Shown here: positions 1 to 21,738 of the stretch, piece by piece | Layout of the letters: the number at the start of each line of letters is the position of its first letter | Position numbering within the stretch: position 1 is the stretch's first letter | Source of the DNA: a virus | Taxonomy: Duplodnaviria; Heunggongvirae; Uroviricota; Caudoviricetes | Length of the DNA stretch: 21,738 bases | Direction: 5' to 3' (one strand) | Virus record (IMG/VR): IMGVR_UViG_2537561977_000011 | The notes under the pieces: model-generated | The model's input: the letters and a program-made list of their open reading frames with translations, nothing else | Told to the model about the DNA's origin: nothing | The model's database searches: none | Program-made: the position numbers and the translations under genes

Positions 1-16892: not shown

Positions 16893-17389
16893 GGGATTTC
16901 CCCGCGGGCCAGTGCGTTCTTGACGTCGCTGATCCGCGCCTCGTCGTTAGACGGGAACGTCACCAGACTGACTTCCCAGAGGTCGATTTCTTTCAGCAGA
17001 AAGGCTTCTTTGCTCCGGTCGTATTCCCAGTCTTTCAGGACGTACCCAATAGAAAGGCCGGTTAACGAACCGGCCTTCATGTGTGCATGTGCACGTTTTG
17101 CGAGGGGATCATCATCAATAAGCAACCGTCCCCTGACGTAAAGCCCGACATCGTCTTCCTTCATTTCGGTGTAAACACCGATGGGTTCATCCATGCGGTG
17201 CTGCCAGAGCAGCGCAGGTAACGCTTTTCTGTCACTCCACGCCCGCAGGGAAGCAGCAAATGCCCCGGACATCACCACATCATCGTGGCTGTCCTTTACA
17301 CCAAAGACGGAGCCATACCCTTCAAACTCACCGGAGTCACTGACAGATTTCAGACTCAGCGGTACATCAAGACGTTGTTTCGTCTGCAT
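16889..17389 (-). CDS. HK97-family prohead protease, C-terminally truncated by the IS10-like insertion
   Basis: Lies between portal and capsid genes; ends ...ARGEIP then a stop inside the IS end. Probable start ATG 17389 (AAGGA upstream); the ORF-track start at 17425 has no ribosome-binding site. Confidence 0.8.
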   Translation of the reverse strand: MQTKQRLDVPLSLKSVSDSGEFEGYGSVFGVKDSHDDVVMSGAFAASLRAWSDRKALPALLWQHRMDEPIGVYTEMKEDDVGLYVRGRLLIDDDPLAKRAHAHMKAGSLTGLSIGYVLKDWEYDRSKEAFLLKEIDLWEVSLVTFPSNDEARISDVKNALARGEIP

Positions 17390-18608
17390 TGGCGTTATCC
17401 TTCTGCTTACCGGCTTTACTGCCATCGGAGGGTTTCGTGGTCATGTTCATCGGTGTGAGATAGACATCCCCACCGGGACGCGGATTCATATCTTCCAGGT
17501 CGCGGCAGTCATTGGGAGAGTAAATCCCCCAGTTAATCCCGGTGGCGTAGGCTTCAAAACGGGATTTCATATCCCCGCGCAGTAACGCCCCGGCGTTAAA
17601 TTTGGCGTAAAACTTCCCCTGTTTGCTCTCCCTGACCAGCCCTGTATTGATCCGTTGTTCAATACGGGTCAGATACGGCACAAGGGAATAGTTGATAAAT
17701 CCGAGCCCCAGCTCTTCAATATTGTTGAAAGTGGCGCGATCGGTGTTCTGCACCATGTGCAGCGGCACGCGGAAAAGACGACAGATTTCTTCCAACTGAA
17801 ACTTGCGGGTTTCCAGGAACTGGCTGTCCTCGGCATTCAGTGCCACCGGCTTCCAGTCCAGCCCCATTTCCAGAATCATCGGACGGTGCGCATTACCCAG
17901 CCCAAGATGACGCTCCTCAAAATCCCTCTTCATGCGCTCATAAGCATCCGGCGTGAGCTTTTGTTCCGTGCGCAACACACCGGATGTCACCGCACCATTA
18001 CCAAACAACCTGGCACCGTGCTCCTCGGTTGCCGCTGCCAGTGAAATGGCCTCGCGCGCATATGCAATGGGATTCAGCCCGACCAGTCCGTCCAGCGTCA
18101 GGGTGCGCACATGCCAGATTTCATCCTGGGTCAACACATCCACGGAACCATCCGGAAACGTCACCTGATAAACCGGCTGCCACTGGCTGTTCAGCTTCGG
18201 TTCCACACAGCCCGGATCTATCGGAAGAAGCTCCACAACTTCCCCCAGCGCCTTCACCTTGTAAGCGTAAAAATTCCCCCGCAGACACAGGCAGACGATA
18301 ACCAGCTCCCAGAATTCCTGCGGCGTCATGTAGCCATTGGGTTTTGCTGAAATCAGCTTATGCAGCCGTTCATCCACCGCCCGTGTTTTAAGGGTGCCGC
18401 TGATTTTGTAGAGACTGCAGGGCAGCATACCAACAGACTCAGCCAGCACCCTGACGCAGGAATAGACCGCCGTCAGCCGCATGGCCCGCTGGCTGCTGAT
18501 CCGCTTTCCGGTATAGGTGTCGTATGACAACCCCAGCTCTTCCGCAAGCATCCCGGGCGTTGTGACGGGGGTGTTATTTTTGCGTTGAAAAAGCCCCTGG
18601 AAAAACAT
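17367..18608 (-). CDS. portal protein, HK97 family
   Basis: 413-aa ORF directly downstream of the terminase genes; GGAGGTGA upstream of ATG 18608..18606, which overlaps the upstream stop (TAATG). Confidence 0.85.
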   Translation of the reverse strand: MFFQGLFQRKNNTPVTTPGMLAEELGLSYDTYTGKRISSQRAMRLTAVYSCVRVLAESVGMLPCSLYKISGTLKTRAVDERLHKLISAKPNGYMTPQEFWELVIVCLCLRGNFYAYKVKALGEVVELLPIDPGCVEPKLNSQWQPVYQVTFPDGSVDVLTQDEIWHVRTLTLDGLVGLNPIAYAREAISLAAATEEHGARLFGNGAVTSGVLRTEQKLTPDAYERMKRDFEERHLGLGNAHRPMILEMGLDWKPVALNAEDSQFLETRKFQLEEICRLFRVPLHMVQNTDRATFNNIEELGLGFINYSLVPYLTRIEQRINTGLVRESKQGKFYAKFNAGALLRGDMKSRFEAYATGINWGIYSPNDCRDLEDMNPRPGGDVYLTPMNMTTKPSDGSKAGKQKDNANADETTS

Positions 18609-18790
18609 TACTCACCTCCGGAGGCGACCCGGTGACCGCGATCGAGATAACGCGCAACCAGCCACGACCAGCACAGACACAGCGCCCCGGCAACAACAAA
18701 ACCTGCCGGGGGATAAATCAGCCATGTGCCATACGACAGCAAAAGCGCCCCCAGCACGCCCACCAGTGGCGTGAGAATTATCAGAAACAT
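18608..18790 (-). CDS. small membrane protein (60 aa, two predicted transmembrane helices) between terminase large subunit and portal
   Basis: ATG 18790 with GAGG 6 nt upstream, 11 nt after the terL stop; its stop TAA overlaps the portal ATG; hydrophobic segments [24 protein letters not shown] and [18 protein letters not shown], charged C-terminus. Confidence 0.5.
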
Positions 18791-18801
18791 AATGACCTCG
18801 G

Positions 18802-20559
18802 TTAAAGCGAGCGAATACCAACGCTGACCAGATGCTCAGACAGATCCGGCTCCGGTTCACCGCCATTGACCAGCATCCGGCTCATTGCTGTAAACATCGC
18901 AACAGGGCCGTCGATTTTGGCTTCCGGCGTGGATTTGTTCGGGAAGATATTGTCGTTTTTGTCCGGTTTCACCGTAACGTTAGACATCATCCAGTTCATG
19001 ACCGGGTGATTACTGTGATGGAAACGCCCGGCATAGACCAGTGATTCCGTTTCCTTCATGGCCTCTGACAGATTGCGGACCGTCTGCGGAACTTCCACCA
19101 GCGGTATACCTTCTTCAGCCAGCGCCAGACTGAACTGCATTGCGCTCCACGGGTCAAATCCCAGTTCCCTCAGGTTTTCACCGCCAATCCATTCCAGTAA
19201 GTCACTTTTTATCTGAGCATGATCGATAACATCACCATCCGTCAGAATCAGCTTATCCATCTCCGCCCACTTCCGGTAAAGTTCTGCCTGCTGCCGCGAG
19301 CATCGTTCCAGCCGTCCTTCCGGAAGCCAGAATTTAAAATCGGCATGAACATGCCCGTTATCCGTTCGCCAGAGTTTTGCCGCCGCACAGATATCAATCT
19401 TATGAGCAAGGTCAACGCCGACCCACATGGGATACGTTTTCAGCTCATGTCGTGGGGCAATGTATTCGCACTTCTCCCACTTAATCATGTCCATCCAGGC
19501 AGACTCTGCTGTTACCCACACATTCATGTGTTTGGTAAAAAAATTCACCCGCGCAGAGACCTGTTCTTTCGCTTTTTTCGCCAGGCGACGCAGATCATCC
19601 CAGCGTTTACAGATGCCCAGGCCGGGATTCGCTTTCTGCCAGACCGTTTCATCAAACGGATCATCTCCCTCATCGAGGGTGTAAATAATCGCAAAGTAGG
19701 AGTCGTCTTTTACCGCGCCCTCCACGTCGCTGTTATAGCCACGCAATACCTTGATGGCGTAATCACGCTGCTCGTAACAAATCCCTTCCTTGTTAAACCC
19801 TGCCGTGGTGATACCAAATAAAAGGGACTGCAGACGGGCACCGGTTGCCGTTTCCAGAACGTCCCACACGTCACGGGTTTTATGTGCATGCAGCTCATCA
19901 ATAATGGCGCAGTGGATGTTCAGACCATCCAGGTTGTTTGCATCTGAAGAAAGCGGTTCAAATTTTGATGCGCTCTGCTCCTGATAAATCGCCAGCTTGT
20001 TGAAATCAAACAACCGCCCGAGTGTCGACCGGGCTTTTCTGACCATATTTTTGGCGTCTTCAAACACGATTCTGGCCTGGTCACGCGTGGTTGCGGCTGA
20101 ATACACCTCAGCCCCGCCTTCACCATCTCGCCCCCGTCATATACAGACCGATACCTGATGACAGGGTTGATTTTGCGTTTTACGGGCGACTTCGTTGTAC
20201 GCTGTCCGGAAACGGCGCACCATCACCGGGCGTCCGCTGCCATCGCTGCGCATGACAACTTCCCCGGTCTCTTCATTCACCAGCGGAATGACAAAACCAA
20301 AAATATTAATGAGGATAAACACATGCCAGTCCATCAACTCAATGGGCTGACCTGCCAGCGCCCCTTTTACATGGGGCACAAATTTGTAGAAATTCAGGAT
20401 GTGCTGCGCACGGGGTTCACTGAAATAAATCCCCCGCTCTTCGCCGTACTTCAGATCATCAAGAAAACGCTGGCAGGCCAGACGGACAAATTCACCAGCG
20501 ACAATTTCTCCTGCAACAACACGTTCGGCGTAGCGGATCCCGTCAGCCACTTTTGCCAT
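18802..20559 (-). pseudogene. terminase large subunit, disrupted: P-loop region out of frame between two compensating homopolymer indels (A-run 20178..20181, G-run 20131..20135) with an in-frame TGA at 20137..20139
   Basis: ORFs 20137..20559 and 18802..20106 are in the same frame, separated only by TGA. The window frame reads ...EVARKTQNQPCHQVSVCI*RGRDGEGGAEVYSAATTRDQ, whereas the alternative frame across the 47-nt interval reads KNAKSTLSSGIGLYMTG, a Walker-A segment. Confidence 0.85.
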
Positions 20560-21041
20560 CAGTCTCTCGCTTTTAAAAGTTCTGCCAGCAGATCAACATC
20601 ATCCGGTCCGGCGATATTTACTTTCGCCCGGCTTGCCGGTGACATACCAAATTCTGCAAGCATCGCCCGGATCCGCTTCCAGGCATCCGCTTTCATCGCA
20701 GCAGCCGGGTGTGCCTTAATCAGCACATCACCGTTCTGCGTTTCCGTGCGGTAGGTATAACCCTCAACATCGAGGGTTTCGCAGTGATGCCGGTATTCGG
20801 TGTAGGCTTCCACCAGCAACTCGAGTGCACGCGCATCAAGCTGAGAAATGATCCCTTCCGCATTCAGCTCTTCCGCCATTCGCCTGAACCAGTACTTTCC
20901 CTGCGCCCCTAAATGCTGCGGAATTTTAGGGAGACCTTTTTCGTCCTTTTTAGCGGTTTTTTTGGCGTCTTTAACGGGACGCTTTGAGGGATTGCCTCGT
21001 ATCAAATGCAGGCGTGGCGGGGTTTTCGGGGGTCCTGACAT
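20559..21041 (-). CDS. terminase small subunit, P27 family
   Basis: 160-aa ORF with GNPSKRP near the N-terminus and FGMSPASRAK near the C-terminus, typical of P27-family TerS; stop TGA overlaps the terL ATG (ATGA). Confidence 0.8.
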   Translation of the reverse strand: MSGPPKTPPRLHLIRGNPSKRPVKDAKKTAKKDEKGLPKIPQHLGAQGKYWFRRMAEELNAEGIISQLDARALELLVEAYTEYRHHCETLDVEGYTYRTETQNGDVLIKAHPAAAMKADAWKRIRAMLAEFGMSPASRAKVNIAGPDDVDLLAELLKARD

Positions 21042-21109
21042 AATCGATTTTACCTATCAATCGCTTGATCGCATTCCCAAAAAAAAGTTTTCGAACCTGC
21101 GGCGATGCG

Positions 21110-21170
21110 AGGAAGGGTTGGCGGGCGGTCCCGGACAGCCAGGGCTGCAGGGATTTGACCCGCCCCTCCC
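21110..21170. promoter_or_regulatory. candidate cos / terminase recognition region: GC-rich imperfect inverted repeat (GGCGGGCGGTC ... GACCCGCCCC) in the HNH-terS intergenic space
   Basis: Arms at 21120..21130 and 21157..21166 separated by about 26 bp; G-rich arms resemble lambdoid cohesive-end sequences; location matches where cos lies in HK97-like genomes. Confidence 0.35.
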
Positions 21171-21188
21171 TACAAGTGAGAATAATTA

Positions 21189-21539
21189 TCACCTGATTCG
21201 TTCGCGCGCTGTTTTCGCTTTATGGCAGGGCCAGCACAGACTCTGCAGGTTGCTGTCTGCGTCTGTTCCGCCATGCGCTTTCGGGATGATGTGGTCGACG
21301 GTTTTCGCCTCGCTCACCACACCGACACGCAGACACAACTGACACAGACCTTTATCGCGCTTCAGAATACGGGCACGAATCACCGTCCATTTTGAGCCAT
21401 AGCCACGCTGGTGGCGGCTCAGTCCGCGCTGGTGCTGCACCCAGCCTTCACCGCGATGCTTATCGCAGTAACCCGAACTGTCTGTGGTTGTACCTGCACA
21501 TCCACGCTTACGGCAGGCACGTGGGATTAGTGATGGCAT
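21189..21539 (-). CDS. HNH endonuclease (packaging-associated)
   Basis: 116-aa ORF; GAGG 7 nt upstream of ATG 21539; N-terminal Cys4 cluster (CRKRGC...CDKH) and C-terminal HNH motif DHIIPKAHGG...N...LCWPCH; directly upstream of terS. Confidence 0.85.
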   Translation of the reverse strand: MPSLIPRACRKRGCAGTTTDSSGYCDKHRGEGWVQHQRGLSRHQRGYGSKWTVIRARILKRDKGLCQLCLRVGVVSEAKTVDHIIPKAHGGTDADSNLQSLCWPCHKAKTARERIR

Positions 21540-21582
21540 AAATACCTCATACCCTGCGAAATGTTTACCACGATAAAAAGGC

Positions 21583-21738
21583 TACTTAATGCACTGAGTG
21601 CGGATATACTCCTGTGCCCCTTCCAGTTGCATCTGCATCGTCATCAGCCGCTCTCTGAGGGTGAAATAATCCCGTTCAGCGGTGTCTGCCAGTCGGGGGC
21701 TGGTTGCGATTATCCACGCCGGAGGCGGTGGTGGCTTC
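21583..21738 (-). CDS. Rz-like i-spanin, C-terminal part (5' end beyond window), with Rz1-like proline-rich coding overlapping in another frame
   Basis: Open frame to TAG 21585..21583 reads ...SPRLADTAERDYFTLRERLMTMQMQLEGAQEYIRTQCIK*, matching the lambda Rz C-terminus as recalled; the same frame upstream reads KPPPPPAWI (Rz1 hallmark) while a different frame reads EATTASGVDN (Rz-like), implying a frame switch near the C5 run around 21695. Edge coordinates may be off by 1. Confidence 0.55.

Follow-up and report, generated by a model that had tools for sequence, protein, structure and literature searches.

Small membrane proteins encoded between the large terminase subunit gene (terL) and the portal gene have already been catalogued in several tailed phages. 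YmfR of the E. coli K-12 prophage e14, the identical gp3 of SfII, L37 of phiP27, Sb3 of ST64B and gp3 of phiKO2 all belong to PHROG 502 ("membrane protein"), and their genes share the terL-portal slot as well as a stop codon that lies over the portal start. A literature search for a function of, or an experiment on, any member of the YmfR/PHROG 502 family returned none. DUF1056 (PF06341, phrog_1142; e.g., orf59c of Streptococcus phage Sfi21, 59 aa) has two hydrophobic helices and likewise fills the slot that separates terL from a phrog_12-type portal, where it was kept in 80/80 members of its own lineage. Other described proteins offer partial likenesses only. Class II holins or pinholins (e.g., phage 21 S68) are late-expressed proteins of ~60-70 aa with two transmembrane (TM) helices, Gly-rich helix faces, an N-in/C-in topology and a charged C-terminus; HK97 gp15 is a small inner-membrane moron that lies in a structural operon and is expressed from the prophage; lambda gpW is a soluble protein; and the gene of the T4 membrane chaperone is not adjacent to the T4 portal gene.

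Here, the corresponding locus was analyzed in a 21,738-nt stretch of phage DNA (the window, at its full length), with the following features:

20137..20559, minus strand: 5' ORF of terL, with phrog_10517 and phrog_9 matches, separated from the rest of the gene by a frameshifted stretch
18802..20106, minus strand: 3' ORF of terL, with the nuclease domain and the end of the ATPase domain (Pfam and PHROG matches)
18796..18799, minus strand: Shine-Dalgarno-like GAGG of the small ORF, 5 nt before its ATG and just after the terL stop
18790..18608 (stop included), minus strand: small ORF, the YmfR-family (PHROG 502) gene, encoding a 60-aa two-helix hairpin
18615..18619, minus strand: portal ribosome-binding site (RBS) GGAGG, within codons 58-59 of the small ORF
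18606..18610, minus strand: TAATG overlap of the small-ORF stop and the portal start, one base shared
17367..18608, minus strand: portal gene, with matches to PF04860 (1.6e-108) and phrog_12 (6.5e-143)

According to the ORF listing and the sequence, the small ORF runs on the minus strand from its ATG (18790-18788) to its TAA (18610-18608); 11 nt separate the terL stop (TAA, 18804-18802) from the downstream small-ORF start, and the portal ATG occupies 18608-18606. A preliminary description of this DNA had reported a 60-aa ORF with its own RBS between terL and portal that overlaps the portal start as TAATG; its coordinates are correct, and both the RBS (GAGG) and the overlap can be read directly in the sequence. 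Among 75 homologous loci, a GGAG/GAGG/AGGA core was present at -18..-4 in 34, and a stop/start overlap with the portal of 1 nt or 4 nt in at least 67. The final codons of the small ORF contain the portal GGAGG, which accounts for the conserved Gly-Gly at the C-terminus of the small protein: G59 was invariant (alignment A1), although the rest of the tail is nearly neutral (pN/pS 0.71). Compared to the terL of phage Evi, the window lacks 1 nt near 20182 and has 1 extra nt near 20129. The surrounding prophage is defective and resembles SfII, ST64B and phiP27; the small ORF is one of the genes in its head-morphogenesis block.

The small protein matched phrog_502 with an E-value of 3.6e-25 (residues 1-54 on profile positions 3-56 of 58) and was 77% identical to K-12 YmfR over all 60 residues. 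It also carries the family core motif at the inter-helix turn (G-[AVT]-W-x-[IVL]-[YLF]-P-[PA]-[AM]-G, plus G11, G14 and G35) as G21-T-W-L-I-Y-P-P-A-G30 with all three additional glycines, and its gene lies between terL and a PF04860 portal with its stop overlapping the portal start; the invariance of the motif among genome loci is partly by construction because the loci were selected with it. Compared with its YmfR-type relatives, only sequence variation was observed, such as T22 in the window where 67/75 relatives have A. The small ORF therefore belongs to an already catalogued and annotated family (PHROG 502; K-12 ymfR), and a membrane protein at this position, which had been regarded as unexpected, already figures as "putative integral membrane protein" in the annotation of phiP27 (L37), SfII and others. 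In total, the family profile recovers 485 clusters formed at 50% identity, and a ymfR-family gene is present in 1384/5426 complete E. coli genomes (about a quarter). Scans of the small protein gave no match in Pfam (E<=0.1) or NCBIfam and 0 families in PADLOC (E<=1).

Several copies of the family gene carry no annotation, and recurrent mis-annotations include "head-tail joining protein W", "capsid and scaffold protein" and "phage tail protein". The identity with lambda gpW that the first of these implies was rejected, as the small protein has no Pfam match and its hydrophobicity (GRAVY +1.09) and two hydrophobic helices are unlike the soluble gpW fold. Only the terL-portal position and a similar length are shared by the two proteins, and the gpW-type label in ON470580, PQ793804 and others is a positional mis-annotation.

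On its own, an open frame of 60 codons could arise by chance, as ~5-6% of random stretches of this length are open, and two more ORFs cover the same DNA (84 aa, 18866..18612, minus strand; 57 aa, 18632..18805, plus strand). It is conservation together with the substitution pattern that lifts the small ORF above chance. In all 80 IMG/VR contigs chosen by portal similarity alone (portal identity 88-100%), the small ORF was intact, 60 codons long and overlapped the portal start by 1 nt. Across 47 distinct gap-free homologous DNA sequences, only the small-ORF frame was free of stops, and its pN/pS was the lowest of the six frames (0.43 versus 0.63-1.49), with values of 0.29 in the core, 0.11 in the inter-helix turn and 0.71 in the tail. 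For unsaturated pairs, pN/pS was 0.15-0.34 for the small ORF and 0.05-0.12 for the portal. Variable sites in the core were distributed over the three codon positions as 21/11/32, which is a coding-type pattern, and both length and two-helix architecture were kept down to ~35% identity and across phyla. The small ORF is thus a genuine gene under purifying selection, which is strongest at the inter-helix turn.

The preliminary description had left room for a spurious ORF and had proposed to examine conservation and codon-level selection in relatives, with loss of the ORF or of its frame in close relatives that retain the flanking genes as the outcome that would speak against a gene. Both were examined here; no such loss was found, and the suggestion of a spurious ORF is contradicted by the 80 intact copies and the frame-specific constraint. 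A broader version of this suggestion, in which the ORF is non-functional and either arose by chance or forms a spacer whose translation merely couples terL to portal, could draw on the frequency of open 60-codon frames, on the two overlapping ORFs and on the portal RBS, which accounts for the Gly-Gly. Nevertheless, amino-acid-level constraint is confined to the small-ORF frame, as the alternative frames have a pN/pS of 0.9-1.5, which also ruled out the 84-aa and the antisense 57-aa ORFs as genes. With the codon-position pattern of the core and an architecture conserved across phyla also standing against it, the non-functional reading is almost certainly wrong and already refuted as far as computation can do so.

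Homologues between terL and portal were identified in phiP27, SfII, ST64B, phiKO2, Vibrio and Burkholderia phages and mycobacteriophage Omega/Courthouse, and the hairpin gene lies directly upstream of an HK97-family portal in phages of Gamma-, Beta- and Alphaproteobacteria and of Actinobacteria. The order terL, small gene, portal was found in 70 genome loci, down to 22-45% terL and 28-40% portal identity. When ORFs were picked purely by their position before distant portals (Vibrio K341 and Cla, Burkholderia vB_E253, mycobacteriophage Courthouse gp11 and phage Evi), they scored 14-42 bits against the family HMM, compared to at most 5-14 bits for shuffled sequences. In HK97 itself, the slot holds no gene and terL overlaps the portal start. 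Its portal, which has an N-terminal extension, is 32% identical to that of the window and thereby as close as the portals of hairpin-bearing phages. Throughout the HK97 lineage, terL continues straight into portal (79/80 contigs), whereas it does not do so in three more lineages with portals of this family (78/78, 80/80 and 80/80); these values are per-lineage frequencies rather than a random sample, as single-portal and 6-sequence-alignment queries returned close relatives only. In a more widely spread sample of phages taken from a tblastn search with the portal, the hairpin was absent upstream of the portal in 6/11. The generalization that HK97-type terL runs directly into portal is accordingly valid for the HK97 lineage, but not for the three other lineages or for about half of the spread sample.

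Identity of the small protein was correlated with that of the portal (Spearman 0.71; partial 0.56 given terL) and less so with that of terL (Spearman 0.56; partial 0.25). In addition, phiP27-type phages match only positions 17300-18819 of the window, and Evi-type phages only 18860-20600. On these comparisons, terL is of a different mosaic origin from the block of small ORF and portal, with the breakpoint at the terL 3' end, and the small gene travels with the portal, not with terL, across mosaic junctions.

DUF1056 resembles the small protein in size, in its two hydrophobic helices and in its slot; however, an 18-nt gap separates the DUF1056 gene from the portal in Sfi21 where the window has an overlap. 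Homology between the two was rejected, since hhalign gave a probability of 0.25-0.9%, the family HMM score of 0.8 bits was within the shuffle range and no Pfam match was found, although the DUF1056 alignment is shallow (Neff 1.15) and very remote homology may escape it. DUF1056 in Sfi21-like phages is most probably a non-homologous analogue in the same slot.

The hydrophobic stretches of the small protein span approximately residues 1-26 and 28-47 (Kyte-Doolittle), and AlphaFold2 modeled helices at 2-25 and 27-57 with a break at Y26 (mean pLDDT 83). These results agree with the two hydrophobic helices and charged tail of the preliminary description, the tail (residues 47-60) containing R, D, R, H, R and E. 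Lys or Arg was present in the inter-helix turn of 0/69 sequences and in the C-tail of 68/69. Hydropathy, charge distribution and the AlphaFold2 model together suggest an inner-membrane hairpin with both ends in the cytoplasm (N-in/C-in) and the conserved turn at the periplasmic face. Self-association could occur via the Gly/small-residue faces of the helices, and natural tandem hairpin-hairpin fusions with four TM helices (P0150, P0171, P0234 and P0260) suggest that the hairpin forms oligomers. A PDB sequence search and a Foldseek search with the AlphaFold2 model retrieved only insignificant generic hairpins, the best being V-ATPase subunit e (E=3.6).

The best explanation as a whole, which we hold tentatively, is that of a genuine YmfR-family head-block gene encoding a membrane accessory of the portal/prohead step. 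The small protein would be translated from a late polycistronic mRNA, on which ribosomes would then reinitiate at the portal start. As a non-virion, membrane-embedded accessory, it may act as a tether or chaperone that localizes or nucleates portal-containing proheads at the membrane, comparable to T4, and it would be helpful yet dispensable for head assembly, as the HK97 lineage lacks the gene. In favor of this explanation stand the predicted hairpin topology, the genetic linkage of the small gene to the portal, the induction of K-12 ymfR with the lytic genes and the tandem fusions. Initiation by T4 gp20 with its membrane chaperone is the sole documented precedent for such a mechanism; the requirement of portal initiation for a membrane protein has not been demonstrated for other phages, nor has membrane-associated assembly been shown for HK97-type heads (PMC3185693). 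More specifically, a role in assisting the portal or the assembly of proheads from the membrane side is doubtful. Only an N-terminus of 1-5 residues and a C-tail of 3-20 residues would be within reach of the portal, and these cytoplasmic ends are the least conserved parts of the protein. As the best-conserved part is predicted to face the membrane or periplasm, a membrane or periplasmic target fits better than the portal. Furthermore, heads are assembled without the hairpin in the HK97 lineage and in the 6/11 phages of the spread sample that lack it, and adjacency, overlap and co-inheritance with the portal are also expected of any tightly packed neighbor.

The same distribution of constraint, concentrated in the turn and the intramembrane Gly/small residues and not in the cytoplasmic parts, would suit a late membrane effector that acts on the host envelope without a direct tie to the portal. 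In this somewhat unlikely combination of proposals, the hairpin would oligomerize in the inner membrane or its turn would bind a host membrane or periplasmic component; it may adjust the membrane potential or the time of lysis, work like a holin or antiholin, or keep competitor DNA from entering late in infection, and it would sit at the terL-portal boundary only because this slot is tolerated. Its size, two TM helices, N-in/C-in topology and charged C-tail recall class II holins, as do its Gly/small-residue helix faces and probable late expression, and the tandem fusions suggest oligomers. The gene is dispensable in many lineages, and modules recombine at the terL-portal junction, where gene insertions are also known from other phages (PMC7302621, PMC5513430). 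Nonetheless, the holin-like protein envisaged in the preliminary description finds no counterpart, as the small protein is without similarity to any holin, lysis or defense family in Pfam, PHROGs, NCBIfam or PADLOC and its gene lies in the head module, not in a lysis cassette; related phages have a canonical lysis cassette elsewhere, with S, lysozyme and Rz upstream of terS in phage Evi. In a published screen, the ASKA ymfR clone grew under 0.1 mM IPTG (PMC10299036, Table 1), which argues that overexpression is not obviously lethal and thus against an envelope effector, although this evidence is weak because the clone is tagged. A free-floating accessory would also be unlikely to keep both slot and portal overlap from phages of Proteobacteria to those of Actinobacteria. 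Alternatively, the protein could be carried in the virion, packaged close to the portal, and enter the inner membrane of the recipient as an ejection or pilot protein that aids DNA entry. Adjacency to and co-inheritance with the portal would suit this highly improbable role, and a hydrophobic hairpin may form or seed a membrane conduit. However, gp12 of Omega, a family member (20.7 bits), was not among the 17 virion proteins detected by mass spectrometry, which included the portal (PMC3706429, Table 3); this absence is weak evidence because the only sizeable tryptic peptide of gp12 is a hydrophobic one of 51 residues. In virion mass spectrometry of Serratia phage BZS1, even the portal was undetected. 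Moreover, the hairpin head module is paired with contractile (window, SfII) as well as non-contractile tails (phiKO2, PY54, Omega), whose different entry routes count against a pilot protein, and no known mechanism keeps such a hairpin soluble in a lipid-free capsid.

Expression from the prophage would instead be expected of a lysogenic-conversion moron or superinfection-exclusion peptide that blocks DNA injection by related phages, for which HK97 gp15 and T4 Imm provide models. The small protein is, like HK97 gp15, a small inner-membrane protein encoded in a structural operon; in PHROGs, phrog_502 is assigned to the category "moron, auxiliary metabolic gene and host takeover"; and the gene is intact in defective prophages (window, K-12 e14) whose neighboring genes are pseudogenes. 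In contrast to HK97 gp15, it has no transcription signals of its own: consensus scans of 4.4 kb yielded 3 promoter-like sites (3.1 expected) and 6 terminator-like sites (4.3 expected), no excess over shuffles in either case, and in the promoter-like site closest to the gene, the -10 falls within the small ORF. A "rho-independent terminator" annotated inside the SfII homologue was likewise dismissed, since in the window it amounts to a weak 5-bp stem at 18757-18745, of a kind that shuffled sequences yield equally well. The G+C content of the small ORF is close to that of its neighbors (0.59 versus 0.55 for portal and 0.52 for terL; GC3 0.62 versus 0.65 and 0.58) and thus bears no foreign signature, and there was no presence/absence polymorphism among close relatives, as all 80 contigs carry the gene. 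Under SOS conditions, K-12 ymfR rises ~23-fold (log2FC 4.52) together with the e14 lytic genes, including ymfQ (4.78) and tfaP (4.52), which implies repression in the lysogen (PMC10012262, Table 1). Taken together, these results disfavor the small moron and the immunity or exclusion peptide of the preliminary description, the latter also having no defense-family match, and make either role very unlikely. In addition, the DUF1056 analogue is kept in S. thermophilus dairy phages such as DT1 and 7201, which are virulent. The best reading of the small gene is that of a late-expressed member of the head module.

For the window itself, the result is ordinary: the preliminary description had correctly picked out a gene whose family is already catalogued and includes K-12 ymfR. 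The analysis flags recurrent mis-annotations and unannotated copies of the family gene. Across phages, a membrane hairpin gene of ~60 aa overlaps the portal start in about half of the HK97-family head modules that were sampled, with hosts that include Proteobacteria and Actinobacteria, and an unrelated look-alike fills the same slot in phages of Firmicutes. The role of this portal-adjacent hairpin is a small, well-defined question that would be cheap to test in tractable systems. It is unlikely, but conceivable, that portals of the HK97 family have had the YmfR hairpin as a membrane partner since ancient times, with DUF1056 taking over its function in phages of Firmicutes. Prohead initiation or DNA packaging would in that case be membrane-anchored in a large class of tailed phages, a property so far documented only for T4.

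Within the window, a 60-aa open reading frame (ORF) lies between the terminase large subunit (terL) and portal genes, in a block arranged as follows:

21539..21189, minus strand: HNH endonuclease
21041..20559, minus strand: P27-family terS
20559..20137 and 20106..18802, minus strand: terL, split into two ORFs
18790..18608, minus strand: small ORF
18608..17367, minus strand: portal
17425..16889, minus strand: S78 prohead protease

Sequence, hydropathy and an AlphaFold2 model agreed with the preliminary description of this ORF. Its own ribosome-binding site, GAGG, sits 5 nt ahead of the ATG, right behind the terL stop, its TAA has one base in common with the portal ATG (TAATG), and the portal GGAGG falls within its codons 58-59. 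The product is hydrophobic (GRAVY +1.09), with two hydrophobic stretches ahead of a charged tail, and was modeled from a 47-sequence alignment as helices at residues 2-25 and 27-57 with a break at Y26 (mean pLDDT 83).

The surrounding prophage is damaged. An IS4-like transposase gene (ISEc60-type, DDE_Tnp_1; 16860..15619) interrupts the head module (window 15619-16889). Of the major capsid protein, only a C-terminal portion (profile positions 263-485) is left in ORF 15420..14617, and the prohead protease is shortened to 178 aa, which makes the prophage defective; the small ORF is nevertheless intact. Compared with the 96% identical terL of phage Evi, the 140-aa and 434-aa terL ORFs (break at window 20100-20200, minus strand) lack 1 nt of an A-run near 20182 and gain 1 nt near 20129 that restores the frame, producing a 53-nt out-of-frame stretch with a stop. 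Either terL is a pseudogene here or the sequence has an error. At window 332-2329, minus-strand tail-fibre ORFs (2329..1634 and 901..332) with plus-strand ORFs between them (943..1218 and 1137..1640) recall the alternative or invertible tail-fibre segments of e14/Mu-type prophages.

A lone open frame of 60 codons is within chance expectation, and the same DNA is spanned by two other ORFs. Conservation was assessed in 80 IMG/VR contigs chosen on portal similarity only (88-100% portal identity), and the intact 60-codon ORF, its stop overlapping the portal start by 1 nt (TAATG or TAGTG), was found in all 80, with neither ORF nor frame lost in any of these close relatives. Across 47 distinct gap-free homologous sequences of 183 nt, the annotated frame was the sole stop-free frame and had the lowest pN/pS (0.43), compared with 0.90 and 1.46 for the remaining sense frames and 0.63-1.49 for the antisense frames. 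Constraint was strongest in the turn (residues 22-32, 0.11), with values of 0.29 for residues 1-47 and 0.71 for the tail (48-60), and variable core sites were distributed 21/11/32 over codon positions 1/2/3. In unsaturated pairs, pN/pS was 0.15-0.34 for the small gene and 0.05-0.12 for the portal. This frame-specific constraint, together with the unsaturated-pair values, shows that the small ORF is a real protein-coding gene under moderate purifying selection rather than spurious. Both overlapping ORFs (18612-18866, minus strand, 84 aa; 18632-18805, plus strand, 57 aa) were rejected as non-coding (pN/pS about 0.9-1.5); the plus-strand ORF was open in 44 of 47 sequences and unconstrained (1.19). 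The C-terminal Gly-Gly is conserved because the portal ribosome-binding site is embedded there. Among 78 loci, the only clearly decayed family copy was that of Xenorhabdus bakwenae (L076, 3495-3662), with a frameshift after residue ~37 and loss of the portal overlap.

The gene is not new: it has existing annotations as YmfR / PHROG 502. No match was obtained in Pfam or NCBIfam, and the PHROG hit was to family 502, 'membrane protein' (E=3.6e-25). Using tblastn it was present in 43 phage records, including phiP27 (L37, 'putative integral membrane protein'), ST64B (sb3), SfI/SfII/SfIV, phiKO2 gp3, PY54 (unannotated), Yersinia and Klebsiella phages, Azospirillum phage Cd and Marinobacter phage AS1, and the family profile, run against 1.84 billion cluster representatives, returned 485 clusters at E<=1e-3. 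By blastn, the ORF occurs in 1384 of 5426 complete E. coli genomes; the window itself matches E. coli FDAARGOS_944 at 99.9-100%, and ymfR of the K-12 e14 prophage is the same gene (proteins 77% identical), flanked by terL and portal remnants with the same stop/start overlap. Unannotated members were also noted in Burkholderia phage vB_E253 (L404, 593-778), Yersinia phage PY54 (L006, 2295-2492) and SfIV (KC814930, 2304-2483).

Gene order was examined at 70 genome loci of Gamma-, Beta- and Alphaproteobacteria, plus a small number of Firmicutes or other MAGs, found via the family turn motif, a selection that biases the motif and not the context. The order terL, small ORF (43-66 aa), portal was kept down to 22-45% (terL) and 28-40% (portal) identity to the window's proteins, and a stop/start overlap of 1 or 4 nt was present at at least 67 of 75 loci having a portal. 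Phages of the phiP27/SfII/ST64B type share the protease, portal and small ORF (window 17300-18819) but have a terL only ~36% identical, while Evi-type phages match 18860-20600 (terL, 96%) and carry a different portal (27% identical). This split, with one similarity ending at ~18819 and the other beginning at ~18860, places a mosaic breakpoint at the terL 3' end and assigns the small gene to the portal block. Small-protein identity over 58 loci correlated with portal identity (Spearman 0.71; partial 0.56 given terL) and less with terL identity (0.56; partial 0.25 given portal). In Reyranella and related MAGs (L056, L060, L061, L069, L070, L073), 0.6-2.2 kb separates the terL-matching region from the small ORF with the hairpin-portal overlap retained, reflecting either an insertion or an interrupted terL.

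The terL-portal slot was then compared between lineages.

Content of the terL-portal slot by lineage (contigs chosen by portal alone)
HK97-like: terL abuts portal, without small ORF, 79/80
Evi-like: 53-aa hairpin, 78/78
Sfi21-like: 59-aa two-helix ORF, 80/80
Window-like: 60-aa ORF, 80/80

The premise that terL runs straight into portal thus holds for HK97 proper but not for the family at large, and a membrane protein gene here is not unexpected. Phage Evi combines a window-like terL and another portal; its two-helix ORF, a different one of 53 aa, overlaps the genes on either side (phrog_7105, weaker phrog_502 match; 91.6% hhalign probability when compared with the window family). Sfi21 orf59c (Pfam DUF1056 / phrog_1142) resembles YmfR in slot and two-helix architecture but not in sequence, as homology was undetectable (hhalign 0.25-0.9%; HMM 0.8 bits, within shuffles); it is a positional and architectural analogue. 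On YmfR-family or DUF1056 genes of ON470580, ON470603, PQ793804 and many S. thermophilus phages, the labels 'head-tail joining protein W', 'head-tail connector protein', 'capsid and scaffold protein' and 'phage tail protein' are position-derived only and contradicted by the hydrophobic hairpin proteins.

The portal family is present in 2064 of 50,697 phage records. In a spread sample of its phages, 11 had portal preceded directly by terL or by the end of the record. Among these 11, YmfR-family members were detected by HMM in four (Burkholderia vB_E253, 42.5 bits, unannotated; Vibrio K341, 24.1; mycobacteriophage Courthouse gp11, 21.2; Vibrio Cla, 14.3), where composition-preserving shuffles peak at 5-14 bits; one held an unrelated hairpin and six an empty slot. 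The unrelated hairpin (Pseudomonas phage VB_PaD_phPA-G; L413, 3-161; YmfR HMM -3 bits) overlaps the start of an HK97-family portal and is possibly a third unrelated family in this slot. As HK97 lacks the hairpin although its portal is as close to the window's (32%) as those of hairpin-bearing phages such as phiKO2 (35%), the gene must have been lost or gained repeatedly, and this portal type does not require it.

Lys or Arg was found in the turn of 0 of 69 distinct sequences and in the C-terminal part of 68, and the N-terminus, when extended, is basic. By the positive-inside rule, this charge distribution predicts both ends in the cytoplasm and the conserved turn facing the periplasm. G11, G14, G21, G30 and G35 show no or almost no variation (G11, G14 and G35 lie outside the search motif), and natural tandem hairpin-hairpin fusions (P0150, P0171, P0234, P0260) of about 100-120 aa have four TM helices. 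Together these suggest helix-helix packing and self-association, the fusions hinting that a single hairpin may work as a dimer or oligomer.

The preliminary description had also proposed a moron, such as a holin-like or immunity/exclusion peptide. Promoter- and terminator-like sites around the small ORF were no more frequent than in shuffles; the sole nearby promoter-like site would initiate transcription within the ORF, and the 'terminator' annotated in the SfII homologue is a weak 5-bp stem. Base composition was unremarkable, no presence/absence polymorphism was seen among the 80 portal-selected contigs, and the protein matched no holin, lysis or defence family. DUF1056 is kept in 237 phage records, including the virulent dairy phages DT1 and 7201, which argues against a lysogeny-specific role for this analogue. 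On SOS induction K-12 ymfR rises (log2FC 4.52) with the e14 lytic genes ymfJ (4.76), ymfQ (4.78), tfaP (4.52) and xisE (4.56) (PMC10012262 Table 1), implying that it is repressed in the lysogen and co-expressed with the lytic program. An ASKA ymfR clone came through selection at 0.1 mM IPTG in a membrane-protein screen (PMC10299036), which argues weakly against lethal holin-like activity. The preliminary interpretation is therefore partly supported, the gene being real and the moron and holin readings unsupported.

No experiments with any YmfR-family member were found in the literature. A late-expressed, head-module-linked inner-membrane hairpin made along with the portal is well supported. 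Tentatively, the hairpin might act as a membrane-side accessory at the portal/prohead step, a possible role favoured by the invariant coupling to and co-inheritance with the portal, by recurrence of the same architecture in this slot in unrelated families, and by the precedent of T4, for which alone membrane assistance in initiating the portal is documented (PMC3185693). The chief objection is that the parts exposed to the cytoplasm are tiny and poorly conserved, conservation lying in the turn and intramembrane faces. An envelope-directed effector, which we consider only slightly less likely, would fit these conserved surfaces about as well as the accessory role. The evidence speaks neither for nor against a virion-borne role: the family member Omega gp12 is missing from the virion proteome but has no detectable tryptic peptide. 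Overall, the interest for this window is modest, while the general pattern poses a tidy, testable question.

Follow-up and report, generated by a model that had tools for sequence, protein, structure and literature searches.

Organisation of the prophage and its terminase locus

The DNA analysed here (the window) corresponds to the full length of contig ADUP01000036.1 (21,738 nt) from the draft genome of E. coli LT-68 (GCA_000188815.2), a strain given as ETEC in one paper. The region is a prophage, in which an HK97-type head module is combined with a contractile tail and Mu-like baseplate genes. The head genes follow the order HNH endonuclease, terminase small subunit (TerS, PF05119), terminase large subunit (TerL), a 60-aa ORF, portal, S78 protease and capsid, so that TerL lies between TerS and the portal gene in a head module of tailed-phage type. 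The positions of these and the other features are collected in Table 1.

Since a tail gene and the gene for the prohead protease are both split by insertion sequences (IS), and these insertions are backed by other assemblies, the prophage is defective whatever the state of TerL. The sequence-only reading had made the loss of infectious particles hinge on TerL; this cannot be upheld, because the IS in the protease gene and the IS1 in the tail gene disable the prophage regardless.

The insertion point in the protease gene is a 12-bp near-palindrome, GGGGAAATCCCC (15588..15599 and 16892..16903), which looks like an insertion hotspot. The ISEc60-like element occupies it in the window and in contigs L025 and L036, a different IS end is found at the same point in L035, and L028-L030 and L034 possess a GAA to TAA nonsense change at the codon directly after the site. 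The truncated 166-aa protease was considered as a marker of the IS insertion and rejected as unspecific, because it also arises from this nonsense allele and from contig ends. At the other end of the contig, identity to FDAARGOS_944 drops to 92.8% over window positions 1..887, which makes the tail-fibre end mosaic.

Table 1. Positions of genes, insertions, TerL fragments and single-base differences in the window
Feature	Position	Strand	Remarks
IS1 in tail gene	888..1655		9-bp duplication; also in CP065611.1, absent from FDAARGOS_944
A7 to A6	7972		intergenic; private indel
delG	10369		tail tube gene; private indel
A7 to A6	10677 (run 10671..10677)		tail tube gene; private indel
T6 to T5	14721 (run 14716..14721)		capsid gene 14195..15420, minus strand; split into 267 + 141 aa
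IS4-family ISEc60-like element in prohead protease gene	15596..16893		12-bp target duplication GGGGATTTCCCC
Portal protein gene	17367..18608	-	413 aa, intact; downstream of TerL
TerL C-terminal fragment	18802..20106	-	434 aa, GTG start; rest of ATPase domain and nuclease domain
Lesion 2 (+1)	20129	-	extra C on plus strand (G on coding strand), GGGGGC[G]AGATGG; intact relatives without it; from alignment
+C	20129		TerL; private indel, same change as lesion 2
Out-of-frame stretch	20130..20177	-	Walker A and next helix (NAKSTLSSGIGLYMTG; intact residues 128-143); from translation and HK97 alignment
TGA stop in shifted frame	20137..20139	-	from ORF listing and translation
TerL N-terminal fragment	20137..20559	-	140 aa, GenBank EFZ58392.1; residues 1-127 as in intact TerL
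Lesion 1 (-1)	20178..20181	-	A4 run on coding strand (T4 on plus strand); A5 in all relatives; from alignment
T5 to T4	20181		TerL; private indel, same change as lesion 1
Terminase small subunit gene	20559..21041	-	P27 family, PF05119; directly upstream of TerL, stop/start overlap
HNH endonuclease gene	21189..21539	-	upstream of terminase genes
+G, GGTTGC[G]ATTA	21708		3' part of lysis gene; no covering relative has the extra G

In the ORF listing, TerL occupies the minus strand as two separate ORFs of 140 and 434 aa. Three-frame translation of this strand gives, in the gene's own frame, RTAYNEVARKTQNQPCHQVSVCI, a stop and then RGRDGEGGAEVYSAATTRDQ; the same frame runs through NEVARKTQNQPCHQVSVCI to the stop and continues with RGRDGEGGAEVYSAATTRDQ. 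The Walker-A stretch NAKSTLSSGIGLYMTG is readable solely in another frame, which across the P-loop gives NAKSTLSSGIGLYMTGARW between two stops, while the window frame runs into the TGA at 20139..20137. The final 13 residues of the 140-aa fragment (TQNQPCHQVSVCI) are P-loop codons read out of frame. Both the ORF listing and the translation confirm the starting observation of the sequence-only reading, namely a P-loop out of frame with an in-frame TGA.

A Pfam search of the 140-aa fragment returned zero matches. The 434-aa fragment enters TerL_ATPase (PF03354) at profile position 57 and covers nearly the entire profile of the C-terminal, RNase-H-like TerL_nuclease domain (PF20441, E = 2e-52); for an intact homologue, the values are 1.9e-27 for TerL_ATPase and 1.9e-51 for TerL_nuclease. 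Walker B with the catalytic glutamate (IIDE, residues 219-222) is present in the 434-aa fragment, D221 and E222 being encoded at 19899..19894. As assembled, the Walker-A P-loop is therefore not in the same ORF as the remaining ATPase domain, as it would be in an HK97-like TerL.

Two single-base lesions and the intact gene

The lesions were mapped by alignment to intact 1758-nt genes, those of E. coli RMDEC465 and phage vB_EcoM-606R7, and then to many more. The window differs from the intact homologues by exactly two single bases. On the coding strand, lesion 1 changes CGT AAA AAC to CGT AAA ACG and lesion 2 changes GGGGGCAGATGG to GGGGGCGAGATGG; they are 52 nt apart, and lesion 2 brings back the original frame. 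The deposited allele can be written as A4 plus GGGGGCGAG, its intact counterpart as A5 plus GGGGGCAGA. The base missing from an A run, which had been deduced from the letters alone, is real in this sense (A5 to A4), and the extra base does compensate for it; however, this base adjoins the G run rather than lying inside it. The run is G5 in the window and the intact genes alike, and the additional G comes after the C that borders the run. Intact genes are hence A5/G5 and not A5/G4 as had been supposed.

Reversal of both edits yields an ORF of 1758 nt which is identical at 1758/1758 nt to TerL from another sample (Logan SRR13627069, contig L025), and chance is therefore no issue. The repaired gene encodes ARKNAKST at residues 125-132, as does the intact TerL of L025. 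Set against known terminases, as had been proposed, the repaired gene has a P-loop that aligns with that of HK97.

Contigs from other samples were found via the window's small terminase and truncated protease: L024 (GCA_012769395.1), L025 and L036 (SRR32438455). The shared lineage was defined by the IS junction sequence, in which GGGGAAATCCCC is followed directly by TGAGGAATCCCCAGAAAACAAG; in L025 and L036 this junction is identical to that of the window, that is, the same IS lies at the same site of the protease gene. Over about 16870..21738 of the window (4.85 kb), L024 and L025 show 0 substitutions and three 1-nt indels (20129, 20181, and 21708). TerL is a single 585-aa ORF in L024 (1319..3076), L025 (1279..3036) and L036, and the exact 585-aa protein occurs on at least 996 contigs. 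Independent assemblies of the sister lineage, among them the complete FDAARGOS_944, one from NCTC and several that Logan rebuilt from public runs, all have the A5 run. The frame conserved in homologues is accordingly that of a single unshifted TerL ORF, not the window frame, and on this point the suspicion raised from the sequence was justified.

The double-lesion allele was then sought elsewhere. Among about 15 billion proteins, the 140-aa product was read on one contig only, that of the window, and a 146-aa product ending GARW, as the extra G by itself would give, was not found in this collection. An identical 121-nt stretch occurs in 0 of 5426 complete E. coli genomes, where the best match reaches 98.4%. 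Exact-pattern searches for either lesion in metagenome contigs gave 0 matches, in a search run without a positive control. The A4 allele had 0 matches in contigs of species-representative genomes, where the lesion-free 48-nt core also had 0, so this null result is uninformative. In a Logan re-assembly of SRR040460, which apparently holds the reads of LT-68, the TerL region was not reached by look-ups with the 140-, 421- and 434-aa fragments, TerS, or the protease. The lack of a 140-aa record for this run mildly favours an artefact, or could reflect a contig break.

Single-base differences along the contig

Compared with the nearest complete genome, CP065611.1 (L039), with which it has IS1 in common, the window shows 3 substitutions, an 18-bp difference in repeat number and eight 1-nt indels over about 19.8 kb. 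At 7 of the 8 indel sites, every covering relative has the non-window state, and we call these indels private. Four of the seven, including that in the TerL A5 run, are A/T runs of 5-7 bases shortened in one direction, and the share of runs affected grows with length (1 of 67 five-base, 2 of 11 seven-base and 1 of 2 eight-base runs). The remaining three (10369, 20129, and 21708) involve no change in run length, and the context G-C-[G]-A is common to both insertions. At 7340..7358, in the gene for the DNA circularization protein, the window exceeds both FDAARGOS_944 and CP065611.1 by an in-frame 18 bp, made up of two additional repeats of the 9-bp unit AGAAGGTAA.

The tail tube gene (357 nt; about 10294..10700, minus strand) contains two private 1-nt deletions, which result in a product of 124 aa versus 118 aa in the relatives. 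The 124-aa form is found only in LT-68 and the re-assembly of SRR040460. The latter is 100% identical to window positions 1922..15623, four private indels included, and because the re-assembly has them too, these four represent read-supported differences rather than assembler slips. The capsid split caused by the T5 allele is found in SRR040460 and also in SRR354113, there on a contig without the protease IS, and at least this one private indel may be real.

Several prophages which are only about 90% identical also have a split capsid gene with this 141-aa C-terminal piece. The T run of the capsid gene is a recurrent site either of frameshift or of error, and at this level of identity the recurring split is unusable as clean evidence for or against error. 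A general rule that all homopolymer differences are errors was abandoned, since T8 versus T7 at 4939..4946 reflects common natural variation. In this run, close to the 3' end of a baseplate gene, T7 and T8 correspond to products of 358 and 351 aa; both forms are common, and the 358-aa form occurs on 187 contigs, Shigella sonnei among them.

Origin of the two lesions

We suggest, with a probability of roughly 0.78, that both frameshifts are sequencing or consensus (assembly) errors in the 2010-era draft of LT-68. An undercalled A5 homopolymer would have cost one base just ahead of the Walker-A lysine codon, and a spurious G call after GGGGGC would have added one base 48 nt downstream. Their combined effect would be to shift precisely the P-loop with its helix out of frame and to uncover the TGA, and the true gene would most likely be an intact 585-aa HK97-type large terminase.

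An artefact is favoured because TerL is intact, at 0 substitutions, in contigs that share the IS junction, because the allele is unique to one draft contig, and because the private differences of this contig are mostly indels. The balance of 7 indels versus 3 substitutions, and of 3 versus 0 against the same-junction contigs, is a signature of indel-prone sequencing. We infer error rather than mutation from the observed lesion positions, their uniqueness to the contig and the intact gene in otherwise identical copies, and our view of the platform is of the same kind: GCA_000188815.2 was presumably sequenced by 454 pyrosequencing, and no sequencing platform was found in the literature on strain LT-68, its accessions or its run.

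Several observations weaken this explanation. The four private indels reproduced by re-assembly are read-supported, which fits a systematic read error and also real mutation; the extra G at 20129 is not a typical error of homopolymer length; a rate near one consensus indel in 3 kb is high by the standards of pyrosequencing too; and the capsid T5 allele is also present in SRR354113. Of the two explanations that the sequence-only reading offered, the assembly error is preferred; lesion 2 does not alter the length of the G run as that reading had assumed.

The main competitor, which we consider unlikely, is that both indels are real and private to LT-68. TerL would then be a genuine pseudogene, its P-loop destroyed and a TGA stop introduced during the decay of an IS-disrupted prophage. 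The deposited sequence does contain both indels, four other private indels are reproduced from the apparent LT-68 reads, and selection on TerL is relaxed, since the protease gene and one tail gene are split by IS. Moreover, this prophage family shows at least three other, independent inactivations of TerL: by the G6 change in the FDAARGOS_944 lineage, by a change at window position 19305, which leaves 418 + 152 aa (L021-L023, L039), and by a split into 160 + 421 aa (L018, L020). Against this, the 3 indels and 0 substitutions over 4.85 kb, and the 7 indels and 3 substitutions contig-wide, are far from a substitution-dominated spectrum. Spontaneous mutation in E. coli is substitution-dominated, indels amounting to about a tenth of base substitutions in mutation-accumulation studies. 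The occurrence of two lesions 52 nt apart in TerL and of another two in the tail tube gene, which is only 357 nt long, also argues against real mutation, as does the absence of the allele from every other assembly.

A sequential version of real mutation, which we regard as somewhat more doubtful still, supposes that a +1 beside the G run, a hotspot struck in a sister lineage as well, arose first and that a second-site -1 in the A5 run followed, forming an intragenic frameshift-suppressor pair in a decaying gene. The -1 would return the Walker-B and nuclease part to the original frame; the TGA would still block full-length TerL, and the internal GTG could start no more than a fragment lacking the P-loop.

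It is highly improbable that LT-68 truly carries the +1 of the FDAARGOS_944 lineage (A5, G6), with the draft having miscalled G6-C as G5-C-G and dropped an A. The window and FDAARGOS_944 are equal in length over GGGGG[CG/GC]AGATGG and differ there only by a swapped dinucleotide, and FDAARGOS_944 is the top match among complete RefSeq E. coli genomes (99.8%). However, the protease IS junction of LT-68 is shared, at 0 substitutions, with contigs having G5 and an intact TerL, while in the G6 lineage ISEc60 sits in the portal gene and the sheath gene, and substitutions (such as that at 20669) set this lineage apart. A real G6 frameshift shared with FDAARGOS_944 is therefore largely rejected. Finally, programmed recoding, in which two ribosomal frameshifts or stop read-through would yield full-length TerL, can practically be dismissed: it has in its favour only that the two shifts compensate each other, whereas in the gene's frame the sequence at the first site is T AAA ACG, which does not fit the slippery heptamer X XXY YYZ, the shifted arrangement is confined to one contig, and hundreds of homologues, phage genomes included, have TerL in one unshifted frame.

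Taken at face value, the contig suggests a terminase inactivated by two frameshifts that neatly compensate each other, and its seven private single-base indels also split the capsid and tail tube genes. This calls for caution, and pseudogene or prophage-viability calls from this and similar early drafts are not trustworthy without the reads. None of this is new biology; should the indels be real, TerL is an ordinary private pseudogene in an IS-disabled prophage.

Comparison with known terminases

The closest counterpart is the same prophage's TerL in its intact form (585 aa; UniRef A0A0K4WX61_ECOLX group), which becomes identical to the window gene after the addition of one A and the removal of one G and has the same flanking TerS, portal and IS junction. 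Relative to it, the A run of the window is A4 rather than A5 and an additional G follows GGGGGC, so that the ORF is split into 140 + 434 aa.

The TerL of FDAARGOS_944 and NCTC UGFA01, annotated as a "frameshifted" pseudogene, belongs to the same prophage family (99.8% identity), and its lesion lies at most 2 nt from lesion 2 of the window. In contrast to the window, FDAARGOS_944 has a single G5 to G6 change that leaves 146 + 434 aa, an intact A5, and IS in the portal and sheath genes. The G6 allele is present in FDAARGOS_944 (L001/L004), NCTC (L006), the drafts L007 and L008 and the Logan re-assemblies L009 and L010; the 434-aa product is read on 19 contigs and the 146-aa product recorded on 11, so that the G6 lineage comprises at least 11-19 contigs. 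Because it is present in many independent assemblies, this allele is real. Among phages with genome records of their own, Escherichia phages vB_EcoM-606R7, phi467 and Evi have TerL at 95.8-97.4% nucleotide identity as one uninterrupted annotated gene, and in 606R7 no IS occurs in the TerS-portal stretch, the only one inspected.

The only solved relative recognised by sequence is the large terminase gp2 of HK97 (PDB 6Z6D), a distant homologue matching the intact TerL over residues 122-559 (E = 5.6e-35). With the TerL_ATPase and TerL_nuclease domains of the intact homologue, this match bears out the initial assignment of the gene as a terminase large subunit. The motifs correspond in Walker A (ARKNAKST in the intact TerL, ARKNGKTG in HK97), Walker B (IIDE and ILDE) and the nuclease (VGVDLA and AGLDLS). 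The gene neighbourhood is also of the same kind as in HK97, with HNH, small terminase, large terminase, portal, S78 protease, and an HK97-fold capsid. Unlike in HK97, the second Walker-A glycine is replaced by alanine in the TerL family of the window, TerS is of the P27 type, and the tail is contractile with a Mu-like baseplate.

Follow-up and report, generated by a model that had tools for sequence, protein, structure and literature searches.

The locus raises the question of where the genome ends of an ancestral phage lay, and whether a short gap between two of its genes still carries the site at which they were cut. The window, i.e. the whole stretch of 21,738 nt that was analysed, belongs to an E. 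coli chromosomal prophage and is 99.7% identical to the FDAARGOS_944 chromosome. All genes in the neighbourhood of the gap are on the minus strand, in the order HNH, gap, terS, terL and portal (open reading frames and Pfam), and the distance between the HNH endonuclease gene (21189-21539) and terS (20559-21041) is exactly 147 bp (21042-21188). An earlier note on this DNA had singled out the gap as the expected place of a cos site and had pointed to a GC-rich inverted repeat and a T8 tract within it. Both elements are present, with the arms reading GGCGGGCGGTC (21120-21130) and GACCCGCCCC (21158-21167) on the plus strand and the T8 tract appearing there as A8 (21079-21086), and the proposed location gained support from in-register homology to cos regions with known ends. 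The gap very likely represents the cos site of a phage of the HK97/P27 type, which packaged its DNA by HNH-dependent cos cleavage and persists in E. coli as a defective prophage. The site is a further HK97/P27-type cos site and thus of an already known kind.

The proteins encoded around the gap are those of such a phage. The HNH gene (minus strand) encodes 116 aa with a Pfam HNH domain (PF01844, E 1.6e-16) and a zinc ribbon, CxxxxC...CxxH, at the N-terminus. The protein is 34% identical to HK97 gp74 (E 2e-10) and 38% identical over nearly the full length, including the zinc ribbon, to the HNH protein of Bacillus phage Gamma, N.phiGamma (E 1e-16); from these homologies it is probably the accessory nuclease of the packaging machine. 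The terS gene (minus strand, 160 aa; Pfam PF05119, E 1.2e-25) encodes a small terminase subunit of the P27 family (Terminase_4), and is named 'phage terminase small subunit P27 family' in the nearest RefSeq genomes. Its product is 19% identical to the TerS of phiP27 and 33% identical across 90 aa to that of Gamma, while BLASTP gave no similarity to HK97 gp1. Next follows a terL pseudogene (18802-20559, minus strand), the frame of which is broken into pieces of 140 and 434 aa with Pfam matches to TerL_ATPase and TerL_nuclease. An intact terL homologue from phi467, 96.9% identical to the window gene at the nucleotide level, encodes a protein 29% identical to HK97 gp2 (E 7e-41). The portal gene (17367-18608, minus strand; Pfam Phage_portal) completes the group. 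The gap thus lies where an HK97-type cos is found, between an HNH gene and terS-terL-portal, and it is flanked by TerL and HNH proteins related to gp2 and gp74 of HK97; this gene order is typical of HNH-dependent cos phages (PMC13595911).

Alignment to known cos regions, which the earlier note had suggested as a check, placed the gap in register with those of HK97, SfI/SfII, phiP27 and Gamma. A common layout emerged, in which GGGG(C/G)GGG(A)TC is followed after 26 nt by (G/T)AC and then by a GC-rich cohesive end of 9-10 nt. The corresponding family signature, GGGGCGGGTC-N26-KACCGCC, has a single match in the window (21124-21166, minus strand), with 0.01 expected, and at the level of sequence this homology to known cos sites is, unlike the inverted repeat, far beyond chance. 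In phage orientation, which would be that of the window minus strand, the site would start with a box at 21170 to 21152, continue through a spacer and GAC into CGCCCGCCAA at 21127 to 21118, and end with a block at 21104 to 21076. The box (21152-21170, minus strand), which contains the left arm of the repeat and is conserved, reads GGGA-GGGGCGGGTCAAATC, or GGGAGGGGCGGGTCAAATC in full. The spacer (21131-21151, minus strand) is 21 nt long and includes the small palindromes CAGCC..GGCTG and CTGCAG. Its length is fixed, with the 21 nt between TCAAATC and (G/T)AC being alike in HK97, phiP27, the SfII type, the phi467 type and the window, and its sequence varies by lineage. The GAC triplet (21128-21130, minus strand) lies directly 5' of the predicted cohesive end, as does (G/T)AC in HK97, phiP27, SfII, ST64B and Gamma; some distant clades have CAG, AAC or AAA in its place.

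HK97 offers a comparison with published positions. The linear HK97 record ends in GGGGGGGGATCAAATC, 21 nt, GAC and CGCCGCCAAA and restarts with GTTTGAATTT, given also as GTTTGAATTTAACGCTAACCCGATTTTTTT. Since the numbering of the record agrees with the published positions +1, T16, C:G21 and A:T 24-29 (PMC11331095), the record is opened at the cut. The ends of HK97 have been described as 10-nt 3' overhangs (PMC11331095; PMC9410871 Fig. 1); the Discussion of PMC9410871 assigns 12 nt to HK97 and 10 nt to lambda, values that seem to have been interchanged. The order of elements is shared throughout, from the HNH gene over the box, 21-nt spacer, GAC and GC-rich 10-mer to a GC core with an A/T tract and terS, and the HK97 box GGGGGGGGATCAAATC and 10-mer CGCCGCCAAA stand in register with GGGGCGGGTCAAATC and CGCCCGCCAA of the window. 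TerL and HNH are 29% and 34% identical, respectively, whereas the TerS proteins have no sequence relation. Further differences are found in the A/T tract, which spans +23 to +39 in the window and +24 to +30 in HK97, in gp74, which in contrast to the window HNH protein has no N-terminal zinc ribbon (PMC3592412), and in the distance from the HNH stop codon to the box, which is 18 nt in the window and about 270 nt in HK97.

The Stx2e phage phiP27 and the Shigella and Salmonella phages SfI, SfII, SfV, SfIV and ST64B form a second group. Among phage records (blastn), phiP27 gave a match of 97.8% identity that begins within the HNH gene and runs to window position 21120, so that it reaches into the 10-nt 'cos-site' CGCCCGCCCC annotated in the phiP27 record. 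In phage orientation, phiP27 reads GGGAC CGCCCGCCCC GTCAAA and the window GGGAC CGCCCGCCAA CCCTTC, i.e. the homology stops within the 10-mer (window 21118-21127 versus 2999-3008 of the phiP27 locus L001), with eight of the ten positions matching. The 10-mer finishes with AA in the window and with CC in this group. Beyond this point the downstream block, terS and terL of phiP27 represent another module (TerS 19% and TerL 38% identical). TerS itself falls into one Pfam family in the phiP27 group and the window, and carries the name 'P27 family' in the nearest genomes. Run-off sequencing on SfI virion DNA left a gap of 10 nt, TGCCCGCCCC (PMC3636060), which follows GAC in the register of the window, and SfII and ST64B carry GGAC TGCCCGCCCC in the same register. 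Because the run-off reads leave a gap and do not overlap, the ends of SfI are inferred to be 3' overhangs. As a separate observation, the prophage shows a mosaic joint at cos, with the HNH gene and left part of cos being phiP27-like and the downstream block, terS and terL being phi467-like; module exchange appears to have occurred at the cut site itself.

The third system, Bacillus phage Gamma with its relatives Wbeta and Fah, has a Gram-positive host with 35% GC. The Gamma record repeats CGCCGCCCC at both ends, preceded by GTAC, and carries the box GGGGCGGGTC 39 nt upstream (L213, L214). The distance from box to (G/T)AC is therefore that of the window; the HK97 box GGGGGGGGATCAAATC and the Gamma box GGGGCGGGTCGAAAAAC, which are nearly identical to that of the window, both lie 39 nt from the cut, as in the window. 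Gamma also has a P27-family TerS and an HNH protein that is related over its full length (38% identity). The box continues as GAAAAAC in Gamma and as AAATC in the window, and the cohesive end comprises 9 nt in contrast to the 10 nt predicted here. A 9-nt cos with a 3' overhang was described for the Gamma/Wbeta group (PMC4113786), whereas PhageTerm assigned a 5' overhang to Wbeta-like phages (PMC8878798), and the polarity is thus inconsistently reported for these phages.

From the register with the mapped ends, the cohesive end of the window is predicted as the 10-nt 3' overhang CGCCCGCCAA (21118-21127, minus strand; TTGGCGGGCG on the plus strand). The top strand would be nicked between 21118 and 21117, the 3' boundary being uncertain by about 1 nt, and the bottom strand between 21127 and 21128, within CG^GT at 21126-21129 of the plus strand. 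The 10-mer of the window differs from every mapped one, matching that of phiP27 at 8/10 and that of HK97 at 6/10 positions (ungapped). GAC CGCCCGCCAA was nevertheless found in 13 other IMG/VR prophages, nine of which have a terL that is open to the limit of the locus, and the sequence is therefore not a private decay product of this copy. Lineage-specific GC-rich 10-mers occupy the same fixed offset in other relatives as well, e.g. TGCCCGCCCC, CGCCGCCTGA, CGCCCGCCAA, CGGCGTGGGG and CGGCGCCCCC. If the prediction holds, the ancestral genome ends of the window are placed to within about one base. The comparison also supplies a short rule by which cos can be annotated in HK97/P27-like prophages, consisting of the box, 26 nt, (G/T)AC and a GC-rich end of 9-10 nt.

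A cos site in the gap that is cut elsewhere, be it in or near the box, at another offset or with 5' overhangs, is the first of the alternatives to be weighed, and it appears improbable. The collections searched contained no phage with the exact terS type and cos variant of the window together with mapped ends, the PhageTerm result for Wbeta-like phages could be read in favour of 5' overhangs, the box is the best-conserved element of the region, and (G/T)AC is replaced by CAG, AAC or AAA in some distant clades. Against this, the cohesive sequence begins immediately behind (G/T)AC, at a distance of 39 nt from the box start, in all four relatives characterised independently of one another (HK97, SfI, phiP27 and Gamma); the overhang of HK97 is 3', and the gap in the SfI run-off reads likewise fits 3' overhangs. 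Finally, a metagenomic viral contig of 42 kb stops precisely behind ...CAGGAC, on the downstream side of the box. This contig, IMGVR_UViG_3300037043_000053 (42,325 bp; L178 9430-9467), terminates past its HNH gene directly after GGGGCGGGTCAAATC, 20 nt and GAC, which is the look expected of a physical end with its 3' overhang trimmed. Several other records were considered as references opened at cos and proved uninformative: the record of mEp235 (NC_019708) opens with the terS ATG, that of Fraca stops some 14 nt short of the terS ATG judging from the hit coordinates, and the phi467 and vB_Eco records are in prophage order.

The box upstream of the predicted cut was also considered in its own right. 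The 15-mer GGGGCGGGTCAAATC (21152-21166, minus strand) is present as an exact match in at least 120 IMG/VR contigs; the loci compared for the box, including those of HK97 and Gamma, were L091-L210, L211 and L213. Among the 121 matches listed, an HNH gene lies directly upstream on the same strand in 102, with protein identities down to about 30%, and a recognisable terS lies downstream in 85; some of the neighbouring HNH genes in this list are only 30-45% identical. An exact 15-mer beside HNH genes of such divergence indicates that the DNA of the box is much better conserved than the surrounding genes. Across 50 unique close relatives, no variation is seen at 10 of its 19 columns, with a majority frequency of 0.965 on average. 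Contigs with a GC content of 35-71% carry a variant signature in which TCG follows the box. At the right end of the genome, the box is proposed to act like cosQ or as a docking element for the nuclease. The papers that could be read contained no description of it, and a full-text search with the box sequence returned unrelated primer matches only.

A more far-reaching and tentative reading is that GGGG(C/G)GGG(A)TC, placed 26 nt before (G/T)AC|YG, is an undescribed universal cis element of HNH-dependent cos sites, the HNH protein nicking the bottom strand at YR^GT(C/A) and TerL cutting the top strand 9-10 nt away by distance. This is possible, though we would sooner bet against it. The box occurs in enterobacterial and Bacillus phages as well as in contigs from high-GC hosts; if the reading is true, it would be a cosQ-like docking or termination signal, and the HNH protein would do more than stimulate TerL. 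Two minor features were observed near the box. A promoter-like sequence, TTGACC-17 nt-GAGAAT, lies at 21155-21183 on the plus strand, opposite to the genes; its -35-like hexamer is the reverse complement of the box (GGTCAA), which is probably a coincidence. Moreover, a clade of eight loci (L115, L116, L142, L144, L147, L157, L183 and L196) has kept the box with 10-mers of the form CGGCG(T/C)GGGG. Approximately 40-110 nt after the box, these loci share TCACG.GTGCAAAAA...TTTCAAACGGGGTAT.AACCCC with a small dyad GGGG..CCCC, presumably the binding site of another TerS family.

The boundaries of the cohesive ends also bear on which nuclease cuts which strand. N.phiGamma is a site-specific and strand-specific nickase that recognizes CG^GT, corresponding to AC^CG on the other strand, while its relatives nick YG^GTY, BG^GT and CSG^GT, with CA^GT acting as a star site; its biological function was called unknown in the same report (PMC3592412). 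Where the cohesive end begins on its 5' side, the bottom-strand sequence is CG^GT(C/A) in Gamma, HK97, phiP27 and the window, and CA^GTC in the SfI type, so that the nick of N.phiGamma coincides with the end of its own phage. The other nick shares no sequence between the systems (AAA|GTT, CCC|ATC, CCC|GTC and CAA|CCC). Given that the preferred site of the homologue falls on the boundary, the bottom-strand nick is most likely made by the HNH protein. HK97 gp74, however, has been called non-specific and credited in vitro with no more than a stimulation of TerL (PMC3592412; PMC13595911), which counts against a direct nick by the HNH protein. Two options were left open in PMC11331095, one of which is the model with the HNH protein on the bottom and TerL on the top strand, and the coincidence described here offers a testable answer to this strand-by-nuclease question, left open in papers from 2024-2026.

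A mechanism can be proposed on this basis. TerS would bind the block at +14 to +42, consisting of a GC core followed by the A/T tract with the T8 run, and would stall or position the TerL motor. The bottom strand (the plus strand of the window) would be nicked at CG^GT, most likely by the HNH protein, and the top strand 10 nt downstream, most likely by TerL, leaving 3' overhangs of 10 nt. The box, in the position of lambda cosQ, may serve as the termination or docking signal at the DNA end that enters the head last. The box shared across phyla and the HNH nick site matching the cos boundary are the two points that appear most worth following up.

The inverted repeat, which the earlier note had taken as a dyad symmetry marking cos, fared less well than the location. 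It consists of a perfect complement of 6 bp (GGCGGG/CCCGCC) with 2 bp beyond a 3-nt bulge, and was unlisted in a repeat search at a minimum length of 8. When the whole gap was folded as DNA, the z-score was -1.30, and 24 of 200 shuffles folded equally well; for the 65-nt core, the z-score was -1.69 (11/200 shuffles). A complement of at least 6 bp to the left arm was found in 29% of composition-matched shuffles of the right-hand region. The complementarity between box and cut region ranges from 3 bp in HK97 over 5 in the phi467 type, which is the commonest relative, 6 in the window and 7 in Gamma to 8 in the SfI type and phiP27, and amounts to 3-4 bp in clades with 10-mers of the CGGCGTGGGG type. 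Natural variants of the left arm (GGGGCAGG, GGGGTGGG and GGGGCGGGGC) occur without a compensating change in the right arm. This variation from 3 to 8 bp, together with the uncompensated variants, shows that the dyad is not a conserved requirement; it is chance-level complementarity between a G-rich box and a C-rich cohesive end. The anatomy is instead set by the register of the conserved signature, according to which only the right, terS-proximal arm represents the predicted cohesive end, and the left arm belongs to the separate conserved box.

That the repeat itself is the signal, forming a hairpin or cruciform or offering proteins a symmetric binding site by which cos is defined, is accordingly given only a slight chance, equal to that of a cut elsewhere in the gap. 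The arms do exist, and the SfI type and phiP27 with 8 bp and Gamma with 7 bp have more complementarity than the window. Half-sites of the GGTC type are also present in both arms in inverted orientation, with the box having GG^GTC in its top strand and the cut region CG^GTC in its bottom strand, and these resemble the nicking sites of HNH enzymes (PMC3592412). Set against this are the fold z-scores of -1.3 and -1.7 and the frequency of 6-bp complements among shuffles, a cos in HK97 that works with 3 bp, the low values in the phi467 type and the CGGCGTGGGG-type clades, and the lack of compensation in GGGGCAGG, GGGGTGGG and GGGGCGGGGC. A hairpin or cruciform as functional signal was rejected on these grounds.

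The T8 tract, in turn, is part of a block that is placed like the TerS site of HK97. The block, CGCCGCAGGTTCGAAAAC-TTTTTTTT-GGG (21076-21104, minus strand), lies at +14 to +42 from the predicted cut, includes the T8 run and is a candidate TerS-binding (cosB-like) site. In 50 unique relatives with nearly the same terS, 25 of its 29 columns are invariant. Loci with a TerS of only 50-74% identity still carry the core CCGCAGGTT..AAAACTTTTTT, and a contig of 67% GC has the similar GCGCAGGTTTCCGGAAACTTTTTTT. The block travels with the terS type and not with the HNH type: phiP27 has the HNH gene and box in common with the window and a different block and terS, while a few loci combine another upstream gene and an HK97-like box with a block and terS of the window type. 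The minimal site bound by HK97 TerS extends from +15 to +29, with C:G at +21 and an A-tract being essential (PMC11331095). The near-invariant T8 block of the window, with its GC core and A/T tract, lies at a comparable position, +14 to +42. As the window and HK97 TerS proteins have no sequence similarity, the analogy is positional only; it makes it most likely that the T8 run belongs to the candidate TerS-binding site and is not the tail of a terminator.

The latter possibility, a transcription terminator or another regulatory element where the lysis/HNH genes border on the head genes, is highly improbable. A GC-rich dyad and a T-run do occur together on the coding strand of the gap between these genes, but they are not adjacent, with the T8 run beginning 32 nt after the dyad. 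A scan of 20800-21400 found no terminator-like site, compared with a mean of 0.9 in shuffles, Rfam gave no family in the gap, and homology to mapped ends explains the same sequences. A SAM_alpha riboswitch candidate within the terS coding sequence (20929-20985, minus strand) scored 24.6 bits, below the gathering threshold of 36, and was taken as a chance match. Headful (pac) packaging by the ancestral phage, with a gap that holds no defined cut site, is just as improbable, as no point in its support was found and it is opposed by the homology of TerL to the HK97 cos terminase, by the gene order and by the alignment of the region to mapped cohesive ends.

The site can also be compared with the cos of phage lambda. 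The lambda cos is organised as cosQ-cosN-cosB and is cut to a 12-nt 5' overhang, with Nu1/gpA as terminase and with IHF. Its cohesive end GGGCGGCGACCT bears a loose resemblance to the window site through a CGCCGCC core on the complement. The general plan of the proposed site is also shared, in that an upstream termination element, a nicking site and a TerS-binding site next to terS follow one another. The resemblance does not extend to the type of site, which is HK97-type, HNH-dependent and predicted to leave 10-nt 3' overhangs: the overhangs of its relatives are 3', opposite in polarity to the 5' overhangs of lambda-type cos and different in length. Pfam assigned the window terminase to Terminase_4 and TerL_ATPase/TerL_nuclease and not to the Nu1/gpA families. 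Lastly, an HNH protein is required at sites of the window type, while lambda uses gpFI and IHF (PMC13595911).

While the cos site looks intact, the terminase that would have cut it is broken in this copy. Compared with the phi467 gene (96.9% identity), the window terL lacks one nucleotide near 20182 and has gained one near 20129. The two indels are 53 nt apart and shift the frame, with a stop after codon 140, and the gene is annotated as 'frameshifted' in FDAARGOS_944. With terL frameshifted, the prophage cannot package itself, and cohesive ends cannot have been made by this copy. We infer that it could be packaged in trans only, by a relative with the same TerS specificity. In FDAARGOS_944, the portal gene additionally carries an IS4-like insertion, which is absent from the window.

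Follow-up and report, generated by a model that had tools for sequence, protein, structure and literature searches.

A surplus base that exchanges the Rz and Rz1 spanin frames at the end of a draft Escherichia coli prophage contig is most likely an artefact

The stretch of DNA analysed here (the window, 21,738 nt) is the whole of draft contig ADUP01000036.1 from E. coli LT-68 (GCA_000188815.2), and it ends inside a lambda-type pair of nested spanin genes, Rz and Rz1, whose reading frames are exchanged by one surplus C on the coding strand. The extra base most likely arose by an error of assembly or base calling in a known Rz/Rz1 gene that is ordinary in all other respects, a reading to which we give a probability of roughly four in five, since no other public sequence has this base and its site is 31 nt away from the end of a draft contig that is prone to error. 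Gene identity, the site of the extra base, its uniqueness and the preponderance of indels among private differences are shown here; its artefactual origin is an inference. LT-68 itself would then most likely carry an intact Rz of 154 aa and an intact Rz1 of 60 aa, as do relatives of this prophage that are 99.8% identical. The positions of all features discussed are listed in Table 1.

At the 21,738 end of the window every gene is encoded on the minus strand, where positions 21738-21582 (157 nt) represent the 3' end of a lambda-type nested pair with Rz1 in the +1 frame of Rz. Translation of the reverse complement of 21540-21738 up to the first stop codon gives EATTASGVDNRNQPPTGRHR in the frame starting at 21738, KPPPPPAWIIATSPRLADTAERDYFTLRERLMTMQMQLEGAQEYIRTQCIK in the frame starting at 21737 and, ending at its stop, ...SQPAPDWQTPLNGIISPSESG in the frame starting at 21736. 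The first frame contains EATTASGVDN, which belongs to Rz; the second contains the Rz1 motif KPPPPPAWI fused with the Rz sequence ATSPRLADTAERDYF...QCIK; and the third contains QPAPDWQTPLNGIISPSESG, the end of Rz1. The sequence-only reading of this DNA had described Rz and Rz1 pieces scattered over mixed frames, and both translation and Pfam matches bear this out. The Rz profile PF03245 matches residues 11-49 of the second frame at its positions 87-125 of 126 (E = 6.4e-15, 55.9 bits for a cut-off of 25.4), the Rz of a full-length relative reaching E = 2.8e-52. The Rz1 profile PF06085 matches the third-frame piece QPAPDW...SESG at positions 22-40 of 41 with 32.2 bits (cut-off 27.9); KPPPPPAWI aligns with its positions 12-25 at 15.2 bits, a weak match below that cut-off, and the Rz1 of a full-length relative scores 71.1 bits. 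Together with the identity, bar one base, of the 157 nt to annotated Rz genes, these matches exclude a chance resemblance. Neither gene is continuous in the deposited window: both open reading frames are broken at 21708. The canonical +1 nesting is present on each side of that position, and it is uninterrupted in 20 of 20 related loci. We attribute the break to a probable sequence error.

Table 1. Positions of the spanin gene parts, neighbouring genes and one-base indels in the window
Feature	Position	Strand	Remarks
Segment 5' of the extra base	21709..21738	-	Rz residues 104-113 (EATTASGVDN); in the +1 frame, Rz1 residues 31-39 (KPPPPPAWI, penta-proline motif); contig ends inside gene
Extra C (coding strand; G on + strand)	21708	-	Splits Rz1 Met40 codon (AT-C-G), after Rz Asn113
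Rz (i-spanin) codons 114-154 and stop, ATSPRLADTAERDYF...QCIK	21582..21707	-	CC2 coiled coil and C-terminal end; in the window shares its frame with the upstream Rz1 segment
Rz1 (o-spanin) codons 41-60 and stop, QPAPDWQTPLNGIISPSESG	21644..21706	-	In the window, the extra base separates it from the 5' part of Rz1
HNH endonuclease (116 aa; PF01844, PF14279)	21189..21539	-	42 nt downstream of Rz stop; first gene of phiP27/HK97-type packaging module
Probable cos site, 10 nt, CGCCCGCCAA	21118..21127	-	Aligned with annotated phiP27 cos site CGCCCGCCCC, between HNH and terS
Terminase small subunit (P27 family, 160 aa)	20559..21041	-	
Terminase large subunit	18802..20559	-	Split in the window (140 aa + 434 aa) by -A at 20181 and +G at 20129
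Private indel, +C	21708		
Private indel, -A in A5 (giving A4)	20181		
Near-private indel, +G	20129		Absent from 10 of 11 relatives
Private indel, -A in A6	14721		
Private indel, -T in T7	10677		
Private indel, -C	10369		
Private indel, -T in T7	7972		
Near-private indel, -A in A8	4946		

The change itself is simple: where the relatives have GATAAT-GCAACC, the window has GATAAT-C-GCAACC. A one-nucleotide frame switch had been placed near a run of five C residues, and exactly one surplus nucleotide does swap the Rz and Rz1 frames relative to lambda and close relatives, but its site lies outside the run, 9 nt upstream of it in the coding sense. The run itself (21695-21699) has equal length in the window and in close relatives, which rules out an indel there. 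With the extra base set aside, the 157 nt match at 100% identity the intact gene for the 154-aa Rz WP_000092290.1, found in annotated prophages of FDAARGOS_944, RMDEC465 and SC516. The 30 terminal nucleotides (21709-21738) are identical in the Rz genes of FDAARGOS_944 and lambda, and the Rz alleles diverge directly after the inserted base.

Is the extra base found in any other sequence? We compared the site in related loci comprising L001-L003, nine of the ten loci found through an identical HNH protein (the tenth, L006, has an Rz allele too divergent to compare and was left out), four Rz-bearing relatives retrieved with a 166-aa protease (L023, L025, L027 and L028), lambda, and L040-L043. The extra C is absent from 20 of 20 related loci, including FDAARGOS_944, L027 and L028, each of which is 99.8% identical to the window. 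The related phages thus do not share the frame arrangement of the window and keep the canonical one. An 80-nt query centred on the site returned 9,843 matches in 4,423 complete E. coli genomes, none of them full-length and carrying the extra C; the top matches, at 98.8% over 79 nt, lack it. Exact-pattern scans of viral contigs and of metagenome contigs gave no match to the sequence with the extra base. In the genome_contigs collection, a 32-mer containing the base had no match and an 18-mer had nine hits, all due to chance and in unrelated taxa (for example Chloroflexia, Lachnospiraceae and Paracoccaceae), although a collection with one genome per species makes this a weak scan for the question. 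A variant common to a phage lineage is ruled out by the absence of the extra C from all relatives and from the pattern scans.

The position of the base within the assembly is also telling. Both edges of the window are contig ends rather than arbitrary cuts. In the FDAARGOS_944 chromosome, the 1 kb lying beyond the contig end, with the holin gene, the endolysin gene and the 5' part of Rz, occurs in 10 places, while the 639 nt just inside the end occur in one; the contig thus breaks off where repeated and unique sequence meet. Such an end would be the spot where a consensus drawn from few or mixed reads is least reliable, and a base-calling or consensus error in this low-quality end, broken at the repeat boundary, most probably produced the spurious C at 21708. 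A literature search on the ADUP accessions found nothing, LT-68 being mentioned just as a listed strain.

A comparison of the whole window with the FDAARGOS_944 prophage (99.8% identical), three full-length prophage relatives (95-96%) and shorter loci revealed an unusual spectrum of differences private to the window: at most one substitution (at 7758) for at least six one-base indels. The 4.8 kb nearest the spanin site contain three private indels and no private substitution. Leaving aside 21708, five of the seven further indels, private or near-private, are contractions of A or T runs. The near-private difference at 20129, where the window has GGGGGCG and a high-quality relative GGGGGGC, looks like one event represented in two ways in the two sequences. 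Several of these indels interrupt genes. The terminase large subunit gene is split by those at 20181 and 20129 into open reading frames of 140 aa (20137-20559) and 434 aa (18802-20106), and the major capsid gene into frames of 267 aa (14617-15420) and 141 aa (14195-14620). Of the others, two lie within the tail-tube gene, one lies close to the end of a baseplate gene and one shortly past the tape-measure gene. Both terL and the capsid gene are intact in relatives; TerL is whole, at 585 aa, in L027 and L028, and no other contig of the collection has a protein identical to the 140-aa TerL fragment (EFZ58392.1). The terL indels and the extra Rz base belong to one pattern of indel errors. An excess of one-base indels over substitutions, made up mainly of A/T homopolymer contractions, is the mark of an indel-prone sequencing chemistry and not of evolution, and the spectrum of private differences in the window points to sequencing error, probably from such a chemistry. 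The extra C, however, lies outside any homopolymer, unlike most of the other private indels, and this counts against an artefact.

The non-homopolymer context of the extra C would fit better with the other explanation that deserves weight, a real and recent frameshift private to LT-68, in which an already defective cryptic prophage has lost both spanins through ordinary pseudogenisation. We regard such an event as unlikely, if by no means far-fetched. The window's prophage is decaying: it carries a copy of ISEc60, and its FDAARGOS_944 counterpart has frameshifts in Q and terL and two copies of the element. Selection on lysis genes may be relaxed in a decaying prophage, so that a real frameshift would be unsurprising. 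A true Rz pseudogene does exist in another cryptic prophage, where a premature stop and a run of seven C residues, with a fused Rz1::Rz reading frame, are present in three independent assemblies. However, genuine decay is expected to bring far more substitutions than indels, given bacterial mutation spectra, and the window shows the reverse. The closeness of the base to a contig end at a repeat boundary also speaks against a real frameshift, as does its absence from all scanned sequences. Moreover, L027 and L028, in which the IS junction is the same as in the window, are intact both in the Rz region at 21708 and in TerL; they differ from the window by 6-8 SNPs, and are thus not the same strain. 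Whether the base is an artefact or a real frameshift, the outcome is unremarkable.

What would the genes encode if the base were real? We modelled the products by joining the tail of the window to upstream sequence taken from the 99.8%-identical relative. In this model Rz is truncated to 123 aa, ending …GVDN-RNQPPTGRHR, and loses the CC2 coiled coil and the C-terminal end, while Rz1 becomes an 81-aa chimera made of Rz1 residues 1-39, an Ile and Rz residues 114-154. Lambda mutants with a nonsense codon at any point in Rz as far as residue 152, or in Rz1 as far as W46, are unable to cause lysis (PMC5295617), so a real insertion would inactivate both spanin subunits, in line with the pseudogenisation just considered. 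The sequence-only reading had concluded that the spanins are fused and inactivated. Both would indeed be broken by a real base, but as a statement about the organism this conclusion is probably wrong, the base being unique, near a contig end and in a sequence whose private differences are almost all one-base indels.

One could also imagine that the arrangement is functional, through a programmed +1/-1 ribosomal frameshift or as a selected Rz1::Rz fusion acting as a single-chain spanin or a dominant-negative blocker of lysis. The 81 codons do remain open when modelled on the relative's upstream sequence, the chimera retains the lipobox, Cys20, Cys29, the P5 motif and the Rz CC2 coiled coil, and fused Rz1::Rz reading frames recur in databases. 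However, when the chimera was used as a query against a collection of 5.8 billion proteins and nine of the fused proteins among the best 120 hits were compared at the junction, all nine had junctions other than AWI|IATSPRL, so that the fusion shows no conservation; the other fusions we followed up come from error-laden contigs or from a gene with a premature stop. The shifted arrangement was seen neither in the 20 related loci nor in the 4,423 complete E. coli genomes, and direct reading of the sequence at the shift, GATAATCGCAAC, shows no slippery heptamer. The tail of the chimera, ...LEGAQEYIRTQCIK (...EYIRTQCIK), is hydrophilic and forms no C-terminal transmembrane segment, and the truncated Rz is without the region required to bind Rz1 (PMC5295617). 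With neither conservation, nor a slippery site, nor such a segment, a programmed frameshift or a fusion resembling unimolecular spanins is ruled out, and a functional reading in general is essentially excluded. It is equally far-fetched that the C is real and the 81-aa chimera expressed in LT-68 as a dominant-negative or decoy spanin hindering lysis by co-resident or superinfecting lambdoid phages; if this were true, Rz1 would contribute to the decoy its outer-membrane lipid anchor and its penta-proline fusion motif, and Rz its distal coiled coil and C-terminus, joined to the Rz1 part.

The artefact reading thus leaves a conventional spanin pair in a conventional place. By analogy with lambda, Rz would be the inner-membrane i-spanin and Rz1, nested in its +1 frame, the outer-membrane lipoprotein o-spanin; their C-termini would join across the periplasm and, once holin and endolysin have acted, the complex would fuse the inner and outer membranes. 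A lambdoid lysis cassette had been proposed to lie directly upstream of the packaging genes, and this is what is seen in relatives, where holin, endolysin and Rz/Rz1 are followed by HNH, TerS and TerL. The gene order there is class II holin, lysozyme RrrD, Rz/Rz1 and HNH, the genes before Rz falling outside the window. In the window's own prophage, Rz/Rz1 would likewise close a holin-endolysin-spanin cassette just upstream of the HNH, TerS and TerL genes of a phiP27-like prophage. In phiP27, the HNH gene and the spacer leading to the cos site are 97% identical to the window, whereas another lysis cassette is found upstream, with two holins, an annotated endolysin and no annotated Rz. Since similarity to phiP27 extends from the HNH start codon as far as the putative cos site, the junction between Rz/Rz1 and HNH looks like a mosaic joint, and the cos site like another.

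Other features of this prophage lineage deserve mention. The window's copy of ISEc60, an IS4-like element, lies at about 15596-16893 between the prohead-protease and capsid genes, with a transposase reading frame of 413 aa (15619-16860, minus strand). The two copies of the same element in FDAARGOS_944, where Q and terL are frameshifted, occupy other sites, in the portal and tail-sheath genes, which indicates independent IS activity within one prophage lineage. At 7340-7375, at the N-terminus of a 'DNA circularization protein' gene, there is a perfect 9-nt tandem repeat, AGAAGGTAA (+ strand), in four copies, two more than in FDAARGOS_944 (18 nt, in frame); this region varies in length in other relatives too. 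An ipaH-type T3SS effector gene with a frameshift (ipaHe, 28012-28374) flanks the FDAARGOS_944 prophage (L004), and four tRNA genes (Ile, Lys, Thr and Gly) are present upstream of its holin gene. This suggests an EIEC/Shigella-like background for the lineage.

Fused Rz1::Rz reading frames are not rare in public protein collections. Many of the fused proteins of about 80 aa come from ENA contigs of about 3.5 kb. Three of the loci we compared are of this kind (L040-L042, 'tig' contigs of ERZ22171710): they are copies of the lambda right end (holin, R, Rz and bor), 97-99% identical to it, with numerous gaps, and apparently represent uncorrected long-read sequence of a lambda fragment. Our guess is that this fragment was a sequencing spike-in or control. 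Contigs of this type add artefactual fusion proteins to protein databases, and provide a precedent for the artefact that we propose at the end of the window.

The biological weight of the present case is small, and its value is that of a quality-control lesson on draft contigs. A frame anomaly that lies some tens of bases or less from the end of a draft contig should be presumed to be an artefact or, at most, routine prophage decay, and not a new gene arrangement, and this caution is strongest where the private differences of an assembly are mostly one-base indels. Nested genes call for particular care, as single-base errors in them yield plausible-looking fusion proteins, visible in public databases as Rz1::Rz reading frames.

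By its sequence, its nesting and its inferred genomic position, the window locus is a member of the lambda Rz/Rz1 family of embedded two-component spanins. Among the traits that define this family, the deposited sequence departs from continuity of the reading frames alone, at the suspected artefact. Nested Rz/Rz1 spanins are a textbook system and the Rz allele is common in E. coli prophages; nothing about the locus itself is new. Lambda (NC_001416; Rz at 45966-46427, Rz1 at 46186-46368) shares both architecture and sequence with the window: nucleotide alignment shows the same nesting over 157 nt that are gapless save for the one surplus base, with no difference in the first 30 nt, and the motifs EATTASGVDN, KPPPPPAWI, SPRLADTAERDYFTLRERL and DWQTPLNGIISPSE are common to both. 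The lambda pair also occupies the same position after holin and endolysin as the spanin pair in the window's relatives. The window differs from lambda in the C inserted behind Rz codon 113 (Rz1 codon 39), with the exchange of frames that it causes; in roughly the last 25 residues, …MTMQMQLEGAQEYIRTQCIK in the window allele and …ITMQKQLEGTQKYINEQCR in lambda; and in what follows downstream, bor and the lambda right end in one case, HNH and a P27-type terminase module in the other.

Unimolecular spanins of the T1 gp11 type combine an N-terminal lipoprotein signal and a C-terminal transmembrane anchor in a single chain (PMC5295617), while the modelled 81-aa chimera has no hydrophobic C-terminal segment. 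A closer parallel is the pseudogene of the P0016 cryptic prophage, in which, as in the window, a one-nucleotide indel in the Rz/Rz1 overlap creates an Rz1::Rz reading frame of about 81 aa. There, however, the indel changes a run of six C residues to seven, accompanies Y26* and occurs in three independent assemblies, while the insertion of the window is elsewhere and was seen once. In the P0016 loci (L043-L045), where the lysis genes are closely followed by a TrkH-family gene, the Rz stop results from a TAC to TAA change and the 81-aa fused frame is annotated as 'lysis protein'. The rzpR gene of the K-12 Rac prophage is presumably another spanin pseudogene of a cryptic lambdoid prophage.

The closest counterparts are the intact genes encoding WP_000092290.1 and its nested 60-aa Rz1 in FDAARGOS_944, RMDEC465 and many other E. 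coli prophages, with 100% nucleotide identity bar one base; in FDAARGOS_944 the identity of the prophage to the window extends over about 20 kb at 99.8%. In the latter relative, Rz starts with MSRVTAIISALVICIIVCLSWAV and Rz1 with MRKLKMKLCALMLPLVVVGC|TSK, parts that in the window's own prophage fall beyond the contig end. Without the extra C, these relatives encode a continuous Rz of 154 aa with an N-terminal transmembrane segment and a 60-aa Rz1 with the lipobox LVVVGC.
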